Shown: positions 1 to 64,000 of the stretch, one piece after another
Position numbering within the stretch: the first letter of the stretch is position 1
Layout: every line of letters begins with the position of its first letter
From: Candidatus Nanoarchaeia archaeon
Lineage (GTDB): Archaea; Nanobdellota; Nanobdellia; Pacearchaeales; GW2011-AR1
Length of the DNA: 64,000 nucleotides
Direction: 5' to 3'
Assembly (NCBI GenBank): GCA_041501125.1
Contig: JBGQNO010000002.1
Coordinates: forward strand, 10,287-74,286
Made by a program: the position numbers and the translations under genes
The notes under the pieces: generated by a model
Told to the model about the DNA's origin: nothing
What the model saw: only the letters and a program-made list of their open reading frames with translations
Databases searched by the model: none

Positions 1-1409
1 TCCTTCTTGCATTCAAAAACTTTTTCATAATTTTCGCTTAGCAATTTTTTAAGATATGTCCAAGTTTCTGTCTCAAATCCTGAATTAAATCTTGTAAAAA
101 TAAAATAAACTGATTTATTTGCAGATTCCAAGCTTTTCAGCTTTTCCAGAGTAAAATGATCGGGATAAAAGACGCTTTCTTGTTTAACATAATAATAAAA
201 CAATGGCGGATTTTCGCTTACCATCATAAAAGTTCCATTTATTCCTTTAGTATAATTGACAATTTCAAGAAAACATTCTGTATTTGTAGTATTATAAACT
301 TTGAAAGTGGAATAAAATAACATGTTTAAAGAGATTAAAAGTCCAAAAAGTAATGCAAAGATTAAAAGTCTTTTTGACAACTTTGACATTTTTGTCTTTT
401 CAACAAAAAACCCGCATACCAAGCATACTGCGGGCGCAATCGGCAGAATATACCTGTCTTCCTTATGTGAAAACATCATCACAAAACATACAATTAAAGC
501 TATCCATATCAGCAAAATAAAAATCTCTTTTCTCCAGAAGTCTTTTTTGTAAAAAATATAAATTAAAGAAAAAATGAATACTAATGCCAAAGGCAGGGAA
601 AACATTCCTAGCATGCTGTACAAGTAAGAATTCCATGGAACATAAGAGCCCCAGTAGCTAGAAGCTATATGCCCGTGCAAAAATGGCCCAAGAGGATTGC
701 CATACTCCAGCCATCCATAGAAAAACCAGGGCGCAAGTGTCAGAAAAAATACCCCGACAGCATACCACAGATATTTATCTTTCAAGAACCCAAAGTTTCG
801 ATTTTTTAAAAATAGGTAAATCGGAAATAAAGGAAATATCCAAAACGTGGTATATCGTGCATATAATGACAAAGCTAAAAAGAATCCAAACAAAACTTTC
901 CATTTGTTGTTATTTTCCTCATAACCCTTCCAGAAAACAAGCATAGAAAGCAGCAGAAAAAAAGTAACAAAAGCATCTGTCAAGACTCTGCTGCTGTAAA
1001 ATACATGAAAAGGAGTAAGAGCAAGAAACAATGCAGAATATAATCCAACTTTTCTGCTGAAAAGTTTCGAGCCAAGAGAATAAACTAAAATAACTGTCAG
1101 AGTTCCGATGATGGGCATGAGCAGATAAATCAGAAAGTCTAATTTCAAAAAATAAAATAATGCTATCAAGTAAGGCAGCAAAGGTGCTCTAAATCCTGCT
1201 TTTGGCCATAAACCTCCAGGTATAAAGTCGCTCCAGCCATGATTTGCGAACGAATAATCAAGCGGATTATGGCTCAAGTCATAACCCAAGTTTACATAAA
1301 CTGTCTCGTCCCATAGTTTAACAGGCGCAACATTAACAAAAACAAGCCTGACAATCAGTGCAATCAAAATTATCGCAAGCAAGGCCCAGTTTTTCTTCAA
1401 AAAACTCAT
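1..1409 (-). CDS. GT-C type (GT39/ArnT/PMT_2-like) membrane glycosyltransferase, truncated by window edge
   Basis: Absent from ORF track because it has no stop inside the window. Manual translation from ATG (complement of 1409-1407) gives MSFLKKNWALLAIILIALIVRLVFVNVAPVKLWDETVYVNLGYD... I saw many hydrophobic segments and no stop down to position 1. Confidence 0.55.
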   Translation of the reverse strand, partial: MSFLKKNWALLAIILIALIVRLVFVNVAPVKLWDETVYVNLGYDLSHNPLDYSFANHGWSDFIPGGLWPKAGFRAPLLPYLIALFYFLKLDFLIYLLMPIIGTLTVILVYSLGSKLFSRKVGLYSALFLALTPFHVFYSSRVLTDAFVTFFLLLSMLVFWKGYEENNNKWKVLFGFFLALSLYARYTTFWIFPLFPIYLFLKNRNFGFLKDKYLWYAVGVFFLTLAPWFFYGWLEYGNPLGPFLHGHIASSYWGSYVPWNSYLYSMLGMFSLPLALVFIFSLIYIFYKKDFWRKEIFILLIWIALIVCFVMMFSHKEDRYILPIAPAVCLVCGFFVEKTKMSKLSKRLLIFALLFGLLISLNMLFYSTFKVYNTTNTECFLEIVNYTKGINGTFMMVSENPPLFYYYVKQESVFYPDHFTLEKLKSLESANKSVYFIFTRFNSGFETETWTYLKKLLSENYEKVFECKK

Positions 1410-1583
1410 GCTTAAAAAGAGAATGCCACGCTTTTAATCTATTACTGTCAAAAACTCTCTATTTAATTTGCCACTTCTCCGAACAACAAAATCGCCGAAA
1501 GATTTAAATATACATTTTTCTGTATACACAGCATAGTATACACAAAACTCCTTTCGCCTTCTCTTCGAAAGAAGAGAAGGTTT

Positions 1584-2054
1584 ATGCTCATAACAAATAA
1601 AAACCAAGATAAAACAACAATAAAAATGTCAGATATTTTTGATAACCAGATTTTATGCAAGAACTGCAAGGTAGAAATGCAAAAGGTAATTGTAAAGAGA
1701 AATGGCTTCGAACTGAGGGCAATAGAATGCCCAAAATGTCATGAGCATATTATACATCCAGCTGACTTGAATGCTTCACAGCAGTTTAATGATTTAAAAG
1801 GAAAAACTTTCAGTGTAAAATTAAGAATGGTTGGCAACAGCCACGCAATCTCAATTCCAAAAGAAATAGTAGAATTTATGAATGAGATGCAGAAAATGCA
1901 TAATGACATGAAACACGATATGGATAATATGGTAAAAATGTGTTTTGAAGACTTTGGAAACCTAAGAATAAATCTATTTGACAATTCAAATCCAGAAGAA
2001 TATGAAGAGCATGTTATTAAATTAAGAGCAAAAAAGAAGAATTTCAATGGTTGA
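1584..2054 (+). CDS. zinc-ribbon plus SpoVT/AbrB-like domain protein
   Basis: CKNC...CPKC zinc-ribbon pair followed by the AbrB-type motif VGNSHAISIPKEIV. True start may be M15 at 1626. The 3' end overlaps the cdc48 start by 8 nt. Confidence 0.5.
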   Translation: MLITNKNQDKTTIKMSDIFDNQILCKNCKVEMQKVIVKRNGFELRAIECPKCHEHIIHPADLNASQQFNDLKGKTFSVKLRMVGNSHAISIPKEIVEFMNEMQKMHNDMKHDMDNMVKMCFEDFGNLRINLFDNSNPEEYEEHVIKLRAKKKNFNG

Positions 2055-4383
2055 AGAAAAGAAGCAGGACAAACAGGATGAAAAAGAAATCAAGCTCAAG
2101 GTAGTTGAAGCTCTGCAGGATGATGCTTACAAGGGCATAGCAAGAATTGATGCCGAGACATTAAGAAAACTTGACTTGAAGCGCGGAGATATAATAACAG
2201 TTAAAGGCGCAAAAGAAACAGTCGCCACAGTTGACAGGGCTTATCCAGCTGATATTGGACAATCAATCATAAGAATTGACGGCATCACAAGAAAAAATGC
2301 AAAAATAAGCATCGGTGAAATTGCAAAAATAAAAAAAGCAGACGTGAAAGAAGCCAAAAAAGTAACAATCGCACCAGCCCAGAAGAATATAATGATACAA
2401 GGTGATGGTGAGATGCTCAAGCAAAGCCTGCTTGGCCGGGCATTCGTGAAAGGAGATATCTTGGTCCTCAACGCTTCTTCACGGGGAAAAGATATGATGG
2501 GACGTAAGGACATGTTTGATGATGCCGAAGATATATTTCCAGGTTTCTCAGATATCATGAAAAACTTTGGAGGCATGGGTCTTGGCATGGGCGGCTTGCA
2601 AAGGATTAATTTTATAGTTGTTTCAACAAATCCAAGCCAGCCAGTTGTTATAGAAGAAGGCACAGAACTGATAATTTCACCAAAAGCAATTGAAGTTTCT
2701 GAAGAAAAGATTTCAGATGTAACATATGAAGACATTGGCGGCTTGAGCGAAGAAGTCCGCAAGATACGTGAAATGGTAGAGATTCCATTAAAACATCCTG
2801 AGCTTTTTGAAAGGCTGGGAATAGAGCCTCCGCGAGGTGTTTTGCTTTACGGTCCACCTGGAACAGGAAAAACACTTTTGGCAAAAGCAGTCGCAAATGA
2901 AACTGAAGCTAATTTTATAGAGTTAAATAGTACTAATTTTATGTCTGCTCTACCTGGTACTACTGAAAGAAATATTAAAAAAATCTTTGATGATGCCGAA
3001 AGATTGGCACCAAGTATTGTTTTTATTGATGAATTAGACTCTATCGCATTCAAAAGAGAAGAGAGAGGAATAAATGAATTCCTAAATACTCCTGTAATGG
3101 AATTACTTAAACAAATGGATGGGCTTAAACAAAGGAAAAATGTTATTATCATCGGGGCTACAAATCGCCCTGAAGCAATTGATCCTGCCCTCAGAAGACC
3201 AGGAAGATTCGATCGAGAAATAGAAATTAATGTTCCAAACAGAGAAGGAAGATTGGCTATTTTAAAAATCCACACTAGAAATATGCCTTTGGCAAAAGAT
3301 GTGAATTTAGATGAATTAGCAAGAATAACCCCTGGATTTGTAGGTGCAGATCTCACTGCTCTTGCCAAAGAAGCTGCGATGTCTGTTTTAAGAAGAATAT
3401 TGCCTAGTATAAATCTGAAAGAGGATGAAGAATTACCTAAGAACATACTTGAGAATTTAAAAATTATGAAAATAGATTTTGAAGATGCTATAAAAATAGT
3501 TCAGCCCAGCGCATTAAGAGAGATTTTAGTTGAAACTCCCAATATTAAATGGGACGACATTGGGGGGCTTAAGAATGTTAAACAAGAGTTGAAAGATGCA
3601 GTTGAATGGCCCATGAAATGCCCAGAATGCTTCTCTAGAATGGGCATACGGGCTCCAAAAGGAATCCTACTATATGGTCCGCCTGGAACGGGCAAGACAT
3701 TGCTTGCAAAAGCAGTAGCAAATGAAACTGAAGCTAATTTTATAAATATTAAAGGTCCAGAGCTAATAAATGCCTGGCTTGGCAAAACTGAAGAAGGTAT
3801 TAGAAAAATATTCAAAAGGGCTAGACAAACAGCTCCTTGTATAATTTTCTTTGATGAAATTGACAGTCTTGCTGTACGAAGAAGTATGGACTCCAGAAGT
3901 GAAATTTGGAATACTATTATTAATACTTTACTTACAGAAATGGATGGCTTAGAAGAATTAAAAGGGGTATTAGTTATAGGAGCAACCAACCGTCCAGATA
4001 TGCTCGATCCTGCAATCCTGCGCCCAGGAAGATTTGATAGGCTTGTTCTCATACCTGTGCCTGATGTCGATGGAAGAATATCGATATTTAAGATTCATAC
4101 CAAAAATATGCCTGTTGATGAAACCATCAACATTAATCAATTAGCAAAAGAAACAGAGGGATATACTGGAGCAGACATCGAAAGTCTTTGCAGAGAAGCA
4201 GGTATGCTAGCTTTGCGAGAAGATAAGAATGCAAAATTAATCAAATTAAAACATTTTGAAATGGCAATGCAAAAAATTCCTCCATCTGTAACAAAACAAC
4301 AAGCAAGTATGTACAATAGAATGGAGTTTGAATACTTAAAATCAGCAAAGGCATCATTGGAAAATCCAGTGTATATGGGATAA
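2047..4383 (+). CDS. cdc48: CDC48/VCP-type AAA+ ATPase with two AAA domains
   Basis: Two Walker A motifs GPPGTGKTLLAKAVANE, Walker B motifs VFIDELDS and IFFDEIDS, two ATNRP..D.A..RPGRFDR motifs, and an N-terminal CDC48-N-like domain. Confidence 0.92.
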   Translation: MVEEKKQDKQDEKEIKLKVVEALQDDAYKGIARIDAETLRKLDLKRGDIITVKGAKETVATVDRAYPADIGQSIIRIDGITRKNAKISIGEIAKIKKADVKEAKKVTIAPAQKNIMIQGDGEMLKQSLLGRAFVKGDILVLNASSRGKDMMGRKDMFDDAEDIFPGFSDIMKNFGGMGLGMGGLQRINFIVVSTNPSQPVVIEEGTELIISPKAIEVSEEKISDVTYEDIGGLSEEVRKIREMVEIPLKHPELFERLGIEPPRGVLLYGPPGTGKTLLAKAVANETEANFIELNSTNFMSALPGTTERNIKKIFDDAERLAPSIVFIDELDSIAFKREERGINEFLNTPVMELLKQMDGLKQRKNVIIIGATNRPEAIDPALRRPGRFDREIEINVPNREGRLAILKIHTRNMPLAKDVNLDELARITPGFVGADLTALAKEAAMSVLRRILPSINLKEDEELPKNILENLKIMKIDFEDAIKIVQPSALREILVETPNIKWDDIGGLKNVKQELKDAVEWPMKCPECFSRMGIRAPKGILLYGPPGTGKTLLAKAVANETEANFINIKGPELINAWLGKTEEGIRKIFKRARQTAPCIIFFDEIDSLAVRRSMDSRSEIWNTIINTLLTEMDGLEELKGVLVIGATNRPDMLDPAILRPGRFDRLVLIPVPDVDGRISIFKIHTKNMPVDETININQLAKETEGYTGADIESLCREAGMLALREDKNAKLIKLKHFEMAMQKIPPSVTKQQASMYNRMEFEYLKSAKASLENPVYMG

Positions 4384-4397
4384 GTTCATTTTAAAAA

Positions 4398-4619
4398 ATG
4401 GCTATTGATTTAACAAACAAGGAAGATATAAATTTAGTTTATCGAATAGCTATGATCTATTTTATAGGGTATTTAGTCACTGCTCTTTTCTTTGAAGGAC
4501 TTTTTAGTATAAACTATAAAATATCTTTATTAATTTATGCTATCATAAATCTTGGAGATATTTTAATTCAAACAAATTACCTTTTAAAATTTATAAACTG
4601 GATAGTTAAAAACCGCTAA
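4398..4619 (+). CDS. small membrane protein, hypothetical
   Basis: 73-aa ORF with two hydrophobic segments and no recognisable motif. Confidence 0.3.
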   Translation: MAIDLTNKEDINLVYRIAMIYFIGYLVTALFFEGLFSINYKISLLIYAIINLGDILIQTNYLLKFINWIVKNR

Positions 4620-4648
4620 CTCACAAAAGAATCACTTTAGAACAAATA

Positions 4649-5665
4649 TTAACTCTTCGTTGTCACTTCAATCTTATCCCTGAATACAATCACTGTATGC
4701 TCTGCCTGCGAAACTTTGCCTTTTCCTTTCTCAATCAGCGTTTGATATTGTGAAATTGCTCCTGATTGCTCAAGGAATTTCAAAGCTATCAATGCCTTTG
4801 AAGTGAATTTCTTTACTATCCATCTTGAGCAGAATGGCATTGTTTCATATTCATCCTCAATGAATATAAGTATCTCGCGGGCGAGCTTGTCTCTGACTGG
4901 CTTGTGTTCCTTGAAAGAATAAATTCCACTTGGCTTGCTTTCATAGACTATGCCCTGGCCTGTTGTTGCAAAAGGCTCAATAGCATAAAATCCTTCGCCA
5001 ACTTTCAAGTTATTTCCATTGTCGTAATTTGGAATAGAAACTCCTGAATGCAAAAAATTCTTCTTAACCTCGTGTCCTGTCAGGTTCCTTATCGGCGAGA
5101 ATCCTCTTCCAGTAATTATTTTCTGTACTGCCTCTCCAATCTTTCTTACCTCAACTTCATACTTTATTGTATCAATCGCTTTGTTCAAAGCTTCTTTGCT
5201 TGCCTCAATCAATTTCTTATTCTCTTCACTATCTTCCAAGTCAAGAGAAAATGCAGTATCAGCAATATAGCCATTGACATGAACTCCAATATCAACTTTC
5301 AATAATCCACTTGCCACAGCAGAATCATTATAACCTGGCGTATAGTGCGCAGCAATCTCATTTATTGAAAGATTTACAGGAAATGCAGGTTTGCCATCAA
5401 GCTCCAAAATCTTGTCTTCAATTTTCTCAGCAATGTCCAAAAGCTTCATTCCTGGTTTGATGATTGTCCTGGCATACTCGCTTACCTGCTTGGCAATCTT
5501 GCCAGCTTCCTTGTAACCAAGAATCTCTTCATGGCTGATAATAGTTTCAACAGCGACCTCTTCTTTTTTCTTTTCTTCTTGCTTTATCATCAAATTTCTT
5601 CTTACAGGTTTCACTATCTTACCATCTGACCTTCCTGTTGCCCCGCCATATTGTTTTTCTGTCAT
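4649..5665 (-). CDS. map: methionine aminopeptidase, type 2 (archaeal/eukaryal)
   Basis: Motifs AAHYTP, DIGVHVNGYIADTAFS, LTGHEV, YAIEPFATTG and AEHTVIV. The start overlaps the upstream gene's stop in an ATGA arrangement. Confidence 0.85.
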   Translation of the reverse strand: MTEKQYGGATGRSDGKIVKPVRRNLMIKQEEKKKEEVAVETIISHEEILGYKEAGKIAKQVSEYARTIIKPGMKLLDIAEKIEDKILELDGKPAFPVNLSINEIAAHYTPGYNDSAVASGLLKVDIGVHVNGYIADTAFSLDLEDSEENKKLIEASKEALNKAIDTIKYEVEVRKIGEAVQKIITGRGFSPIRNLTGHEVKKNFLHSGVSIPNYDNGNNLKVGEGFYAIEPFATTGQGIVYESKPSGIYSFKEHKPVRDKLAREILIFIEDEYETMPFCSRWIVKKFTSKALIALKFLEQSGAISQYQTLIEKGKGKVSQAEHTVIVFRDKIEVTTKS

Positions 5666-6111
5666 TTTACTCTCCTCTCTCTAGGAACATAATTTATAAC
5701 CTTTTTATCTTTTACCTTGCCGCATCCAATCAGTTCGCCTTTATTTCCAAGCAAAACCCATTTGTCTTCTGAATCAATTTCAATGTTTTCTCCTCTAAGC
5801 CATTCATCAGCCTGCTTGTCAGAAATATCAATAATATTTTTTGTAGCCATATTCTTGAAGATAAATAATCCATCATGCGAAATCCTGTAGCCATCGCTTT
5901 CTTCTCTCAAAATATACAAGCCAGGAAGCTCTATTCTTACATCATATGATAGTTTTGCAATCTCGTCGCGTGTCATTGAGCCAGAGAAAGCTCGTATCTT
6001 TCCTTTTCCAGCCATAACCAAAAGCCACGGAAGCTCTGTAATTCCAAACTTCTCGTTTAAGTCCTCAATTATTTTCTTTTTCTCGCCTGAGTTTAAAATT
6101 TTTATTTGCAT
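5662..6111 (-). CDS. NIP7-like pre-PUA/PUA domain RNA-binding protein
   Basis: PUA-like C-terminus WVLLGNKGELIGCGKVKDKKVINYVPRERR. It lies in an operon between the m5C methyltransferase and map. I prefer the start at M18 (6111, GAGG about 9 nt upstream); the ORF extends to 6162. Confidence 0.5.
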   Translation of the reverse strand: MQIKILNSGEKKKIIEDLNEKFGITELPWLLVMAGKGKIRAFSGSMTRDEIAKLSYDVRIELPGLYILREESDGYRISHDGLFIFKNMATKNIIDISDKQADEWLRGENIEIDSEDKWVLLGNKGELIGCGKVKDKKVINYVPRERRVK

Positions 6112-6183
6112 GTTAATACCCTCTTTGTCATTAATGTAAAAACACTTGAGACTCTTGAACAACCATTCATCTGCTTAATGTTG

Positions 6184-6231
6184 ATTGCCCCTGTAACCTT
6201 GCAAGGTGAAACGTTATTAATATTAATTCTC
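6184..6231 (+). repeat. intergenic hairpin/AT-palindrome element, copy 1
   Basis: ATTGCCCCTGTAACCTTGCAAGGTGAAACGTTATTAATATTAATTCTC, with hairpin ACCTT-GC-AAGGT. Confidence 0.6.
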
Positions 6232-6235
6232 CATC

Positions 6236-7198
6236 TCATTTTCCTTCTCCTGACATTTTTTTAAACCTTGCAACAAAAAACCCTTCAGTGTTATTGTCCT
6301 GCGGAAAAATCCTGCATGCTTTAGTTACTTGCTCATCAAACTTTTCGCCTTCCCACTCTGTAACTCCCTGCCTGCATTTTACAGGCAAGCCAGCATCTTG
6401 GATTGTCAACCCCATTTCTTTTATCAGAAAGTCTACATTCTTTTCATTTTCTTCAGGAGCGTACGTGCATGTTGAATAAACAAGTTCGCCACCATCCTTC
6501 AGCAAAGGAACAGCAGAAGCAATAAATTTTCTCTGCATTCTTCCAAGTTTTTTAATCATTTTGTAATTCCACATAATAAATGTCTTTGGCGAACCTCTTG
6601 TAGTTCCTTCTCCACTGCACGGAACATCAAGCAAAATCTTGTCAAACTTTATGCCAAGTTTTAAAAATTTCTCGCATAATATAACAGCATCATGCCTTGC
6701 CACAAGCACATTCATTGCACCGCACCTCTCTATATTGCTTGCAAGTATGCTTATTCTTGAAATATCATTGTCATTCGCAATAATTGTTCCTTTGTTCTCC
6801 ATTAAAGCAGCCATCTGAGTAGTCTTGGAGCCAGGAGCAGCAAATAAATCAAGAACAAGCTCTCCTTGTTTTGGTTTTAAAGCAAGCAAAGGTAGCATGC
6901 TTGAAAATTCTTGTATGTAATATAATCCTGTTAAATGCTCTCGTGCTCTTCCAAGCTCGCCAGGTTCAAGCTCGCTTGTAACTTGCATGACTTCAGGATG
7001 CTGGTCCCATGGTTGTTCAATTTTCCATCCTTTCTCCTCAAGTCTCTTTCTCAAGTTGAAAGGAGAAATCTTCAAAGTGTTGCAACGAATTGCATTTACA
7101 GGTTTAATGTGGATAATCTCGTTAAACCTGGCAAAATCTTTCTCATTGGACATCAATTTCCTCATTCTTTCCAAAAAAAGTGGTTTTGGTTCTATCAT
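6236..7198 (-). CDS. NOL1/NOP2/Sun-family RNA cytosine-C5 methyltransferase
   Basis: SAM motif DLFAAPGSKTT, catalytic DVPCSGEGT, and a second Cys motif YSTCT. Confidence 0.85.
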   Translation of the reverse strand: MIEPKPLFLERMRKLMSNEKDFARFNEIIHIKPVNAIRCNTLKISPFNLRKRLEEKGWKIEQPWDQHPEVMQVTSELEPGELGRAREHLTGLYYIQEFSSMLPLLALKPKQGELVLDLFAAPGSKTTQMAALMENKGTIIANDNDISRISILASNIERCGAMNVLVARHDAVILCEKFLKLGIKFDKILLDVPCSGEGTTRGSPKTFIMWNYKMIKKLGRMQRKFIASAVPLLKDGGELVYSTCTYAPEENEKNVDFLIKEMGLTIQDAGLPVKCRQGVTEWEGEKFDEQVTKACRIFPQDNNTEGFFVARFKKMSGEGK

Positions 7199-7220
7199 AT
7201 TAAAATTTCCATCTTAAACA

Positions 7221-7240
7221 TCGAAAATTTATATTTTCGA
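7221..7240 (-). promoter_or_regulatory. BRE/TATA-like promoter palindrome upstream of the methyltransferase gene
   Basis: Minus strand reads TCGAAAATATAAATTTTCGA (8-nt inverted arms), centred about 33 nt upstream of the ATG at 7198. Confidence 0.35.
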
Positions 7241-7295
7241 GTGCTATCAAAATTCTTTGAATTTTGAAGTTTTAATGCTTGAAAATTTTTAGTTT

Positions 7296-9749
7296 TCATT
7301 GTTTGAATTCTCCTAATTTCATCTGTTTCTTCTTCTCGCTCTTTTCTTTTAAATTTATGCCAAACACTTCAAAGATATTTTCAACAGCAGGAATAATCTG
7401 ATGTCCCAGGTAATATCCAATGTCATACTCGCCTTTTTCATCAGGCAGTTTTATCCTGTCTCTTACCAGCTTCTTCGTCTTGTCCTTTGTTTCAGCAACA
7501 TAATACTCAATCATCATTCCTGGCCTGACAGGCATGCCAAGTTCAAGCATTTTCTTTGCTGCTGTGACATGAGGAGAAATCGCAAGATATTCTGAAATTG
7601 GCTTTGTGAGTTGGCTTCTAATAAAAATCTTCTCTTTCTCTATCTCGTGTTTCTGCAGTTTTTTTATTACCTTTTCAACTGTTTCTAAGGCATCTTCATG
7701 CTTTCCTGTTTTTAATACACTTATTAAAACATTATTCTGCAGTTCTCTTGCCAATGCACACCAGTCTCTTCTCACAGTTTCAAAGCCTCGTATTTTCATT
7801 TTTCCAGATTCATTGATAAGAGCGTATTTTTTCTTTGCACCTGCCTCTGTCGTCCTTTTTGAAACAAAAATTCCGCGTTTGTAAAAATCTTCAAGTTCAA
7901 GCTCCATAATTCCAGGCAGCTCTGAATTCAATTTCTTTAGTATTTCAAGCACCTGTTTCTCACTCTTCTTGCCAAGCAGAAAAGCTATTGAATCTGTATC
8001 AGAATAAATAACATTGAATCCTTGTTTCTTGATTTTCTCAATAGTCTCAAGTATGGACTTTTTTGCCATTGCAGCTGTTGCAGCAGCAGCTTCTCTGCAA
8101 TAATACCTTGCTCCAAAAAATCCTTGATATCCATAAGCTGCATTCGCCAGCAGTTTATATGCATTGCTTCGCGCTTTCAAAAGATTTGTCGGATTTTCCT
8201 TGTACTCTTTTTTATACTGCTTCCTTTTCCTTATAATTTCTTCAAGCATTTCAGGAAAAAATCCTTTTTCTTTTGAAAAATAAACTATTCCATCAGCAAG
8301 TTCAACTTCATGCCCTTCAGCAGCCAAAGTTGAAAGAGAAAGATTGTAAGTCACAATCACACTTGCATACATGCTTGTAAAATCAAGCATTGCAATATCC
8401 TGATACAATCCAGGCTGTGGCTGCAGGACAAATGCTCCTTCATATTTTCCAAGTCCTCTCCTCTGCTCAATCTCATCATGCAGGGGACGTTTCTCAGTAA
8501 TCTCATTAAACCTGTCAAGATTATGCAAGACATAGTTCTCAACATGGCTTGCCATCCTGTCTCTTGTAATGTCAAACAAAGGCTCTTGTATCACTTTTGA
8601 AAACTCAAGCATATCCTGCCAAAGCTTGTCTGCAAGTTTCCATGTCAATGCCGAGTCCTGCAAATTATAAGCAAAAAAATCTCTCCAGTCGCCTTCTTTC
8701 ATTTTTCCAAGCTTTGCAAAATCAAACTCATGCTTCTTCTCGCCAAGCAGCTCGCTTGCAACCTCATTTAAAGAAAGTGTTTCTGATTGTAAATATTGAG
8801 AAAATACAGCGCTGATAAACCTGAACAAATCAACATGCACAATTCCAAATATACTGGCGGAAGTTACACGGCCTCTTGAGAACTTGGGCTGTGAATTATC
8901 AAGTCCAAGATTCAACCTGACTTTGTTCTTTTCAGCTCGCGCCTTCAAGTACGGAAGGTCAAAGCCATCAGAAAAATATCCAGTCAGCAAGTCTGGCGAG
9001 TAACTCTTGACATATTCAGCAAACTTCTCAAGCATCTCTGCCTCATCCTCAAAACATTCTACATAATCCTGCTTTATCGGACAATTCTTCCATGTCAAAA
9101 CTTTCTTGAAATTCTTTCCATAAAGCGAAATCATCAACACAGCACCCTTGCCAATTTCAAATTCCTCTGCTTCAATGTCAAACGCAAGAATCTTAGGTTC
9201 AAACTCGCGCTGCGAGTCCATCCGCGCAAACTTTTCAGCTTTCAAAACAATATCAACATCCAAAGCCTTGTCAATTCCACCAAATTCTTCTGAATTGTTA
9301 AGCACCTCCCCTTTCACTTTATACCAAATCAATGGAAGAAATTTCTTATCCATGATGTATTTGGACAAAAGTGGAATATCATACTCTCTTCTTTTTTCAA
9401 TCTCTGGCCAGCCCATCTGGTCAGCTACAGCATGTCCGTCCTTGTAATTTGAGATAAAAATCTTAATCGCAGTTACTTGCTTTCCAAGGAATTTTTTATT
9501 ATGAACTTCTGTTTTCAAAACCCGTGTTATCCTGCTCTTCGAGTCTACACTCAAAGCCATAATTCTTTTCCTTAAAGACTCAATATCCTTCTCTTTGACA
9601 TCTTGCTTCAAAATTGCCCAGAAATACGGCTCAAAACTGTCAATTACAACCGCTCTTTTGCCATCACCAGTCCTGCCTATAACTTGGATGTAATTCCTGC
9701 CCTGCCAGTCAAAGTAGTCATAATCAACTGGTATAAACTCAATTTCCAT
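7296..9749 (-). CDS. polB: family B DNA polymerase
   Basis: Exo motif FDIE, motif A LDFTSMYASVI, motif C YSDTDS. The 817-aa length leaves no room for an intein. Confidence 0.92.
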   Translation of the reverse strand: MEIEFIPVDYDYFDWQGRNYIQVIGRTGDGKRAVVIDSFEPYFWAILKQDVKEKDIESLRKRIMALSVDSKSRITRVLKTEVHNKKFLGKQVTAIKIFISNYKDGHAVADQMGWPEIEKRREYDIPLLSKYIMDKKFLPLIWYKVKGEVLNNSEEFGGIDKALDVDIVLKAEKFARMDSQREFEPKILAFDIEAEEFEIGKGAVLMISLYGKNFKKVLTWKNCPIKQDYVECFEDEAEMLEKFAEYVKSYSPDLLTGYFSDGFDLPYLKARAEKNKVRLNLGLDNSQPKFSRGRVTSASIFGIVHVDLFRFISAVFSQYLQSETLSLNEVASELLGEKKHEFDFAKLGKMKEGDWRDFFAYNLQDSALTWKLADKLWQDMLEFSKVIQEPLFDITRDRMASHVENYVLHNLDRFNEITEKRPLHDEIEQRRGLGKYEGAFVLQPQPGLYQDIAMLDFTSMYASVIVTYNLSLSTLAAEGHEVELADGIVYFSKEKGFFPEMLEEIIRKRKQYKKEYKENPTNLLKARSNAYKLLANAAYGYQGFFGARYYCREAAAATAAMAKKSILETIEKIKKQGFNVIYSDTDSIAFLLGKKSEKQVLEILKKLNSELPGIMELELEDFYKRGIFVSKRTTEAGAKKKYALINESGKMKIRGFETVRRDWCALARELQNNVLISVLKTGKHEDALETVEKVIKKLQKHEIEKEKIFIRSQLTKPISEYLAISPHVTAAKKMLELGMPVRPGMMIEYYVAETKDKTKKLVRDRIKLPDEKGEYDIGYYLGHQIIPAVENIFEVFGINLKEKSEKKKQMKLGEFKQ

Positions 9750-9799
9750 AATTCTATCAGCAAAGAAAGATTTTTAAAGCATACGAAAGTCGTGTTGGA

Positions 9800-10363
9800 A
9801 TGTCAAATTCAACATTAAAAAAAATCATATCAGATCTGCCTACAGAAGACAAAAGGATATTTACAGATGGTCTTCAATATGAATATGCTGATAATGACGA
9901 GAGAAAATTCTGGGAGATCTCAAGAAGAGCAGGACTTGTATCAAGACTGCAAGAGTTGCTGCCTTCAAGAAAAAATGGCTTCGCTGAGGAAATGAAGTAT
10001 ATGGAGGACATTTCTCTTGTCGTAACTGGTGTTGGAATTATGTCAACAGGCGAAATTCCAGAGAAGGTGATAAAAATGACATCTAACAGGGACTTAATGG
10101 GATTTTACATGGCACGAGGTGTATGTTTTTACCAAGATCTTCCTGACGATGAAATATTTCCAGATGATATTTTATACGGAATTTATGTTGGATGCATCAA
10201 TGACGGACTCAAGTGCCTTAAAAGATTTCAGCCTGAATTAGACTGGTTAAGCAATGACATAACAAAATCTACTCCGATTGAATTAAGGGATGGAGGGTCA
10301 GGATTTTTTTTCCCATGGACTATGAATATTGGTGCAGGCAAAAGAGGAATTCTGTATCATTAA
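9800..10363 (+). CDS. hypothetical protein
   Basis: 187-aa ORF between polB and fen with no recognisable motif. Confidence 0.4.
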   Translation: MSNSTLKKIISDLPTEDKRIFTDGLQYEYADNDERKFWEISRRAGLVSRLQELLPSRKNGFAEEMKYMEDISLVVTGVGIMSTGEIPEKVIKMTSNRDLMGFYMARGVCFYQDLPDDEIFPDDILYGIYVGCINDGLKCLKRFQPELDWLSNDITKSTPIELRDGGSGFFFPWTMNIGAGKRGILYH

Positions 10364-10406
10364 CACCACTTCTAAGTGACAAAAACATAAAGCTTATAAA
10401 CTCTGA

Positions 10407-10889
10407 TTGCTAGGGCATTTTATGATAAGCAAAACAATAGATGATGTCGTTAAAATAGACAAGTCTGCTCAAGTTTTTGAAAGACAAAACCAAGCAAGAA
10501 TCAAGGCCCATTCTAAATGTGATTACCCAGCATACGCTAGATTATGCAATGAACTTGGACTTGAGCCTGAATTTCCAGAAGATTATCAAACTGGACTTGC
10601 AGAAATTGCAATGAGAGCGACAATAAAAAAAGATGAAGAGTCTGATAAAAAGTATGAATTATACTCAGAATTTTTAAGACAATCAGGCAAGAAACTTGAA
10701 TATTTGCCTGATGCTATTTTTAAGGATACACAAGCAAAAATAGAATTGCTTAAACTTTTAGGATATACCTATCTTAAAGGTCCGGATAAAAAAGGCATTC
10801 CGCTTAATCAGTGTGCTGATGAAAGAATTGGAAAAGCATACTGGAATTGCCGTAAAGCTGCAGAGAACTACGTCAAAGCATCTCGTTAA
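10407..10889 (+). CDS. hypothetical protein
   Basis: 160-aa ORF with no recognisable motif. An alternative start is M6 at 10422. Confidence 0.4.
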   Translation: MLGHFMISKTIDDVVKIDKSAQVFERQNQARIKAHSKCDYPAYARLCNELGLEPEFPEDYQTGLAEIAMRATIKKDEESDKKYELYSEFLRQSGKKLEYLPDAIFKDTQAKIELLKLLGYTYLKGPDKKGIPLNQCADERIGKAYWNCRKAAENYVKASR

Positions 10890-10919
10890 TTTTATTAATA
10901 CATTATTCTATCATCTGAC

Positions 10920-11948
10920 ATGGGTCTGCAGATAGGTGACATAGTTCCAAGGAAAGCTATAGAATTCTCGCAAATGAAAGGCAGGATACTTGCTGTAGAT
11001 GCTTCTAATATAATCTATCAGTTTCTTTCAACAATACGGCAGCCTGATGGCACTCCGCTGCAAGACAAGAAAGGCAATATAACCTCTCATTTGTCAGGAT
11101 TGTTCTATAGAAATATCGCACTTCTGGAAGAAGGCTTAAAATTAATTTATGTTTTTGATGGCGAGATGCCTGCTCTTAAAAGAAAAACAATTGAAAAAAG
11201 GCTTGAAGTTAAAGCAGAAGCAAGAGCAAAGTATGAAGAAGCAATGTCAGAAGAGGATATTAAAAAAATGAAAAGATATTCACAGCAGCTCGCGAGATTG
11301 ACTCCTGAAATTAAAAAAGAAAGCATGGAACTCCTTGAAGCTCTTGGAATCCAAGTTGTACAGGCACCAAGCGAAGCAGAAGCCCAGGCATCATATATGG
11401 CAAGAAAACAAGTTGCTTGGGCATGCGCAAGCCAGGACTATGACAGCCTTCTGTTCGGAACTCCGCGTCTTTTGCAAAACCTTACGCTTGCAAGAAAGCG
11501 CAAAACAGTTTCTGGGTTTGTCTATATCTCGCCAGAAATGATAGAACTTGAACATGTTCTGAATTCTCTGCAGATAAACCTCGACCAGTTGATATGCCTG
11601 GGAATTTTGTCAGGCACTGATTATAATCCAGGCGGAGTCAGAGGCATAGGTCCAAAGAAAGCGCTTGAACTTGTCAGAAAATACAAAGAGCCTGTCTTGA
11701 TATTCAGGAGTGTTGAAGATAAAATCAAGGCACAGGAACAAGAAGGAAAAAGTTTTGACTGGCAGGAAATCTTCCCGCTGTTCAAAAAGCCAGATGTAAA
11801 AGATATTAAAGTTGAGTTTCCAAAATTAAATGAAGCCAAAGTAAAAAAAATCCTGATTTCGCATGATTTTTCAGCAGAGCGAATTGACTCTGCGCTTAGC
11901 AAGTTGAATGCAGCAAGAGAACAGCAAAAGCAGAAGACTTTGTTTTAA
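10920..11948 (+). CDS. fen: flap endonuclease 1
   Basis: N-terminal XPG-N motifs (ILAVDASNIIYQFLSTIRQPDGTPL), the XPG-I region, and a helix-3-turn-helix motif GTDYNPGGVRGIGPKKA. Confidence 0.92.
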   Translation: MGLQIGDIVPRKAIEFSQMKGRILAVDASNIIYQFLSTIRQPDGTPLQDKKGNITSHLSGLFYRNIALLEEGLKLIYVFDGEMPALKRKTIEKRLEVKAEARAKYEEAMSEEDIKKMKRYSQQLARLTPEIKKESMELLEALGIQVVQAPSEAEAQASYMARKQVAWACASQDYDSLLFGTPRLLQNLTLARKRKTVSGFVYISPEMIELEHVLNSLQINLDQLICLGILSGTDYNPGGVRGIGPKKALELVRKYKEPVLIFRSVEDKIKAQEQEGKSFDWQEIFPLFKKPDVKDIKVEFPKLNEAKVKKILISHDFSAERIDSALSKLNAAREQQKQKTLF

Positions 11949-11960
11949 ATTACTGCTACT

Positions 11961-11995
11961 TAATCCCCCAGACAAATGTTTTAACATTAATGCTT
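11961..11995 (+). repeat. intergenic element, partial copy 5
   Basis: TAATCCCCCAGACAAATGTTTTAACATTAATGCTT shares the GTTTTAACATTAAT half with copy 2. Confidence 0.35.
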
Positions 11996-12042
11996 AAAAT
12001 CCAAACAGCAATCTTTATAAATGTTATAACATTGTTATAACA

Positions 12043-12810
12043 ATGGAATTAGTAAGAAACATCGTCAGGGTAGGCAACAGCGCAGGCGTCATTCTGCCAA
12101 AGGACTGGTATGGCGGGCAGGCAAAAGTTGTGCTGATGCAAAAGCCAATCAGCATAAAGAAAGATGTTCTTGAGATTCTAAGCCCTTATCTTGAATCAAT
12201 TCTTGGCATTTATCTTGTAGGCAGTTACGCAAGAAATGAGCAAACTTCAGACTCAGATGTCGATGTAATTGCAATATCCAAGAACCTAAAAAAAGAAATT
12301 ATTAGTGGTAAATATCACATCTCAGTTTATACTCTTGAAAGCATAGAAAAAACCCTGCAAGACAACGCAATAACGATAGCACCAAGATTATTGGAAGCAA
12401 GACCGATATTAAACACCTCGCTGCTTGATGCTTTGAAGCAGTTAATTACCAAAAAATTTGTATTCAGCAAATACCTGGAAGAAACAAAAAGAGTAATTAA
12501 AATAAATCACGGGCTGTTGAAGCTAGACCAAGAACAGGCAACTCCAGCTTCAGAAAGCATTGTGTATTCACTAATATTAAGGCTAAGGGGTATTTTTATT
12601 ATTAAAACAATCCTTAGAAAGGAAAAATATTCGACCCGTCTTTTCCTGAAATGGCTGGAGAAAGCCAATATGAGCAGAAAAGAGGCAATTATTTTATATA
12701 ATGTCTACAAAGCAATCAGAGACAATCAAAAGATTAAAGAAACCGTGAGAGTTGATTTAGCTGAGAAATTGCTCAGATTCGTAGAAAAAGAGATGGAAAA
12801 TGTCAAATAG
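12043..12810 (+). CDS. AbrB-like domain fused to a minimal nucleotidyltransferase with a helical C-terminal domain
   Basis: N-terminus VGNSAGVILPKDW (SpoVT/AbrB type), followed by the nucleotidyltransferase motif GSYARNEQTSDSDVDV. Confidence 0.6.
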   Translation: MELVRNIVRVGNSAGVILPKDWYGGQAKVVLMQKPISIKKDVLEILSPYLESILGIYLVGSYARNEQTSDSDVDVIAISKNLKKEIISGKYHISVYTLESIEKTLQDNAITIAPRLLEARPILNTSLLDALKQLITKKFVFSKYLEETKRVIKINHGLLKLDQEQATPASESIVYSLILRLRGIFIIKTILRKEKYSTRLFLKWLEKANMSRKEAIILYNVYKAIRDNQKIKETVRVDLAEKLLRFVEKEMENVK

Positions 12811-12991
12811 AAAAAAGCGGTTGAGAAAAGGGCTTGACTCAATAGAAGAGCAAATTCTTTTCCATAAAGAAAAACAAAAGGAAGCTGAGAATAAGGGCGA
12901 AATAGAGCTGGTTGAGTATTATAAAAAAGAAATTGAGGGCCTTGAAAAGACAAAAGATAAAAAGAAAACAATGCTTGGAAAAGCAGGATAA
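12800..12991 (+). CDS. small Lys/Glu-rich coiled-coil protein, hypothetical
   Basis: 63-aa ORF whose start overlaps the preceding gene by 11 nt. Confidence 0.3.
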   Translation: MSNRKKRLRKGLDSIEEQILFHKEKQKEAENKGEIELVEYYKKEIEGLEKTKDKKKTMLGKAG

Positions 12992-13003
12992 AAAGAGGCA
13001 AAG

Positions 13004-14194
13004 ATGATAACAGAAAAAGAGGTAAGAAAGCAGGTAGCTAGGGCATTCATGATTCTTGCAAGGAATGCAAGAGCCAGGATTACTGAGCAGGACCTGCCCC
13101 AGATTAATATAGAACAGGCAGCACATTCATTTTACATTCCAGAAGAACGAAGAATTATTGTCTCACAAAAAGACATTAACAATGGCTCTGCATATTTTGA
13201 AGAAGCCTCGCACGCCCTGAGGCATATAACTCAGGAAAAGCAAGGTGTTCCATACTACAAACAGGATGCTAAAGTTCATGAGTTTTTTGGCAGGCTCGGA
13301 GAAACACTTGGACGGCAATTGTCAAAAGGAACAGAACTAGAGCATCTTTTCCACAGAAAACCAAGAAATTTCACAAGATTTGCAGACGAATTTGAAAAAG
13401 ACGAGGAAGCTCTGAAACAAGAATATCTTATGCTGAAAGCAAGAGAAGCCAAGGTCAAGACAGCAAAACAGATTCTTGCAATAAAAACTTCTGAAAACTA
13501 CTCTCAGTTGCATAAGCTTCTCAGTGATTTCAAAGCTGAAAAAATCAGTTTCAAAAAGTTTTCAGGAAGATTTAGAAATCTTTATGACAGTTACAAAAAA
13601 ACACTTGACAAACTCAGGACAATGCCAGATTCTACAATCTCTGAGATTGATATGATTGAAGCTGGCTTGTACAAGAACAACTATGACAACCTGCGCGAAT
13701 TCATTCTTAAAAATCAAAATCTTGAAGAATCCCAGCATGCGAATGAAATAGAAAGAAGTCTTGACACGCTGGCATGCTACAAACCCAAATTCGTGAAGTG
13801 CGCTGATGACCCTAAAGCCATAGAAACAAAAATCAAGGCAAAAGAAATGATAAGAACTTTAGATACTCATACAAAACCCTATGTTTATGCTGAGCAATAT
13901 TCTTTGGAAGAACTAATGCAATATCCTCTGTACAATCTCTCAGATAAAGAAATCAGGCAAAGATTCTTTAGAAAACCAAACTCAGTAGTTGAAAAAACAG
14001 TCGCAGCACTTTTCTATATCCTTTCGCCAGTGTTTATAATCAACATACTGTCAGCATTAAACCTCACCGGACACGCAATAAACACAAGCAACTCGCCTGC
14101 TAATTTTACACTGGGCATGATTTTCAACATAATTTTCATATTTTTTGCAGCAGCATTCATGTATTTCAAGCTATTCAGCCATGACAATGAATAA
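13004..14194 (+). CDS. hypothetical protein with C-terminal membrane anchor
   Basis: 396 aa, largely helical and charged, with two C-terminal hydrophobic segments (VAALFYILSPVFIINIL and GMIFNIIFIFFAAAFMYF). Confidence 0.45.
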   Translation: MITEKEVRKQVARAFMILARNARARITEQDLPQINIEQAAHSFYIPEERRIIVSQKDINNGSAYFEEASHALRHITQEKQGVPYYKQDAKVHEFFGRLGETLGRQLSKGTELEHLFHRKPRNFTRFADEFEKDEEALKQEYLMLKAREAKVKTAKQILAIKTSENYSQLHKLLSDFKAEKISFKKFSGRFRNLYDSYKKTLDKLRTMPDSTISEIDMIEAGLYKNNYDNLREFILKNQNLEESQHANEIERSLDTLACYKPKFVKCADDPKAIETKIKAKEMIRTLDTHTKPYVYAEQYSLEELMQYPLYNLSDKEIRQRFFRKPNSVVEKTVAALFYILSPVFIINILSALNLTGHAINTSNSPANFTLGMIFNIIFIFFAAAFMYFKLFSHDNE

Positions 14195-14218
14195 AAACTC
14201 AAACAAGCTAAGCAAACC

Positions 14219-14794
14219 ATGAAAAAATCAGTAGTAATTATCGCGTTTCTTGCATTATTCTTATTAACTTTGATTTCAGCAGGTTTCGCTCAGGAAAATG
14301 CAACAGAACAGCAAGGGCTTGAAAAGCAGGTGCAGATTCCTGAAAATATGCAGGGCTTGGCAAGAGTTTTGTTTGGAATCAAGCCCGACACTACAATTGA
14401 CTTTCAGCATCTCATTATCCTGTTTGCAGCATTCTTGATTGTATTTTTAGTTGTCAGGGATTTTATTGGATTTATTCCATTTTTCGATTCAAAACTCAAG
14501 TCAATTCTTGGAGCATTTGCAGTAACAATTATTTCAGGCTCAGCAGGCGGTTTCATTATGTTTGCTGATTTCATGCTTAGCATAGGCTCATTATTCGGCT
14601 GGCTTAAAACACAAAGCATCCTAAACCTAACAATTGCATTAATAATTTTTGTTAGCTTGTACCTTGTCTTGAATAAAGTTTCTGAGAATATGAAATCTGA
14701 AGCAAAAATTGAAGAAGCAAGGCAGGCTGGAGAAAAAGCAGGCACTGTTGCAAAAATACTTGGAAAGATGTTCGAAACTAAAGGCAAGAAATAA
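14219..14794 (+). CDS. signal-peptide polytopic membrane protein with charged C-terminal tail
   Basis: Signal-like N-terminus MKKSVVIIAFLALFLLTLISAGFAQ, about 4 transmembrane segments, and a Lys/Glu-rich tail. Confidence 0.5.
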   Translation: MKKSVVIIAFLALFLLTLISAGFAQENATEQQGLEKQVQIPENMQGLARVLFGIKPDTTIDFQHLIILFAAFLIVFLVVRDFIGFIPFFDSKLKSILGAFAVTIISGSAGGFIMFADFMLSIGSLFGWLKTQSILNLTIALIIFVSLYLVLNKVSENMKSEAKIEEARQAGEKAGTVAKILGKMFETKGKK

Positions 14795-14797
14795 TTA

Positions 14798-15466
14798 CTA
14801 TTTTGCTCTTTTCTCTATGCCTTTGGCAAATTCCTGTGTTGCCTTCTGCGCAACTTTTGTCTTGGCTTCCTCGCGCAATTTCTTCAATCCTTTGAGATAC
14901 TTTGCAACAAGTCTTGATAACCTGTCAACAACAATTATTAATAAAATTACAGCCAATATCAGAAGTGTTCTTGCCCACCACTCTTCTTTTGAATAAATGA
15001 GTGTGCCTGTATAATCAACTATAAACCTGAAAATCTGCAGTTGCGAAAACATAATAGCAAATGCAAGTGAGATGCCATATGAAGCAGTGCCAGAAAAAGC
15101 AGAGTGAGAATGAATAATGTTTCCTAAATCCATAAAAACAATAAACCACATTGCCATGACAAACAGCAAGGTTATTGAAAGTGAATAAGGCATTCCAAAT
15201 AAAATACTGAAGACAATTGATATTTTCTTGCAAAAGCTATCGATTCCAGCAATGACTGGATTTTTCATCAAGCTTTCCTGAAACCTGATGCCAAGATACT
15301 GCCATTCTGTCTGGTTTTTCAGTTTTTCAAGTTGCATGGCTTGTTTCTCAAGTTCTTCTGGCGAAAATGTTTCGGGGGTTATTTCTGGGCAAATTGCCAG
15401 TTTCAAAGCCAGAGGCAGTATAAATAAAAGGACAATTATTGCAACACCCACCTTTTTATTCATCAA
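14798..15466 (-). CDS. signal-peptide polytopic membrane protein with charged C-terminal tail
   Basis: Hydrophobic N-terminus, about 4 transmembrane segments, and the tail KYLKGLKKLREEAKTKVAQKATQEFAKGIEKRAK. Confidence 0.5.
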   Translation of the reverse strand: MMNKKVGVAIIVLLFILPLALKLAICPEITPETFSPEELEKQAMQLEKLKNQTEWQYLGIRFQESLMKNPVIAGIDSFCKKISIVFSILFGMPYSLSITLLFVMAMWFIVFMDLGNIIHSHSAFSGTASYGISLAFAIMFSQLQIFRFIVDYTGTLIYSKEEWWARTLLILAVILLIIVVDRLSRLVAKYLKGLKKLREEAKTKVAQKATQEFAKGIEKRAK

Positions 15467-15515
15467 ACTTACAAGATAAAGAAGTTTTTAAAGTTTAAGA
15501 AAAAAGCTAAAATGC

Positions 15516-16241
15516 TTATTCGCTACTGCCATATGACCTTTCTAATTCTTTTTTCTGCAGTTTATGAAGAAGCCCGCCTCTTGCAACAATTTCCTCACCA
15601 GTTTCTTTCAGAGCAGACATTTCTCCCTTGAATAACAGATTTCTGATAGCTCCTATGCTAAAAAATATAGCAATGCCAAGAATAATTGCGCCAAGGTACA
15701 AAAGATTAACACCAGCCCATGAACCTTCAGGAGCGATAGCAATTTTATAAATATACAATGATATGTAATATACAACATATGCCAGCCATATAACTCTTGC
15801 AGCAAGCGCATTCTGTATTCTAACACTTGTTACAAGGACTATGACAAATGGAATCACTGTAAGAATTGCAGCACCCATTGCACTGTACTGTGTAACAATC
15901 ACATCCAAAAGGTCTTTTGGTGTAGATAATATCGCAAGTAAAGTTATAACAACCGCAATCGCTACAGATATTCCTGTTTTCCCTTTTCCAAGTATCGAGG
16001 GAAGAATGTTGTATATAATCAAGCCGAGCAATAATGCAAGGAAGAATCTTGTCATTATCTGTTGATCGCCAAACAACGGAGATAAAATTCCCTTGAAAAA
16101 TCCTGCAACTACGCTTCCTAATGTACTTCCGACTTTTTCAGCAGTTTGTGCAGGCTCCTGCGCAGCAACAATCATTGCTAGCAAAGAAATCATAAATAAT
16201 CCACCAAGGAACAATGCAATAATCTTTCCTTCTTTTTTCAT
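15516..16241 (-). CDS. signal-peptide polytopic membrane protein, paralog of 16325-17107
   Basis: Signal-like N-terminus ending AAQEP. Alignable blocks with the next gene include FFLALLLGLIIYNIL vs FFAKVLLLLLLFIIVYFVL and YSAMGAAILTVIPFVIVL vs YGTMGVAITTFLPFLIYL. Confidence 0.55.
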   Translation of the reverse strand: MKKEGKIIALFLGGLFMISLLAMIVAAQEPAQTAEKVGSTLGSVVAGFFKGILSPLFGDQQIMTRFFLALLLGLIIYNILPSILGKGKTGISVAIAVVITLLAILSTPKDLLDVIVTQYSAMGAAILTVIPFVIVLVTSVRIQNALAARVIWLAYVVYYISLYIYKIAIAPEGSWAGVNLLYLGAIILGIAIFFSIGAIRNLLFKGEMSALKETGEEIVARGGLLHKLQKKELERSYGSSE

Positions 16242-16324
16242 GTTTTACTCAGGGTTTTAGTATTTTTAAACATTATGCCTCTGCAATAGAAAATGTTTTT
16301 AAACTTCATCTTGTTAAAAGAAAT

Positions 16325-17107
16325 ATGAAAAAGAGCGCGTTGCTTGGCATTGTATCTGTTGCCATGCTTACATGTCTTATATATGCAGCAAGTGCCCAGC
16401 TTGTTCCAAGTGGCTATCAGATTGAACAATCATTCCGGCAAGTTATTGATATTGTATCCGGAGCACTGACTCCTGTGTTTGAAGTTTTGTTAAACACGCA
16501 AAATAATGAGTATTTCTTCGCGAAAGTCCTTCTGCTTCTGCTTTTGTTTATAATAGTCTATTTTGTACTTGGAAGAAGCAAAGCTTTCGGGCTTAACAAA
16601 GGAGCATTATTCGTTGTTTCTGCAATTGTAGCGTTGCTGTCTATACGATATCTGCCTGAAAACGATTTAATAACAGGCATTCTTCTTCCATATGGAACAA
16701 TGGGTGTTGCAATTACAACCTTCCTGCCATTCTTGATATATCTTTTTTTCGTGCACGAGTCGCTTCCTGGAACTAAAGTAAGACAAGCAGCATGGATAGT
16801 TTATGGGGTTGCATTTCTTGCACTAACAATGTTAAGATGGGGTGACGTCTCGGTTACATCATTCTGGCTATATGTGTCAGGACTCATCTTGGTGATATTG
16901 GCAGTGATATTTGACCCTACAATACATGGGTATTTTGGAATGTTTGAGACAAGCAAATTCATTCAAGGCGCAAATCAAAGAGTAATAGCAGGGCTGCAAG
17001 AAGAATATGTTAAACTCGGCCCTATAAACACAAAAGCAGCAAATGCAAGAAAAGCAACTATAGTCGATCAATTATATAGATACCACGCAGAAGTACCAAG
17101 TATGTAG
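16325..17107 (+). CDS. signal-peptide polytopic membrane protein, paralog of 15516-16241
   Basis: Signal-like N-terminus ending ASAQ, 5-6 transmembrane segments, and a soluble C-terminal tail. Confidence 0.55.
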   Translation: MKKSALLGIVSVAMLTCLIYAASAQLVPSGYQIEQSFRQVIDIVSGALTPVFEVLLNTQNNEYFFAKVLLLLLLFIIVYFVLGRSKAFGLNKGALFVVSAIVALLSIRYLPENDLITGILLPYGTMGVAITTFLPFLIYLFFVHESLPGTKVRQAAWIVYGVAFLALTMLRWGDVSVTSFWLYVSGLILVILAVIFDPTIHGYFGMFETSKFIQGANQRVIAGLQEEYVKLGPINTKAANARKATIVDQLYRYHAEVPSM

Positions 17108-17110
17108 TTA

Positions 17111-17374
17111 CTACGCTTTTCTTCTGTAACCTACAATCTCCTTGCCATGATAAATTGGAACCTCTGCTGCTGCCCTGCCCTCTTGCCCCATCATATTTTT
17201 TCCTAATGTAAGCCAGACTCCTACAGCAATCAAAGCCACTGCAACAATCCACAGGATATTGCCTGCAAGAATTCCTGGCAAGCTTATGTTCATCTTGCTT
17301 CCAAACAGTCTGACAAGAATCAATGCCACACCAAGCAGCATCACTATGTATCCTATCAACCTCTTTGTAGCCAT
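17111..17374 (-). CDS. small two-transmembrane membrane protein
   Basis: 87-aa ORF with two hydrophobic helices and a charged C-terminus. Confidence 0.4.
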   Translation of the reverse strand: MATKRLIGYIVMLLGVALILVRLFGSKMNISLPGILAGNILWIVAVALIAVGVWLTLGKNMMGQEGRAAAEVPIYHGKEIVGYRRKA

Positions 17375-17466
17375 AATCTTCCTAGCAATTCAATGTTTTT
17401 AAAACTTTTGAGAAAAATATAAACAGGCAAAACATTTAAATAGTTCTAATTTATAACATATGTTAT

Positions 17467-18051
17467 ATGAAAAGAACATTCGTTCCAAAAAAATACCTTA
17501 AGGTACATGAAGAAACCGCTAGAAATAAGGTTCTTGAGGTTTTATTTAAGTTTTCTGAAAAAGAATTTAGCTTAAGCGAGTTGGCAAAAGAAGCAGGTGT
17601 TGCCAAGGCAAACATCGGAAAAATATTAGAAGAATTGAATAGCAGGCAATTTATTGAGATAGTAAAACTAACCAAAATATGGCGCATAAAAGCAAATAGG
17701 AGCAACTGGTACTTTATCAGAAGCAAGATAATTTACAATCTTAATTTTGTATATCAAAGTGGTTTGGTAGAATTTTTAAATGAGCATTTCAAAAATCCGA
17801 AGGCAATAATTCTGTTTGGCAGTTTTAGAAAAGGTGAAGACATATCAAATTCCGACATAGACCTTGCTGTAGAAAGCGAAGATGCAAAAGAATATGAAAT
17901 TATAAAATTAAATTCTCTGGAAGAATTTGAGAAAATTATTGGAAGAAACATTCAAATTCATGTATTCAACAGAAAAAGCGTAGATCTTAATATATTTAAT
18001 AACATTGCAAATGGAATAATGCTATTAGGATTTTTAGAGGTGAAGCCATGA
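17467..18051 (+). CDS. winged-helix plus minimal nucleotidyltransferase (MNT-like, antitoxin-type)
   Basis: N-terminal HTH-like region (FSLSELAKEAGVAKANIGKILEEL) and nucleotidyltransferase motif GSFRKGEDISNSDIDL. There is a 4-nt overlap with the next ORF. Confidence 0.65.
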   Translation: MKRTFVPKKYLKVHEETARNKVLEVLFKFSEKEFSLSELAKEAGVAKANIGKILEELNSRQFIEIVKLTKIWRIKANRSNWYFIRSKIIYNLNFVYQSGLVEFLNEHFKNPKAIILFGSFRKGEDISNSDIDLAVESEDAKEYEIIKLNSLEEFEKIIGRNIQIHVFNRKSVDLNIFNNIANGIMLLGFLEVKP

Positions 18052-18482
18052 AAAGTGAAATAATAAATACCCTCGTCCAAACTGGAATTTTAAGAATACG
18101 GCAAAGAGACACAGAGAGGATTAAATCCATCATTAGTTCTGCTGAGACAAATACAAAAATAGCAGTAAACATTTCTTTAAATGAAGATAGTGCAACCTTA
18201 ATATTTCGGGAAGTGTATGAATCAATAAGGCAGATTGGAGATGCTAAATGGTGGTTGCTAGGCTATGAGCCACAAAACCATGATATAAGCCTGGAAATTC
18301 TAAAGGAAATGGATATAAAAGAAAAAGTTAAGCTTAATTTTATTGACAGGTTTAGAAAAATAAGAAACGACGCGAACTATCGGGGATTTAAAGTTTCTAT
18401 AAGCCAAGCAAAAGAAATAATTGAATTCTGGGATAAATGTGGAAAAGAAATGATTCAGATACTGCACAAGGAGATAAAATGA
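18048..18482 (+). CDS. HEPN-domain protein, partner of the MNT
   Basis: All-helical 144-aa protein located directly downstream of the MNT gene. The motif region reads RKIRNDANYRG, with Tyr where the Rx4-6H motif normally has His. Confidence 0.5.
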   Translation: MKSEIINTLVQTGILRIRQRDTERIKSIISSAETNTKIAVNISLNEDSATLIFREVYESIRQIGDAKWWLLGYEPQNHDISLEILKEMDIKEKVKLNFIDRFRKIRNDANYRGFKVSISQAKEIIEFWDKCGKEMIQILHKEIK

Positions 18483-19258
18483 ACATTCCCCATTCTTACG
18501 ACACAATAGGAGACATAGTCATTCTTAAATTTCCAGAAGATACCAAAACTACGGACAAAAAGAAAGTTGCTAAGCAAATACTAAAAGAACGCTCAAGCGT
18601 CAAGACTGTCTTGGAAAAAACAGAGAAAGTTAAAGGTCGCCTGAGGACACTAACAACAAAATTCTTAGCTGGAGAAAACAAAAAAGAAACAATACACCAT
18701 GAATCAGGCTGCTCATTTAAATTAAATATTGATACTTGCTATTTCTCACCACGCCTTTCAAACGAAAGGCTCGAGATTGCGCGGGAAATAAAAACTTCAG
18801 ACAAGGTATTGATAATGTTTTCAGGAGTTGCTCCATTCACAATAGTTCTTGCAAAAATAGCAAAGCCAAAAAGAGTTGTAAGCATCGAACTTGGAAAAGA
18901 ATGCACAAAATATGCAAAAGAAAATCTAAAGTTGAACAGGCTGCTGGACATGAATATTGAAATCCTGCAGGGAGATGTAAAGAAAGTCGTGCCAAAGTTA
19001 AAAGAAAAGTTCGACAAGATAGTTATGCCGCGCCCGCAATTAAAAGAATCATTCCTGCATGAAGCATTTCATGCTGCAAAAAAAGGCACAATCATTTTCT
19101 ATTATGACTTTGAGAAAGAGCCTGGCATAATTCTTGACAAGATTCAAGAACAGGCAACAAAAGAAAAAAGAAAAGTTGAAATCTTGAAAGTCAAGAAAGC
19201 TGGCGAAATCGCGCCTTACAAATATCGTTGGCGAATTGATTTTAAAGTGCTAAATTAA
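18479..19258 (+). CDS. trm5: tRNA (guanine37-N1)-methyltransferase, Trm5/Taw22-like
   Basis: N-terminus IPHSYDTIGDIVILKFPE and a Met-10+ like class I methyltransferase core. I chose the start at M15 (18479), which overlaps the HEPN stop in an ATGA arrangement. Confidence 0.7.
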   Translation: MNIPHSYDTIGDIVILKFPEDTKTTDKKKVAKQILKERSSVKTVLEKTEKVKGRLRTLTTKFLAGENKKETIHHESGCSFKLNIDTCYFSPRLSNERLEIAREIKTSDKVLIMFSGVAPFTIVLAKIAKPKRVVSIELGKECTKYAKENLKLNRLLDMNIEILQGDVKKVVPKLKEKFDKIVMPRPQLKESFLHEAFHAAKKGTIIFYYDFEKEPGIILDKIQEQATKEKRKVEILKVKKAGEIAPYKYRWRIDFKVLN

Positions 19259-19285
19259 ATTTTAATGCTGTAAAGCTTGATGATG

Positions 19286-19333
19286 ATTGCCCGTGTTCAC
19301 CCCGATGGGTAAAGTGTTTTAACATTAATTCTC
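19286..19333 (+). repeat. intergenic hairpin/AT-palindrome element, copy 2
   Basis: ATTGCCCGTGTTCACCCCGATGGGTAAAGTGTTTTAACATTAATTCTC, with hairpin ACCC-CGAT-GGGT. Confidence 0.6.
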
Positions 19334-19341
19334 AAAAAAAA
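19334..19341 (-). terminator. oligo-T tract downstream of the hydrolase gene
   Basis: A run of eight A on the + strand gives T8 on the minus strand, 10 nt after the stop at 19351. Confidence 0.4.
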
Positions 19342-19350
19342 TCTTCTCAG

Positions 19351-20139
19351 CTAAGAATTTGCAGACAAATGTTTTCTGAAAAACTTTTCAACAGGCTCTT
19401 TCATTTTTTCTATTGGTATGGCATGCCCTTCTGATTCGTAATGCAAAAGGTGTTCTGGCTTGCCACCGAGCATTTCATGATAAACTCCCATTGATTTTGC
19501 AGATGCTCTGTCATCCAATGCTCCGACAAGAGTCATGACATTCATACCATTTGGCTTAAAATTTGCCAGCTCCTGCAAACCATCAATTTTCTCAATTTCA
19601 TCAAGGCATCTTATTGGAATAACTCTTGTTATCCCGCGCTGGGCATCATAAACAGAAGTTATTGGAAATTCCTCAATCAATTTCTTGTTTCTTGCATTTA
19701 CAAGTGCATTTCTTAATTCTTCTGTTCCAAAATATTTCCAGCCGACAAGCGGCGAGACAGAAACATAGCATCTTGGAGAAATTACGTTTGTTGCTCCATT
19801 AGAAAGTCCGTAAGCGAAAATTGCTCCGCTGATACTTGAAGCAATAACACCAACTCTTGAAGTATCAACATTTGGATGTTGTGATAATTCTTCAAAAGCC
19901 TCTTTCATATTCTGCATGTATCGGCCTAAACTGAAATCGCAGACAACTTTGCTTCCAGAATCCTCAATACCATCATACATCATGCCCATACACACCATTT
20001 CTTTGGATAAATCCTCAAATATCATGTCTATCCTGCCGCCTTCTAAACCTTTTACAAATCCAGGCATTCCAAGAATAGCTGGTCTTTTTTCATGCCCTAA
20101 ATTTCCAGAGGTGTACAGTTCTGTTCTTACCATTGGCAT
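19351..20139 (-). CDS. alpha/beta-fold hydrolase
   Basis: Nucleophile-elbow-like GVIASSISGA, acid-like GALDDRA and His-like SEGHAI, at alpha/beta-hydrolase spacing. Confidence 0.55.
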   Translation of the reverse strand: MPMVRTELYTSGNLGHEKRPAILGMPGFVKGLEGGRIDMIFEDLSKEMVCMGMMYDGIEDSGSKVVCDFSLGRYMQNMKEAFEELSQHPNVDTSRVGVIASSISGAIFAYGLSNGATNVISPRCYVSVSPLVGWKYFGTEELRNALVNARNKKLIEEFPITSVYDAQRGITRVIPIRCLDEIEKIDGLQELANFKPNGMNVMTLVGALDDRASAKSMGVYHEMLGGKPEHLLHYESEGHAIPIEKMKEPVEKFFRKHLSANS

Positions 20140-20172
20140 TTCAGAAAAAGTTTGTTTAAAAAGCTTTCTGCC

Positions 20173-21483
20173 CTAAATCCTCTTCTCAATCTTGATTGCA
20201 GTCGGAGATTCACCACCATGCCATGTGAATCTTGGCCTCACGCGCATCGGATAGATTCTTTCAGAATTATCATCAAGTATTATTGCACTTCCTTTCAAAC
20301 TTGGAAGTTCATCCATGTATCTTTTTATGCTTTCAAGAAGATAAGATTGCATGATTTGGTTTAATGATGTTATATCAGGCTGTGCAGTTACACGATGCGA
20401 TATAATAATATCAGCCTGTGTAATTGCATCTCTTCGCAGAGCACCGGGCTGTTGCGTTGCCATTACCAATGAAAGTCCGGGTTGTCTTCCTTCGCGCAGA
20501 AGCTGAATCAAAGCATCTGTCGCAGGAGTTTTTCCAACATCAGGCAGGAATTCATGAACTTCATCAATAAAAAACCAAACCATTGGCATTTCTCGTTTTA
20601 CATTAAATGTCAGGTAGTCTAATCCGTGTTCAACAGACTGAATTTCCTCGCTTTTTCTTGCCAGCATTCTTTCATTCAAAATCTTTCTTGTCACAAGGCT
20701 TACAACAAGCGCGCGAACATTGAATGTCGCTACAGAGCTGTACATGCTCAAGTCAAGTATGCTTGTAATTCCGGCTTTGACAAGTTCAGAAGTTTCAGTC
20801 GCCTTCTGCTTCTTTGAAGCAAATATTTTCCATTCTTTTGCAGCTTCAAAAATTCCTATTGCTGCATTCTTAACATCTTCGGTTGCAGTCTTGTCAGTCT
20901 TGATTGTCAAAATAATATCATCAATATCATACTTTTCAATTTCTTTTAATGCTCCAATAACTCGTTCAATCAAAACTGCAACAGGGCTGATGAACTCTAA
21001 GTCAAATGTCATAAGCCAGTCTTCAATGTTCATATCTGCAGGGTCAAGAGAAAATTGCCCATCTGCAATCAATCCGCGCTTTTCATATTCTTCAATAAAA
21101 CCAAAAGGCACAAGAACTTGTGCTGGAGTTGTCTTTGGCTTGAGACTCCAGCTCGCAAGCAAATCCTTTTCCTTGTCATTTGGATATTTCATTGTCCAGA
21201 ATATTCCCATAGTGTCAAATACCAGGCTTGCAATATTTCCCCGGACTTCTTCAGGCAGTGCAGCAAGTTCCTCTGCAATAACTCCAAGCGTGTAAGATTT
21301 TCCACTGCCTCTTTTTCCAGAAACAAGAATTACATGGCTTCTTGCAACATCCAGGTAAATAGGATTGCTCAAACTCGTGTACTGCCCCATTTTCACAAAC
21401 CCCTTGCCAATATATACCAGTCCCTTGTTGCCGAACTTTATTTTGTCGCTCTCATCTCTTCCTATAATAATATCATATGGCAT
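20173..21483 (-). CDS. HerA/FtsK-superfamily (DUF87-like) ATPase
   Basis: Walker A motif SGKRGSGKSYT, Walker B motif VWFFIDEVHEF, a small N-terminal barrel-like region, and a C-terminal RPRFTWHGG tail. Confidence 0.65.
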   Translation of the reverse strand: MPYDIIIGRDESDKIKFGNKGLVYIGKGFVKMGQYTSLSNPIYLDVARSHVILVSGKRGSGKSYTLGVIAEELAALPEEVRGNIASLVFDTMGIFWTMKYPNDKEKDLLASWSLKPKTTPAQVLVPFGFIEEYEKRGLIADGQFSLDPADMNIEDWLMTFDLEFISPVAVLIERVIGALKEIEKYDIDDIILTIKTDKTATEDVKNAAIGIFEAAKEWKIFASKKQKATETSELVKAGITSILDLSMYSSVATFNVRALVVSLVTRKILNERMLARKSEEIQSVEHGLDYLTFNVKREMPMVWFFIDEVHEFLPDVGKTPATDALIQLLREGRQPGLSLVMATQQPGALRRDAITQADIIISHRVTAQPDITSLNQIMQSYLLESIKRYMDELPSLKGSAIILDDNSERIYPMRVRPRFTWHGGESPTAIKIEKRI

Positions 21484-21557
21484 AATCTAAATCATACTTT
21501 ATTATATATAAACTTGTTGAAATAATGGTAAAAATTCAAATTAAAATGAAACAATTG

Positions 21558-21598
21558 TGACTATAACCCCGCGAGGTGAAGCGTTTTAATATTAATTC
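21558..21598 (+). repeat. intergenic hairpin/AT-palindrome element, copy 3
   Basis: TGACTATAACCCCGCGAGGTGAAGCGTTTTAATATTAATTC. Confidence 0.5.
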
Positions 21599-21648
21599 AA
21601 ACACATTAAAAATGTTTCAAACAAAACATTTTTAAACAACTCGCTTCT

Positions 21649-22638
21649 TTGAAAATGATGGCTTTAGACAAACAAGAAGCAGAGGAAAATAACCTCACAG
21701 AAAGAGTAAGAAAAAATCCGTGGATGATTTCAACAATAGTTCTTGGAATAATTGCACTGTTGCTTGTTACATTTGTTATGCCTAAATCACTTACAGGCAA
21801 TGCAATCTCTGAGAAGGATGCAAGCGATAAAATCATGACATATGTTAATTCAGTTGCAAGCGCACCAGTCACATTTGTAGCATCTAAGGACTTGGGAAAT
21901 TTCTATGAAGTGCAAGTATTATACCAGAACCAGACACTTCCATTATATATCTCAAAGGATGGACAATACTGGACATCTGTATTGCAGGCAATGACACCAG
22001 CACAGACACAACCAGCAGCTCAAACAAAGGAAGTTCCTAAAACAGCAAAGCCTGTTGTAGAACTTTTTGTAATGAGCTTTTGCCCTTATGGTGTAAAAGC
22101 TGAAAGTAATATTCTTCCAGTGATTGAATTGCTTAAAAACAAAATTGATTTTAAAATAAGATTTATAGTCAGTGTAGCAGGTGACACAATAAATGATGTT
22201 AATTCCTTACATGGAATAAATGAAGCAAAAGAAGATGCAAGACAGCTTATAATAATGAAATACTACCCAGACAAATACTACAGTTATCTTAAGGAATTTG
22301 ATGCAAACTGCTATCCAGTAGCTTCAGATTCTGCAAAGCTTGAAACATGCTGGAAAGCGACAGCAGGCAAGTATGGAATTGACGCAAACAAAATAGAAAC
22401 AGCAGCATATGGACAAGAAGGAATTGCATTGTTAAAAACAGAAGAAGCAGAAACAGTCAAATACAAAGCCTCCGGAAGCCCTACACTTGTAATAAATGGT
22501 GTCCAAAGCAGTGCAATATATTCAGGAACATCTGCAACACAAGCTGCAATATGCAATGCATTCAGCACAGCACCTTCAGAATGTGGCACAGCAGTGCAAT
22601 CAAATTCTACTACTACAACTTCTGCAAGCTGTGGCTAA
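21649..22638 (+). CDS. membrane-anchored thioredoxin-fold (DsbA-like) protein
   Basis: N-terminal transmembrane segment (ISTIVLGIIALLLVTFV) and a thioredoxin-like block ELFVMSFCPYGVKAE, which has CPYG rather than CPYC. The C-terminus is Thr/Ser-rich and ends with a Cys. Confidence 0.45.
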   Translation: MKMMALDKQEAEENNLTERVRKNPWMISTIVLGIIALLLVTFVMPKSLTGNAISEKDASDKIMTYVNSVASAPVTFVASKDLGNFYEVQVLYQNQTLPLYISKDGQYWTSVLQAMTPAQTQPAAQTKEVPKTAKPVVELFVMSFCPYGVKAESNILPVIELLKNKIDFKIRFIVSVAGDTINDVNSLHGINEAKEDARQLIIMKYYPDKYYSYLKEFDANCYPVASDSAKLETCWKATAGKYGIDANKIETAAYGQEGIALLKTEEAETVKYKASGSPTLVINGVQSSAIYSGTSATQAAICNAFSTAPSECGTAVQSNSTTTTSASCG

Positions 22639-22643
22639 TTAAA

Positions 22644-22937
22644 ATGACAAAAATTTCTGAACTCGAAAAAGGAAAAACCGGTATTGATGTTACTGGAACA
22701 ATCAAAGAGATTGGCGAAGTAAGAAGTTTTGACAAATTCGGCCGCACATTGCAAGTTGCTAATGCAGTTCTTACAGATGACTCTGGCGAGGTTAAATTAA
22801 CATTGTGGAACCAGGATATTGAAAAAGTCAAGCAAGGCGACACTGTCAGGATAACAAACGGCTATGTCAATGAATTCCAGGGCGAGAAACAGCTCACAAC
22901 AGGCAAATTCGGCAAGCTCGAAGTTAATCCTAAATAA
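22644..22937 (+). CDS. single OB-fold ssDNA-binding (RPA/SSB-like) protein
   Basis: Internal start at 22644 gives a 97-aa protein, MTKISELEKGKTGIDVTGTIKEIGEVRSF...LTLWNQDIEKVKQGDTVRITNGYVNEFQGEKQL, a typical short archaeal OB-fold pattern. Confidence 0.6.
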   Translation: MTKISELEKGKTGIDVTGTIKEIGEVRSFDKFGRTLQVANAVLTDDSGEVKLTLWNQDIEKVKQGDTVRITNGYVNEFQGEKQLTTGKFGKLEVNPK

Positions 22938-22965
22938 TTTTTGCTATTAATTCTAAAAATCTTAT

Positions 22966-24126
22966 TTAAACCGCCTTATTCAAGAAATCTACTTCATCCT
23001 GTTCAAGCTTCAGTTTTCTCTGGACTTCATCGCTCTTCAAAGTATTCACAATCAATGGAAATTCATTCATCGCTCTTCTCAAAGAGATGTGGCAGAATCT
23101 TGCATATTTCTTTGCTATCTCTTTCTTGATAAGATTCTTCTGGTTAATCATCCATATCTTCAAAATCCTTTCCGGACGTTTATAGCTTGTGAACTCTCTT
23201 TTGATTTTAGTCTTGCATGCCGAGATGCCATAAGAAAGCAAAAAGTTCTGATAAATCAAAAATCTCCAGTGCTGCTGTCTGTAGATTCTTCCCTTGAACA
23301 CATCTGCCCTGCTTAGAATGTCAATTGCCCGCGCCAAGTCTGCTCCTTCATACTCTCTTGGAATATTCTCCTCAAGCCAAAGCGCAACTTCTTCTATAGG
23401 CATATTTACCTTGTCATACAAATCAATATCCCGCAACGAGGGCTGATCCTTAAACACCTGCTTCAGTGCATTGAATATACTTTCCTCCCTGTCTCTTCCT
23501 GCAAGAAGAATTGTCTCGTCTTCTATGCCTTGCAAATCATTCAAGGCAGCTCTGCAGTCGCCTCTTGCTGTGACTGAAATAGATTTCAAGATATCTTCGC
23601 TTAGATTGATTTTCTCACCACTAGCTACTTGTTTTAAAAGTTCAAGTATTGAAAAATGAGTTAATGCTTTTAACTCAATCATCTCTGCCTTTTTCCTGAG
23701 CTGCACGAATTTTCTGTCCCAGATATGGTTTGCGGTCATGATAATTGGAAAACTCGTCTGTTCAATCAATACAATCAGCTCCTGCAAACCTCCCCTGTCG
23801 TAAAATCCTGAAATTCCATCAACCTCATCCATCAGTATTACTTTGCTCTTGTTGAAAAGAGATTGCTGCTGCGAGGAGTTTCCAACAATACTGTCAATAT
23901 TATCCCTGTTTCTCAAATCCGAGGCATTCAGCTCAATAATCTCTGCTTTCAGCTCACGAGCCAGCGCATATGCAAGGCTTGTCTTGCCGCTTCCTGCAGG
24001 CCCATAAAGTATTGCTGCTTTCTTTGACGGAAAATTCTTTACAAAACTTCTAAGTTTAGAAATCGCCATCTCCTGGCCCTTTATGTCTGCAAAATTCTTC
24101 GGCTTGTATTTGTCAACGAGATTCAT
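22966..24126 (-). CDS. rfcL: replication factor C large subunit
   Basis: N-terminus KYKPKNFADIKGQ, Walker A LYGPAGSGKTS, Walker B ILMDEVD. Confidence 0.85.
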   Translation of the reverse strand: MNLVDKYKPKNFADIKGQEMAISKLRSFVKNFPSKKAAILYGPAGSGKTSLAYALARELKAEIIELNASDLRNRDNIDSIVGNSSQQQSLFNKSKVILMDEVDGISGFYDRGGLQELIVLIEQTSFPIIMTANHIWDRKFVQLRKKAEMIELKALTHFSILELLKQVASGEKINLSEDILKSISVTARGDCRAALNDLQGIEDETILLAGRDREESIFNALKQVFKDQPSLRDIDLYDKVNMPIEEVALWLEENIPREYEGADLARAIDILSRADVFKGRIYRQQHWRFLIYQNFLLSYGISACKTKIKREFTSYKRPERILKIWMINQKNLIKKEIAKKYARFCHISLRRAMNEFPLIVNTLKSDEVQRKLKLEQDEVDFLNKAV

Positions 24127-24464
24127 TTTCTTTTGTTAAAACCCTCAAAATAGATTCTTGGGTCATTGATATCATAAACTTCTACTATTTTGTAAATTCC
24201 TTTTGTATACAATCCTTTCTTTAACACAAAGTGGGTATACTCTAGTATTATAATACTTGCCAAAGGCCTTGTCAATTGTTGATTTCCGCAAGTTTCTACT
24301 AAAGGAATTTCTCCTTCCAGCCAGTAATTTCTCTGCCCCTCTTTAAGAAATGGATAAGTTTCACCAGCAGCCAATCTCTCAGGAAGGCACTCTTCTATAT
24401 TTCTGCCTGATGTTCCAAATTTTCTTAAAGCTAAATCTGGATTAAATTCTACTTTAATTCCCAT
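24123..24464 (-). CDS. hypothetical 113-aa protein embedded between rfcS and rfcL
   Basis: Its ATG at 24464 lies 1 nt after the rfcS stop, and its stop overlaps the rfcL ATG (ATGA). I recognised no motif in MGIKVEFNPDLALRKFG... Confidence 0.45.
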   Translation of the reverse strand: MGIKVEFNPDLALRKFGTSGRNIEECLPERLAAGETYPFLKEGQRNYWLEGEIPLVETCGNQQLTRPLASIIILEYTHFVLKKGLYTKGIYKIVEVYDINDPRIYFEGFNKRK

Positions 24465-24465
24465 T

Positions 24466-25428
24466 TTACTGCTTGCCTTGTCCAGCAAGTACAAAGCTTG
24501 CAAGCAGCGATTGAAGCTGGACAAATTCATCGCTTCCTTCAACCATCCTGAATTCAACCTCACCAATTTTTTCTGTAAGCCTGACTTTCAGGTCTGGCTC
24601 AATTTGAAGATTCCATATTTCTTTCTGGACTGATTTTATTACATCCTGTCCAGAAATACTTTCTTTAAGCATGATATCAAGCAGCTTGTCTCTTGAATTT
24701 ATGAAATCTCCAGCAAGAGCATAATCTAAAACTATTTTTATGTCAGAAGGTTTTGCGCTTGATGCAATAGTTTCTACAAGCGCCTTGGTAACCCTTGGAC
24801 TTACACTTGCAGTCGATTGAAGAAGGTTGATGACTCTGCGGCAATCTCCCTCGCTTGCCTCATATAAAGTATCAAAAGCATCAGCGTCAACTTCCAGTTT
24901 TTCAGTTTCAGCAATTTTCTTCGCGACTTTCTCAATATCTTTCTTTTCAAGAAGCCTAAATCTAAACACTACACATCTGGATTGTATAGGGTCAATAATC
25001 TTGCTTGAGTAGTTGCACGAGAGCACAAATCTGCAGGTATTTGAATAATTCTCCATGGTTCTTCTCAAAGCCTGCTGCGCTTCTTTAGTCAAAGCATCAG
25101 CCTCATCCAGGAAAATTACTTTGAATGGAAAATCTTTCAATGCCTTGGTTCTTGCAAAATCTTTTACCTTCTGCCTGACAACATCAATTCCTCTCTCATC
25201 ACTTGCATTCAGCTCAAGATAATTCTCCTTCCAGTCCTTTCCAAAAAGTTCTTTTACTATAATCAGTGCCAAAGTTGACTTGCCTGTACCTGCAGGTCCT
25301 GCAAACAACAGGTGAGGAATATTCAGGCTTGACACGAGATTCTTTACTCTTTTGACAATCTCCTCTTGCCCAACCATCTCTTCGAACTTGTCTGGACGAT
25401 ATTTTTCAGTCCAAATCTCATTTGCCAT
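24466..25428 (-). CDS. rfcS: replication factor C small subunit
   Basis: N-terminus WTEKYRPDKFEEMVGQ, Walker A FAGPAGTGKST, Walker B IFLDEADALT, and SRC motif QSRC. I chose the start at MANEIW (25428). Confidence 0.9.
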   Translation of the reverse strand: MANEIWTEKYRPDKFEEMVGQEEIVKRVKNLVSSLNIPHLLFAGPAGTGKSTLALIIVKELFGKDWKENYLELNASDERGIDVVRQKVKDFARTKALKDFPFKVIFLDEADALTKEAQQALRRTMENYSNTCRFVLSCNYSSKIIDPIQSRCVVFRFRLLEKKDIEKVAKKIAETEKLEVDADAFDTLYEASEGDCRRVINLLQSTASVSPRVTKALVETIASSAKPSDIKIVLDYALAGDFINSRDKLLDIMLKESISGQDVIKSVQKEIWNLQIEPDLKVRLTEKIGEVEFRMVEGSDEFVQLQSLLASFVLAGQGKQ

Positions 25429-25508
25429 AACATTAAACCATTTCATGTTCTTATAAATATTATTATGCTTTACAAGAAACAAGAATTGTCTCGCAAACAA
25501 AAGAATAA

Positions 25509-25556
25509 ACTGCCCGTGTGCACCCCGATGGGTAAATCCTTAAATTATTAATTAAA
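25509..25556 (+). repeat. intergenic hairpin/AT-palindrome element, copy 4
   Basis: ACTGCCCGTGTGCACCCCGATGGGTAAATCCTTAAATTATTAATTAAA. Confidence 0.55.
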
Positions 25557-25575
25557 TTAAATAACAAGAAAAGTT

Positions 25576-25692
25576 TTATTGTGCTCTTTGTCTTCTCAGC
25601 TTTCTCTTTCGCTTTTCTTCATTAAGTCGCTTTCTTTGCCACTTCCATCGCATCTGTCCTTTCTTCTTCCATCTTCGTGATGAGCGTTTCAT
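25576..25692 (-). CDS. rpl41e: ribosomal protein L41e
   Basis: 38-aa ORF below the ORF-track size cutoff. My manual translation is MKRSSRRWKKKGQMRWKWQRKRLNEEKRKRKLRRQRAQ, matching the archaeal L41e pattern MKR..RKWKKKG.MRWKW. Confidence 0.75.
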   Translation of the reverse strand: MKRSSRRWKKKGQMRWKWQRKRLNEEKRKRKLRRQRAQ

Positions 25693-25731
25693 AATCTTTC
25701 CTCGCTTTGCGGATTTTTAAATCTTTCTTGC

Positions 25732-26148
25732 TCAGTAAACATAGGATGGAATTTCCACTCCCAGTCTTCTTCCAAGAACAAAATCATTCAAAGCATGAAT
25801 AGAATCTTCAGAAAATGCATGCTCCAGTTCATGAGCCTCATCACAAACTTCTATGTCATCATATTTCATAATCTTTTTAAGAAAATTCTTTATTGTTTTA
25901 TGCCTTTCATGCAGAAACTCTCCAACCTTCATGCCTTTTGATGTCAAAATTACTTTAGAGTAAGGCTCTAATTTCACTAATCCATTAACAGACAATTTTC
26001 TAAGCATTTCTGATACAGATGGCTTGCTGACTTCCAGCACCCTTGCAATTTCAACGCTTTTGATATTATTGTTTACTCCAAGCCCCAATTCATAAATTGC
26101 CCTCAGATAATCCTCTCTGCCTCTCTTCAACCCCTTCTTCAAACCCAT
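25732..26148 (-). CDS. DtxR/MntR-family metal-dependent transcriptional repressor
   Basis: N-terminus REDYLRAIYEL, a winged HTH (VSKPSVSEMLRKL), and a dimerisation/metal-binding region HE..H...E. Confidence 0.8.
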   Translation of the reverse strand: MGLKKGLKRGREDYLRAIYELGLGVNNNIKSVEIARVLEVSKPSVSEMLRKLSVNGLVKLEPYSKVILTSKGMKVGEFLHERHKTIKNFLKKIMKYDDIEVCDEAHELEHAFSEDSIHALNDFVLGRRLGVEIPSYVY

Positions 26149-26168
26149 AAGTTAGGTACGCCTAACTT
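26149..26168. promoter_or_regulatory. palindromic DtxR-box-like operator at the repressor's own start
   Basis: AAGTTAGG-TACG-CCTAACTT has perfect 8-nt inverted arms. It abuts the ATG at 26148 and sits downstream of a TATAAATAA box (minus strand). It resembles the TTAGGTTAGCCTAACCTAA class of DtxR boxes. Confidence 0.5.
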
Positions 26169-26202
26169 ATTTATATAGTTTACCTTTTCCATGAAACAAA
26201 AT

Positions 26203-26208
26203 AAAAAA
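26203..26208 (-). terminator. oligo-T tract directly after tRNA-Glu
   Basis: The minus strand reads ...CAGGGGCA-TTTTTTAT. Confidence 0.4.
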
Positions 26209-26422
26209 TGCCCCTGCCGGGATTCGCACCCGGGTTTCAGCCGTTCTCTAACTGCCTCAAGAAGCTTTTGGCTTTTTAGAGGCACAAACGAAAATTGCCT
26301 GTCCTGAGAGGACAGAGGTTATTGTCTCAACGACTAAACCTCGGCGAGTTTCGAGAGGGCCGCGTCACTAGCCTTTTCCTAATTTTGCAATGAGGAAAAT
26401 TTGGCTGCTAGACTACAGGGGC
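26209..26422 (-). tRNA. tRNA-Glu(CUC) with a 108-nt canonical intron and a second insert in the D-loop
   Basis: Acceptor GCCCCTG/CAGGGGC, anticodon stem CGGCC/GGCTG. A bulge-helix-bulge motif (CGGCC-CTCT-[CGA]-AACTCGCC ... GGCAGTT-AGAG-[AAC]-GGCTG) defines intron 26244-26351 and gives the loop CUCUCGC. T-arm CCGGG-TGCGAAT-CCCGG, A73, no encoded CCA. An extra hairpin TTTTCCT..AGGAAAA lies around 26368-26406. Confidence 0.75.
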
Positions 26423-27382
26423 ATGATTTTGAAAAGTGCAAAGTCTTTTTAAATGTTTAGAGTTAGAAAAGCCAATTTCTTGAATATATTTTTGAATCTC
26501 TGCCTTGCGTGACAAAAATATTTGCCTTCCTCTAATAATTTTAGAAGGATTAAAACCCAACTTCACAAATGAATCTCTTACGTTCTTGAGCAATTTAGGA
26601 ATATAGCTAACAAAAGAAATCCTGAGGTTTTTATTATTCTTTGAGATGTAATGAATTGAACCATCTGTATCTATCAAGCCTCTTATACAAGTTCTGAGAT
26701 AACCCTTATTTGCTTGTATCCATTTTGGAATGCCTTGATTATTCTGTTTTTTATTCCCAGATTCTAAACCCTTCTTTTTCAAAAAATTAACCAGATTTTT
26801 GCCATAAACTGATAGACAGACTGCATTGCGATTTTTAGATTTCATTACGCTTCCTTTTTCTCCAAGCAAATCAAAAAACAAATTTGAAACATAATGTGAA
26901 AGATATTCTTTATCATTCCTGCTATCGCCCGCAATTCTTAAAATGTAACATCTAATCTTCTTTCCTTTCTTGAATTGATTAATATTGCCATCGCCCAATA
27001 TAGTCCCAAATAGCTCTGACAGTCTCTCTGATTCTTCTGGCTCTTTAAATTGCTTGATATTTCTGGAAGAATTAAAGGCACCCTTAACTCTCCCCCAATT
27101 ATCATTTAATTTTTCTGTAACATGTCTACCAAAATCAATGTTAGCAATTCTGCATAATTTGTTATAACTCACTTCTGACAAGAGTACCTTCTCATTTCGC
27201 AATTCATTGCCAGTATAATGAACTGAAAGCCCCAATTGCTCTGCGAGTTTACTCCATGTTTTATCGGACTTAGCTAATTCTACTAATTCCTTTTGTTTTC
27301 CAGGCAGCAATCTTATTCTCACAGAATAGTATAAGATACCGAGGTTAATAAACTTTACTTGGCTACTATACCACAGGGGCAT
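26408..27382 (-). CDS. double-motif LAGLIDADG homing endonuclease with an N-terminal DNA-binding-like extension
   Basis: Motifs LSELFGTILGDGNI and LRTCIRGLIDTDGSI. The ATG overlaps a tRNA-like 5' fragment. The stop TAG is T13-A14-G15 of tRNA-Glu. Confidence 0.85.
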   Translation of the reverse strand: MPLWYSSQVKFINLGILYYSVRIRLLPGKQKELVELAKSDKTWSKLAEQLGLSVHYTGNELRNEKVLLSEVSYNKLCRIANIDFGRHVTEKLNDNWGRVKGAFNSSRNIKQFKEPEESERLSELFGTILGDGNINQFKKGKKIRCYILRIAGDSRNDKEYLSHYVSNLFFDLLGEKGSVMKSKNRNAVCLSVYGKNLVNFLKKKGLESGNKKQNNQGIPKWIQANKGYLRTCIRGLIDTDGSIHYISKNNKNLRISFVSYIPKLLKNVRDSFVKLGFNPSKIIRGRQIFLSRKAEIQKYIQEIGFSNSKHLKRLCTFQNHAPVV

Positions 27383-27413
27383 ATGTTAGTGTAAAATCCC
27401 TTCTTTTAAATAT
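27357..27413 (-). repeat. duplicated tRNA-Glu promoter plus 5' end (upstream copy; the partner is 26399-26456)
   Basis: ATGCCCCTGTGGTATAGTAGCCAAGT vs ATGCCCCTGTAGTCTAGCAGCCAAAT is 22/26 identical. Both copies are preceded by TTTAAAA(A) at about -28 to -22. Confidence 0.7.
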
Positions 27414-27464
27414 TTACCCTTAACTTCTTAGTCCGGAATGAAGTCTGATTAACTTAACAATGTT

Positions 27465-28010
27465 TTAAATCAGCAACAGCACCAGTATTCCTAAGACATG
27501 CAGCACATAACTTAATGGAATGAAAATACTCTGCCTGATTTTAGTAAAACCAGCAAGCATAGTTACTCCTATCTCATCAGGCAAAGGACTTGCGATGATA
27601 AATCCGGCAAATATATACATCAAATAAATCTTGAAATGTTTCTTTAAATGATGAATTGTGTGATTTTCAACTTCTCTCACCAGCTTTGTTCTTTCAAGCC
27701 TTTTAATCTCATCCATAAAAGATAATCTGATAAAATGAAATATCAGCAAATCAGAAAGCATTGCCCCAAAGCCAGCAACCAGGCTTAAAACAAAGATATG
27801 CTCAGCATTGAGAGTTACCAGCAGACCAATAGCAAACGGCGCTGTAAAACCCAAAGGCAAAAGCATTCCTGCAATAAAGATTCCGATATAACCAATATTT
27901 TCAATGCTGGATACATAACTCGAGACATCTGGATTGCTGAATATAACATACGCAAGTATAATTGCTAATACAAGTCCTGTCAGTTTTGGGTATTTATATC
28001 CAAATAACAT
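27465..28010 (-). CDS. polytopic membrane protein (DedA/VTT-like)
   Basis: 181 aa with 5-6 hydrophobic segments. The family assignment rests on weak resemblance only. Confidence 0.35.
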   Translation of the reverse strand: MLFGYKYPKLTGLVLAIILAYVIFSNPDVSSYVSSIENIGYIGIFIAGMLLPLGFTAPFAIGLLVTLNAEHIFVLSLVAGFGAMLSDLLIFHFIRLSFMDEIKRLERTKLVREVENHTIHHLKKHFKIYLMYIFAGFIIASPLPDEIGVTMLAGFTKIRQSIFIPLSYVLHVLGILVLLLI

Positions 28011-28040
28011 TTTTCCTCTTTTTGTTTTTTATAATGAATA

Positions 28041-28113
28041 TAGCCCTGCCAGGATTCGAACCTGGGTCCCAGCCTCCAGAGGGCCGGATCTTTGACCACT
28101 GGACGACAGGGCT
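28041..28113 (-). tRNA. tRNA-Gln(CUG)
   Basis: Acceptor AGCCCTG/CAGGGCT with an A1:U72 pair, anticodon arm CGGCC-CTCTGGA-GGCTG, T-arm CCAGG-TTCGAAT-CCTGG, A73. Length 73 nt, no CCA. Confidence 0.85.
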
Positions 28114-28203
28114 ATAGTTAAAGTATAAAATTGTAACTTAAAAAGTTAACCTTAGACATCCACCTTAGAAAAAATATTTAAACACCCGCTTGCAAGTTAA
28201 TCT

Positions 28204-28515
28204 ATGGGGTGGCTAATAGCAATAGTAGCATTAGTGCTATTGTTTCTTTTCCTGAGAAAATATATCGAACATAAGGTAATTGTAGTACTTCTTGTGCTGC
28301 TATTCGTGTTTCTTCTCGTCTCAGTCATATCTATAAATAGTTCAATCCAGTCCAATAGTATAGACTGGAAAAGCGCAACAGGAATTATCCAGATAGGCAA
28401 GGTCTACGGTTCATGGCTAGGACAGATGTTTACAAATCTTAAAACCATCACAGGCAATGCAGTCCACTTGAACTGGCAGGGAAATCTCCAGAATAACACT
28501 CAAATAAAAAAATGA
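28204..28515 (+). CDS. small membrane protein, paralog of the next ORF
   Basis: Two transmembrane segments. The C-terminal block YGSWLGQMFTNLKTITGNAVHLNW aligns with YIGWFQKVFKNTADITAYAVKQNW of the next ORF. Confidence 0.45.
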   Translation: MGWLIAIVALVLLFLFLRKYIEHKVIVVLLVLLFVFLLVSVISINSSIQSNSIDWKSATGIIQIGKVYGSWLGQMFTNLKTITGNAVHLNWQGNLQNNTQIKK

Positions 28516-28706
28516 AAGTCTGGATGTTTGTTATTTTCTTTCTCTTGTTCGGAGCATTTTTTATAATATCAGCAAATAATCTTGCACTGAAAAACCCAGG
28601 CACTGGAGAAGTATTTCTTGTAAAGTATATCGGCTGGTTCCAGAAAGTTTTCAAAAATACTGCAGACATAACTGCTTACGCAGTCAAGCAGAACTGGATG
28701 CCGTGA
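28512..28706 (+). CDS. small membrane protein, paralog of the previous ORF
   Basis: One N-terminal transmembrane segment and the shared C-terminal IT..AV..NW block. There is a 4-nt overlap with the previous ORF. Confidence 0.45.
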   Translation: MKVWMFVIFFLLFGAFFIISANNLALKNPGTGEVFLVKYIGWFQKVFKNTADITAYAVKQNWMP

Positions 28707-28761
28707 AAAGCCTCAGAAATTTCTAATTTCTGATGGCTATCAAAATTTAGTAAAATTTTGA

Positions 28762-28889
28762 AGCCTCAGGTGAGAATCGAACTCACGACCTCAACATGTC
28801 TGGATTACTCAGGGTAATCCTGAGCACCTTCAAAAATTTTATTTTTGAGGTTACCAATGTTGCGCTCTAACCGGCTGAGCTACTGAGGC
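28762..28889 (-). tRNA. tRNA-Thr(GGU) with a 54-nt intron at 37/38
   Basis: Acceptor GCCTCAG/CTGAGGC, D-arm GCTC-AGCCGGTTA-GAGC, anticodon stem CAACA/TGTTG, loop TTGGTA|A. Intron 28798-28851 folds into two hairpins. T-arm GTGAG-TTCGATT-CTCAC, U73. Confidence 0.85.
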
Positions 28890-29515
28890 GAATAAGAGTT
28901 TATGAAATTAATTTTATCTAAGTTTCTAAGTGGGACTCCTTTTAATATTTTCTGCATATTTCTTTTTGTAGCATAAATTTGATGATAGACATGGTTATTA
29001 TAATGCCAAGGACAAGAAGTAAATGGAATTTTGAGCTTTTTAAAAGTTTCAATACAAAAACTTGCTAAATGCTCGCTCGCAGTAGACAATCCAAAACCAT
29101 TACCCTTTTTACCACCATCAGTGTCCAACAATCCTGCTAACAAGTGAACATAATATTTCTGGGGAAGTTGAGGAATTTTTGCTATTTTTGCTTTTCTTCC
29201 AACAATATATCCTCTGTTTTCTAAAAACTGATAAATTAATTTTGATTCAATCCTGCAATTGTAAAGAGGATTTAATTTATTTTTAACTAATTCCTTTCTA
29301 GGCTTTATTCCAAAGAGCTCAGTAAACAATGGAAGGTAAACCTTATCACAAAAATCTGCAGAATTAGAAATAAAGTAAACATGGTATCTCTTTTGAAATT
29401 TGCCATTTAATCTTCTGGAAGAGGTTATAGGCAACGAGCCATCACCTAATAATAAACCAAAAAGATAAGCCAAATTTTCATTCCATCTTTTAGGAAAGAT
29501 TACTTTATTTAGCAT
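28880..29515 (-). CDS. double-motif LAGLIDADG homing endonuclease
   Basis: Motifs LAYLFGLLLGDGSL and VHLLAGLLDTDGGK. The last codons CCT CAG TAG are positions 2-10 of tRNA-Thr(GGU). Confidence 0.85.
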   Translation of the reverse strand: MLNKVIFPKRWNENLAYLFGLLLGDGSLPITSSRRLNGKFQKRYHVYFISNSADFCDKVYLPLFTELFGIKPRKELVKNKLNPLYNCRIESKLIYQFLENRGYIVGRKAKIAKIPQLPQKYYVHLLAGLLDTDGGKKGNGFGLSTASEHLASFCIETFKKLKIPFTSCPWHYNNHVYHQIYATKRNMQKILKGVPLRNLDKINFINSYSPQ

Positions 29516-29537
29516 ACCACTATTACGCTCTAATTAT

Positions 29538-29563
29538 TTATAAAGATTTGGAAATCTTTATAA
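29538..29563. promoter_or_regulatory. symmetric divergent promoter (paired TATA boxes)
   Basis: TTATAAAGATTT-GG-AAATCTTTATAA has perfect 12-nt inverted arms. Each TTTATAA lies about 27 nt from the ATG it faces (29515 on the minus strand, 29586 on the plus strand), consistent with leaderless transcripts. Confidence 0.5.
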
Positions 29564-29585
29564 GTTCTTCTCTCATCCAAGAAAA

Positions 29586-30062
29586 ATGGAAGACCTTTCC
29601 AAATTAAAAAAAAGTTACGAACATTTTCAGCAGAAATACAAGCTGCCTGGCTTCGAAGCACTCAATCATAGATTTGACATTGAAAAGCTAGCAGACCATG
29701 AAACTGATATGCTTGTTAGAGAAGTGCGAAGAGCTATAATGGAAAAAGCAGCTACCTACTTCAAGTTCATTGAAATCTTCATAAATCCAAGCGCAGCACC
29801 TATGTTCTTTGTTGCAGCCATAAAGAGAATGAATGGCATTGACCGGCAGCCTCTTGAACAGCTCTATGTAGAACTTGGCAAGCTTGAGGTAGACTCCATA
29901 GAGCTTGAAAACTCATATGACGAGAAAAAAGAAGCTGAGTTCATCAAGAAAGTCAATGAAAAATGGGATTCTATTTCAAAAAGATTTGCCGAGCTGACAA
30001 CAAAGATGAAAAAATCTTTTGAAGGCCAGGAAGAAAAGAAAGAGAAAAGCTATTTCGGATAG
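29586..30062 (+). CDS. hypothetical helical protein
   Basis: 158-aa ORF with no recognisable motif. Confidence 0.4.
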   Translation: MEDLSKLKKSYEHFQQKYKLPGFEALNHRFDIEKLADHETDMLVREVRRAIMEKAATYFKFIEIFINPSAAPMFFVAAIKRMNGIDRQPLEQLYVELGKLEVDSIELENSYDEKKEAEFIKKVNEKWDSISKRFAELTTKMKKSFEGQEEKKEKSYFG

Positions 30063-30164
30063 ACTAATTGAAAAATTCTAAAGTATATCCTTCATCATAT
30101 ATATTGCAGCATTAAATATTTTTTTAATAGAAAAATATTTAAAGCACTTACCTATATTTTTAAC

Positions 30165-30347
30165 ATGAATAAATGGCTTGAATTATTGCTAGGACTGATA
30201 CTAGTTGTCGGAACAATCGTGTTTGCACTTCAACCGTATGGATGGGGATTAGCAGCATGGGAGTTCTTCAAAGGCGGCTTGGTATGGTTCGTAGGATTGA
30301 TTGGACTTTTGTTTTTATTGCTTGGAATTTCTGACCTAAGAGAATAA
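30165..30347 (+). CDS. small two-transmembrane membrane protein
   Basis: 60 aa, MNKWLELLLGLILVVGTIVFAL...GLIGLLFLLLGISD. Confidence 0.35.
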   Translation: MNKWLELLLGLILVVGTIVFALQPYGWGLAAWEFFKGGLVWFVGLIGLLFLLLGISDLRE

Positions 30348-30619
30348 TGCACGAACTTTGTGTTCGATGCAAGGGCAGAGGACTATGCGGTAAACCGTGT
30401 CCAATTACCCAAAAGTTTTTTTCTTTTAAATTTAAAACTCATTTCTCTGGCTCATCACCGCCAGAAATATTCAAGAATAAGCCTGAAAAATTCTCCAGCA
30501 TGCGCGAGGCACTTCAAGCCTGCCAAAAAAGAATGAAACTTCCTGTTCAGATTTTTACTGAAAAATCATGGCTCATAAAAGAATTCGGCAGGCAAACTCG
30601 GCTGACTAAGTGGGTTTAA
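30347..30619 (+). pseudogene. Nre-like N-terminal zinc-finger fragment (truncated)
   Basis: CVRCKGRGLCGKPCPI...SSPPEIF resembles the N-terminus of archaeal Nre-family proteins (about 400 aa), but this ORF is only 90 aa. Confidence 0.3.
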
Positions 30620-31431
30620 TTTGTAATCACTAGGCTTTCATTTGTCTTTAAGCGCTCAAGCAACTCTTCTTTCATGTCTGGATATCCTTTCTCAAGAATC
30701 TTTCTGCCTTTTTCAGCTGTCTTTGAATCTCTAAGCAATTTGGCCAGTGTTTTCAGTCCAGCATCACTTCTCAGCATTTTTCTTGCCCATTCATCTTTGT
30801 TTTCCCATCTCTCCATCAAAGAACCATAAACTTCCTGTCCGAGTACTTGCTGTTTTACAAGATAATCCCAGGCATGCTTGTTCAAAGGAACAATTGAATA
30901 TGATTCAAGCCCTATCTGCTGCATAACCTTGACGCCATCTTCAAGCCTGTCAACATAAAAAAAAATTCTTTCAATAATTCCACCTTGTTTTTGTATTGCA
31001 GGCACCCAGAAGTCTCTTGGCGAACTGCCTTCATTGTTCAGGTCAGCAACATGAACCACTCTCTTTCCTTTTATATCAGCATCCAATATCCTGCCATCCT
31101 TGTATATTGTAAAGTGCGGGGTTTCTAATTCAACAGCAATTGGATACGAGAAAATCCAGTCTCTGGACTCACCGCCAGAAATTACATCTATTCCACGAAA
31201 CTCCACAATAGATATCATTTCTCTCAGGTCTTTTATTGCAGTCCTATAGTCTTCGCCGTTTTTAATTATCTTTTCAGCTTTAACATAATAATTTCCTATC
31301 TCACCAGAAGTATACGGCTTGAATGTGTCTGAGAATTCAAAAGCTCCATTTCTTGCAAGTCTTTCCAGATTCTGTTCCTGGATGTGCTTAAAGCGCATCT
31401 CAGTCATTCCAGTTCCTCCACCTTCTGCCAT
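30616..31431 (-). CDS. phosphoribosyltransferase-fold protein (orotate PRTase-like)
   Basis: PRPP-loop-like VVHVADLNNEGSS and an N-terminal FEFSDTFKPYTSGEIGNYYV resembling OPRT substrate-hood regions. Confidence 0.45.
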   Translation of the reverse strand: MAEGGGTGMTEMRFKHIQEQNLERLARNGAFEFSDTFKPYTSGEIGNYYVKAEKIIKNGEDYRTAIKDLREMISIVEFRGIDVISGGESRDWIFSYPIAVELETPHFTIYKDGRILDADIKGKRVVHVADLNNEGSSPRDFWVPAIQKQGGIIERIFFYVDRLEDGVKVMQQIGLESYSIVPLNKHAWDYLVKQQVLGQEVYGSLMERWENKDEWARKMLRSDAGLKTLAKLLRDSKTAEKGRKILEKGYPDMKEELLERLKTNESLVITN

Positions 31432-31484
31432 TGGAAAAATTGTTAAAAGAAGTTTATAAATATTATCTCAAAACAAAGTATATT

Positions 31485-32081
31485 TTAAGCAATCGGCTTC
31501 AGCAGAAATATCAGTCCTGTTTCTATCAAACCTGCCACGAGCAGCAAAGGCAGAATAATATAGACAAATGTTTTCAGTGCCATTTTAAAATCAGACTTCA
31601 GCATTTTTGGTTCACAGAACAATGTATAGCCAAGTCTTACTCCAAGACCCAAGGAAAAGAAAAATGCAGGAAGTTCAAATACTCCGTGTGGAAAAATTTT
31701 CCATACATCCACAAGTCCCTGTGTCCTTACAGCAGCATTCAGCACAAATCCAAGCACATATCCGTTAACAGCAGCCAGGAATAATGGGAAAATCCCAAAC
31801 AACATGCCAAACAGCAGTCCAAACAAAGAAGCCTTTACATTATTGAAGATTATAAAGCCAGCAAGCTGGAAAAAATTCTTATTTTGCGTTTGGTTAGCCA
31901 GGCTATTTATCATGTCTAATATAACATCAGTCATCAAATGAGGATATATCACTCCCAGCAAAAGAAAAGCAGCAAACATGATTGCTATTGCTATTATAAA
32001 ACTCTTTGAACTTGCAAGAAATCTTAATGACTCAATAAAGTTATTCTTTTTCTCAATCTTTCTATGTCGTATTCTCTTCAT
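31485..32081 (-). CDS. SpoIIM-like (DUF95) membrane protein
   Basis: Five transmembrane segments and the motif PHGVFELPAFFFSLGLG, typical of this family. Confidence 0.55.
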   Translation of the reverse strand: MKRIRHRKIEKKNNFIESLRFLASSKSFIIAIAIMFAAFLLLGVIYPHLMTDVILDMINSLANQTQNKNFFQLAGFIIFNNVKASLFGLLFGMLFGIFPLFLAAVNGYVLGFVLNAAVRTQGLVDVWKIFPHGVFELPAFFFSLGLGVRLGYTLFCEPKMLKSDFKMALKTFVYIILPLLLVAGLIETGLIFLLKPIA

Positions 32082-32902
32082 CTTGTTACATAATAACTTA
32101 ACATTTTAACTTTCCGCTGGTATTTAATTCTTAGCCACATGCCATAGGCAAGTCCTGCCAAAAGCCCTCCAAAATGTGCCATGTTGCCAATAGGCAATGG
32201 AACAAATATTCCTATCGCCACAAGAGGCACAATTGCTACAATCGGAAGAATCCAGAAAGGCATTTCAATTGGAAGTGCAATTCTGCTTGTTCTTGGATTA
32301 AATGAGAACATCGCAAATAAGGATACAAAAATGTATATTGTTACCAGTATGCTTATAATATTCAACAAAGCAGAATTAGAAGGAACAAATATGCTGACAA
32401 CTGATTCTGATATAATAGCGACTAACGGTCCTGCAATAAGATAAACCTTGCTATATGGCACTAATACTGCCAAAAGCCCAACTAATCCAAAAATAGCGCC
32501 TGAAGCACCAACTCCCGGTATCGCCGGGTCTCCAAAAATCTTTCCCAAAAATCCGTATCCAAAAAATCCTGAAATCATGGCAAAAAACAGCCCGGCAATT
32601 AGTCCTGCTGCAAGATAGAACCACAGAAATCTTTTTCTGCCTATGATTTTTTCCACAAAATTTCCAATAAAAAACAAAGAAAGCATATTCACAAACAAAT
32701 GTATTATACTGGCATGCATGAATACACTTGTGAAGAGCGTCCAGAGCATTTTTCCGTGGATGATATCCAAAGGTGTCAACGCAAGATAGTTCATGAAGTC
32801 TGGATTAAACATAAGAATGATAGAAGCTGCAATAAAAACTGCAACATTAATGATAATTATTTTGTTTGTAACACTCAATCCTGCCAGCGTACTTCTGTTC
32901 AT
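32078..32902 (-). CDS. rhomboid-family intramembrane serine protease
   Basis: Motifs FMHASIIHLFVNM, GASGAIFG (catalytic Ser) and AHFGGLLAG (catalytic His). Confidence 0.8.
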   Translation of the reverse strand: MNRSTLAGLSVTNKIIIINVAVFIAASIILMFNPDFMNYLALTPLDIIHGKMLWTLFTSVFMHASIIHLFVNMLSLFFIGNFVEKIIGRKRFLWFYLAAGLIAGLFFAMISGFFGYGFLGKIFGDPAIPGVGASGAIFGLVGLLAVLVPYSKVYLIAGPLVAIISESVVSIFVPSNSALLNIISILVTIYIFVSLFAMFSFNPRTSRIALPIEMPFWILPIVAIVPLVAIGIFVPLPIGNMAHFGGLLAGLAYGMWLRIKYQRKVKMLSYYVTR

Positions 32903-33588
32903 TTTCTTTTAGATTTCTTAGACTTCTTAGATTTCTTGGCTTTCTTTGCAGGCTTCATGGATTTCTTTTTCTCTTTTGCTCTCAATGCCCGGGTTTTCTT
33001 TCTCTTTTCCACAGCCTGTTTTTTCATTCTTACCTCTTCTCTCTCCCTGGACTTTAGCCTCTTCAGTTCAAATTCTGAAAGTTCAGAATTTATCACAGCA
33101 AGCTTGTTATTTATTGACTTAACCCGTGTCTTGAGCTCACTAAGAACTTTCTCGCCAGTGCTCAGCTCATAGACACTTCCACACTCAGGACATACAAAGT
33201 CATAGATAAGTGCTTGTTCTTCTGTGACTTCTGCCTTGCACACCGGACAGACAAAAAATCTCTTATTCTCCCTGATTTTTATCTGGCTTTCAAGATTTTT
33301 CAGCTCATCTTCAAGCCCTTTCTTGATATGCAGCAAAGTTTTGACAATATTTATGGTCCAAAAATAAGTGTACCATCCTTTTCTCTTGTCCTTTTTCCTT
33401 GTAAATGAAACAATTCCAAGATGTGAGAACTTATAGAGTATATTCCTTGCCTGGTTAGGCGTCAGTTTGAGTTTCTTGGCTATCAAAAACTCATTGACAT
33501 TCTTCTTGTCAAAAAGCATGCTTGCCAATTCGCCTGACTGTTTTCCAAAGATTTCGTTGACCAAAGAATCAAATAATTTTTGCTGCAT
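32899..33588 (-). CDS. tfe: transcription factor E (TFE alpha) with Lys-rich tail
   Basis: Winged helix (LTPNQARNILYKFSHLGIV), zinc ribbon CPVC...CPEC, and a C-terminal KKSKK repeat tail. Confidence 0.65.
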   Translation of the reverse strand: MQQKLFDSLVNEIFGKQSGELASMLFDKKNVNEFLIAKKLKLTPNQARNILYKFSHLGIVSFTRKKDKRKGWYTYFWTINIVKTLLHIKKGLEDELKNLESQIKIRENKRFFVCPVCKAEVTEEQALIYDFVCPECGSVYELSTGEKVLSELKTRVKSINNKLAVINSELSEFELKRLKSREREEVRMKKQAVEKRKKTRALRAKEKKKSMKPAKKAKKSKKSKKSKRK

Positions 33589-33690
33589 GTAGATTTCCAG
33601 ATGCCACTTAAATAAATACCTTTCGTTTTAAACAGTTACTACTACATAATTTATATAAAACTATATATACAAAATTCAGAGAATAGCTTT

Positions 33691-34188
33691 ATGGGTTGGT
33701 TCAAAAAAGAGAGGAAAAGCGAATTGCCAGAACTTCCAGAACTGCCCTCAATGCCTATGCCACAATCGATTGAAGAGAGGCGTGTTCCTTCTTTACCCTC
33801 ATTTCCATCATCTACTACGGGTGAAAGGATAAGCCGCGATACAGTAAAGCAGATTATCTCGCGTGAGGAAGAGAATGAAGAACTTCCAGAAACCGAAGAG
33901 ATGGAAGAGACAGAAGAAGAGCAGGAAAGACCATCACGAATGCAATTTGAAGGCAGAACATGCAAGAAAGAAAAAGGCCCTATTTTTATCCAGATTGGAA
34001 GATATCATGATATTCTGAAAGCACTTGAAGAAGCAAAAAGCAAGATAAAGGACATCTCAAGCGCGATTGATAGGTTAAAGGAAATAAAGGAGAAAGAAGA
34101 GACTGAATTGCAAGAATGGGAAACAGAGATTCTAGAAGTAAAGGAAAGGCTGGACAAAGTCGACAGCACAATATTCAAAAACCTGTAG
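33691..34188 (+). CDS. acidic coiled-coil protein, hypothetical
   Basis: 165 aa with an ELPELPELP N-terminus, a Glu-rich linker and a C-terminal coiled coil. Confidence 0.4.
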   Translation: MGWFKKERKSELPELPELPSMPMPQSIEERRVPSLPSFPSSTTGERISRDTVKQIISREEENEELPETEEMEETEEEQERPSRMQFEGRTCKKEKGPIFIQIGRYHDILKALEEAKSKIKDISSAIDRLKEIKEKEETELQEWETEILEVKERLDKVDSTIFKNL

Positions 34189-34586
34189 CTGCGCCTTTGC
34201 ATGTAGGACTGGAAGTGAATGAAGCAGTTGCTTATGAACAGGATATTCTTAATTCTAAGATTGCTTTGATTAGAGCTGGCCAAAAACTGAAAAATTATAA
34301 GGCCTTAAGAAAAGAAGAGCTCGAGAAACGCATGGAATTGAAGCATCTTGCAAGAAGCGTGGATGTTGCAATGAAAATAATTCAGGATAATCTGCCAGTA
34401 GTTAAGAGTCTTTGCGAGAAGCCAAAGAAGCACAAGCCTCAGAGAGCTAAGGCAAAACTCATTGCATCAAAGCTCATGCCAGAACCGAAACAGGTGTCAG
34501 AAGCCAAAGAGACAAAGCCTAGGCTGTCAGCCATGGAACTTGAACTTCTGGACATAAAAAAGAAACTCTCGCATCTTCAGGGCTAG
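34116..34586 (+). CDS. coiled-coil protein, hypothetical (start uncertain)
   Basis: This ORF overlaps the previous gene by 73 nt in another frame. Possible internal TTG or GTG starts lie just after the upstream stop. Confidence 0.35.
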   Translation: MGNRDSRSKGKAGQSRQHNIQKPVAAPLHVGLEVNEAVAYEQDILNSKIALIRAGQKLKNYKALRKEELEKRMELKHLARSVDVAMKIIQDNLPVVKSLCEKPKKHKPQRAKAKLIASKLMPEPKQVSEAKETKPRLSAMELELLDIKKKLSHLQG

Positions 34587-34688
34587 TAATTCAATAGTTT
34601 TTTAAAACATCAAAAATCCCAAAGATTTTGTGGCTTTAAAAATTCTGGTTATAGGAGAATTTTTAAAATCATCAAGTTTATTCATTCT

Positions 34689-36443
34689 ATGACATGGACA
34701 AGAAAGAAACTTATTGAAAGCTACTTGAAATTCTTCAAGGAAAAAGGCCATGCTATAATTCCTTCTGCACAATTGATTCCTGAAAATGATCCTACAGTTT
34801 TGTTTACAACTGCAGGCATGCACCCTCTTGTTCCATATCTTCTGGGTCAGCAGCATTCCCAAGGCAAAAAACTCGTTGATGTGCAGAAATGTTTAAGAAC
34901 AGGTGACATTGAAAGCGTCGGAGACACATATCATCACACATTCTTTGAGATGCTTGGAAACTGGAGCCTGGGAGATTACTTCAAGAAAGAAGCAATTGCG
35001 TACAGCTTCGAGTTCTTAACAAAAGTTTTGAAGATTCCATTGAAAAAACTCGCAGTCACGTGCTTTGCAGGAGACAAGGATGCTGAAAAAGATGAAGAAG
35101 CCTTCAAAGCCTGGAAATCTCTTGGCATAAAAGAAGAGCGAATCGCATTCCTGGGAAAAGAAGATAATTGGTGGGGTCCTGCTGGCAAAACTGGACCGTG
35201 TGGTCCTGACTCAGAGATATTCATCTGGCAATCCAGCAAGCCAGCACCCAAGAATTTTGAGCCAAAAGACAAAACCTGGGTTGAAATTTGGAATAATGTT
35301 TTCATGCAGTATAACAAAGATGACAAAGCCAAGTATCTCATGGCAAAACAGAAAAACATTGACACTGGCATGGGCGTTGAAAGAACAATAGCGGCACTTA
35401 ATGGAATTGATGATAATTATATGACAGAACTTTTCCTGCCGATAATAAAAGAAATCGAAAAAATATCAGGAGAGCCTTACAAAGACAATAAAAAGGAAAT
35501 GAGAATAATTGCAGACCATGTCAAAGCTGCTGTTTTCATTCTTGCAGAAAAAATACAGCCAAGCAACACTGAACACGGCTATGTCCTAAGAAGATTGATA
35601 AGAAGGGCTGTAAGATACGGAAAAATGCTGGACATCAGCCAAAACTTCATGAAAAAACTTGCAGAAGTCGTGATAGAAATGTATGCAAGAGAATATACCA
35701 ACCTTAACTATAACATAAAATTCATTCTTGAAGAAACAGACAAGGAAGAATCCAGGTTTAAGGAAACACTCGAACAAGGCTTGAAAATATTCAGCAAAAT
35801 ATCATCAAACAACAAGGAAATCTCAGGCAAGGATGCATTCCTGCTCTACCAATCATACGGATTTCCAATTGAGATGACTCAGGAGCTTGCAGCTGAAAAA
35901 AAGCTTAAGACAGATATTGAAGGTTACCAGAAAGAATATGAAAAGCATCAGGAACTTTCAAGAACAGCTTCTGCTGGAAGATTCAAATCAGGACTGGCTG
36001 ATGCCAGCGAACAGACAACAAGATTGCACACAGCAACTCACATGCTCAACCAAGCATTGAAAGTTGTACTAAAAAATCCAGGTGTACACCAAAAAGGCTC
36101 GAACATAACCTCAGAAAGACTAAGATTTGATTTTAATTTTGACCGCAAGCTGACACCAGAGGAAATCCAGAAAATAGAGTCTTTGGTGAATAAAAAAATC
36201 AAGGAAGCTATTCCAGTGCAAAGAGAAGAAATGACTCTCGAGCAGGCAAAGCTGAGAGGTGCTCACGGAGTCTTTGACAGCAAATACAGCAGCCAGGTAA
36301 TTGTCTACTCAATAAGTGATTTCTCAAAAGAAATCTGCGCAGGCCCTCATGTCAAGAATACAAGGGAGCTCGGACATTTCAAAATCATAAAAGAAGAAGG
36401 CATTGCTGCCGGTGTCAGAAGGATAAAGGCCGTTTTAGAGTAG
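34689..36443 (+). CDS. alaS: alanyl-tRNA synthetase, compact bacterial-type
   Basis: N-terminal FFKEKGH..PSAQLIP.NDPT.LFTTAGM, then HHTFFEMLGNWS, DTGMGVER, the editing motifs HTATHML and CAGPHV, ending at GVRRIKAVLE. Confidence 0.88.
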   Translation: MTWTRKKLIESYLKFFKEKGHAIIPSAQLIPENDPTVLFTTAGMHPLVPYLLGQQHSQGKKLVDVQKCLRTGDIESVGDTYHHTFFEMLGNWSLGDYFKKEAIAYSFEFLTKVLKIPLKKLAVTCFAGDKDAEKDEEAFKAWKSLGIKEERIAFLGKEDNWWGPAGKTGPCGPDSEIFIWQSSKPAPKNFEPKDKTWVEIWNNVFMQYNKDDKAKYLMAKQKNIDTGMGVERTIAALNGIDDNYMTELFLPIIKEIEKISGEPYKDNKKEMRIIADHVKAAVFILAEKIQPSNTEHGYVLRRLIRRAVRYGKMLDISQNFMKKLAEVVIEMYAREYTNLNYNIKFILEETDKEESRFKETLEQGLKIFSKISSNNKEISGKDAFLLYQSYGFPIEMTQELAAEKKLKTDIEGYQKEYEKHQELSRTASAGRFKSGLADASEQTTRLHTATHMLNQALKVVLKNPGVHQKGSNITSERLRFDFNFDRKLTPEEIQKIESLVNKKIKEAIPVQREEMTLEQAKLRGAHGVFDSKYSSQVIVYSISDFSKEICAGPHVKNTRELGHFKIIKEEGIAAGVRRIKAVLE

Positions 36444-36753
36444 TTGTCCTGCCCATTATTGTGTCATAAATCTGTCTCGCCTTTAACCCTTCCATGTAAA
36501 CTTTTGAGAATTTCTCAGCATACCCTAACTTTACCCATCTTCGCGCAGCCTCTTCCCATCCAATATCTTTTTGTTCAATCTCGCTTTGTTCATACTTAAG
36601 AATATCAATGCATTTAAGCTGTTCAAGTGTCCTGTTGCCGAGAATTCCTGTCATGCCGAGAATTTCCCGCACTGTGCAGTATCTTTGACAGTTATCACAA
36701 ATATCATCAATTACTTCTCTGCTATTTTTTGTTCCATCAGGTCTGTCTGTCAT
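36415..36753 (-). CDS. hypothetical protein
   Basis: 112-aa ORF. Its 3' end overlaps the alaS 3' end by 29 nt in convergent orientation. Confidence 0.35.
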   Translation of the reverse strand: MTDRPDGTKNSREVIDDICDNCQRYCTVREILGMTGILGNRTLEQLKCIDILKYEQSEIEQKDIGWEEAARRWVKLGYAEKFSKVYMEGLKARQIYDTIMGRTTTLKRPLSF

Positions 36754-36883
36754 GCCAATAACAGGAAAAAGTAACTTAATAACAATTTACATGCTCAAGA
36801 ACCCAAGCATGCCCTATGCTTTAACGCAGGGTTTCTTGACACTATTCAGAATATACTATATACACAGGGCTTTCTTCCAAGCA

Positions 36884-37141
36884 TTAAACAATATAAACAG
36901 CATCGCCAGATCTTACTTTATCTTTCACTTTCATTCCAACTTCCTGCCCTTTCTTTCCAGCAGCAATTGGCTTCATGTCAATCTGCATGCTTTCTGCTTG
37001 CTGTTCAAAATCTGTTGTAGCGCCCTTTATTCTTATCTTCTCACCTTGTTTTAAAGCACCCTTTAATTTTATCACAGCAACGCTTATCTTGTCAAAAAAG
37101 TGTGTTACGGTTCCGACCTCTTTGCCGATTTTTTCTGCCAT
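36884..37141 (-). CDS. small beta-barrel protein resembling EF-Tu domain 2
   Basis: 85 aa, IGKEVGTVTHFFDKISVAVIKL.G.LKQGEKIRIKG...MKVKDKVRSGDAVYIV. Confidence 0.4.
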   Translation of the reverse strand: MAEKIGKEVGTVTHFFDKISVAVIKLKGALKQGEKIRIKGATTDFEQQAESMQIDMKPIAAGKKGQEVGMKVKDKVRSGDAVYIV

Positions 37142-37179
37142 ATTTGTTGGAAGAATAAGAGGTATTTAAGATTTGTGAT

Positions 37180-39657
37180 TTATTCAATAAACAGCGCAGG
37201 CTTGCCTGGACTTGCCCTCTTGGACTTGTTCTCAGGGTCATGCTTCCCTTTGTCAGCAACAGAATAAATCTCAATTTTCTTCTCGGTTTTCTTTTCAAGA
37301 ATCTCCTTTCCTGCCTTGTACACATCAAGCTCCTTCGGTAAAATGTAGACATAAACCTTCTTGCTTTCTTTGCCTTTCTCTTTCATTATCCTAAGAATAT
37401 TATTAATGTCATCTGCAAGCTTCTCAATAGCTTTTTCATCCTGCTCAAATTTCTCATTTATCTTGCTTTCATCAGATTCTGGCCAGCTTTCTAATGAAAT
37501 GAAACTTTTATTGCCAAGGTTATGCCAGATTTCTTCAGTAATATATGGACAATAAATGTGCAGCATTTTTACCCATTTTTCCACATCTTTCCTGTCAATT
37601 TTTCTGTCAGAAAAATAATTAAACATTTCCCTAATCTTTATCAATGCAATATTGTGCTTGAAGTTTTCAACATCTTCTGTAACTTCTTTAATTGTCTTGT
37701 TTAGTTTGCTTTGCATCTTTTCATCTATTTTGCCTGATTTAAAATTTTCAAAATATTCATAAACTCTGACAATAAATTTGTGGCTTCCGATGACAGTTTT
37801 CTCATCCCATATGCTGTCCTTGTCAGGAGATGCGAAACTTACTAATGCCATTCTCAAGGTGTCTGCTCCATACTTTTCAATCATGCCCAAAGGCTCTATC
37901 ACATTCCCTCTTGACTTTGACATTTTCTCGCCGTCAGGCCCGTGAACAATTCCTTGAGTGAAATATCTTAAAGCAGGCTCGCCAAATCCCAGCAATCCAA
38001 TATCTCTCAAGAATTTTGTGTAAAATCTTGTATATATCAGGTGCATTGTAATATGTTCTGGCCCGCCAATATATTGGTTGATTGGCGCCCAATAATTTAC
38101 TTTTTCCTTGCTGAATATCTCTTTGTCATTTCTGGAATCAGTGTATCTTAAGTAATACCACGAAGAATTCACAAAAGTGTCCATGGTGTCTGTCTCTCTT
38201 CTTGCTTTGCCGCCGCATTTCGGGCATTTTACATTGACAAATTTATCATTTGTAGCCAAAGGATTTCCTTTACCGAATTTAACATCCATCGGCAGTTCAA
38301 CAGGCAAGTCTTTTTCAGAAACAGGCACTATACCGCACTTGTCGCAATAAATAATTGGAATTGGAGTCCCCCAATATCTCTGCCTTGAAATCAGCCAGTC
38401 TCTTAGCTTGTACTGCACAACTTTTTTGCCTAGTTTTTTCTCTTCAAGATATTTTGTTACTTCGTCAACTGCTTTTTTGCTTTCAATGCCGCTGAATTCT
38501 TCAGAATTAACCAGAATGCCCTCGCCAGTATATGCATTCTCCATTTTTTTAATATCAAGTTTCTTGTCCTTTGGCTGTATAACAATTTTAATTGGAATTT
38601 TGTATTTCTTGGCAAACTCAAAATCCCTTTGGTCATGGCAAGGAACAGCCATAACCATACCGCTTCCATAATCAGCCACAACAAAATTACCTGCATAAAC
38701 AGGAACTTTCTCCTTGGTCAAAGGATTAATTGCATAGCTTCCTGTAAAAACTCCTTCTTTTTCCATTTCTTCAAGCTCTTTCTCGCTTACAGACTTCAAT
38801 TTTTTCAAAAAGCTTTCAACTTCCTTTTTCTGCTCTTTTGTAACAAGTTCCATCAGCCTGTTATGCTGGCTAGAAACTACCATGAATGTAACTCCATAGA
38901 CTGTATCCGGACGTGTTGTAAAAATTGGCCATTTTTTTCCATTGACGTCAAAATTAATTTCAGTTCCATAACTTTTACCAATCCAGTTCTTCTGCATTAA
39001 TTTTGCTCTTTCTGGCCATTCAAGTTTGTCCAAACCCTCAAGCAGCTCATCAGCATACTTGGTGATTTTAAAGAACCATTGTTCAAGATGCTTGATTTCA
39101 ACACGCGTATCTTCATGCCTCCAGCATTTTCCGTCAATTACCTGCTCATTTGCAAGGACTGTCTGGCATTTTGGACACCAGTTAACAGCTGCTTTTTTCC
39201 TGTATGCAATGCCTTTCTCCAGCATTTTAAGAAAAATCCACTGGTCCCATCTATAATATTTTGGGTCATGGGTCTTAACCATTCTGCTCCAGTCATAACT
39301 CCAACCCATTGCTTTCTGCTGTTTCATAAAATTCTTTATGGAATTTTCAGTGTACGCAAGCGGATGTGTCCCTACTTTTATTGCAGCATTCTCAGCAGGC
39401 AAGCCTAAAGAATCATAGCCAATAGGATAAAGAACATTATAACCTTGAAGTCTCTTGAATCGCGCAAAAATATCACCTAGACTATAAACAAACGCATGCC
39501 CCATATGCAGCCCTGCAGCAGAAGGATACGGAAACATGTCAAGAACATAATACTTCTTTTTCTTTTTGTCTTCTTTTACTTGAAATATCTTTTTCTTCTC
39601 CCATTCATTCTGCCATTTCTTCTCTATTGCATTGAAGTCTATATCCATGTTTAACAT
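37180..39657 (-). CDS. leuS: leucyl-tRNA synthetase, bacterial-type
   Basis: YYVLDMFPYPSAAGLHMGH, VNWCPKCQTVLANEQVIDGKCWRH, QWFFKITKYADELL and KMSKS. Confidence 0.92.
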   Translation of the reverse strand: MLNMDIDFNAIEKKWQNEWEKKKIFQVKEDKKKKKYYVLDMFPYPSAAGLHMGHAFVYSLGDIFARFKRLQGYNVLYPIGYDSLGLPAENAAIKVGTHPLAYTENSIKNFMKQQKAMGWSYDWSRMVKTHDPKYYRWDQWIFLKMLEKGIAYRKKAAVNWCPKCQTVLANEQVIDGKCWRHEDTRVEIKHLEQWFFKITKYADELLEGLDKLEWPERAKLMQKNWIGKSYGTEINFDVNGKKWPIFTTRPDTVYGVTFMVVSSQHNRLMELVTKEQKKEVESFLKKLKSVSEKELEEMEKEGVFTGSYAINPLTKEKVPVYAGNFVVADYGSGMVMAVPCHDQRDFEFAKKYKIPIKIVIQPKDKKLDIKKMENAYTGEGILVNSEEFSGIESKKAVDEVTKYLEEKKLGKKVVQYKLRDWLISRQRYWGTPIPIIYCDKCGIVPVSEKDLPVELPMDVKFGKGNPLATNDKFVNVKCPKCGGKARRETDTMDTFVNSSWYYLRYTDSRNDKEIFSKEKVNYWAPINQYIGGPEHITMHLIYTRFYTKFLRDIGLLGFGEPALRYFTQGIVHGPDGEKMSKSRGNVIEPLGMIEKYGADTLRMALVSFASPDKDSIWDEKTVIGSHKFIVRVYEYFENFKSGKIDEKMQSKLNKTIKEVTEDVENFKHNIALIKIREMFNYFSDRKIDRKDVEKWVKMLHIYCPYITEEIWHNLGNKSFISLESWPESDESKINEKFEQDEKAIEKLADDINNILRIMKEKGKESKKVYVYILPKELDVYKAGKEILEKKTEKKIEIYSVADKGKHDPENKSKRASPGKPALFIE

Positions 39658-39670
39658 AAAATCCAGTGAT

Positions 39671-39940
39671 TTAAATTCCTTGTGTTCTGACTGATTTCAA
39701 CTTTTCAGGAGCTGAAATCCGTGCAATAAGTCCTTCTTTCTTTTGGCTTATCCGAACTACATCGTCATGAGAAGTGTTAAAGCACATAATGTTCACTGGA
39801 ACTACTGAGTTATCTATGCAGTACTGCTCAAATTCTTTCCAGCCCTTCCTTTCAATTGCATTTCCTCCATGACATATTCTGTACTTATCTGTACGTCCGT
39901 CATACTCTGTCCTTTCAGCCTGTTGTATTATTCCTTCCAT
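39671..39940 (-). CDS. hypothetical protein
   Basis: 89-aa ORF preceded by AGGAGG 5 nt upstream of the ATG. Confidence 0.4.
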   Translation of the reverse strand: MEGIIQQAERTEYDGRTDKYRICHGGNAIERKGWKEFEQYCIDNSVVPVNIMCFNTSHDDVVRISQKKEGLIARISAPEKLKSVRTQGI

Positions 39941-40013
39941 TTTTCCTCCTGTTTACTTATCTCCCGTAGTTCTCACAAAGTTTAGTTATGCGCACCAAAA
40001 TAGGATGCACTCT

Positions 40014-40085
40014 TTACAATACGAGCACTACGAGAACCAAAGCTACAGCTAAAATTCCAATCAAAGTTTTATTAGCTGTGTTCAT
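40014..40085 (-). CDS. possible 23-aa hydrophobic peptide
   Basis: MNTANKTLIGILAVALVLVVLVL, with a TTTTTAAATATA box about 20-30 nt upstream, directly upstream of the 89-aa ORF. Confidence 0.2.
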   Translation of the reverse strand: MNTANKTLIGILAVALVLVVLVL

Positions 40086-40119
40086 AGAATATCTTAAGAA
40101 CCTATATTTAAAAATATTA

Positions 40120-40467
40120 CTAAGACTGAGAAAGCAACTTGTGCAATTCTCCACGAGATATTCTTTTTGCTCCTGCCATTTCTTTTTGTGCCTTGCGGAG
40201 TTCTTTTTGCTCGTGGACATCAGCATATTGCATAAAGTCATGCATTACACCTTCACCAAAGTCAACAGGCAGATGATTTAAATCAGCCCTATCATGCACA
40301 AATTCATATATTTCTTTAATATTCCATGACTCTCCAGTTCTACTTGGAATTGGTTTTTGTGCTTTGTCAGCAGTTTGCCTGAAAACCTCATAAGTATAAT
40401 TGCCATTAGCATCATGAGTATATTCACCATTATGCTGTTTTTGCCTGTCTATTGTTATCTTAACCAT
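40120..40467 (-). CDS. hypothetical protein
   Basis: 115-aa ORF with no recognisable motif. Confidence 0.4.
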   Translation of the reverse strand: MVKITIDRQKQHNGEYTHDANGNYTYEVFRQTADKAQKPIPSRTGESWNIKEIYEFVHDRADLNHLPVDFGEGVMHDFMQYADVHEQKELRKAQKEMAGAKRISRGELHKLLSQS

Positions 40468-40495
40468 ATAATTCCCTCAAAAACCTGATTTAAAA

Positions 40496-40524
40496 ACCTT
40501 GCGAAAAGGTAACTTTAAATAATA
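40496..40524 (+). repeat. intergenic hairpin/AT-box element, variant copy 6 (likely endA promoter)
   Basis: ACCTTGCGAAAAGGT followed by AACTTTAAATAATA, ending 13 nt before the endA ATG. Confidence 0.45.
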
Positions 40525-40536
40525 CCTCGGCTTTTA

Positions 40537-41073
40537 ATGAAAATGGCAAGAAAAGAAAAGAAAATCAAGGCAATTTTCACAGGCGAGACAGTTTATAGCA
40601 ATACAAAAGAAGCAGTAAACTTATTTGGAAACTCTCGCATGGGAGAAATGGTTGAAGGCAAAATCCAATACTCAATGCAGGAAGCCATGCTTCTCGTAGA
40701 CGAAGGCAAGATGGATGTCTATGAAAAATCCAAAAAATTAAGCCAGAAAAAGTTCCTTGAAAAATGCAAGGACATGGACAAGAAATTCTCAACAAAATAC
40801 AGTGTTTTCAAAGACCTCAGGAAAAGAGGATATATTGTAAAAACAGCATTAAAATTCGGCGCAGACTTCCGTGTTTATGAAAAGGGCAAGCAGCCTGGCC
40901 AGGAGCATGCAAAATGGATTCTTTATCCAGTCAAGGAAACCGATACATTGACATGGCATGACTTCTCTGCCAAGAATCGTGTTGCGCATTCAACAAAAAA
41001 GAATCTTCTGATAGCAATTGTTGATGACGAAGGCGACATAACATACTATGAAGTCGCCTGGACACGACCATAG
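40537..41073 (+). CDS. endA: tRNA-splicing endonuclease
   Basis: YSVFKDLRKRGYIVKTALKFGADFRVY and HAKWILYPV, with the conserved catalytic-domain layout in 178 aa. Confidence 0.88.
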   Translation: MKMARKEKKIKAIFTGETVYSNTKEAVNLFGNSRMGEMVEGKIQYSMQEAMLLVDEGKMDVYEKSKKLSQKKFLEKCKDMDKKFSTKYSVFKDLRKRGYIVKTALKFGADFRVYEKGKQPGQEHAKWILYPVKETDTLTWHDFSAKNRVAHSTKKNLLIAIVDDEGDITYYEVAWTRP

Positions 41074-41120
41074 CACTGAATAAGAGATAAATTTATAACT
41101 TTCTTAGAATTTTTAAGGAT

Positions 41121-42005
41121 ATGGAAAATGCAATAGACAAGGCAACCGAGATTAAACGAAAGATTCTTGAACATATTGAGAAAAATGGTCCAAGCTTGCC
41201 TGTTGCTGTATCAAGAGAAATAGGAATAAGCTCTTTATTCTCCTCTGCATTTCTTTCTGAGTTAATAGAAGACGAAAAAATTAAAATCAGCAAGATGAAA
41301 GTCGGCGGCTCGCCATTGTATTTTCTTCCGAGACAGCAGCAGATGCTTGAGAATTTCTCGCGATATCTGCCAGAAAAAGAAAAAGAAGCTTTGCGAATGC
41401 TTAAGGACAAACAAATACTGAAAGATGCTGAACTTGAACCCGCTATAAGAGTCGCGCTTCGAAGTTTGAAAGACTTTGCATGCCCGCTTGTTACAGAGCA
41501 TGATAATATCAAGGAAATTTACTGGAGACATGTGATAATGAATGACAATGATGCGAAGCAGATTATTTCTGAAAGATTTGTGAAAACAATGCCAACAATG
41601 CAGCCCATAATGCATGAACTCCAGTTCAACCAGCCTCTCACTAAATCAGAAAATCTGGATCATGTAGCCCCAGTCCAAAAGCCTGTTGCAAAGGAAAAAT
41701 CAAAGCCTGGCAAATTCCCTGATGAAGTGAAAGCTTTCCTCGAAAGGAAAAACATGAGAATACTTGAAGTAGACAGGCTAGACAAGAAGGAGTTTACAGC
41801 CAAGATAAAGCTTGGTGAAAAAGAGGTTCTGCTCGTTGCAGTAGACAAAAAACGAATTGATGAGTCTGACCTGCTTAAAGCCTATAAAAAGGCACAGGCA
41901 GTCGGCATGCCCTACTTTATACTAGCGCGAGGCGAGGCTCCTAAGAAACTCAAGGATGCTATTGAAGCATACAAGATGCTTGAACGCATAGAAAAAATCG
42001 AATAA
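41121..42005 (+). CDS. winged-helix-like conserved archaeal protein, function unknown
   Basis: N-terminal ILEHIEKNGPSLPVAVSREIGISSLFSSAFLSELIEDEKIKISKMKVGGSPLYFL resembles a winged-helix fold. Confidence 0.3.
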   Translation: MENAIDKATEIKRKILEHIEKNGPSLPVAVSREIGISSLFSSAFLSELIEDEKIKISKMKVGGSPLYFLPRQQQMLENFSRYLPEKEKEALRMLKDKQILKDAELEPAIRVALRSLKDFACPLVTEHDNIKEIYWRHVIMNDNDAKQIISERFVKTMPTMQPIMHELQFNQPLTKSENLDHVAPVQKPVAKEKSKPGKFPDEVKAFLERKNMRILEVDRLDKKEFTAKIKLGEKEVLLVAVDKKRIDESDLLKAYKKAQAVGMPYFILARGEAPKKLKDAIEAYKMLERIEKIE

Positions 42006-42040
42006 GTAAACTTTAAAAACCAGTGATATAAAGATAAACT

Positions 42041-42235
42041 ATGGGTCGTGTTAAATCCGCATTAATCAAGAGAACAACTAGAAAGTTGATTGAGCTGAGC
42101 CCAGAAACTTACACATCAAAATTCGAAGATAACAAGAGGATGCTTGCAGGAACAATGCCCAGCAAGCGAATCAGGAATATTGTAGCAGGATACCTGACAA
42201 GAATCAAGAAATCACAGTCTAAGCAAATTACTTAA
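42041..42235 (+). CDS. rps17e: ribosomal protein S17e
   Basis: MGRVKSALIKRTTRKLIE...F..NK. Confidence 0.85.
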   Translation: MGRVKSALIKRTTRKLIELSPETYTSKFEDNKRMLAGTMPSKRIRNIVAGYLTRIKKSQSKQIT

Positions 42236-42246
42236 GGCAGGAAAAA

Positions 42247-42546
42247 ATGGCAGAAACAAAAGAAAGATCCAATGAAAACATAGTATTCATCGGAAATAAA
42301 CCCTTCATGAACTATGTGACTGCTGTGGTTATGCAATTTACGACCAAGAATGCAGCCGAGGTTGCGATAAAAGCTCGTGGAAAGTTTATCAGCCGTGCAG
42401 TAGATGTAGCTGAAGTTTGCATGAGAAAATTTCTGAAAGAGCAGAACATAAAGGTTAAAGGCATATCTATTGGCAGCGAGGAATTTGAAAACAAGGAAGG
42501 CAAAAGAGTCAATGTCAGCATTATTGAGATAATGCTGGCCAAATAG
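42247..42546 (+). CDS. albA: Alba DNA/RNA-binding protein
   Basis: NIVFIGNKPFMNYVTAVVMQF...IKARGKFISRAVDVAEV. Confidence 0.85.
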   Translation: MAETKERSNENIVFIGNKPFMNYVTAVVMQFTTKNAAEVAIKARGKFISRAVDVAEVCMRKFLKEQNIKVKGISIGSEEFENKEGKRVNVSIIEIMLAK

Positions 42547-42591
42547 TTCTTTTTTATTTATTATTTTTTTAAAACTCTTAGAAGTTTAAAA

Positions 42592-42663
42592 TGGCTGTGA
42601 CCAGAATTGAACTGGCGACATCCGCCTTATGAGAGCGGTGTTCTACCACTGAACTACACAGCC
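42592..42663 (-). tRNA. tRNA with CAU anticodon (elongator Met or Ile2)
   Basis: Acceptor GGCTGTG/CACAGCC, D-arm GTTC-AGTGGTA-GAAC, anticodon arm CCGCT-CTCATAA-GGCGG, T-arm GCCAG-TTCAATT-CTGGT, A73. The G1:C72 pair argues against an initiator. Confidence 0.85.
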
Positions 42664-42733
42664 AATCTTACTAAAAAATGCCGATTTAAAAGGTTTTACA
42701 AAAGTTTAAAAGTTTAAGTTGTCTTGAAGAAGA

Positions 42734-42931
42734 ATGGCTGTAACATTAGAAGCATTATTTGACCAACTTGGAACACTGACTGCTATTTTCCAAGCAATTG
42801 GCGGGCTGATTGTGGCTTATATCATTTTCAGCATCATAAATGTCTGGCATAGCTGGAAGAAAGAGAAAGAATTGACAAGAATGCGACAGCTTCTTGAACA
42901 GATTAATAAAAAGCTCAGCAAAAGAAAGTGA
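42734..42931 (+). CDS. small single-transmembrane protein
   Basis: 65 aa with a central hydrophobic helix and a charged tail. Confidence 0.3.
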   Translation: MAVTLEALFDQLGTLTAIFQAIGGLIVAYIIFSIINVWHSWKKEKELTRMRQLLEQINKKLSKRK

Positions 42932-43744
42932 TTACAACTTCCAGCTCAGATACTTTTCTTCAAAAGTTGGCTCTGATTTCCTGAAGAAAATTCCGACTGC
43001 TACTTTGCCAGCAGGAGAGTAATTCCACTTTCTGGCTTCAAATACAGCTTGTTCAAATGGCATCTCATTGATTTTGTAGCATGCTGTTTTCAGGAAACTT
43101 GTGGTATTATGATAAACAATGCATGGCTGCAAAATCTCAACATATGAAAATCCTTTATGCAAGATAGCTTGTTTCATGACTCTTGACATTTCCTCTATGT
43201 CAAGTGCAGATACTCTGGCAACAAAACTTGCACCTGACTCAAGCGCAAGCACAATCGGATTCAATGGCTTCTCTTTCAAGCCAAAAGGATGAGTTTTCTC
43301 AACAAATCCCTTTTCTGTTGTTGAAGTTGATTGCCCGGCTGTCAATGAAAATACCTGGTTGTTATGGACAATAAGAGTCATGTTAGTATTGTCTCTGCAT
43401 GAATGGATGAAATGATTAAGTCCTTCATCATAGCTTCCACCATCTCCGCTAAAGCATACAACCTTGAGTTTGGGATTTGCGACTTTTATACCAAATGCCG
43501 TCGGTAAAACTCTTCCATGCAGCGTATTAAACCCGGACAAGTTGATATAATCATAAATCTTTCCATTGCAGCCAATGTCAGTTACAATGACAAAATTTTC
43601 TTTTCGCTGCCCCTCGTTAATTAATTCTGAAACAGTTTTCTTAAAAGCAGCAAGTATTAAAAAATTAGGGCATCCCGGACACCACGTGTTCTTGTTCCCA
43701 GTATCTAAGTTTATTTCAGGTTTTGCTTTTTCAACTCTGGTCAT
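42932..43744 (-). CDS. 2-oxoacid:ferredoxin oxidoreductase, beta (TPP-binding) subunit
   Basis: WCPGCPNF and GDGGSYDEG TPP-binding motifs. There is a 4-nt overlap with the alpha gene. Confidence 0.85.
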   Translation of the reverse strand: MTRVEKAKPEINLDTGNKNTWCPGCPNFLILAAFKKTVSELINEGQRKENFVIVTDIGCNGKIYDYINLSGFNTLHGRVLPTAFGIKVANPKLKVVCFSGDGGSYDEGLNHFIHSCRDNTNMTLIVHNNQVFSLTAGQSTSTTEKGFVEKTHPFGLKEKPLNPIVLALESGASFVARVSALDIEEMSRVMKQAILHKGFSYVEILQPCIVYHNTTSFLKTACYKINEMPFEQAVFEARKWNYSPAGKVAVGIFFRKSEPTFEEKYLSWKL

Positions 43745-45303
43745 TTTACACCTCTTTCTTTCAATGCATGAACAATCTCGTCAGAAGTAAAAGGCCTGCC
43801 ATCAAATTTCAGTATCATATTCTTTTCAGAGATTATCTGTCCGGTATGCTGGCTGATTAATTTTGATAATTGGCAGGTTGCAGTCTGTTCTATAATAAAT
43901 ACATTTTTGTGCTCTTCAATCAGTTTCTTAATTTCTTTTGGAAATGGCGCAAGATAAAGTATCTGCAGGAATTTTGCATCCAAATCTCTGATTGCATCAA
44001 GTATCGCACCCTTGGTTGAGCCCCACGAAATTATAAGACTCTTCCCTTTTCCAAAAAGCTTGAACATCTCAAACTTCTTTGCCTCTTTTTCCAGTTCAGG
44101 TTCTCTTGCCATTCTTTTTTCAGCGCTTGCTACAGCATTTTTTGCATCTTCTGCATTATTCCAGTCTTTGTCATGCTCATAGCTTGTTCTTTTGAAAATA
44201 CTCTCGCCAGGTTTTTCTTTTCTGACAGGAATCACTAGACTCTTGATATTCAGATTATCACATGAAAAGTCAGATTCAGCAAGATGTTTGTCTGCAAGCA
44301 AGACACTTAAGGCGCCAAATTTCTCAGCAAGATAGAATGCTTCATTCGTTTTCTCTATTGCTTCTTTAGCGCAGCCCGGAGCTATAACAACTCTTGGATA
44401 TTCTCCGTGTCCTCCATATAAAGCTGCCATTAAATCCTGCTGTCCAGTATAAGTTGGGAGGCCAGTAGAATTGCTTCCCCTTGAAGCTAAGTAAACAACA
44501 AGCGGCAGTTCAACCATGCCTTGCATTCCCATAGCTTCTGTCATCAGGTCAAAACCTCCGCCAGAAGTTCCTACCATGGCTTTTGCTCCAGCAAAGCTTG
44601 CACCAATCGCACCATTAGCAACTACAATTTCATCTTCTGGTGTGAAGGCAAAGAATTTCTTGTCCTGTTCCCGCGCAAGAAGATTCAAAACTCCTGTTGA
44701 AGGAGTCATTGGATATGCGAAGTAAACATCCAATCCAGACATTATCGCTCCTTTTGCAATTCCTTCTGAACCGCTCATCACAATCTTACTGGTTGTATCA
44801 TGTTCAAGCTTGACATGCATCTTGAAATCCTTTGAATAAAACTCTTTCAACTCATGAATATCATGTTCAAGAAGTGACCTGCCCTTGAATCTTTCTTTAA
44901 CAACATCAAGCAAATGCTCAAGATTCAAGCCAAGAACTTTGAAAAGCGCTGCTGCGAATGCCATGTTTGCAGTCTTGTCATTCCTGGCATTCAAAGCAAT
45001 AAAATTTTTCTTCTTAATCGAAAAGTTAACAATGAAAAATGCTTTTTTGCTGAAATCGTTTTTATGTGTATCCAAAGTTTCCTGATCCAGGGCAAGTATA
45101 GCATCATATTCCTTGTCAAAACTTCCGGTCTTTTCATCAGAGATGCATATAACATTAAAATTATGTCCTCCAGTTATGAGACTTTGATAATCTCGGTAGT
45201 TGAATACATAGAAACCTTCTTTTCCAAGCGCTCTGCCAAGGATATTTGCAAGTTCGTTGACACCTTGTCCTGCTTTTCCGCCAATCAATATGTTAAATCT
45301 CAT
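43741..45303 (-). CDS. 2-oxoacid:ferredoxin oxidoreductase, fused gamma-alpha subunit
   Basis: N-terminal gamma-like IGGKAGQGV and alpha-like GSEGIAKGAIMSGLDVYFAYPMTPST. Confidence 0.85.
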   Translation of the reverse strand: MRFNILIGGKAGQGVNELANILGRALGKEGFYVFNYRDYQSLITGGHNFNVICISDEKTGSFDKEYDAILALDQETLDTHKNDFSKKAFFIVNFSIKKKNFIALNARNDKTANMAFAAALFKVLGLNLEHLLDVVKERFKGRSLLEHDIHELKEFYSKDFKMHVKLEHDTTSKIVMSGSEGIAKGAIMSGLDVYFAYPMTPSTGVLNLLAREQDKKFFAFTPEDEIVVANGAIGASFAGAKAMVGTSGGGFDLMTEAMGMQGMVELPLVVYLASRGSNSTGLPTYTGQQDLMAALYGGHGEYPRVVIAPGCAKEAIEKTNEAFYLAEKFGALSVLLADKHLAESDFSCDNLNIKSLVIPVRKEKPGESIFKRTSYEHDKDWNNAEDAKNAVASAEKRMAREPELEKEAKKFEMFKLFGKGKSLIISWGSTKGAILDAIRDLDAKFLQILYLAPFPKEIKKLIEEHKNVFIIEQTATCQLSKLISQHTGQIISEKNMILKFDGRPFTSDEIVHALKERGVK

Positions 45304-45304
45304 T

Positions 45305-45655
45305 TCACAATCCTAAATTCTTACCATCTTTTGCTTTTCTTGGAAGCAAGTGAATATGCACATGGGGAACAAGCTGTCCTGCAGCAGGCAAATTGTTTAC
45401 AATAATATTGAATCCTTCTGCTCCTTCTTTTGCTTTAAGTTCAAAAACGCGTTTTATTGCGCCAAGCAGCTCGCAGCCAAGGCTTTCAGGCATGTCCATC
45501 ATGCTTTGAAAATGCTTCTTTGGAATAATCAAAGTATGTCCTGGTACTTTTGGATGCGCATCAGGAATAGCTATAAAATTCCCTGTCTCTAAGATTATCT
45601 CAGCTGGCACCTCTTTCCTGCTAATTTTGCAGAATATGCACTCTTTCTCTGCCAT
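45305..45655 (-). CDS. HIT-family (histidine triad) protein
   Basis: CIFCKI and HVHIHLLPR. I chose the start at M51 of the track ORF, because the longer ORF runs through tRNA-Ala. Confidence 0.85.
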   Translation of the reverse strand: MAEKECIFCKISRKEVPAEIILETGNFIAIPDAHPKVPGHTLIIPKKHFQSMMDMPESLGCELLGAIKRVFELKAKEGAEGFNIIVNNLPAAGQLVPHVHIHLLPRKAKDGKNLGL

Positions 45656-45698
45656 TATCAAGGATAAGTTTAAAACTTTATAAATATAACCAAAATTA

Positions 45699-45769
45699 GG
45701 GCCTATAGTCCAGTGGTAGAACGCGTCCATGGCATGGATGAGGCTCGGGTTCAATTCCCGATAGGTCCA
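45699..45769 (+). tRNA. tRNA-Ala(GGC)
   Basis: Acceptor GGGCCTA/TAGGTCC with a G3:U70 pair, anticodon arm CGTCC-ATGGCAT-GGATG, T-arm TCGGG-TTCAATT-CCCGA, A73, no CCA. Confidence 0.88.
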
Positions 45770-45778
45770 TTCTGCCCA

Positions 45779-45945
45779 TCGCAGCGAGAAAGCCTGCAAT
45801 CGCAATGAGGAGCTTCAAGACAAGAGCAGGACAAACATAGTACAATGAGGATGTCCGCAGCAAGAATGGGTCAGAATTAGTTACTTAACATAGCGAGAGT
45901 GTATCAAACATCATATTTCTTCAGCGAGGAATTGCATCAAACATA
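45779..45945 (+). repeat. tRNA-trailer repeat element, copy A
   Basis: Starts 10 nt after tRNA-Ala. It shares TCGCAGYGAG..TCGCAAYGAGGARCT (45779-45814), TCAAGACAAGAGC (45815-45827) and GTCAGAATTAGTTA (45870-45883) with copy B, and carries internal degenerate AGCGAG..ATCAAACAT units. Confidence 0.65.
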
Positions 45946-45970
45946 AAAAAACAAAGAAAAAAAGAAAAAT

Positions 45971-46501
45971 TTATTCTTCAATCACTTTTATTGTTGGTGT
46001 CATCTTATACACATCCTTTCCATCTGCCTTTATTGACTCTTGTGCATCAAAATCAAGTGTCAACGTTGTGTTTTGTCCAGCAACAATGTCAAACTCATTT
46101 ACAAGTTTTAATTTGTCAGAAGGCACATCTAAGGTGTACTCTGTACCATTAATAGTTACTTTCGCACTATCGATACTCAACCTTATCTGCGTGTATTTTC
46201 CAGGTACAAGTTCCTTGCTTCCTAGAAGTTCTTTGACGTCTTTTATTGCAATCAAGTCAAATGTCTTGGCTTCTGGCATAACAGTTGTCCATCCTGTTTC
46301 ATTTTCAGCTCCTGCCATATGCACTGCAATAGCAGAAATTGCAATTTCTGCTTTCTCGATGTTCATAGCAGGCGCATCAGTTATCTGAAGCACTAAAGTT
46401 CCTGTTTCTGAAGGCTTCAAGATAAAATAGCCTGCCACAACAGCAACAATAAGAATTCCTAAAATTAGATATAGGCTTTTCATACAATATACAATATTCA
46501 A
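45971..46501 (-). CDS. DUF4382-like secreted or anchored protein
   Basis: N-terminal transmembrane or signal segment, followed by a beta-rich region (LVLQITDAP...W......FDL...). The start may be M7 at 46483. Confidence 0.4.
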   Translation of the reverse strand: MNIVYCMKSLYLILGILIVAVVAGYFILKPSETGTLVLQITDAPAMNIEKAEIAISAIAVHMAGAENETGWTTVMPEAKTFDLIAIKDVKELLGSKELVPGKYTQIRLSIDSAKVTINGTEYTLDVPSDKLKLVNEFDIVAGQNTTLTLDFDAQESIKADGKDVYKMTPTIKVIEE

Positions 46502-46517
46502 AGACTTATATATCTAA

Positions 46518-48062
46518 TTATTTTACAAGTTTTCCAGCTTTGGCAAACGGAATTTCCTCAGAAATCAAGTCCCACACAATATTTTTCAGCTCAGAAATCT
46601 TTACTCTTACCTGCTTTCCAGTATCGCGTTCGCGTATTGTTACATCCTTTTTCTTCAAAGAATCAAAATCAATTGTAATGCAGAATGGAATTCCAATTTC
46701 ATCAGCTCTTGCATACCTTCTTCCAATACTTCCGCCAGAATCATAAAATACGTCAAGCCACTCGTCTTTCAAAATGTTTTCAACCTGCTTTGCAAGTTCA
46801 GGAAGCTTCTCCTTGTTTATGAGCGGAAAAATTGCAAATGAATACGGCGCAATGCACGGGTTTAATGCAAGGTACAAGCCTTCCTTACCTTCTTTCATCG
46901 AGCATTCTAAAACAGCATACAAAGTCCTGTCAACACCAGCCGATATTTCCCATATGTGAGGTATAAACTTTTTTCCAGTCTCGTCTGTATATTCAAGGTT
47001 TGTTCCAGAATGTTGCATATGCCCTTTCAAGTCATAATCAGTCCTATAATTATTCGCGATGATTTCAAGCCAGCCAAGGCTTGTTTCAACCTCGAAGTCA
47101 AAAGTTGCTAATGAATAAAATGCACGTTCATCCTTGTCAACTTCCCTGAATCTGACTTTTTCAGCAGGAATTCCAAGTCCAGTCCAGACTTGCTGCGTTC
47201 TTGCAAGATAATAAGCAATCAATTTTCCTGGAACAATTTTCTTGTCAACAAGTTCCTTGCAAGTAAATTGATCAATCTTTTCCTTGCCAAGTCTCAGAAC
47301 CCTGACTTTATAATTCTGAAATTTATTAAATCCTTCAACCTCATTAATCTTAATAGGGTCGAAGAATATTTCACATTCCATCTGCGAAAATTCAACAGCC
47401 CTGGTAATACTCTGCCTTGGTGAGATTTCATTCCTGAATGCTCCGCCTGCCTGGCAAATTCCCTGAGGCAGTTTCATACGCATTGTTTTAACCATTCTTG
47501 CAAAATTCAAGAATATGCTCTGGCACGCTTCTGGCCTCAAGAATGTGCGAAACTCGCCCTGTCTTCCAACAAGCGTTTCAACCATCATATTAAATCTTGA
47601 AACCTTGCCTAGCTCACCCCCGCATTTTGGGCATCTTATTTTATGCTCTTTAATCATCTCATCAAGTTTCTCACTTGAGGTTGCTTCTGGAACATTCTTT
47701 TTGATTTTCTCAGATATCAGTTTATCAGCTCGTTCAACTTTCTTGCACTTCAGGCATTGAACAATTGGGTCTGTGAATGACTTCAGATGTCCGCTTCCTT
47801 CAAACACGCTTGCAGGAAGAATCTGTGAGCCATGAATCTCAAGCATATTTTCTTTCTGGCAAAGCTCATGCCTCCAGAAATCAACTATCTTTCTTCTTAT
47901 TGACTGCCCAACAGGCCCAAAATCCCAGAATCCTGAAGGCGAGTTTGGATAAATCTCAGCAGCTGGATAGAACATGCTTTTTCTCGACGCAAGTTCAAGC
48001 AATTTGTCATATTTGCTCTGTTCCTTACCCTCTTTTTTCTCAGTCTCTTTCGCCATTTTCAA
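46518..48062 (-). CDS. glyS: glycyl-tRNA synthetase (archaeal/eukaryal alpha2 type)
   Basis: FYPAAEIYPNSPSGFWDFGPVG, FRNEISPR and GGSIGRRYARADEIGIPFCITID. Confidence 0.9.
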   Translation of the reverse strand: MKMAKETEKKEGKEQSKYDKLLELASRKSMFYPAAEIYPNSPSGFWDFGPVGQSIRRKIVDFWRHELCQKENMLEIHGSQILPASVFEGSGHLKSFTDPIVQCLKCKKVERADKLISEKIKKNVPEATSSEKLDEMIKEHKIRCPKCGGELGKVSRFNMMVETLVGRQGEFRTFLRPEACQSIFLNFARMVKTMRMKLPQGICQAGGAFRNEISPRQSITRAVEFSQMECEIFFDPIKINEVEGFNKFQNYKVRVLRLGKEKIDQFTCKELVDKKIVPGKLIAYYLARTQQVWTGLGIPAEKVRFREVDKDERAFYSLATFDFEVETSLGWLEIIANNYRTDYDLKGHMQHSGTNLEYTDETGKKFIPHIWEISAGVDRTLYAVLECSMKEGKEGLYLALNPCIAPYSFAIFPLINKEKLPELAKQVENILKDEWLDVFYDSGGSIGRRYARADEIGIPFCITIDFDSLKKKDVTIRERDTGKQVRVKISELKNIVWDLISEEIPFAKAGKLVK

Positions 48063-48095
48063 TACAAGCTAAAACTCTATTTAAATTTACTGAAA

Positions 48096-48167
48096 AGCGC
48101 GGGAGGGGAGTCGAACCCCTACAAATCCGCTCTGCAGGCGGACGCAGTGCCGTTGTGCCACCCGCGC
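48096..48167 (-). tRNA. tRNA-Cys(GCA)
   Basis: Acceptor GCGCGGG/CCCGCGC, anticodon arm TCCGC-CTGCAGA-GCGGA, T-arm AGGGG-TTCGACT-CCCCT, U73. Confidence 0.88.
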
Positions 48168-48193
48168 TTAAAACTCATAAGAAAACACAATTT

Positions 48194-48592
48194 TTAAATA
48201 TTAGTCAACAGGTTTTTAACCCTGTCTTCAATCTCATTAACAATCTCTAGTATTCTGCCAAGCTCGCACGCCTTGCAGTCTGAAATCTTCCATTTTACAA
48301 TCTTGCCCTTGTAACTCTGGAAAAACTCTTTATTTACATTGTCAGCAACAATAATAACCACATCAAAATCCTTGACCAGTCTGCTCGTTAATTGTCTTGG
48401 CGCTCCTCTGAGCTTGTAACCTTTCTCACTCATTATTTTAAGAACATTTTTCTCAATATACTGCCTTGAAGCATCCCTTAGAAGCCCTGCGCTTTCTGCC
48501 TTTATTTTCTTGTTCTTGTTCAGTGCATTAAAAATGCATTCAGCAACCTTGCTTCTGAAGCGATTGTATTTGCATATAAATAAAATTTTCAT
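48194..48592 (-). CDS. low-molecular-weight protein-tyrosine phosphatase / ArsC-family protein
   Basis: ILFICKYNRFRS contains the CX5RS P-loop. I chose the start at M50 of the track ORF, because the longer ORF crosses tRNA-Arg. Confidence 0.75.
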   Translation of the reverse strand: MKILFICKYNRFRSKVAECIFNALNKNKKIKAESAGLLRDASRQYIEKNVLKIMSEKGYKLRGAPRQLTSRLVKDFDVVIIVADNVNKEFFQSYKGKIVKWKISDCKACELGRILEIVNEIEDRVKNLLTNI

Positions 48593-48602
48593 TTCGATTA
48601 AA

Positions 48603-48690
48603 CGCTCCCGATAGGATTTGAACCTACGACCCCTGACTTCCTTCATATTTATAGAAGGCCAGTGCTCTATCCAGGCTGAGCTACGGGAGC
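48603..48690 (-). tRNA. tRNA-Arg(UCU) with a 13-nt intron at 37/38
   Basis: Acceptor GCTCCCG/CGGGAGC, anticodon stem CTGGC/GTCAG. The BHB core is CTTC-[TAT]...GAAG-[GAA], giving intron 48639-48651. T-arm GTAGG-TTCAAAT-CCTAT, G73. Confidence 0.85.
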
Positions 48691-48735
48691 TTACTTTAAG
48701 TAGAAAAAGATTATATTTAAAATTAACCGCACAGC

Positions 48736-50664
48736 TCATTTAACTGCATGTGCAGTTTCAGTCATCTTCCTCTTATGGTTATGATGCCTTACGATACAGA
48801 TAACAAGAATTAATATGAGAATACCTATACCCGCAGTAATTGCTAATTTTTTATCTTCATTTGTTGACACCACAGATATCACCTTTCCAATAAGTGCTTT
48901 GCCTGCTGCAATCAATCCTATTTGCACGACTTTTTCACTTACAACACTCACGGACTCATTTTTAAATTGTATGTTCAGCCCAATTTTCTGTTTCAGATTG
49001 TCACATGATATGCTAAAGCCCGAAATTGTATTTTCTGTCAAATTCAACGGAAATGAAAGTGTAAATGAAAGGTTCTTGACTGCCTGAGGATTAATTGAAA
49101 TATTGCTCTTGCTGATTAAAAGCGAAGATTTTTCATTTTTTAGAATGCAGTTTGTTAATGAGACATGCCCTAGATTTTGTATAGTAATATAAGACGTAAT
49201 ATTTCTGCTTCCTGAACTTGAAGTAATTGTTGAATTGCTCAAAAGAGTTATTTTACTGACAGAACTCTCGCCGCTTGGAACAGCACTATTAGAGCCCAAG
49301 GTAGTTCCATGACTGCTCGTGCCTGATGATTCTCCAGTACTTGTTTGCGTTTCAGCGACAGGAGTTTCGGGCTCTTCTGTTGCATTTGTAATATTCTCCG
49401 CATCATCAGGTTCATTCGCTGCTTCAGAAATTGCTATTGACACATTAAATTCAACTTCTTTATAGACAGTATTTCCAGCATAGTCATTTGCACTGGCAGA
49501 AAGATAATACTCTGAGACACTTCCATCGGGAACATTTATTATTGTGCTTTCAGAACACAGAATAATTCCGCTGAGCACATTTGTAAAATTTCCACTTGCA
49601 GATTTTGACAGATTATACCAGCACATGCTTATGCCTGTACCTTCATCAGACACATTTAATGCCAATGGGACGCTTGTTGAATTATACTCTTTTGTTTCTG
49701 GCTCTGAAATTTCAATGTTAGGGTATATTGTATCAACATTAAAAATTACTGTTGAAGTGTTAATATTTCCTGAAGTATCATTTGCATAAACTGTCAGAAA
49801 ATTTTGTCCTTCATTAAATGTATATTCTAACACGTTAGAGTATGAAATATTTTCATTGTTATATTCAACCCATGTAGATGAAATGCCACTATCATCATCT
49901 ACAGACACATCGATTGAAATATCCCTTTTGCTGTAATTTTCAGAAAGCGGTGAGTTTATCGTTAATAAAGGGGCAGTTTCATCCTCTGCAACTGTTGTAT
50001 GGTATAAAATGCTAAGATAGGGCCGCAGGCTTACATTTGAATACTCTTTCGAATAGAACCTGTTTTCATTTCCAGAGCTTGTTGTATAAATTACAAAAGA
50101 TACTTTATCATTAATTCCGTAATTATTATTAATCACATTAACAACATTCCAGCATTGCCATTTTTTCTCATCTATTGTATCTGTCTGGACATATGATTCA
50201 GGCACTGAATTACAGTTCGTAGAGCTATTCACAGTCTTGCACGGTTGATTATTTCCAGTTAATGACAATTCATTCCATGAAGAGTAAACCTCAGCTACAT
50301 ATGTAGTTTTGGTGTTTTGTGAGTCATATAAGTATAAGCATAAAGAAGCACTGTCTATTACCTTATCCTCTGGAATCATTGAGATATTAAAGTCAATATA
50401 GGAATTTATTTTATGTGCGCCCCATTGCACTGATAGTCTTGTATCTGTGCCGTAATTCCTATCTGGAGAATCCATTTTAGCATACGAGTCTGCAAGATTT
50501 TCTGTTCCCGCATTCTGTAAAGTCATTAATATAGCGTCACCTTCCTGGCTGTAAACAGCATAACCCTCCATGCGAGAATCTTTCAATATAAATAATGCTG
50601 CTATCAATCCTATTACGATAGTCAGGATTACAAGATATTTTAATGGCATCTCCCCTTTTCTCAT
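48736..50664 (-). CDS. cell-surface protein with a DNRLRE/CBM96-like domain, Ig-like repeats and a C-terminal transmembrane anchor
   Basis: N-terminal hydrophobic segment. SYAKMDSPDRNYGTDTRLSV......SYIDFNIS.IP....IDSASLCLYLY....WNELSLTGNNQP matches the DNRLRE pattern. A Ser/Thr-rich linker is followed by the C-terminal transmembrane segment ITAGIGILILILVICIV. Confidence 0.55.
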   Translation of the reverse strand: MRKGEMPLKYLVILTIVIGLIAALFILKDSRMEGYAVYSQEGDAILMTLQNAGTENLADSYAKMDSPDRNYGTDTRLSVQWGAHKINSYIDFNISMIPEDKVIDSASLCLYLYDSQNTKTTYVAEVYSSWNELSLTGNNQPCKTVNSSTNCNSVPESYVQTDTIDEKKWQCWNVVNVINNNYGINDKVSFVIYTTSSGNENRFYSKEYSNVSLRPYLSILYHTTVAEDETAPLLTINSPLSENYSKRDISIDVSVDDDSGISSTWVEYNNENISYSNVLEYTFNEGQNFLTVYANDTSGNINTSTVIFNVDTIYPNIEISEPETKEYNSTSVPLALNVSDEGTGISMCWYNLSKSASGNFTNVLSGIILCSESTIINVPDGSVSEYYLSASANDYAGNTVYKEVEFNVSIAISEAANEPDDAENITNATEEPETPVAETQTSTGESSGTSSHGTTLGSNSAVPSGESSVSKITLLSNSTITSSSGSRNITSYITIQNLGHVSLTNCILKNEKSSLLISKSNISINPQAVKNLSFTLSFPLNLTENTISGFSISCDNLKQKIGLNIQFKNESVSVVSEKVVQIGLIAAGKALIGKVISVVSTNEDKKLAITAGIGILILILVICIVRHHNHKRKMTETAHAVK

Positions 50665-50717
50665 ATAAACTAAAGCAATTCAATATTTTTAAATACTATT
50701 TTTTCCTGTAATATACC

Positions 50718-51620
50718 ATGGAAGCAATAAACCTTATTTTCTTAGGAACAGGACAGGCAGTACCGACAGAAAAGCGCAATCACTCGTCTATACTTTTGCA
50801 ATACGAGGATGAGAACATTCTTGTAGACTGCGGCGAAGGCACACAAAGGCAGTTCAGGAAAGCCAAGCTTAATCCGTGCAAGCTGACAAGGATACTAATT
50901 ACTCATTGGCACGGAGATCATGTTCTCGGATTGCCAGGCTTGCTGCAGACACTGGCATTGAATGGTTATAATAGAACTCTGCATGTATATATGCCGCGTG
51001 GAACATCGCATTTCTTCCAGAATATAATGAGAATGTTTGTTTACAAGGACAGCATAAAACTTGAAGTTCATGAAATTGATGAAGGCAAGGTTTTTGAAAA
51101 AAACAAGTTTTACATCCAAGCAGCCAGGATGAACCATGATACACCATGTTTGGCTTACTCATTTGTTGAAAAAGACAAAATCCGCATTGACAAAGCGAAA
51201 ATGAAAAAGCTCAAGATAAAACCCGGGCCTGAACTGAAAAATATCAAGAATGGTGAAAGCATAAAAATCAATGGCAAGACAATCAAGGCAAAGGATATAA
51301 CATACGAAGAAAAAGGCAGAAAAATAACATTTGTTCTTGATACAATAATAAATGAAAATGCTGTTGAGCTTGCAAAAAATTCTGACTTGCTGATCTGCGA
51401 ATCAACATATTCTGAACAGGAGAAAGAGCTTGCGCATGAGTACAAGCATCTGACTGCGAAGCAGGCAGCAGAAATTGCAAAGAAGTCAAAATCCCAGAGA
51501 CTGGTTTTGACACACATCAGCCAGCGCTACGACTACAAGGAAAAAATTCTTCTGCTAGAAGCAAGAAAAGTTTTCAAGAACACATCAGTTGCTGAAGACT
51601 TGATGAGTTTTGAAATGTAG
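50718..51620 (+). CDS. rnz: ribonuclease Z (tRNA 3' endonuclease)
   Basis: Metallo-beta-lactamase motif ITHWHGDH and the short-form RNase Z layout. Confidence 0.85.
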   Translation: MEAINLIFLGTGQAVPTEKRNHSSILLQYEDENILVDCGEGTQRQFRKAKLNPCKLTRILITHWHGDHVLGLPGLLQTLALNGYNRTLHVYMPRGTSHFFQNIMRMFVYKDSIKLEVHEIDEGKVFEKNKFYIQAARMNHDTPCLAYSFVEKDKIRIDKAKMKKLKIKPGPELKNIKNGESIKINGKTIKAKDITYEEKGRKITFVLDTIINENAVELAKNSDLLICESTYSEQEKELAHEYKHLTAKQAAEIAKKSKSQRLVLTHISQRYDYKEKILLLEARKVFKNTSVAEDLMSFEM

Positions 51621-51658
51621 TTGAACTCTCACACATAATTGCCTAAACAAAAGAATAG

Positions 51659-51705
51659 ATTGCCCCAAGTTACCCAAGGGAAAATCGTTTCAGTATTAAT
51701 TCATC
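51659..51705 (+). repeat. intergenic hairpin/AT-box element, copy 7
   Basis: ATTGCCCCAAGTTACCCAAGGGAAAATCGTTTCAGTATTAATTCATC. Confidence 0.5.
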
Positions 51706-51763
51706 AAAGCTTTCGCTAACTCCAAAAAGAATCTTGTCTAGCGAAATTAAAAGACAAAACGCT

Positions 51764-51997
51764 TTACTTTGCAGGAGAAATGTAAATTATCGTGTCGCCT
51801 CTAAGGAAAGTCAATCCTATGCTTCTCTTGACTGCATTGTCTTCGATTTCCTTTGCATTGTCCAGTACCACGTTCACGTGTATGTCAAATGCAAGTAATG
51901 TGCCTGTAAGCTGTCTGTCACTCTTCAATTGCACTAAAATTTCTTTTCCTTTGCTTGCATTAAGCAAATCCAGAGGTCTTTCGATTCCATTAACCAT
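51764..51997 (-). CDS. Sm-like archaeal protein (LSm)
   Basis: Sm1/Sm2 pattern: ILVQLKSDRQLTGTLLAFDIHVNVVLDNA...FLRGDTIIYISP. Confidence 0.85.
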   Translation of the reverse strand: MVNGIERPLDLLNASKGKEILVQLKSDRQLTGTLLAFDIHVNVVLDNAKEIEDNAVKRSIGLTFLRGDTIIYISPAK

Positions 51998-52079
51998 ATC
52001 TTTTTCTCGAGTGCTTTCTTTTTAAAGCTTTCTTTGTATTATACAAAAGATATTTAAACGTTCAAACTTAGCAACAAAT

Positions 52080-52451
52080 ATGAACACAGGAAGAAAGATT
52101 ACTGGTGGAAAATACCATCAAAGAAGGAAGAAGCGCCTTTACGAGTTTGAAAGCCAGCCACGAACAGTCAAGCTTGGCGCTGTAAAAAGAAAATGCTTAA
52201 GGATAAGAAGTGGCAAGTGCAAAATCATTTTAATGTCAGCTGACATTGCTAATGTTCTGAATAAGAAAACTGGCAAGATAAAACAAGCCAAGATAAAGAA
52301 TGTTGTTGAAACTCCGAGCAACCGCTTTCTAGCCAGGCAGAATGTTCTTGTAAAAGGTGCAATAATCGAAACCGAGCTTGGCAAAGCCCGGGTAACCAAC
52401 AGGCCAAGCCAGGAAGGTTCTGTAAATGCAGTTCTCCTCGAGAACCTATAG
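52080..52451 (+). CDS. rps8e: ribosomal protein S8e
   Basis: GRKITGGKYHQRRKKRLYE... Confidence 0.85.
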   Translation: MNTGRKITGGKYHQRRKKRLYEFESQPRTVKLGAVKRKCLRIRSGKCKIILMSADIANVLNKKTGKIKQAKIKNVVETPSNRFLARQNVLVKGAIIETELGKARVTNRPSQEGSVNAVLLENL

Positions 52452-52498
52452 AAAGGTTTAAAAAGCTTTCTATACTTTTAAAAAAATCTATTCTTAAA

Positions 52499-53434
52499 AT
52501 GAAAACCGCTTGCAAAAAATGTCCTGAATGCAAAGGGACAAAACTTGTCTATGATGAGCATCGTGGCGAAGTAGTTTGCGCAGATTGCGGGCTTGTTGTC
52601 GAAGAAAAACTTGTCGATACTGGACAAGAAATGACAGGTTCTGAAAAAACCGAAAAAAAAGGCAGGGGCGGGGCTCCTCTAAGTTTGCAAAAATTTGATA
52701 AGGGCTTAACAACAAACATCGGCGAAATTTCTGATATTTACAAGCTTGAAGCAGGCGAGTCAAGAAAATTCCTAAGATTAAAGAAATGGCAGGAACGTGT
52801 TTCAACCAGTATTGAACGAAATCTCAGGTTGGCAATGGCAGAGCTCAGACGAGTTGCAGGTTTCTTGACACTGCCAAATGTTGTCAGGGATGAAGCATCA
52901 AGAATTTACAATCATATTCTTCAAAGAGGATTTGTCAGAGGCAGAAGCATGGAATCTGTCATAGCAGCATGCATCTATGCAGCCTGCAGAAGTTATAATA
53001 TTCCAAGAACACTTGACGAGATTGCAGCAGCAAGCGATGTTGAAAGAAAAGAAATTGGCAGAACCTACAGATTTATCATGAGAAAAACCGGAATCAAGGT
53101 AACTCCAAGCTCGCCAAATGATTATATTTCAAGATTTGCTTCTATCTTACACTTAAGTCCAAAGACACAAAGCGATGCAATTGGATTGTTAAAGAAAGCT
53201 GATATCTCAGAACTTACAAGCGGAAGAGGACCTGCAGGAATTGCAGCAGCTGCATTATACGTAGCAGCATTGCTCAACGACGAGAAGCGCACCCAGCGCG
53301 AAGTCGCTGATGTAGCAGGAATAACAGAAGTAACAATAAGAAACAGGTACAAGGAATTAATTGACAGGCTTGGCATAGAAGACAAGCTCAAGCTGAAAGA
53401 AAGAGAAGCAAAGGAAAAAGAGAAGAAAAAATAA
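52499..53434 (+). CDS. tfb: transcription initiation factor TFB (TFIIB)
   Basis: Zinc ribbon CPEC...CADCG, followed by two cyclin-like repeats. Confidence 0.92.
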   Translation: MKTACKKCPECKGTKLVYDEHRGEVVCADCGLVVEEKLVDTGQEMTGSEKTEKKGRGGAPLSLQKFDKGLTTNIGEISDIYKLEAGESRKFLRLKKWQERVSTSIERNLRLAMAELRRVAGFLTLPNVVRDEASRIYNHILQRGFVRGRSMESVIAACIYAACRSYNIPRTLDEIAAASDVERKEIGRTYRFIMRKTGIKVTPSSPNDYISRFASILHLSPKTQSDAIGLLKKADISELTSGRGPAGIAAAALYVAALLNDEKRTQREVADVAGITEVTIRNRYKELIDRLGIEDKLKLKEREAKEKEKKK

Positions 53435-63859: not shown

Positions 63860-63931
63860 AGCCTCCAGAGAGATTTGAACTCCCGACCCCCTGTTTACAA
63901 AACAGATGCTCTGCCACTGAGCTATGGAGGC
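63860..63931 (-). tRNA. tRNA-Thr(UGU)
   Basis: Acceptor GCCTCCA/TGGAGGC, D-arm GCTC-AGTGGCA-GAGC, anticodon arm TCTGT-TTTGTAA-ACAGG, T-arm GGGAG-TTCAAAT-CTCTC, U73. Confidence 0.88.
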
Positions 63932-63956
63932 AAGTCTATCTTACACTTGTATTCCG

Positions 63957-63985
63957 AGCCTCCTAGCGAATTGAGCTATGGAGGC
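63957..63985 (-). pseudogene. collapsed tRNA-Thr(UGU)-like fragment (minihelix)
   Basis: GCCTCCATAGCTCA-ATTCGCTA-GGAGGC-T repeats the first 14 nt of the tRNA lying 54 nt downstream. It ends in an acceptor-3'-like GGAGGCT. Confidence 0.5.
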
Positions 63986-64000
63986 GACTATTAAAAAAGC

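Follow-up and report, generated by a model that had tools for sequence, protein, structure and literature searches.

The genome of this DPANN archaeon harbors a short intergenic repeat that is best explained, with a probability of roughly 0.6, as a lineage-specific, non-coding, non-autonomous mosaic element resembling REPs, BIMEs, and MITEs. As part of the same reading, and with the same probability, its copies would be tolerated behind genes and would turn over by insertion, loss, and between-copy exchange. The repeat is of the REP/MITE general kind but is not a member of either class. That a strongly reduced 625-kb genome keeps about 45 copies, some 90% of them in a single polarity and with a core conserved across species, points either to a mobility process that is active and strand specific or to some use in the host.

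The repeat was noticed in a window of 64,000 nucleotides (positions 10287-74286 of contig C2) in an assembly of 16 contigs (designated C1, C2, etc.) with a G+C content of 37.5% and an estimated completeness of 88%. A nhmmer profile built from five clear copies gave 44 matches genome-wide at E<0.1 in the first round and about 46 copies at E<1e-3 in the second, the latter figure counting C13:15589 and C5:70 separately, though these are probably one locus split by the assembly. Specifically, the end of C13 (15518-15660) is identical to the start of C5 (1-125) across a repeat copy, so the two "copies" may be one locus, and the assembly probably broke at this copy; the left part of the same copy is shared by C5:8792-8921. 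The covariance model R1, built from 42 copies, finds 43 in the whole genome and, with filters off, six in the window, all on the + strand; the E-values of the five solid window copies range from 2e-11 to 9e-7. A fixed-spacing pattern has 4 matches in the window versus 0.28 expected, and none of 100 shuffled sequences reaches 4. All of the approximately 45 copies are intergenic. Their density is uneven around the genome mean of one copy per 14 kb, with zero copies in C1:52200-133272 (81 kb), C10 (27.6 kb), and C14 (9.8 kb).

The initial annotation listed seven members of the family in the window. Six of these sites are retained, five as solid copies and one (11961-11995) as a decayed copy, and the seventh (40496-40524, +) is rejected, as it gives no match to R1 even at E 10. 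The coordinates of the retained copies and of their parts are listed in Table 1.

Table 1. Repeat copies in the window (window coordinates) and the nested stem-loop found elsewhere in the genome (contig coordinates)
Feature	Position	Strand	Sequence	R1 match or remark
Copy 1, long form	6130-6229	+		R1 part 6171-6231, 65.7 bits, E 2e-11
Copy 1, left inverted AT box	6130-6144		ATTAATGTAAAAACA	
Copy 1, module A	6145-6176		CTTGAGACTCTTGAACAACCATTCATCTGC	
Copy 1, module B	6177-6195		TTAATGTTGATTGCCCCTGT	
Copy 1, hairpin	6196-6207		ACCTTGCAAGGT	
Copy 1, GAAA	6208-6211		GAAA	
Copy 1, right AT box	6213-6229			
Decayed copy	11939-11995	+		29.1 bits, E 9e-4
Copy 2, short form	19273-19333	+		63.3 bits
Copy 2, hairpin	19299-19310		ACCCCGATGGGT	
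Copy 2, AT box	19316-19331			
Copy 3, degenerate 5' half	21541-21600	+		49.2 bits
Copy 3, hairpin	21566-21577		ACCCCGCGAGGT	one C.A mismatch
Copy 3, AT box	21583-21598			
Copy 4	25496-25556	+		50.6 bits
Copy 4, hairpin	25522-25533		ACCCCGATGGGT	
Copy 4, AT box	25539-25554			variant
Copy 5	51646-51704	+		43.5 bits
Copy 5, hairpin	51673-51680		CCCAAGGG	damaged, 2-nt loop deletion
Copy 5, AT box	51687-51702			
66-nt stem-loop	C5:27699-27764, C4:34798-34863		CTTTGTTTGC...GCAAATCAAAG	z -2.2 and -3.3

Copy 1 is flanked by two - strand genes, with the stop of ORF 6236-7198 located 7 nt to its right and the start of ORF 5662-6111 located 19 nt to its left. Copy 2 occupies a convergent gap between a + ORF ending at 19258 and a - ORF ending at 19351, and copy 5 likewise lies between convergent genes. 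Copy 3 is found in a divergent gap, and copy 4 has the stop of a small - strand L41e-like ORF about 20 nt to its right. The decayed copy, which overlaps the stop of the + ORF 10920-11948, keeps the GCTACTTA module and the AT box and has lost the 3' arm of its hairpin.

The basic unit of the repeat, about 55 to 60 nt long, consists of a 5' module, a 12-nt hairpin or palindrome ACCY-N4-RGGT, the RAAA motif, and an AT box of the form (C)GTTTTAACATTAAT(TC). The 5' module comes in three kinds, ..GATGAGGATTGCYMC (also written ..GCTTGATGAGGATTGCYMC), ..AAAACATGCTGCCCC, and ..AAGAATAGATTGCCCC. Approximately half of the copies bear a second, different unit on the left in inverted orientation, with (AGA)ATTAATGYAWAAAC followed by GAGACGCTTAAGCAACCATTCATYTGC. 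The resulting long form spans about 95 to 120 nt and has inverted AT-rich ends of 14 to 17 bp; (AGA)ATTAATGYWAAAAC is present at both termini of about 25 long copies, and short copies are without the left end. The consensus proposed in the initial annotation is seen at the sites listed there but covers only the right half of this element; the full length of copy 1 (about 100 nt) and its inverted second AT box at 6130-6144 had been missed.

The inner modules are interchangeable or absent among copies, and solo left units occur. At C4:8198-8342, two right units are arranged head to head between convergent genes, with each AT box against a stop. In two copies (C5:27665 and C4:34769), a 66-nt stem-loop is nested between the hairpin and the AT box; the same stem-loop trails tRNA-Val at 61518-61582 of the window and behaves as a movable module. 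A split-tRNA or leader reading of these two copies was rejected, the other sequence that they run into being this nested tRNA-trailer stem-loop, and an rRNA leader was rejected because the rRNA genes sit on contig C8. The similarity to integron attC sites was also discarded, since the inverted cores are ordered GTWAAAA...TTTTWAC, the reverse of R''(RYYYAAC)...R'(GTTRRRY). A potential stem between modules A and B (GCAACC/GGATTGC) displays no covariation by eye. No target-site duplication is visible outside the inverted ends; one might be hidden inside the palindromic ATTAAT.

The orientation of the copies relates to the DNA strand and not to the neighboring gene. The initial annotation reported that all copies lie on the + strand, irrespective of the direction of the flanking genes. 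The second part of this statement is borne out, and the first is true for contig C2; genome-wide, the copies occupy both strands (all 4 of those on C3 are on the - strand), and their orientation follows the sign of the GC skew. Copy strand and raw GC skew go together by contig. Because raw skew has a transcription component, it was replaced by a corrected skew, calculated as the mean of the third-position skews of + and - genes within at most 10 kb on either side of a copy. The comparison with GC skew, which the initial annotation had proposed, is positive with this measure: 38 of the 44 copies have their top strand on the C-rich strand (p 9e-7), and the contigs with mixed orientation (C7 and C8) have near-zero corrected skew. 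That the polarity relates to the strand rather than to the neighbor follows from three observations: 14 of the 16 copies in convergent gaps, where neighbors give no cue, obey the skew rule; the 14:5 split of copies between the two kinds of co-directional gaps fits the 129:76 background; and genes (61% co-oriented) and tRNAs (17 of 29) are far less polar than the copies. On the short contigs of relatives, the count is 18 versus 8 by raw skew, which is uninformative there because it reflects local gene direction.

An origin-like region follows the sole orc1/cdc6 gene (C1:49452-50654), the entire locus spanning C1:49452-51161. Within this region (C1:50.7-50.9 kb), ORB-like repeats in inverted orientation (TTTCCATGAGAAATGAGGG and TTCCACACGAAACCATGGGGAG) lie on both sides of 40 nt of pure A/T. 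Neither raw nor corrected GC skew switches sign at this locus; the link between skew and replication direction therefore stays an assumption. The repeat itself was considered as an Orc1-binding ORB-like site and rejected: the cdc6-adjacent ORBs read TTCCA-N3-GAAA..GGGG, and only a subfamily of the repeat shares GAACAGGGG.

The copies favor gaps that hold gene 3' ends. Gaps were classified by the strands of the left and right neighbor genes in the frame of the element, on the nine contigs with clear skew, against background gaps of at least 30 nt; the gene set comprised 701 simple ORF-based calls (91% coding), with 32 tRNA genes added. Convergent gaps (+,-) hold 13 of 34 copies and account for 36 of 321 background gaps, a 3.4-fold enrichment (38% versus 11%), whereas divergent gaps (-,+) hold only 2 of 34 copies versus 80 of 321 background gaps (25%; chi-square of about 28 with 3 d.f. 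over all four classes). Among the co-directional gaps, those of the (-,-) kind hold 14 of 34 copies (129 of 321 in the background) and those of the (+,+) kind 5 of 34 (76 of 321). The boxes also adjoin tRNA 3' trailers, as at C1:52077. The general gene-end signal in this genome is a longer T-rich run.

Gene ends are also the site of another conserved sequence, the 18-mer GGCTCGCTGATGCTCGCC, made up of a pair of GCTCGC direct repeats with a spacing of one helical turn. Five sites in the genome carry it letter-perfect, and two more sites match 16 to 17 of the 18 letters, none of them in the window (C5:8792-8809, C4:25336-25353, C3:18985-19002, C15:4348-4365, C6:17221-17238, C13:15518-15534, and C1:52004-52019). 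This 18-mer sits after the ends of tRNA and protein-coding genes, often flanking the repeat, and it is present in five loci from sister species (L025, L026, L027, L032, and L045) in which the genes are only about 78% identical. Such conservation suggests that GGCTCGCTGATGCTCGCC is a predicted protein-binding or RNA-processing site.

The distribution of the repeat is narrow. A search with R1 of 40 genomes from further genera of the same family and order gives no match, and a 20-base pattern has only four chance matches among 185,579 species genomes. In metagenomes, this pattern identifies 29 stretches, 18 of them with true copies. The 17 loci that are syntenic with the genome (designated L0xx) all come from the sample series Ga0315288/289/291 and show 70 to 93% nucleotide identity; such synteny at this identity places them in sister species.

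Comparison with these loci shows that copies turn over between sister species by gain, by loss, and by the exchange of individual modules. About 10 sites are filled both in the genome and in relatives, and five are filled in relatives and empty here, with junctions blurred by 10 to 25% divergence. For example, L048:6639 is filled and the corresponding C7:12328-12374 is empty, the gene there retaining a T-rich terminator of its own. Sites that are shared often differ in hairpin subtype or inner module: C2:16460 has ACCTTGCAAGGT where L031 has ACCCCGATGGGT, C7:27604 has GATGAGGATTGCTAC where L035 has AACAAAACATGCTGCGCC, and the ortholog of window copy 4 in L039, about 93% identical, has a 21-nt module inserted. 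The conservation of some orthologous copies equals or exceeds that of the neighboring coding DNA; at C8:14987, the copy is 94 to 96% identical to that in L026, whereas the flanks are 60 to 82% identical. This conservation is as compatible with a role in the host, or with a constraint imposed by recognition, as it is with selfish spread.

Copy-bearing gaps are often much larger in the relatives and contain accessory genes, with breakpoints inside the element copies. The repeat marks gaps where sister species gained such genes. The loci orthologous to C8:14880-15100 (L026:2486-3306 and L032:894-6252) encode a toxin-antitoxin-type pair of a HEPN (DUF86-like) protein and a minimal nucleotidyltransferase, and one of the two additionally encodes two paralogous Cys-rich secreted proteins of 600 and 744 aa; here, this gap holds a single element copy only. 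The promoter and 3' flank of neighboring genes are duplicated along with the cassettes in the sister species.

Dispersed REP/BIME-type repeats are textbook features of bacterial genomes; no description of such repeats in DPANN archaea was found in full-text searches. The present family shares with REPs, BIMEs, and REPINs a short, hairpin-forming, intergenic sequence in tens of copies that is lineage specific and has conserved stem positions. Bacterial REPs are situated behind genes, in gaps between convergent or unidirectional ORFs (PMC3733652), and the copies described here have the same placement, behind genes in convergent and co-directional gaps. The mosaics of two inverted units with linkers are similar to the Y/Z BIMEs of Escherichia coli (PMC6006769). 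However, the palindrome here is 12 nt long with a 4-bp stem, compared to 20 to 40 nt in REPs, and the GTAG/CGTC tag is missing; CTAC upstream of the stem is found only in the GCTACTTAC subfamily (about 8 copies), the other copies having CCCCTGT or CCACC. Further differences are the AT-rich terminal inverted boxes, the very strong strand polarity, the archaeal host, and the lack of a cognate RAYT (Y1 HUH) gene in the 88%-complete genome. In a survey of complete genomes, archaea hold only IS200-type Y1 enzymes (PMC6006769).

With IS200/IS605 elements and PATEs, the repeat shares hairpin-bearing ends. The orientation of IS200/IS605 elements is tied to the replication strand, with insertion into the lagging-strand template (PMC6006769), and the orientation of the repeat follows the corrected skew, whose link to replication direction is an assumption. 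Those elements have no terminal inverted repeats, unlike the long form described here; moreover, there is no Y1 or TnpB gene in the genome, the ends of a relative's IS are unrelated, and no conserved target tetranucleotide is identified.

The resemblance to MITEs, such as the Correia elements of Neisseria and the MITEs of Sulfolobus and Haloquadratum, lies in the length of about 100 nt, the non-coding nature, the terminal inverted repeats, the dispersed intergenic location that can adjoin gene starts or ends, and the presence or absence of copies between relatives. The repeat differs from MITEs in showing no target-site duplication and, in searches for two transposase families, no matching autonomous IS, in having many copies that are single short units without the left end, and in its exchangeable inner modules. 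Classical DDE-type MITEs are not expected to show such strand polarity. The repeat is not filed as a member of either class because several REP-defining tests fail and there is no target duplication as in MITEs. As test material, the family offers defined top- and bottom-strand oligonucleotides, filled and empty orthologous sites, and contigs from sister species.

Under the favored reading of a non-autonomous mobile mosaic, we infer that the copies would spread or convert through a strand-specific, replication-coupled process, probably involving single-stranded DNA, as with IS200/IS605 and REP elements, and would persist where they are least harmful. Some copies may incidentally supply gene-end signals or, as with the left box of copy 1 ahead of ORF 5662-6111, a TATA box. 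The enzyme would be either missing from the 88%-complete assembly or of no known kind. A six-frame search of this assembly for Y1 HUH transposases (PF01797) gives no match at E 0.1, control genomes being positive in the same search, and TnpB is likewise absent from it; Y1 HUH transposases are encoded in 11 of 41 related genomes. The ends of a relative's IS200/IS605 element are unrelated in sequence to the repeat, and searches for two transposase families reveal no autonomous IS with matching ends in the genome or in the 29 metagenome loci. Points against this reading are the divergence between empty and filled sites, which is too great for clean junctions to be seen, the lack of a visible target-site duplication, and the age of the copies, whose mean column identity is 66% even though specific positions are more than 90% conserved.

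Alternatively, the repeat could be a double-stranded DNA cis element selected by the host, with a putative protein-binding site behind genes that would comprise the palindrome ACCY-N4-RGGT together with A/T tracts and ATTAAT. It might act as a bidirectional terminator or insulator or as a polar chromosome signal for replication or segregation, and a mobile origin may coexist with such a role. We consider this unlikely, although a number of observations point that way. Conservation exceeds 90% at the stem, at AAA, and at TTAAT, whereas the loop and spacers are free to vary; the stem is kept as sequence rather than by covariation; and at several orthologous sites, the copy is no less conserved than the genes beside it. 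Many copies fill the entire gap, so that the first T4 run after the stop lies inside the element; in the head-to-head pair at C4:8198-8342, both convergent genes have a separate copy, the AT box of which adjoins the stop of the respective gene. The polarity is also much stronger than that of genes. However, copies are found at only about 45 of some 700 genes, and the T-rich gene-end run is present where the element is missing, as at the empty C7 site, or precedes the element, as in the window, where the - ORF ending at 19351 has its own T8 run between its stop and copy 2 (19334-19350). Furthermore, the element is absent from 40 related genera, orthologous copies are missing or replaced by other subtypes, and an 81-kb stretch of C1 contains no copies at all.

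A broader and rather improbable proposal is that these sequences represent an undescribed DPANN class of strand-polar mosaic repeats, which would either spread as single strands in a replication-coupled manner by means of an unrecognizable enzyme or serve as polar signals for replication, segregation, or repair. If so, module swapping and the adjacent insertions of accessory genes would make the repeats the main sites of gene-cassette exchange in these minimal genomes.

The hairpin brings up the question of RNA. It has a 4-bp stem and a 4-nt loop (12 nt in all), plus one optional outer T-A pair. The initial annotation held that pairing is kept while the sequence changes and took this as a sign of selection on structure. 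Pairing is indeed kept: 88% of the cells pair in the alignment of 42 copies, and the stem is 95% Watson-Crick in 72 copies, including those from relatives. The change in sequence, by contrast, is nearly confined to one position. Three pairs are almost invariant (A-T in 65, C-G in 67, and C-G in 69 of the 72 copies), and the innermost pair alone shows two-sided changes (CG in 24 and UA in 15 of the 42 copies; C-G in 46 and T-A in 22 of the 72), a covariation that tracks two subfamilies. Given three near-invariant pairs and covariation at the innermost pair only, the stem is conserved mainly as sequence. Of the wobble pairs, 3 fit the top strand and 6 fit the bottom strand; the pair data are compatible with folding of either strand, with or without involvement of an RNA, and selection on structure is weakly supported.

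These data bear on the idea of a family of small RNA genes, in which a structured RNA of about 55 to 100 nt would be transcribed from a promoter in one AT box and end at a T-run terminator in the other. Such genes are very unlikely, although the conserved core is bracketed by AT-rich boxes and a three-way fold can be drawn for the long form. Of five full copies that were folded, one is more stable than shuffled sequences (z -2.9), but the remaining four are not (z +0.4 to -1.2); the 66-nt stem-loop nested in two copies has z -2.2 and -3.3. The single covarying pair, the wobbles without strand preference, and the exchangeable or missing inner modules also argue against an RNA gene. In the window, Rfam 15 at the gathering threshold detects only tRNAs, with no family matching the repeat. 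A search by eye for C/D-box, H/ACA, hammerhead, and SECIS elements yields UGAUGA-like and GAAA strings with the partner boxes missing. Finally, the AT boxes match the TATA motif of the genome poorly.

The least likely reading is the one proposed in the initial annotation, in which the AT box is an outward-firing BRE/TATA promoter and the hairpin a regulator site, giving rise to mRNAs for + strand genes and to antisense RNAs into the 3' ends of - strand genes. A 12-nt promoter motif learned from 265 upstream windows of the genome has the consensus AATTTATAAACA with the core TTTAWAAA (wwTTTAWAAA), and the genome's own TATA motif TTTATAAA outscores the AT box by far. The median score of the AT box, 3.1 bits outward, is weakly TATA-like compared to 1.3 bits for random DNA, but it is far below the 7.1 bits of promoter windows and no better than the 4.0 bits that the box scores inward; k-mer counts agree with this scoring. 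For 35 of the 45 copies, the right-hand neighbor of the AT box is a gene oriented toward the box, whose stop is usually 0 to 30 nt away, and the divergent gaps, which do bear promoters, are those depleted of copies. Where genes start near copies, a separate canonical TATA box lies between the element and the ATG in nearly all cases: gene 12043, next after the decayed copy, has its own TTTATAAA box at 12013-12022, and the + gene starting near 21664, to the right of copy 3, has its own TTTTTAAA box at 21630-21637. Only one exception was found: ORF 5662-6111 has no AT-rich or TATA-like box ahead of its ATG other than the left box of copy 1, which lies 19 nt upstream. The low motif score, the stop-facing boxes, and the separate TATA boxes of the neighbors leave the promoter reading unsupported, although antisense transcripts may start from the AT box. 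As a warning to annotators, an AT-rich box in these genomes should not be taken for a promoter by default.

A canonical promoter box is found next to the rejected seventh site. The sequence at 40496-40524 is an unrelated 5-bp hairpin (ACCTT GCGAA AAGGT) located directly upstream of a canonical TTTAAATA box, which lies about 27 nt before the ATG of the gene starting near 40545. This hairpin may be a regulator site of that single gene.

Follow-up and report, generated by a model that had tools for sequence, protein, structure and literature searches.

Anatomy of the locus

The locus lies on the minus strand of the window, by which we mean the whole 64-kb stretch of DNA that was analysed. It holds a predicted LAGLIDADG homing endonuclease gene whose 3' end runs into a tRNA-Glu(CUC) gene, and a second copy of a tRNA-Glu 5' end upstream of the endonuclease. 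The features are, roughly in the direction of reading:

27403-27410, minus strand: TATA box TTTAAAAG of the native tRNA-Glu promoter, now 5' of the relic; begins 30 nt before relic nt 1
26364-27443, minus strand: block common to the distant lineage L086/L087, 92-97% identity
27356-27380, minus strand: relic, nt 1-25 of the native tRNA-Glu(CUC), GCCCCTGTGGTATAGTAGCCAAGTA (the upstream copy of the earlier note); 24/25 match to the endonuclease-free (empty) alleles
26364-27355, minus strand: insertion relative to the native gene, ~992 bp, at tRNA nt 25/26
27345-27352, minus strand: putative TATA box TTTATTAA of the endonuclease itself, 30 nt before the family-conserved start codon
26408-27382, minus strand: longer open frame in this lineage, 324 aa; ATG at 27382-27380, its G being relic nt 1
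26408-27322, minus strand: predicted LAGLIDADG homing endonuclease gene; conserved start GTG at 27322-27320, TAG stop at 26410-26408
26458-26444, minus strand: endonuclease codons K-H-L-K-R, which house the next feature
26446-26453, minus strand: putative TATA box TTTAAAAA of the reconstituted tRNA; begins 31 nt before tRNA +1
26401-26422, minus strand: tRNA-Glu(CUC) exon 1, nt 1 to the D-loop, cassette-borne; includes the ORF stop codon
26368-26400, minus strand: D-loop intron, 33 nt, relaxed bulge-helix-bulge (BHB) motif by fold prediction, cassette-borne
26351-26367, minus strand: tRNA exon 2; imported TGAC (26367-26364), then native from G26 (26363)
26243-26350, minus strand: anticodon-loop intron, 108 nt, canonical position, native, outside the cassette
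26209-26242, minus strand: tRNA exon 3, native; 3' strand of the anticodon stem, T-arm, 3' strand of the acceptor, discriminator

The ~992-bp insert consists of the endonuclease promoter, the endonuclease gene, the tRNA promoter, and a replacement of tRNA nt 1-25 together with an intron. The ORF lies upstream of tRNA +1 (26422) and overlaps tRNA nt 1-15, its TAG being nt 13-15 of the tRNA, and a purine-rich GTAAAG stretch precedes the TATA box TTTATTAA. The sequence statements of an earlier note on this DNA all hold, namely the minus-strand ORF of 324 aa with two LAGLIDADG motifs (26408-27382), its ATG (27382-27380) that lends its G as the first nucleotide to a tRNA-like segment, the stop codon formed by T13-A14-G15 of the tRNA (26410-26408), and a TTTAAAA-type box before both tRNA copies, which starts 30-31 nt upstream. 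The two 26-nt segments are indeed identical at 22/26 positions when read directly, and a repeat search gave 21/24.

The ORF matches the Pfam models LAGLIDADG_3, above its cutoff, and LAGLIDADG_2, and its two motifs read ILGDGNI and LIDTDGS. The residues G130, D131, G132, D238, T239, D240, and G241 are invariant among the 29 sequences compared. In the AlphaFold model (pLDDT 86) the protein is predicted to be a monomer with the two-lobed alpha-beta-beta-alpha-beta-beta-alpha LAGLIDADG fold, and Foldseek matched it to I-Tsp061I, I-DmoI, and PI-PfuI at probability 1.00 with target-normalised TM scores of 0.70-0.74; maturases and WhiA were also among the structural matches. A helical N-terminal domain, residues 21-95, is extra compared to enzymes of the I-DmoI/I-Tsp061I type, and for the first 100 aa Pfam offered no more than a weak, HTH-like match (E = 0.22). 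Residues 1-19 are disordered in the model (pLDDT 23-33). The family starts at codon 21 with the motif MRIxLK, as seen in >130 homologues of mostly 300-305 aa, and N-terminal extensions are annotated in a few homologues only, for example P0103 with MWYSSQ. A TATA box peaks at -29/-30 of the conserved start in 37 of 63 family loci, as compared to about 10% at random positions. Between the window and L086 the endonuclease has a dN/dS of 0.14, and the protein is accordingly under purifying selection.

The original 5' end and its replacement

Endonuclease-free relatives were located through repressor homologues; an exact-sequence look-up with the endonuclease and the repressor returned identical contigs only, and L085 is identical to the window. 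The comparison of tRNA-Glu loci with and without the ORF, which the earlier note had proposed as a check, could be made with three empty relatives, L088, L089, and L090. They have the same tRNA-Glu(CUC) with the same long intron, but neither the endonuclease nor the D-loop intron. In all three, the tRNA-Glu begins with a sequence that matches the relic at 24/25 positions, including the GTA strand of the native D-stem. In L090 the counterparts of 27411-27356 and 26363-26208 follow each other directly in one unbroken stretch. Identity to the start of L090, whose promoter runs straight into the endonuclease-free tRNA-Glu, is 87.5% over the 56 nt that lead from the old promoter into the relic, and the alignment of the window to all three relatives resumes at 26363. 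The relic is contiguous with the tRNA body in the empty alleles, which implies that the upstream copy is the original 5' end of the gene, left in place. Judging from these alignments, the upstream copy is the original 5' end with its promoter, and the downstream copy is the imported one.

The proposal that the upstream copy is a captured duplicate is thereby not supported, and the duplication of the tRNA promoter does not hold either. The 40-nt regions upstream of the old and the new copy agree at 16/40 positions, a score equalled or exceeded by 19 of 35 pairs of unrelated tRNA promoters within the window. Comparison with unrelated promoters, which the earlier note had named as a refuting condition, therefore speaks against the repeat in its promoter part. 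Allowing at most 3 mismatches, the 22 nt of the tRNA 5' end occur exactly twice in the window, as compared to an expected 0.00 from 100 shuffles. The difference between GTC and GTA in the D-stem strands, also pointed out before, is real, but it reflects the separate origins of the two copies. Decay of the relic was rejected as an explanation, as GTA is the native state in the empty alleles.

The tRNA-Glu had been described as intact. It does form a tRNA-Glu(CUC) cloverleaf after splicing, but the unspliced gene was missed by ARAGORN and by Rfam, with the gathering threshold as well as with a limit of E = 10, because of its two introns of 33 and 108 nt. The product spliced in silico is 73 nt long, is typed as tRNA-Glu(CUC), and has a normal cloverleaf. 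In the predicted fold, the BHB of the D-loop intron has an AGCC/GGCU helix, an AAA bulge, and an inner helix of 7 bp. This intron is missing in 3/3 endonuclease-free alleles and present in L086 (28/32 identity), and its end lies 4 nt from the insertion junction. For the anticodon-loop intron, a canonical BHB is seen along with internal hairpins that covary; in the empty alleles ARAGORN calls an anticodon-loop intron of 107-108 nt that aligns closely with the 108-nt intron of the window, and the counterpart in L086 is only ~27 nt. The native D-stem is GTA/TAT and that of the cassette GTC/GAC, and the GTC of exon 1 finds its pairing partner in the imported GAC and not in the native TAT, from which we conclude that the whole D-arm was imported. 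Exon 1 sits within the block that is 92-97% identical to L086, and in exon 2 the identity to L086 falls to 12/16 where the native sequence resumes. With the native promoter and nt 1-25 now a relic and the new front end downstream, the mature tRNA would therefore be a chimera.

The KHLxR codons are invariant or nearly so across the family, and their distance to the C-terminal A-P-V-V-stop, whose codons form the 5' end of the tRNA, is fixed. The last 42 nt of the ORF are identical at 40/42 positions in L086. As part of the whole cassette model, it is likely that the replacement promoter of the tRNA is written into the KHLKR codons of the endonuclease.

The model that we favour, and consider to be quite probable from the sequence comparisons, is that a free-standing LAGLIDADG cassette sits in the tRNA-Glu(CUC) gene at nt 25/26 and restores the gene by replacement of its 5' module. 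The predicted enzyme would cut endonuclease-free tRNA-Glu or tRNA-Gln genes near nt 25/26, where the presumed native site of the L088 type is TAGTAGCCAAGTAT/GCGGCCCTCTCG (L088 stretch: GTATAGTAGCCAAGTATGCGGCCCTCTCGAA), and the repair would copy the cassette, with homology arms provided by the tRNA body and the relic side. Unlike an intron, the cassette would not be removed from the RNA, and the gene would be rescued through the new 5' module, while the native promoter and native nt 1-25 become a dead relic. The TATA box of the cassette appears to be placed for a leaderless mRNA from the conserved start codon. The tRNA itself would be driven by the internal promoter in the KHLKR codons, and two splicing events would be needed for its maturation. 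Occupied alleles may be immune, as the DNA at either junction would no longer present the site: the reconstituted gene retains 5/14 of the left half of the putative recognition site, a loss due to the imported D-arm and its intron, and the relic junction retains 2/12 of the right half. In an approximate family-wide comparison of these junctions, the reconstructed native half-site is off at 2 positions in the case of the window.

Recurrence, lateral sharing and other readings

A search of species-representative genomes gave 421 matches to the family, here called A. A Glu or Gln tRNA is found at the end of the ORF in at least 70 of the 79 related loci that could be evaluated, with the stop at tRNA nt 13 or 8 in 53, where the typing rests on the Glu/Gln assignment and 37 directly typed tRNAs, and anticodon calls made after brute-force intron removal are possibly over-fitted. 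Upstream relics occur across the family at a fixed 55-62 nt from the start and are up to 22/22 identical; at many loci the acceptor strand of the relic is lost and AT-rich sequence is seen instead. Selective retention of the D-arm part of the relics was also considered, and this pattern can mostly be explained by universally conserved tRNA positions and by the selection of loci. A D-arm intron is present in 33/70 of the tRNAs, and about half are without one. A second, unrelated family (B) is found on tRNA-Thr, at nt 37/38. The arrangement was not described in any paper found in a literature search that covered mostly papers outside the subscription journals, and the design of a tRNA cassette that replaces the front end of its host gene is apparently undescribed until now.

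The chromosome of the window is closest to that of L088, which is empty, with 91.5% nucleotide identity. The cassette, in contrast, is 92-97% identical to that of L086, to which the flanks are only ~75-78% identical. The endonuclease has an identity to L086 of 0.80 at four-fold sites (n=91) and 93% in amino acids, as compared to 0.46-0.61 (n=116) and 66-76% for the flanking genes. L086 is occupied like the window and L088, L089, and L090 are empty, and the flanks of L086 and L089 are 95.5% identical. It appears from this that the cassette has been shared laterally, and more recently than the flanking genes, with one donor-like lineage as the basis. A cassette similarity across the two lineages far above that of the flanks, together with the dN/dS of 0.14, fits an active mobile element.

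Besides the insertion, the block shared with L086/L087 takes in the old promoter, the relic, and ~24 nt from the end of a gene that is otherwise missing from the window. Its left end is located farther upstream than both relic and old promoter, which implies that the last transfer moved more than the minimal insertion, and simple homology does not explain this left junction. The locus is a rearrangement hot spot where the neighbouring genes differ in each of five lineages, and parts of its history could be ordinary recombination rather than homing. In some clades, such as L009, L012, and L044, the element has persisted vertically for a long time with near-identical, decayed relics, so it has not always been recently mobile.

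The earlier note explained the upstream copy as a captured promoter and +1 region, with the main role of giving a leaderless endonuclease mRNA from the relic ATG. The native TATA box, 30 nt before relic nt 1, does make such a transcript physically possible as a lineage-specific trait; the ATG is in frame, with 20 codons open down to the conserved start, the native promoter is well kept (59/61 identical over the 62 nt 5' of the relic in L086), and the minority of homologues with annotated extensions, such as P0103, have N-termini of a similar kind. We still find this explanation unlikely, as the family starts at codon 21 behind a TATA box of its own, phased at -29/-30 and at -30 in the window, and residues 1-19 are predicted to be disordered. 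L086 has 56 extra nt between promoter and relic and no ATG in front of the relic, the acceptor part of the relic is gone from many loci, and the relic with its promoter represents the gene's own former 5' end, the two promoters being no more alike than unrelated ones. It is also conceivable that the element is domesticated or locked in, either as the only promoter of the tRNA or through a host function, and that the similarity to L086 is the result of ordinary recombination. Loss of the 3' end of the ORF would remove the tRNA promoter, some clades show the long vertical inheritance with decayed relics, and co-option of LAGLIDADG proteins has precedents in maturases and WhiA, both recovered with our model. 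The promoter constraint covers only ~45 nt, however, and the dN/dS of 0.14 applies ORF-wide; the catalytic residues do not vary, the flanks are markedly older than the cassette, and occupied and empty alleles coexist in two pairs of close relatives, which together make domestication rather improbable.

The relic ends a few nt from the position of the D-loop intron, and its AGCC could still pair with the GGCU at the 3' end of that intron. One may therefore ask if the upstream copy is a real 5' exon, with the endonuclease, the downstream copy, and the small intron spliced out as one giant BHB intron. What follows the relic lacks the pairing needed for the 7-bp inner helix of a BHB, an artificial construct that joins the relic to the 3' junction has a folding energy of only -8.2 kcal/mol and shows no BHB, and A12 of the relic would oppose G23 of the imported D-stem. 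Furthermore, the downstream copy has its own promoter and yields a complete tRNA, the relic acceptor strand has given way to AT-rich sequence in many family loci, and the insertion in L086 lies 5' of the relic, so that this reading is very improbable. We give even less credence to the direct repeat being the attL and attR of an integrase-type element in the tRNA gene, with the LAGLIDADG gene as cargo or a later arrival. The anatomy, with a 5' tRNA fragment, an insert, and a rebuilt tRNA with a new intron near the junction, is that of a known recombinase element (PMC3293823), but here the LAGLIDADG gene is the sole ORF of a ~1-kb insert without integrase or recombinase. The ORF is interlocked with the tRNA, as it contributes its stop codon to the tRNA and houses the tRNA promoter, and the compact layout recurs at 70/79 loci.

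Known systems and significance

The closest precedent to the 5'-replacing cassette is the mORFs of fungal mitochondria, which replace gene ends in atp6 of Allomyces macrogynus and in atp6, atp9, cox2, and nad3 of Glomus (PMC3630166). In these, too, a free-standing LAGLIDADG or GIY-YIG gene lies inside a gene without an intron or intein and brings a replacement gene end, and the gene remains functional; the displaced native end is closer to relatives than the functional copy, and the inserted end is laterally acquired (PMC3630166). The mORFs, however, replace the 3' (C-terminal) ends of protein-coding genes, often by in-frame fusion (PMC3630166), whereas the present cassette is archaeal and chromosomal and replaces the 5' end of an RNA gene, for which reason it must also supply a promoter. 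The present ORF moreover ends inside the tRNA, and the replacement module holds a BHB intron. As the host is a tRNA gene that has its 5' end and promoter replaced, the cassette resembles an mORF in the way it works and does not belong to that described group.

The tRNA-Thr(GGU) locus of Caldiarchaeum subterraneum has the same succession of 5' tRNA fragment, insert, and reconstituted tRNA, with an element-supplied intron near the junction and with occupied and empty alleles in close relatives (PMC3293823). The ~1-kb insert described here differs from integrase elements in tRNA genes in that it has neither integrase nor att recombination and is interlocked with the tRNA, and a homing endonuclease as the only gene of the cassette implies double-strand-break repair. 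Placement among integrative elements with tRNA att sites was rejected, as the insert holds no tyrosine or serine recombinase, and so was a split, trans-spliced tRNA gene, as no complement of the relic flank is found at the 3' junction and the downstream gene is complete alone.

In cyanophage S-PM2, the free-standing endonuclease F-CphI adjoins psbA with its ORF-less intron, which lies at or near the cut position of the uninterrupted allele, and intron and endonuclease travel together (PMC6083498). There, a protein-coding gene is interrupted by a group I intron that splices itself, and the endonuclease is encoded outside that gene (PMC6083498). In our case a tRNA carries a BHB intron, the endonuclease lies within the former 5' region of the gene, and about half of the family is without the intron. 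By analogy with such collaborative homing, the D-loop intron may protect the occupied allele. The closest solved folds, I-DmoI, I-Tsp061I, PI-PfuI, and the Tli VMA intein, are likewise two-lobed monomers, but the genes of I-DmoI-type enzymes lie within BHB introns of rRNA or within inteins, and the present ORF lies in no spliced element. An Rfam scan of 26000-29800 that admitted E-values up to 10 brought up no intron family, and the D-loop BHB encloses just the 33-nt intron 3' of the ORF. SegB of phage T4 is another free-standing endonuclease tied to tRNA genes, and promotes the inheritance of its own region; it is a GIY-YIG enzyme that lies between intact genes, with no tRNA gene split or rebuilt (PMC2330249).

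The origin of the non-canonical introns, fragments, and splits of archaeal tRNA genes is long debated, and the main hypothesis, mobile elements, has few concrete cases. The locus described here provides one that is resolved to the base, with an intron-free native allele on one side and, on the other, an allele that was given a new D-arm and a BHB intron by the cassette, which also left an orphan 5' tRNA fragment that still holds its own promoter. Front-end replacement would be a third route for a homing endonuclease into an essential gene, beside introns and inteins, and one in which the reading frame of the element encodes the new promoter of the gene. Standard tRNA finders miss such genes, and the affected genomes will therefore seem to be without a tRNA-Glu(CUC). 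The family also amounts to hundreds of natural, predicted LAGLIDADG enzymes with a predictable target in a tRNA gene.

The D-loop intron at this locus was gained together with the cassette, and the tRNA-Thr family B does likewise at nt 37/38. Nanoarchaeum equitans has six split tRNAs, Glu and Gln included, which are split at other positions (PMC3218864). A bolder and more doubtful suggestion, which we put forward only tentatively, is that LAGLIDADG cassettes that swap 5' modules are a widespread, undescribed class of archaeal elements and, in DPANN archaea, a major source of non-canonical D-arm BHB introns, orphan 5' tRNA fragments, and the replacement of entire tRNA genes. If this is true, the cassettes would be a concrete route to fragmented and split tRNA genes.

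The endonuclease gene and its tRNA-Glu(CUC)

On the minus strand of the window, a 324-aa ORF matching the Pfam families LAGLIDADG_3 and LAGLIDADG_2 lies between two tRNA-like segments. The first base of the upstream segment, GCCCCTGTGGTATAGTAGCCAA, is the G of the ORF's ATG (27382), and nt 13-15 of the downstream segment, GCCCCTGTAGTCTAGCAGCCAA, which starts at 26422, are its TAG. The 26-nt stretches given for the two in an earlier note are identical at 22/26 positions when compared directly, and a repeat search gives 21/24, which confirms the paired tRNA 5' ends, and the placing of ATG and TAG in them, described in that note. With up to 3 mismatches, the tRNA 5' 22-mer was found at these two places only in the 64-kb window, where shuffles expect 0.00. 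The downstream tRNA-Glu was not detected in the window by ARAGORN or Rfam because it has two introns; in-silico splicing gives a 73-nt product that is a normal tRNA-Glu(CUC). The D-loop intron folds into a relaxed bulge-helix-bulge (BHB), with a 4-bp AGCC/GGCU helix, an AAA bulge and a 7-bp inner helix.

Features of the tRNA-Glu(CUC) locus
27382 (ATG) to 26410-26408 (TAG), minus: endonuclease ORF, 324 aa (ORF call)
26422-26401, minus: tRNA-Glu exon 1
26400-26368, minus: D-loop intron, 33 nt
26367-26351, minus: tRNA-Glu exon 2
26350-26243, minus: anticodon-loop intron, 108 nt
26242-26209, minus: tRNA-Glu exon 3

The 108-nt anticodon-loop intron (26243-26350, minus) is ~92-94% identical in relatives, as compared to ~79-82% for the flanks. 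Introns of 85-105 nt occur in the tRNA-Glu(CUC) of many DPANN loci and share the motifs TCGWTGAGA, an anticodon-arm-like hairpin and GGAGAAC. Their consensus fold is a canonical BHB with internal hairpins, with compensatory changes in 13/20 pairs, and an Rfam search with the intron gave no family match.

Empty sites and evidence for mobility of the cassette

Empty sites were sought with the repressor gene that directly follows the tRNA, and contigs with homologues of it were compared; tRNA-Glu loci with and without the ORF could in this way be set side by side, as the earlier note had proposed. Three relatives (L088, L089 and L090) were empty. Their tRNA-Glu(CUC) has the same anticodon-loop intron (107-108 nt), and both the endonuclease and the D-loop intron are absent from the locus. 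The empty allele begins GCCCCTGTAGTATAGTAGCCAAGTA-T-GCGGCC, and the upstream copy in the window matches it at 24/25 positions. The match extends over the D-stem strand GTA, whose partner in the native gene is TAT. The upstream copy is therefore the original 5' end of the gene, a relic, and not a captured duplicate as first proposed. The promoter in front of it is homologous to that of L090, and a single contiguous stretch of L090 aligns to 27411-27356 and then straight to 26363 onward, which places an insertion of ~992 bp (27355-26364) at tRNA nt 25/26. It follows from the alignment to the empty alleles that the whole acceptor strand and D-arm (GTC...GAC) are replaced from this cassette, the BHB intron lying within the new part. 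The predicted mature tRNA is a chimera, nt 1-25 being imported and nt 26 onward native.

A duplication of the tRNA promoter, also claimed earlier, is contradicted by the 40-nt upstream regions, which share 16/40 positions, a value equalled or beaten by 19/35 unrelated tRNA-promoter pairs of the window; the duplicated part is tRNA nt 1-25 alone, promoter excluded. As to the proposed leaderless mRNA from the relic's ATG, a native box 30 nt before relic nt 1 and an open frame make a second, longer leaderless isoform possible in the window lineage, but it is not the conserved mechanism: the sister lineage (L086/L087), which also has the cassette, carries a 56-nt insertion between old promoter and relic and lacks the ATG. 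The earlier interpretation was, as a whole, partly correct. We also considered the relic as a spliced 5' exon and rejected it, as the sequence after it is unable to form the inner BHB helix and its A12 would face the imported G23.

The window chromosome is closest to the empty L088 (91.5% nucleotide identity over 7.8 kb), and its cassette matches that of L086/L087, though the flanking genes of these are only ~75-78% identical.

Identity of the endonuclease and of the flanking genes
Amino acids: endonuclease 93%; flanking genes 66-76%
Nucleotides: endonuclease 93%; flanking genes 70-76%
Four-fold sites: endonuclease 0.80 (n=91); flanking genes 0.46-0.61 (n=116)

The highly similar block begins in the last ~24 nt of a gene that the window otherwise lacks, covers the old promoter (59/61), the relic, the endonuclease, exon 1 and the D-loop intron (28/32), and ends abruptly at exon 2 (12/16). 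L086 and the empty L089, with flanks 95.5% identical, form a second occupied/empty pair. Between the window and L086 endonucleases, dN/dS is 0.14.

The 56-nt insertion (L086 3249-3304, L087 31-86), absent from the window, bears short inverted repeats, CAGAGAC...GTCTCG/TCTCT, and could be a miniature mobile element or, alternatively, reflect a deletion in the window lineage. The whole locus (window ~25700-28100) is a rearrangement hot spot when compared with L086, L088, L089 and L090, and the genes flanking the tRNA vary among the five lineages: DisA-like, 242/254-aa, MarR-like together with 69-aa, or none of these.

The endonuclease family

More than 130 homologues were found, mostly in MAGs of Pacearchaeota, Woesearchaeota and Nanoarchaeota, and they are typically 300-305 aa long. 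They start with MRIxLK, and the matching position in the window ORF is codon 21, a GTG at 27322. A frequent C-terminus among them, A-P/S-V/I-V-stop, is a tRNA 5' end in translation (GCn CCn GTn GTn TAG). The catalytic motifs, GDG and DTDG, do not vary, and KHLxR is invariant or almost so; its codons (AAA CAT TTA AAA AGA) contain the TATA box 31 nt before the tRNA +1. In the AlphaFold model (pLDDT 86) the relic-encoded residues 1-19 are disordered, and a flexible linker leads to a two-lobed core which, in structure comparison, resembles I-Tsp061I, I-DmoI and archaeal intein endonucleases. The N-terminal domain of residues 21-95 (window 27322-27098) is helical, conserved and modelled with confidence, and the disordered linker (residues 96-108) connects it to the LAGLIDADG core. 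Pfam gives only a faint helix-turn-helix-like match for this domain, which may be an extra DNA-binding module extending target recognition.

The family was scanned with one genome per species; 421 stretches encode a relative, and 80 loci were kept. A structurally valid tRNA was present at the ORF end in 70/79 evaluable loci, and the stop codon starts at tRNA nt 13 in 41 loci and at nt 8 in 12. All 70 tRNAs are Glu or Gln: ARAGORN typed 37 directly (23 Gln(CUG), 12 Glu(CUC) and 2 Glu(UUC)), and the remaining 33 are Glu or Gln once one insert of 14-52 nt is removed from the D-arm region. The directly typed tRNAs are almost all C34 isoacceptors, the two Glu(UUC) being the exception; a preference of the endonuclease for the isoacceptor whose codon is also within wobble reach of the U34 tRNA, or tolerance of the endonuclease there, may lie behind this. 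At about ten loci (e.g. L004, L009, L012, L015, L017, L044 and L066) the tRNA's TAG is unused and the ORF continues tens of nt into the tRNA; in several of them CAG replaces TAG at nt 13-15, giving C-terminal tails such as APVVQRPR.

In family loci the tRNA 5' end is repeated 55-62 nt before the conserved start codon. This copy can be 22/22 identical (L050, L064); at the other extreme its acceptor part is AT-rich and nothing but the D-arm part can still be recognised. It is followed directly by a purine-rich stretch and then by a TATA box, which in 37/63 loci is placed at -29/-30 relative to the conserved start, as compared to ~10% for random positions; the window's own box is TTTATTAA, at -30. 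The normal expression signal of the family therefore appears to be its own promoter, positioned for a predicted leaderless mRNA at the conserved start.

The window has a second LAGLIDADG gene, interlocked with a tRNA-Thr(GGU).

Features of the tRNA-Thr(GGU) locus
28705-29581, minus: region holding the ORF and the tRNA
28880-29515, minus: second LAGLIDADG ORF, 211 aa
28762-28889, minus: intron-containing tRNA-Thr(GGU)

Its TAG is nt 8-10 of the tRNA, and no similarity to the first endonuclease was detectable in the 211-aa protein. The 84 homologues (family B) likewise have translated tRNA 5' ends as C-termini (ASVA-stop, SPQ-stop, MPR-stop), and the gene precedes tRNA-Thr(GGU) in at least 25 of 35 metagenome loci. 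A conserved stub, GAGCGyWAyAGTGGT, the counterpart of tRNA-Thr nt 22-37, is placed between a TATA box (~-29) and the start codon. In L088 the same flanks enclose a tRNA-Thr(GGU) that differs from this one, lacks introns and runs on the opposite strand, and the endonuclease is missing.

A probable homing cassette in tRNA genes

It is quite likely that the family is a widespread, compact homing cassette that replaces the 5' module of a tRNA. The enzyme's probable target is nt ~12-37 of Glu and Gln tRNA genes that lack the endonuclease, with a probable cut near nt 25/26; the break would then be repaired from an occupied allele, and the cassette copied in the process. The native site is TAGTAGCCAAGTAT|GCGGCCCTCTCG, and both junctions of the occupied allele differ strongly from it: in the reconstituted gene the left half-site matches at 5/14 positions, the mismatch being due mainly to the intron and the D-stem swap, and the right one is 2/12 identical at the relic. 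With both junctions altered, the occupied allele would be immune. An approximate comparison across the family gave no identical half-site, the best being 10/14.

Fungal mitochondrial mobile ORFs, which insert into atp6, atp9, cox2 or nad3, bring a replacement C-terminal end, and the native end stays as a relic matching relatives (PMC3630166). They are a mechanistic precedent for the cassette, which mirrors them at the 5' end of an archaeal tRNA gene and, because it acts at that end, must carry a promoter too. In anatomy the arrangement is also similar to the integrase-based model that Sugahara et al. gave for Caldiarchaeum tRNA-Thr (PMC3293823), intron gain near the junction included; unlike in that model, the cassette has no recombinase. 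A free-standing endonuclease with an ORF-less intron near its target recalls collaborative homing (PMC6083498). We found no description of the archaeal arrangement in the literature searched, the coverage of which is incomplete.

ARAGORN and the Rfam tRNA model miss or mistype tRNAs with a D-arm intron, whether or not an anticodon-loop intron is present too (window 26209-26422, minus; 33/70 family loci), and for this reason automated annotation will show genomes bearing the cassette as without tRNA-Glu(CUC) or tRNA-Gln(CUG). As far as sequence comparison can tell, the locus directly documents a case in which a homing endonuclease added an intron to a tRNA gene and produced a tRNA fragment.

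Follow-up and report, generated by a model that had tools for sequence, protein, structure and literature searches.

LAGLIDADG endonuclease genes that end inside tRNA genes: candidate mobile cassettes at tRNA intron positions in a nanoarchaeal genome

Introduction

How archaeal tRNA genes gain odd introns, gain or lose them between close relatives, and become split is the question addressed here. Mobile elements have been suspected behind archaeal tRNA introns and tRNA splitting; to our knowledge, the agent has never been named. In mitochondria, endonuclease genes can insert into a host gene and bring a replacement for the end of that gene, the old segment remaining as a relic. The elements described below resemble these in that an essential gene is disrupted and the displaced segment is supplied as a copy. 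However, the 3′ end of protein-coding genes is replaced in the mitochondrial case, whereas a tRNA promoter and 5′ exon would be replaced here.

Among published cases, the nearest is an insertion, so far uncharacterised, in the tRNA-Thr(GGU) gene of Caldiarchaeum. A 5′ fragment (positions 1–27) is followed there by the insertion and then by a complete tRNA bearing an additional intron (24/25) beside the boundary of the insertion (PMC3293823). The insert of 1868 bp includes a repeated 545-bp region, and its 813-bp ORF (‘b’ of clone JFF014_A09) was designated a putative recombinase by a machine-learning classifier (PMC3293823). The event was ascribed to a pNOB8-type integration, the link to LAGLIDADG proteins was not made, and elements of this kind were put forward by the authors as a source of tRNA introns and split tRNAs (PMC3293823). 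The loci studied here are similar to it in the tRNA concerned, tRNA-Thr(GGU), and in having the insert ORF directly 5′ of a complete tRNA and in the same orientation. They differ in that the sole gene is a LAGLIDADG endonuclease, that the ORF overlaps the tRNA, and that three protein families are involved.

A second comparison is offered by phage T4 SegB, a free-standing GIY-YIG endonuclease encoded in a tRNA gene cluster and inherited preferentially with the flanking tRNA DNA (PMC2330249). As here, the endonuclease gene lies outside any self-splicing intron, among or beside tRNA genes, and the donor allele is presumably resistant. Unlike the present case, it is a phage GIY-YIG enzyme, and it is not known to leave tRNA relics or to rebuild a split gene; we are dealing with LAGLIDADG enzymes of cellular DPANN archaea at tRNA intron positions. 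In protein sequence and fold the nearest system is that of I-DmoI and its relatives, which are encoded by rRNA introns. All of the 39 archaeal group I introns listed in one study are in rRNA (PMC6125680).

Results

The DNA analysed was a single stretch of 64 kb, referred to as the window. LAG211 is a gene of the window (28880..29515, minus strand) that was identified from the ORF list and Pfam as coding for a free-standing, monomeric, double-motif LAGLIDADG endonuclease of 211 aa. The match to Pfam LAGLIDADG_3 had an E value of 5.5e-8, better than the curated cut-off. Both motifs, LFGLLLGDG (residues 18–26) and LAGLLDTDG (residues 126–134), are in one chain and are kept in the alignment. The predicted catalytic aspartates, D25 and D133, close one motif each and are retained by 90% or more of 28 aligned homologues; I-DmoI was matched by the LAG211 profile, D25 aligning with its GDG motif. 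The AlphaFold2 model (pLDDT 92, pTM 0.90) has two alpha-beta-beta-alpha-beta-beta-alpha domains and a DNA-binding saddle. When this model was compared with known structures by Foldseek, the top matches were an intein endonuclease domain and I-DmoI (TM ~0.7), with TM values of 0.62–0.72 across ~190 residues for the I-DmoI chains. Among solved proteins, I-DmoI is the nearest to LAG211 in both sequence and fold. By sequence and model, LAG211 is an I-DmoI-like LAGLIDADG homing endonuclease, predicted to cleave DNA. It has 84 homologues at 47–90% identity, with conserved length. A search of IMG/VR for viral carriers returned just distant LAGLIDADG relatives (25–33% identity), and viral carriage of LAG211 was rejected on this basis.

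Immediately after LAG211, and in the same orientation, comes an intron-containing tRNA-Thr(GGU) gene (28762..28889, minus strand; Rfam, 57 bits). Exon 1 (28852–28889) and exon 2 (28762–28797) are separated by a 54-nt intron (28798–28851) that ARAGORN, with introns allowed, placed at the canonical position, finding a cloverleaf after its removal. The 3′ end of LAG211 reads ...TCG CCT CAG TAG, the stop codon TAG being tRNA positions 8–10, and the overlap of ORF and tRNA is 10 nt (28880–28889). Coordinates, Rfam and ARAGORN thus agree with the arrangement that was originally predicted. The intron fold has a 3-nt bulge (GAC) at the 3′ site, a short helix, and a 2–3-nt bulge at the 5′ site, which is a relaxed bulge-helix-bulge (BHB)-like form and not the strict motif.

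The second LAGLIDADG endonuclease, LAG324, had been claimed to show the same geometry at a tRNA-Glu with an overlap of 15 nt, and it does. The longest ORF (324 aa, 26408..27382, minus strand) ends 15 nt inside the tRNA, and its 5′ extension passes through a tRNA-Glu relic. Since most of the more than 120 homologues are 295–305 aa long, many with the start MRI.L, the true product is the ~304 aa read from GTG 27322 (26408..27322, minus strand; Pfam match). As in LAG211, the catalytic Asp residues are conserved, and profile searches placed both proteins among the LAGLIDADG enzymes. The tRNA-Glu(CUC) gene itself (26208..26422, minus strand) has two introns, one in the D-loop (26368–26400) and one in the anticodon loop (26243–26351), that separate exon 1 (26401–26422), exon 2 (26352–26367), and exon 3 (26208–26242). 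These introns were removed by hand, the exact borders being our own reading, and the spliced sequence folds as tRNA-Glu(CUC). In the predicted fold of the D-loop intron, a 4-bp AGCC/GGCU helix lies between 3-nt bulges. It may be noted that ARAGORN alone wrongly calls this two-intron tRNA as Cys.

No LAGLIDADG ORF other than LAG211 and LAG324 was detected in the 64-kb window, and each of the two terminates within a tRNA of its own orientation. At every homologous locus examined, ORF and tRNA are again adjacent. Thus, tRNA-Thr(GGU) stands at the end of the ORF in 24/24 fetched loci of the LAG211 family (L013 being a rearranged variant), and the C-terminus is the translated 5′ end of the tRNA in at least 67 of the 84 proteins. 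The same geometry occurs in two other LAGLIDADG families, family-wide for LAG324 at tRNA-Glu/Gln and also for a third family (~330 aa) at tRNA-Thr; for these three families, respectively, the databases contain 84, at least 133, and 313 homologues in DPANN archaea. Hence, the ORF/tRNA geometry exceeds chance. The recurrence suspected from two tRNAs is therefore real and is not peculiar to this genome. Nor are the ORFs decaying: dN/dS was 0.14 for LAG211 (window vs locus L108) and also 0.14 for LAG324, and both enzymes are maintained by purifying selection.

Between the two genes, a third tRNA (Gln, 28040–28114) and two small paralogous ORFs are indeed present, the paralogy being weak (E 1e-4). 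The suggestion that this segment is an accessory islet was not borne out, as p103, p64, p158, p181, and the tRNAs are syntenic neighbours conserved in many relatives without the endonucleases. The region is a conserved neighbourhood with two independent endonuclease insertions.

Remnants of tRNA genes were found upstream of both ORFs. Relic A, TTAGAGCGTAATAGTGGTA (29515..29533, minus strand), is a remnant of tRNA-Thr(GGU) positions ~20–37 and matches the adjacent tRNA at 16/19 nucleotides. It contains the 3′ strand of the D-stem, G26, the 5′ strand of the anticodon stem, and the loop as far as A37, and it stops exactly at the canonical intron site (37/38), its final A being the A of the LAG211 ATG. 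Relic A occurs in 19 of the 24 family loci with at most three mismatches from the consensus and from positions 22–37 of real tRNA-Thr; longer tRNA relics lie upstream of it in L002 and L037. In the case of LAG324, the relic GCCCCTGTGGTATAGTAGCCAAG (27358..27380, minus strand) corresponds to exon 1 of tRNA-Glu (positions 1–22), matches the functional tRNA at 20/23 nucleotides, and terminates where the D-loop intron sits. The TATA box that originally served tRNA-Glu is at 27402–27414. Equivalent relics of the tRNA-Glu type were seen in L007, L046, L095, L109, L120, L122, and L124.

The relic upstream of LAG211 lacks positions 1–19, which means that a functional outer gene is absent, and the complete tRNA follows the ORF. 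For this reason, the placing of LAG211 inside a currently spliced giant intron was rejected. A group I intron around LAG211 was likewise rejected, there being no Rfam match and no space between relic, ORF, and tRNA. The insertion points do fall at positions of archaeal splicing introns, 37/38 and the D-loop. Unlike I-DmoI-type introns, however, the present loci are too tight to accommodate a ribozyme; the outer ‘exon 1’ has decayed to a relic in the window, and within the element lies either an inner 5′ exon copy or an entire tRNA.

In L037, L018, L041, L120, and L124, fragments of a resident tRNA that was destroyed lie around the unit formed by the endonuclease and a complete tRNA. The clearest case is L037, where resident tRNA-Thr positions 1–31 and 38–73 lie on the two sides of a block consisting of promoter, relic A, ORF, and complete tRNA. 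The two halves complement each other and agree with the intact tRNA at the empty site L030; among the five loci, only L037 has both halves near-complete and complementary. Inspection of the sequences at the L037 junctions gave no bulge-helix-bulge. In L018, the LAG211 copy of which is frameshifted, the complete tRNA is followed at once by the resident 3′ half. L041, a locus of the third family, shows a comparable though weaker arrangement, with a 5′ relic of positions 1–17 and a 13-nt remnant of the 3′ end, while L120 and L124 of the LAG324 family have 3′ relics downstream. No exact empty allele for L037, L018, or L041 was present among the fetched loci, nor, for L037, one from the same population.

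According to the original prediction, the promoter and 5′ boundary of tRNA genes are the target of these enzymes or the place where they persist. Free-standing genes would then have homed into this boundary of an intact resident tRNA (intronless homing), disrupting their site by the insertion, and the downstream tRNA would be the original resident. When the window is compared with the empty site of L028, the nearest relative by p158 (83% identity), the extra DNA does separate the promoter block common to both from the start of the tRNA, and in every case the ORF points the same way as the tRNA and extends over its position 1. Nevertheless, we consider such homing unlikely. The relics upstream are internal tRNA segments that end at 37/38 (Thr) or in the D-loop (Glu), and the five loci described above have resident remains around the ORF and complete tRNA. 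Moreover, the window tRNA-Thr differs from that of L028 in the acceptor, anticodon, and T stems despite the identity of p158, and the high-identity tract shared by the LAG324 loci of the window and L109 runs into tRNA-Glu and stops at the 3′ end of the D-loop intron. Judged from these sequences, the tRNA 5′ flank is probably not what LAG211- and LAG324-type genes target. As the relics end at internal positions and resident remains flank the cassette, the insertion point would be inside the tRNA; the ORF would occupy the 5′ flank because the 3′ end of the element bears a replacement 5′ exon or a whole tRNA.

Partial direct tRNA repeats at both borders (relic A and the resident remains) are also typical of integrase integration. 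A plasmid or virus that integrated in the tRNA, leaving attL/attR tRNA repeats and a LAGLIDADG gene as passenger, would agree in geometry with the published Caldiarchaeum case (PMC3293823). This origin appears very improbable, because the insert between the resident halves is ~0.8 kb with the LAGLIDADG gene as its sole ORF, the window is without a nearby integrase, and three LAGLIDADG families share the layout at three different internal tRNA sites.

The occupancy of the sites was then compared among relatives. Of 80 syntenic p158/tRNA-Thr loci, two had LAG211, two had the third family, and the others, including L028, were empty. A presence/absence polymorphism at a fixed genomic site was thus seen for LAG211. 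The distribution of the LAGLIDADG gene is sporadic: ~5% of the syntenic tRNA-Thr sites are occupied, and 19 of the scanned species genomes have it. Between the window and L109, dS was 0.25 for LAG324 and 1.0 or more for each of the four genes around it; in this one pair, the cassette, the upstream 62 nt, and tRNA exon 1 were 92–100% identical and the flanks 74–78%. The L018 and L081 cassettes shared 83% identity over the stretch that starts at −48 and closes with the last nucleotide of the tRNA, with unalignable flanks. L037 and L081 come from samples of the Hainich aquifer. Between the window and L108, the LAG211 cassette has diverged to the same degree as its surroundings (dS 0.41; flanks 0.30–0.54), which indicates vertical inheritance in this lineage.

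Plain vertical descent of this kind, together with L013, in which a complete tRNA lies upstream and half a tRNA downstream, would also be expected if nothing had moved, an ancient tandem tRNA duplication having left one decayed copy with an unrelated ORF lodged between. We give such a history hardly any credence: within one locus the resident and cassette tRNAs are different alleles (L037, L018, L041), the syntenic sites are mostly empty, and the dS of LAG324 is far below that of its flanks.

Relic A is conserved beyond what a decaying relic should be, implying an extra function. Next to it is a TATA-like box, TTTATAAATAA (29534..29544, minus strand), the putative promoter of the endonuclease gene, which is part of a palindromic double TATA common to LAG211 and the divergent p158 gene and is kept upstream of relic A in most LAG211-family loci. 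The operator-like position of relic A, between TATA box and ATG, would suit a LAGLIDADG protein that has been domesticated and immobilised in the service of the host, e.g., as a DNA-binding regulator of the tRNA or of itself, and that is held in place by the internal tRNA promoter. The strong purifying selection, the constant length over 84 homologues, and the vertical inheritance between the window and L108 also accord with domestication. Yet it seems improbable in view of the sporadic distribution, the fresh insertions that destroyed resident tRNAs, the discordance between cassette and flank divergence, and the frameshifted copy of L018.

The candidate promoter of tRNA-Thr is GATAAAATTAATTTC (28904..28918, minus strand), at −15 to −29 relative to the first tRNA nucleotide, which includes the AT-rich box AAAATTAATTT at 28905–28915 (−16 to −26). 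It sits within the 3′ end of LAG211, in the codons for D-K-I-N-F. Its spacing to the tRNA is the same in L004, L006, L017, L018, and L037, and K201 is invariant. It is plausible that the box acts as the promoter of tRNA-Thr.

We also asked how the carried tRNA would escape its own endonuclease. That its intron confers immunity was rejected as a general rule, because the 90%-identical relative L108 has a cassette tRNA-Thr without the 54-nt intron, and canonical introns are commoner at empty sites (27/50) than in cassettes (6/24). The idea is weakened further by the homology of the window intron to introns in endonuclease-free tRNA-Thr genes. Introns at 26/27 were present in 7/24 cassette tRNAs vs 0/50 empty sites, clustered in one divergent clade, and were not used as evidence for that reason. 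The L108 cassette tRNA is intronless and identical over positions 22–48 to the common empty-site alleles, and self-immunity would here call for recognition that extends to the T stem. G49 is commoner in cassette tRNAs (14/24 vs 8/50 at empty sites), the loci being phylogenetically non-independent. The common empty-site tRNA-Thr(GGU) allele contains GAGCGCAACATTGGTAATGTTGAGGTCCTGAG, and the cassette allele of the window and L108 has G49 and a GTGAG T stem.

Downstream of the tRNA, a 53-bp segment lies between 9-bp direct repeats, AAGCCTCAG (28708..28769; copies at 28708–28716 and 28761–28769), the second copy being the 3′ end of tRNA-Thr(GGU). The segment is missing from L108, and the window holds no further copies of it or of the 54-nt intron. 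The copy at 28708–28716 could be a relic of the resident tRNA 3′ end, with a deletion in L108, or a later duplication in the window.

Discussion

We consider it probable that these genes belong to mobile cassettes, which would interrupt a tRNA gene from within and supply a promoter together with a replacement 5′ exon or a whole tRNA. In favour of this are the mostly empty syntenic sites, the dN/dS of ~0.14, the low dS of the tRNA-Glu cassette relative to its flanks, and the predicted fold, which resembles I-DmoI. The LAG211 cassette would run, in order, TATA box, relic of tRNA-Thr ~20–37, endonuclease ORF, and functional tRNA-Thr(GGU). The proposed substrate of LAG211 is a tRNA-Thr(GGU) gene free of the endonuclease, which would be cut in or close to its anticodon loop (37/38); the break would be repaired by copying the cassette in. 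This internal insertion would sever the 3′ part of the tRNA from its promoter and 5′ exon, which the 3′ end of the element would then supply, the promoter being embedded in the end of the ORF. Because an archaeal tRNA gene needs an upstream promoter, from which an internal insertion separates the 3′ part, the element would have to carry a promoter with a 5′ exon or whole tRNA. The tRNA carried at the 3′ end would also account for the ORF reading into tRNA position 1 and borrowing its stop from the conserved UAG at 8–10. The old 5′ part would stay upstream as a relic, and the old 3′ part would sometimes stay downstream. LAG324 would act likewise at the D-loop of tRNA-Glu/Gln, the short D-loop intron representing the 3′ end of the inserted DNA. 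Both variants of the model, replacement 5′ exon and whole tRNA, are needed to cover all the loci.

For annotation, the loci carry a warning: standard tools mis-call tRNAs with several introns, relics of tRNAs, and ORFs that extend into a tRNA. They also provide predicted tRNA-gene targets of the 20-bp class for new meganucleases. As regards the gain, loss, and splitting of archaeal tRNA introns and genes, small LAGLIDADG cassettes at tRNA intron positions, bringing a replacement 5′ exon or whole tRNA, are a concrete candidate for the agent. They would be a natural example of an endonuclease coupled to a rescue copy of its essential target. Tentatively, and as a possibility that we hold at rather less than even, such cassettes may be natural ‘cleave-and-rescue’ selfish elements, in which an essential tRNA gene, present as a single copy, is destroyed by the endonuclease and a resistant replacement moves along with the latter. 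The tRNA-Glu D-loop intron might then be the 3′ terminus of an insertion, the Caldiarchaeum ‘recombinase’ element might be of the same kind, and the insertion, decay, and partial loss of such elements might be a major source of canonical and non-canonical tRNA introns, orphan halves, and split tRNA genes in archaea.

Results

LAGLIDADG ORFs running into tRNA genes

The LAGLIDADG ORF LAG211 (211 aa, minus strand, 28880–29515) ends in ...TCG CCT CAG TAG and overlaps by 10 nt with a tRNA-Thr(GGU) gene on the same strand (28762–28889; Rfam, 57 bits), its stop codon being the conserved U8-A9-G10 of that tRNA. With introns allowed, ARAGORN placed a 54-nt intron at the canonical site of this tRNA. 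At the two splice sites the precursor folds into a 3-nt bulge and a 2–3-nt bulge with a short helix between them, a relaxed form of the archaeal splicing motif. Within 28708–28769 lies a 53-bp segment containing two hairpins and delimited by AAGCCTCAG, a 9-bp direct repeat whose second copy is the tRNA 3' end. Neither this segment nor the tRNA intron is present in L108, a relative at 90%.

LAG324 (324 aa, 26408–27382) ends 15 nt inside a tRNA that was missed or mis-typed by default tools. It folds as tRNA-Glu(CUC) (26208–26422, minus strand) once introns in the D loop (26368–26400) and the anticodon loop (26243–26351) are removed. Its D loop, AGCAGCCAA, is without the usual GG, and its T loop, TGCGAAT, has G at position 55; both are also found in L109, a homologous locus. 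The long anticodon-loop intron (about 105–130 nt) is homologous in the window, L007, L095 and L124. Because this homology, with the common pattern ..GCCGAGG..GTTGAGA..CCTC.., extends across distant genomes, it suggests that a functional RNA may be embedded in the intron.

A profile search of all ORFs in the 64-kb window found LAG211 and LAG324 and no further LAGLIDADG gene. Introns were present in 4/10 of its tRNAs. At 48603–48690 and 61429–61515, a 'tRNA-Glu(ttc)' of default ARAGORN became tRNA-Arg(tct) with a 13-nt intron once introns were allowed, and a tRNA-Val(gac) carries a 14-nt intron.

The original prediction, that a LAGLIDADG ORF abuts and reads into tRNA-Thr(GGU), was confirmed and proved stronger than stated. 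The adjacency is family-wide and extends to other LAGLIDADG families. tRNA-Thr(GGU) begins within a few nt of the end of LAG211-family ORFs in 19 species-level loci, taken from one-genome-per-species archaeal assemblies (Pacearchaeota, Woesearchaeota, Nanoarchaeia, Aenigmatarchaeota), as well as in L037, L081, L108, L119 and the window. The C-termini are the tRNA 5' end translated in different frames (e.g., ..SPQ*, ..ASVA*, ..ASVAQSVE...GSIPTRGS). L013 is rearranged, having the complete tRNA upstream and a tRNA 3' half downstream. At the DNA level, the 324-aa family adjoins tRNA-Glu(CUC) or tRNA-Gln(CUG), and its tails are APVV*, ASIV* or MPL* in 53 of the 120 homologues listed. A third family, of about 330 aa, adjoins tRNA-Thr(GGU) in L041 and L045, with tails of the same kind. 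In a subgroup of it the ORF reads antisense through a tRNA: the tails ..GIEP.. and ..DSNPRP.. (P0220, P0232, P0237, P0275, P0295, P0298, P0318) are the translated antisense strand, so that these ORFs extend into a tRNA gene of convergent orientation. One contig labelled 'uncultured Gammaproteobacteria' (L006, CAYIKF010000047.1) is probably mis-binned: it bears the DPANN cassette and shares 99.97% identity with L081.

Conservation of the endonucleases

Both proteins were assigned to LAGLIDADG by Pfam, LAG211 matching LAGLIDADG_3 with an E value of 5.5e-8, above the curated cut-off. LAG211 has 84 database homologues (47–90% identity; mostly 206–229 aa, range 129–288), those with names coming from Pacearchaeota, Nanoarchaeota and unclassified archaeal records. 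The 324-aa family has >120 homologues (mostly 295–305 aa), and the third family 313. When 28 of the 84 LAG211 homologues were aligned, the motif-ending residues D25 and D133 were conserved in at least 90%. The family profile matches I-DmoI in PDB, with D25 opposite the I-DmoI GDG, and the AlphaFold2 model of LAG211 (pLDDT 92, pTM 0.90) resembles an intein endonuclease domain and I-DmoI (TM 0.6–0.7). The dN/dS ratio was 0.14 for LAG211 (against the 90%-identical orthologue in L108) and also 0.14 for LAG324 (against L109). The two are maintained enzymes, probably active, and not remnants.

tRNA relics flanking the ORFs

Directly upstream of LAG211 lies a tRNA-Thr remnant, relic A (TTAGAGCGTAATAGTGGTA, 29515–29533), its final A doubling as the first base of the ATG. 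It matches the adjacent tRNA-Thr, positions about 20–37, at 16/19 nt, stopping precisely where the intron sits, at 37/38. The motif GAGCGYTATAGTGGTA stands behind a TATA box in 19/24 LAG211-family loci, and L002 has an additional relic (tRNA positions 1–16) further upstream. Unlike what is expected of a decaying relic, relic A is far better conserved than the surrounding protein-coding DNA; lying between TATA box and start codon, it is a possible binding site for the enzyme. In the window, two TATA-like boxes, TTATAAAGATTT / AAATCTTTATAA (29538–29563), form a palindrome between LAG211 and the divergent neighbour p158, versus a single copy in L028, a relative without endonuclease.

The clearest case of a resident tRNA apparently split around a cassette is L037. 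Here resident tRNA-Thr 1–31 is followed by 38 nt with a TATA box and then by the relic motif and the ORF; a complete tRNA-Thr comes next, separated by 10 nt from resident positions 38–73. The resident halves pair mutually (GCCTCTG/CAGAGGC, TGTCC/GGACA). Both agree with the intact tRNA at L030, an empty locus, and differ in sequence from the carried one. Weaker versions of the pattern can be read in L018, L041, L120, L124, L122 and the window tRNA-Glu. In L018, the resident 3' half (positions 38–73) follows four nt past the complete tRNA. In L041 (third family), a resident 5' piece, GCCACAATAGCTCAGTT, lies upstream; on the other side comes a complete tRNA whose acceptor stem is a different one, and past it 13 nt (CTCAGTTGTGGCA) left over from the complementary 3' end. 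L122 (second family) has a full relic, and L120 and L124 of that family have relic 3' parts downstream too. For the window tRNA-Glu, a relic of positions 1–22 (GCCCCTGTGGTATAGTAGCCAAG, 27358–27380), with an old TATA box at the right distance, stops where the functional tRNA carries its D-loop intron.

Signs of mobility and site occupancy

Among 80 metagenomic loci anchored on p158, the usual neighbour was tRNA-Thr(GGU); LAG211 was present in 2/80, and the third family in 2 more. L028, the closest relative by p158 (83%), has no endonuclease; its tRNA lies 18 nt from the shared promoter block and differs from that of the window in three stems. Between p158 and another conserved neighbour, p64, tRNA-Thr(GGU) occurs in either orientation, endonuclease-free genomes included (L028–L107); a single tRNA gene appears to flip in place among related genomes.

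The LAG324 cassettes of the window and L109 are 92–97% identical (dS 0.25), against 74–78% (dS at least 1.0) for the four flanking genes. The similar tract takes in tRNA-Glu exon 1 (22/22) and the D-loop intron (29/33) and ends at the 3' end of that intron; the anticodon stem beyond is a different, compensated allele. The LAG211 cassettes of L018 and L081 share 83% identity over the stretch that begins 48 nt before the ATG and runs to the 3' end of the tRNA; their flanks do not align. In contrast to these pairs, LAG211 of the window and L108 (dS 0.41; flanks 0.30–0.54) shows ordinary vertical descent.

L109 also has a 242-aa gene between the neighbour p181 and the LAG324 cassette; L108 has a counterpart after p181 (248 aa as called, at a contig end). 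In the window only the last 8 codons (LHSGLRS*, 27420–27443) are left of this gene of about 242 aa, which indicates a deletion in the window lineage. In L109, a 57-nt palindromic insert (3211–3267) separates the relic exon from the old tRNA-Glu promoter; it is absent from the window and looks like a miniature inverted-repeat element.

Features of the carried tRNA

An intron as the general source of immunity was ruled out: the cassette tRNA of L108 is intronless, and it is empty sites that have canonical introns more often. The window tRNA-Thr intron is of the same family as those of endonuclease-free genes. G at position 49 was found in 14/24 cassette tRNAs against 8/50 (Fisher p 4e-4). At this position, L037 and L018 have C in the destroyed alleles and G in the carried ones. 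Coming from non-independent loci, this is a hint that position 49 may bear on recognition.

Discussion

The data fit a homing-endonuclease cassette that would insert within a tRNA gene: at 37/38 in Thr, and in the D-loop both in Glu/Gln and in the third family. Because archaeal tRNA genes rely on upstream promoters, such an insertion would orphan the tRNA 3' part. The cassette may compensate through its own 3' end, where a promoter-like stretch in the ORF (in LAG211 the AT-rich GATAAAATTAATTTC, –15 to –29) is joined by either a whole tRNA or a new 5' exon. Co-orientation, overlap and borrowed stop codon would then arise because promoter and replacement tRNA part are carried there. Two outcomes can be read from the loci. 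In the first, a relic exon 1 precedes the ORF, which is followed by a new exon 1, a short intron and the host remainder; the window and L109 tRNA-Glu are of this kind, and there the 'D-loop intron' would be the end of the inserted DNA. In the second (L037, L018, L041, L120 and L124), the ORF lies between a relic exon 1 and a complete tRNA, behind which comes a relic 3' part. Cleavage, recognition sequence, promoter role and resistance of the carried tRNA are what we infer from these arrangements. Given the relics flanking the ORFs, the proposed niche at tRNA 5' flanks is better accounted for as a side effect of a cassette that enters at an internal site and rebuilds its tRNA.

In our literature searches on LAGLIDADG with archaeal tRNA genes, tRNA fragments, tRNA gene disruption, DPANN or Pacearchaeota, we found no description of LAGLIDADG genes placed next to tRNAs in this way. 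Nawrocki et al. reported 39 group I introns from archaea, all of them in rRNA (PMC6125680). The closest published case to the LAG211 cassettes is in Caldiarchaeum (Sugahara et al. 2012; PMC3293823), where 1.8 kb separates a 5' fragment of tRNA-Thr(GGU) from a complete downstream copy that has acquired an intron at 24/25, and an 813-bp ORF of no established family directly precedes the complete gene; the authors ascribed this to pNOB8-type integration. Phage T4 SegB is reported as a free-standing GIY-YIG endonuclease in a tRNA cluster (PMC2330249). We rate the cassettes as belonging with known kinds, free-standing homing endonucleases and tRNA-targeting insertions, of which this arrangement would be a new variant.

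Follow-up and report, generated by a model that had tools for sequence, protein, structure and literature searches.

tRNA trailers in the window

Nine tRNA genes were detected in the window (the whole stretch of 64,000 nucleotides that was analysed), and three of them, tRNA-Ala(GGC), tRNA-Val(GAC) and tRNA-Thr(UGU), are directly followed by related sequences, referred to here as copies A, B and C. Each copy forms an imperfect hairpin in which an outer stem (P1) leads to a conserved core, made up of a 5' strand (M1) and a 3' strand (M2), with a variable hairpin (P2) between the two. The GC content of the element-bearing trailers is 47–50%, against 11–22% in the ordinary tRNA trailers of the window and a window mean of 37.7%. 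The genes and parts concerned are:

45699..45769, forward strand: tRNA-Ala(GGC), host of copy A (ARAGORN; Rfam tRNA, 58.7 bits)
45770..45780, forward strand: copy A, P1 5' strand TTCTGCCCATC, pairing with 45866-45876, where T45871 is bulged (covariance model, MFE fold)
45781..45790, forward strand: copy A, core 5' strand M1 GCAGCGAGAA (covariance model)
45791..45853, forward strand: copy A, enlarged P2 region, in which a 3-bp stem (AGC/GCT) encloses CTGCAATCGCAATGAGGA, also holding the second-unit fragments TCAAGACAAGA and CAATGAGGA
45854..45865, forward strand: copy A, core 3' strand M2 TCCGCAGCAAGA (covariance model)
45866..45883, forward strand: copy A, P1 3' strand ATGGGTCAGAA, then the TTAGTTA tail motif (M3)
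45891..45944, forward strand: two truncated relic units of trailer A, ATAGCGAGAG..ATCAAACAT and TCAGCGAGGAAT..ATCAAACAT (repeat search)
50718..51620, forward strand: RNase Z gene (TIGR02651 ribonuclease Z, 358 bits against a cut-off of 293; Pfam Lactamase_B_2 and Lactamase_B_4)
61429..61515, forward strand: tRNA-Val(GAC) with an intron, host of copy B (ARAGORN; Rfam)
61516..61584, forward strand: copy B, full long-type unit (covariance model, 61.4 bits, outside the seed)
61516-61527 with 61573-61584, forward strand: copy B, P1
61528-61538, forward strand: copy B, M1 GCAGTGAGCAA
61539-61560, forward strand: copy B, P2
61561-61572, forward strand: copy B, M2 TGCGCAACAAGA
61590..61638, forward strand: tail of trailer B, a conserved module TCAAGACAAGAGCGAGTCAGAATTAGTTA, then a stub TGTTTGCCGCAGCGAG
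63860..63931, reverse strand: tRNA-Thr(UGU), host of copy C (ARAGORN; Rfam)
63790..63859, reverse strand: copy C, short-type unit (covariance model, 73.4 bits)
63859-63850, reverse strand: copy C, P1 5' strand
63849-63840, reverse strand: copy C, M1 GCAGCGAGGA
63839-63826, reverse strand: copy C, P2 hairpin ATGTC-ATCA-GGCAT
63825-63815, reverse strand: copy C, M2 CCGCAGCAAGA
63814-63804, reverse strand: copy C, P1 3' strand GTGGAACAAAA
63803-63790, reverse strand: copy C, tail GTAGAATTATTAGT

The expanded P2 region of copy A is an insertion in the covariance-model alignment and agrees, judged by eye, at about 27/32 positions with the unit that follows tRNA-Val in the close relative L054 (L-numbers denote loci on related metagenome contigs). 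The relic units of trailer A each consist of an M1-like motif and a P1 3' strand with no partner strand, and neither is matched by the covariance model. In trailer B, the stub repeats 61520-61535, and the module before it is near-identical in L054 and, after tRNA-Val and tRNA-Pro, in L047. The RNase Z gene lies 5–13 kb from the three copies; the window also encodes EndA (40537-41073), and the tRNAs here have many introns.

The original prediction had placed the three sequences correctly, and the similarities it listed are present: a 36-nt block common to A and B (29 of 36 positions identical), TCAAGACAAGAGC and GTCAGAATTAGTTA exact in both, CCGCAGCAAGA common to A and C, and an opening motif, GCAGYGAG, which occurs seven times in the window against 2.7 expected, four times within the three trailers. 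None of the other tRNAs carries a copy, as had been stated, though six others were detected and not seven. The element does adjoin the tRNA, but it was said to start 9–11 nt after the discriminator; it starts at discriminator+1, and those 9–11 nt are the 5' strand of P1. The supposed array of degenerate units of the form (C)GCAGCGAG...ATCAAACAT proved to be a mis-parse, the conserved object being one hairpin with two covarying stems and an invariant loop. ATCAAACAT is the 3' strand of P1, which pairs with 5' strands of the TGTTTGAT type, and alone it is not enriched in the window (33 matches, 41 expected). What looked like extra 'units' in trailers A and B are the truncated remains of additional copies. 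A match to GCAGCGAG at 42473, inside the Alba gene, was discarded as chance.

Fold, covariation and tRNA linkage

The element is a GC-rich imperfect hairpin of 57–110 nt whose position 1 is the first base after the tRNA discriminator. P1 comprises 11–12 bp, one base of its 3' strand being bulged, and is free in sequence but covarying; its length is nearly constant (11–13 nt) and the position of the bulge is fixed. It is followed by a near-invariant, purine-rich internal loop with CCGCAGCGAGGAA as the 5' strand and UCCGCAGCAAGA as the 3' strand. Read 5' to 3', these are nearly identical (C-GCA-GC-GA-GGA and UCC-GCA-GC-AA-G), which gives the loop a pseudo-two-fold symmetry. P2 then follows, either as a hairpin of 13–14 nt (short type) or as a covarying 3-bp stem with a further CCGCA...GCGAGGA loop (long type), and a short conserved motif, UAGU, is found after P1. 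The spacing of M1 and M2 varies (14, 23, 24 and 26 nt) with no multiple-of-three constraint; on this ground, and because the only ORFs are short and overlap the tRNA, a coding function was rejected.

Single-sequence MFE folds, done independently, gave the same architecture in all copies. In the seed alignment (A2), 94.6% of cells were paired and 11 of 19 pairs had changes on both sides, with none of 500 shuffles as good and slid controls only 30–44% paired; the corresponding values for the 16-copy alignment (A4) were 98.2% and 13 of 18 pairs, with 67 compensatory cells, none of 500 shuffles as good and slid controls at 27–40%. The covariance model of A4 has 70 positions and 18 pairs. Compensatory change is evident between the orthologues that follow tRNA-Thr, where P1 reads TCCAC/GTGGA in the window and CTCGC/GCGAG in L007, and P2 reads ATGTC..GGCAT and ACTCT..AGAGT, respectively. 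It extends into the core, where C-G becomes U-A in copy B (61532/61567) and GGA/UCC becomes GCA/UGC, as also in copy B, or GAA/UUC. The C-G to U-A double change and the MFE folds favour a 2-bp central helix between two 3x2 loops; the alternative central pairing of GCAGC with GCAGC (5 bp, 2-nt bulges) gains a mismatch in copy B and in the L047 copy after tRNA-Val. Since the 11-nt loop strands are invariant across contigs of 32–40% GC, the loop appears to be under strong selection. Neither G.U versus A.C counts nor sense versus antisense folding energy tells the strand apart, the sense strand being the more stable in just 5 of 15 copies; as folding energy is blind to strand, the strand assignment rests on genomic context.

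That context was established with a metagenome scan that used just the two core strands as its pattern. Together with the covariance model it yielded 16 copies, all in low-GC archaeal contigs and all on the strand of the tRNA, as the original prediction had held, and every low-GC pattern match lay directly 3' of a tRNA-type 3' end. The first covariance model was seeded with copy C and nine metagenome copies. Copies A and B, left out of the seed, were recovered at 52.3 bits (E ~1e-13) and 61.4 bits (E ~1e-16), which unites the three window copies in one family, and no further copy was found on either strand of the window at E<=10. The unseeded copies found by the model, all of them starting 0–2 nt from a tRNA end, were A, B, the copy at L047 690-760 after tRNA-Val(CAC), L054 and L056. 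True copies scored 52–87 bits and one truncated tandem copy 41 bits, compared with 11–24 bits for chance pattern matches in high-GC contigs.

All full-length copies start 0–2 nt after a tRNA or tRNA-like 3' end, and the truncated tandem copy (L047 2336-2371) follows another unit. At least six host specificities were identified (Ala, Val, Thr, Leu, Pro and Gln). At two loci the host is tRNA-like rather than a full tRNA: an acceptor-stem minihelix in L028 and a T arm plus acceptor 3' strand in L023. The first trailer base is U in all copies but one (G in L047 2336-2371), and the 4 nt before the insertion point vary (TCCA, CCCA, GGCT, CGCA, GGCG, GCTA). Downstream genes are convergent in six cases and co-directional in six, so a tRNA or tRNA-like 3' end is the only constant neighbour.

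The claim that the element matches no known RNA family stood up to covariance-model searches. Rfam 15 scans of the window and 11 loci at gathering thresholds returned only tRNAs, and a scan of the three trailers at E<=10 gave only noise (snoZ5, outside the unit, at 20 bits where the threshold is 60). Among GTDB representative genomes, which do not include the source species, the 36-nt block pattern of A and B had five chance matches, four in bacterial MAGs and one in the haloarchaeon Haloplanus, with none in a DPANN genome. The core pattern had no match in viral contigs, and blastn found none in phages and plasmids. Full-text literature searches with the core strings retrieved just unrelated primer sequences, and a keyword search retrieved only the Nanoarchaeum equitans precedent discussed below. 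Likenesses to RNase P CR-I (GAGGAAAGUCC), SRP RNA helix 8 (GCAGCCAAGG) and the sarcin-ricin loop (CGAGAGGAACCGCAG) are presumably too short or mis-registered to count.

Turnover among relatives and possible explanations

The clade carrying the element consists of low-GC DPANN (Nanoarchaeota/Pacearchaeota-like) archaea, and within it the element is lost, truncated or swapped even among relatives whose S3Ae proteins cluster at >=90% identity. In four such near-identical strains, namely the window, L054, L056 and L057, the tRNA and promoter flanks are near-identical and the spacer from tRNA-Val to L44e differs greatly: it contains one of two different long-type units (one whose P2 is like that of copy A in the window), a unit of the short type, or no more than a stub. 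tRNA-Thr has no element in L054, L056 and L057, and tRNA-Val has only a stub in L057. A truncated unit follows tRNA-Leu in L056, where the same tRNA in the window and L054 has none. The P1 sequence TTCTGCCCATC occurs after tRNA-Ala in the window and after tRNA-Pro in L047, as TGTTTGTTCACC does after tRNA-Leu(AAG) in L040 and tRNA-Leu(TAG) in L056, and these hosts have similar tRNA 3' ends. In copy B, a 16-nt direct repeat brackets the unit and its tail, and L047 carries tandem copies. Att-like duplicated tRNA 3' ends, not part of the element, are present at L008 and L023. In more distant relatives the same tRNAs are followed by no element (L014, S3Ae 53% identical; L017, 62%) or by only a degenerate copy (L008, 60%), so simple vertical inheritance fails.

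We consider there to be about an even chance that the element is a previously undescribed structured RNA family, forming a dicistronic tRNA-sRNA unit with its host gene, and that its loop docks a protein, which may be a dimer. TATA boxes lie 25–33 nt upstream of the mature 5' ends of the tRNAs, and none lies between tRNA and element. Since the stem begins at the last base of the tRNA, the element can have no promoter of its own, and with no room for one it would be transcribed from the tRNA promoter as part of a tRNA-element dicistronic precursor. That the element is transcribed together with the tRNA, to yield a trailer RNA or a protein-binding RNA, had been suggested originally and would be the simplest explanation of a conserved family always on the same strand. 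A cut by RNase Z, which is encoded in the window, after the discriminator would generate both the mature tRNA 3' end and a flush 5' end of the element, releasing a rod-like RNA of roughly 60–70 nt, according to the scheme of the N. equitans tRNA-C/D box sRNA precursors. The element RNA is thus probably a by-product of tRNA 3' processing; we infer the transcript, its ends and its stability, and as P1 opens exactly where RNase Z would cut, a stable helix there could impede cleavage instead of aiding it. The functional site would be the invariant symmetric loop and not the stems, and this loop is most likely a protein docking site, possibly for a homodimer, rather than an antisense guide. Copies would be dispensable at any single tRNA and would turn over through recombination, both among the repeated core motifs and among tRNA 3' ends that resemble one another.

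Alternatively, the hairpin could stay attached to the pre-tRNA for a time and act on its own tRNA, by protecting the precursor 3' end from exonucleases, by insulating the neighbouring gene from read-through, or by recruiting or timing an enzyme for processing or modification at a fixed distance, one helical turn, from the 3' end. The exact discriminator+1 position and a P1 of 11–13 nt with its bulge at a fixed place agree with such a cis-acting role, and the copies behind tRNA-like fragments in L028 and L023 suggest that the acceptor end itself matters. However, most tRNAs of the same genome have no element, and its loss from tRNA-Thr and tRNA-Val in the relatives named above indicates that it is not needed for their maturation. 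The downstream genes have mixed orientations, half of them co-directional, which also led us to reject a 3' UTR hairpin of a convergent gene, and no T run of >=5 occurs within 70 nt downstream of 15 copies, as a hairpin-plus-oligo-T terminator would need. We regard the cis-acting role as doubtful. Copies gained, lost and swapped between very close relatives make a selfish or recombination-spread repeat at tRNA 3' flanks a serious rival, an archaeal analogue of REP/BIME or MITE with little or no cellular function, its loop recognised on folded single-stranded DNA by a trans-acting HUH/Y1 transposase or recombinase, or the repeat copied by gene conversion. Such turnover, together with truncated relics, is behaviour that typifies a selfish repeat more than a housekeeping sRNA gene, and it keeps this reading alive; the variable tRNA-Val to L44e spacer, the truncated unit at tRNA-Leu in L056, identical P1 stems behind different tRNAs, the direct repeat around copy B, the tandem copies of L047, the att-like duplications and the nearly equal folding of both strands all fit it. 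Against it, copies within one genome are not near-identical, and their P1 termini differ and covary, the opposite of conserved terminal repeats, although elsewhere, in other genomes, one and the same P1 sequence does stand behind different tRNAs. The 4 nt preceding the insertion point show no conservation, which makes a DNA-sequence target unlikely. No transposase or integrase was found among the scanned window ORFs, viral contigs, phages and plasmids gave no match, and the loop strands are invariant at 32–40% GC. On balance we judge a selfish repeat to be unlikely. A little less likely still is a DPANN-specific hitchhiker at the RNA level, in which a two-fold symmetric protein-binding (or catalytic) passenger on tRNA genes, with a dedicated partner protein, would spread from tRNA to tRNA, either by RNase Z release, re-joining to another tRNA 3' end and copying back into the genome, or by tRNA-templated gene conversion.

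A leftover end of a virus or plasmid integrated at the tRNA 3' end, which the original prediction had offered as its second option, is very improbable. In its favour, M1 and M2 are direct repeats about 25 bp apart, like the arm-type integrase sites of an att arm, and the element does adjoin the tRNA end, with duplicated tRNA 3' ends nearby in L008 and L023. Yet none of the three window copies has a duplicated tRNA 3' end, a second att copy or a foreign element gene beside it. Housekeeping genes in synteny flank them, with tRNA-Val followed by the L44e-S3Ae operon in all relatives over a spacer of just 65–180 nt, and a double-stranded DNA arm leaves unexplained the compensatory changes that keep the structure; viral, phage and plasmid matches are absent from the searches above. 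We give equally little weight to a new small self-cleaving ribozyme that would form tRNA 3' ends or free itself from the precursor. The element's conserved core between variable helices and its position flush with the tRNA 3' end would suit one, since for cleavage at their own 5' ends HDV-like or hatchet ribozymes would have to be placed in this way, but cmscan of the three trailers at E<=10 matched no ribozyme family, the fold is a simple rod for which no pseudoknot is predicted and whose core is ~11 bp away from the P1 5' end, near-perfect two-fold loop symmetry is atypical for ribozyme cores, and RNase Z is present. A divergent guide sRNA, of the C/D box (or H/ACA) type, seems extremely improbable, even though the genomic arrangement and phylogenetic neighbourhood are those of the sRNAs behind N. 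equitans tRNAs (PMC3491384) and a terminal stem stands alongside conserved boxes. No copy contains RUGAUGA, UGAUGA or CUGA in the alignments, or a single-stranded variable guide of 10–12 nt; the 14 nt between the conserved strands of short copies form a hairpin, and the variable positions are paired and covarying while the conserved ones form the loops, a pattern opposite to that of guide RNAs. The geometry of a tandem GA k-turn is lacking, as 6 nt separate P1 from the candidate GA dinucleotides of the 5' strand and the partner of GGA is UCC, and no snoRNA match falls on the element. For H/ACA, the internal loop is invariant instead of a variable pocket, a 4-nt loop caps an upper stem of 5 bp, and not every copy has ACA after P1 (copy C reads GTGGAACAAAA, L007 reads GCGAGTCAAAA).

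DPANN archaea have tiny genomes and an unusual tRNA biology, which includes split and permuted tRNAs, tRNAs with multiple introns and the ability to live without RNase P, and to our knowledge almost nothing is known of their non-coding RNAs outside Nanoarchaeum. The element appears to be a well-supported structured RNA family whose invariant symmetric purine-rich loop resembles a specific docking site. If it is a released RNP component, it would be a new class of small RNA that uses tRNA processing for its own biogenesis; if selfish, it would be the first known archaeal repeat to occupy the 3' flanks of tRNAs, and would mark very fast micro-evolution at tRNA loci. In both cases, the covariance model is concrete and the precursor is a testable substrate for the RNase Z of the window.

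Comparison with known systems

In N. equitans, also a DPANN archaeon, precursors that join a tRNA and a C/D box sRNA as a dicistronic transcript are cut by RNase Z, and the sRNA genes are described as mobile (PMC3491384). In both cases a small structured RNA gene without its own promoter adjoins a tRNA 3' end, and an RNase Z cut at the discriminator would make the 5' end of the element. Unlike those sRNAs, the element has no C, D, C' or D' boxes, guides or k-turn, and its conserved part is a symmetric internal loop, its helices being the variable parts.

The bulge-helix-bulge (BHB), the substrate of the splicing endonuclease in archaea, has two 3-nt bulges on opposite strands, 4 bp apart, and is defined by structure and not by sequence. 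The element resembles it as a pseudo-two-fold helix interruption that could plausibly be read by a dimeric protein, and EndA is encoded in the window. Identity with a BHB was rejected on the loop sizes and the covariation of copy B: the element has an invariant sequence and, as that covariation suggests, a 2-bp central helix flanked by two 3x2 loops, and its longer loop strands lie on the sides opposite to the BHB bulges.

Among bacterial repeats, REP/BIME elements with their RAYT transposases, and the PATE/MITE derivatives of IS200/IS605, are likewise short GC-rich imperfect palindromes at gene 3' ends with many copies per genome, rapid gain and loss at strain level, tandem and truncated copies, and a short motif beside the hairpin (UAGU in the element). 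The element differs in that its stems vary between copies and the loop is conserved, and in being tied to tRNA 3' ends with single-base precision; no RAYT-like or TnpA-like gene was seen among the scanned window ORFs.

Functional tRNA 3' trailers include the E. coli 3'ETS-leuZ sponge RNA and the tRF-1 trailers, and in Haloferax a tRNA-like element lets RNase Z make the 5' end of 5S rRNA. As in these, the RNA considered here lies 3' of a tRNA or tRNA-like structure and would be freed by tRNA 3' processing. Such trailers have a function of their own and act by base pairing or are single cases, whereas the element is a multi-copy family with an invariant loop that resembles a protein site.

The trailer element and its fold

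The window, a DPANN archaeal segment of 37.7% GC, encodes an S3Ae protein whose best named matches are in Nanoarchaeota and Pacearchaeota MAGs, along with other housekeeping genes (aminoacyl-tRNA synthetases, DNA polymerase B, RFC, TFIIB, TFE, ribosomal proteins, EndA and RNase Z). Nine tRNA genes were detected with ARAGORN and Rfam. The coordinates of RNase Z and of further genes are as follows:

12043–12810 (+), small nucleotidyltransferase-fold protein (NTP_transf_2/Polbeta), with a weak match, well under the model's cut-off, to the anti-phage Hailong HalB model
17467–18051 (+), second small NTP_transf_2/Polbeta protein
26408–27382 (−), free-standing LAGLIDADG endonuclease-like ORF
28880–29515 (−), second free-standing LAGLIDADG endonuclease-like ORF
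50718–51620, RNase Z
53601–58946 (−), 1781-aa ORF with no Pfam domain in precomputed tables
58943–60775 (−), 610-aa ORF without a match in a Pfam search

The LAGLIDADG-like ORFs adjoin tRNA-Gln (28040–28114) and a 128-nt intron-bearing tRNA (28762–28889), with the 5' end of which the second ORF overlaps by about 10 nt. The adjacent 1781-aa and 610-aa ORFs remain syntenic in all relatives, the former varying in size among close strains (1658–1988 aa).

The predicted trailer sequences were found 3' of tRNA-Ala(GGC), tRNA-Val(GAC) and tRNA-Thr(UGU) (copies A, B and C), on the strand of the tRNA in all three cases, and the blocks said to be shared were recovered, that of A and B at 29/36 identity and two 13–14-mers exactly. 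These trailers have 47–50% GC, versus 11–22% in the ordinary tRNA trailers of the window. Trailers A and B contain relic half-units, and unit B is bracketed by a 16-nt direct repeat.

Exact-protein look-ups of the neighbouring S3Ae yielded syntenic contigs at several distances. In the related contig L007, whose S3Ae is 77% identical to that of the window, the orthologous tRNA-Thr trailer retains GCAGCGAGGAA and TCCGCAGCAAGAG, with both flanking segments changed in a compensatory manner: the outer stem reads TCCAC/GTGGA in the window versus CTCGC/GCGAG in L007, and the inner stem ATGTC..GGCAT versus ACTCT..AGAGT. Such differences identify the element as a single hairpin, and the array of degenerate repeat units in the original prediction was not borne out. 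The conserved motifs form the two strands of an internal loop (the core), which lies between an outer stem (P1) and an apical hairpin (P2).

P1 spans 11–12 bp; its 5' strand starts with U at discriminator+1, and its 3' strand carries a single bulged base, five base pairs away from the core. The core strands, C-GCA-GC-GA-GGA (5') and UCC-GCA-GC-AA-G (3'), are nearly equal when each is read 5' to 3', so the loop is pseudo-two-fold symmetric. In MFE folds, the central GC pairs with GC and GGA with UCC, leaving two 3x2 purine-rich loops; this register is backed by double changes in copy B (C-G to U-A, and GGA/UCC to GCA/UGC) and by GAA/UUC in contig L054. P2 occurs either as a short hairpin of 13–14 nt, often capped by a WUCA loop, or in a long form, where a covarying 3-bp stem (ACC/GGT, ACA/TGT, ACT/AGT, AGC/GCT) surrounds another CCGCA...GCGAGGA loop. 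P1 is usually followed by a UAGU-type motif, and a longer tail module, CAAGAGCRAGUCAGAAUUAGU, is near-identical in copy B, L054 and both trailers of contig L047.

When a first alignment of 10 sequences was scored against the proposed structure, pairing was kept in 94.6% of cells, and 11 pairs were changed on both sides; none of 500 shuffles did as well, and slid controls reached only 30–44%. The covariance model R1 scored true copies at 52–87 bits, one truncated tandem copy at 41 and chance pattern matches at 11–24. Non-seed copies recovered by R1 were window copies B (61.4 bits) and A (52.3 bits, P2 with a 60-nt insertion) and those 3' of tRNA-Val(CAC) in L047 and of tRNA-Val in L054 and L056, every one starting 0–2 nt from the tRNA end; no further match was found in the window at E ≤ 10. 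In a 16-copy alignment, 98.2% of cells pair, with compensatory changes in 13 of the 18 pairs (67 compensatory cells). This covariation indicates that the single-strand fold is under selection.

Linkage to tRNA 3' ends and turnover

A single metagenome scan with the two loop strands only (GCAGYGAGRAA N(5–35) CCGCAGCAAGA) returned 35 loci, those of high GC being chance matches within coding sequence. At all nine low-GC loci (32–40% GC; two from the same sequence), the pattern lay about 11–13 nt past a tRNA-type 3' end and was flanked by complementary segments. The host tRNAs were Leu(UAG), Leu(AAG), Pro(UGG), Pro(CGG) and Gln(CUG); further ones, intron-rich, were missed by the tools and readable by eye. 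There are two exceptions: the L028 element comes after an acceptor-stem-like minihelix that lies 28 nt past tRNA-Gln, and that of L023 after a duplicated tRNA-Thr T arm and acceptor 3' strand. Among the copies found, the co-orientation with the tRNA predicted from the window extends beyond it as an exact, exclusive, same-strand link to tRNA 3' ends.

In locus L008 (304–350), a tRNA 3' end and trailer start are directly duplicated (CCCCGCAT + TTyATCAAAAATGC, occurring twice); in L023 (1490–1612), the T loop of the repeated tRNA-Thr segment is interrupted by a 53-nt insert. The two duplications resemble traces left by site-specific integration at tRNA genes.

Between close relatives, the element shows striking instability. 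The S3Ae proteins of the window, L054, L056 and L057 cluster at at least 90% identity, and the tRNA-Val and L44e promoter flanks are near-identical; the spacer between them contains:

window, a long-type unit and tail
L054, a different long-type unit, with P2 resembling window copy A
L056, a short-type unit
L057, only a stub, P1-5' and GCAGCGAG

A copy 3' of tRNA-Thr occurs in the window, L007 and L023 but not in L054, L056, L057 or L017, and tRNA-Leu(UAG) has a truncated unit in L056 and none in the window. The same P1 sequence is found 3' of different tRNAs sharing similar 3' ends. Together with the relics and the direct repeat, these differences imply that copies are individually dispensable and are spread or erased by recombination. 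Such behaviour leaves a REP/MITE-like selfish repeat some probability, though a low one, and it weakens the case that tRNA maturation depends on the element in cis, which we regard as unlikely.

Two other differences were seen among these relatives. The tRNA-Val(GAC) gene contains a 14-nt intron in the window (gene at 61429–61515) and L056 (9463–9549) and none in L054 (9439–9511) or L057 (9544–9616), and given the S3Ae clustering this is a presence/absence polymorphism. A 157-aa ORF without a Pfam match lies between tRNA-Thr and Gins51 in L054 (11776–12249, −), L056 (11773–12246, −) and L057 (11776–12249, −), at exactly the site of copy C in the window.

Proposed biogenesis and relation to known RNAs

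In the window and related loci, TATA boxes lie 25–33 nt 5' of the mature tRNA 5' ends (for example, TATA-like boxes in the window flanks 45668–45698 and 61393–61428). Since they occur only there, with no space for another, the element would be transcribed from the tRNA promoter. RNase Z cleavage after the discriminator would then yield a rod-like RNA whose P1 is flush, and release by such a cut has been proposed for tRNA-Val/sRNA8 of N. equitans (PMC3491384). Since the stems vary and the loop is invariant, this RNA would not be a guide but would present a symmetric surface for docking, the simplest candidate partner being a dimeric protein; we give this main reading about an even chance. Folding energy cannot assign the element's strand, and the genes downstream are in mixed orientation.

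From the TATA position, the tRNA transcripts would also have no leader or almost none, as in Nanoarchaeum, which lacks RNase P. Just 5' of tRNA-Thr, a conserved hairpin, GCCTCCATAGCTCAATTCGCTAGGAGGC (window 63932–63990, −; L007 870–922; L054 12375–12435), copies the acceptor stem and 5' part of that tRNA and is followed by TCGGAATACAAG..AAGATAGACTT, resembling the tail of the trailer element. Given the TATA box 5' of this hairpin, the tRNA-Thr leader seems to be structured and tRNA-mimicking.

Searches of Rfam 15 with the element from the window, including trailers A, B and C, and from related loci gave no match, in agreement with the original prediction, and none was found among the viral, phage and plasmid sequences searched. 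A C/D box sRNA was rejected (no C/D boxes, guides or k-turn geometry), as were an H/ACA RNA (no H/ACA layout), a bulge-helix-bulge motif (the loops do not fit) and coding sequence; no oligo-T run follows the element. A literature search by motif strings and keywords brought up only the N. equitans precedent. The structured elements at the tRNA 3' ends of these DPANN archaea are genuine and form a family not described before; it lies outside every known RNA family, though by analogy it would work like the known tRNA-sRNA dicistronic units.
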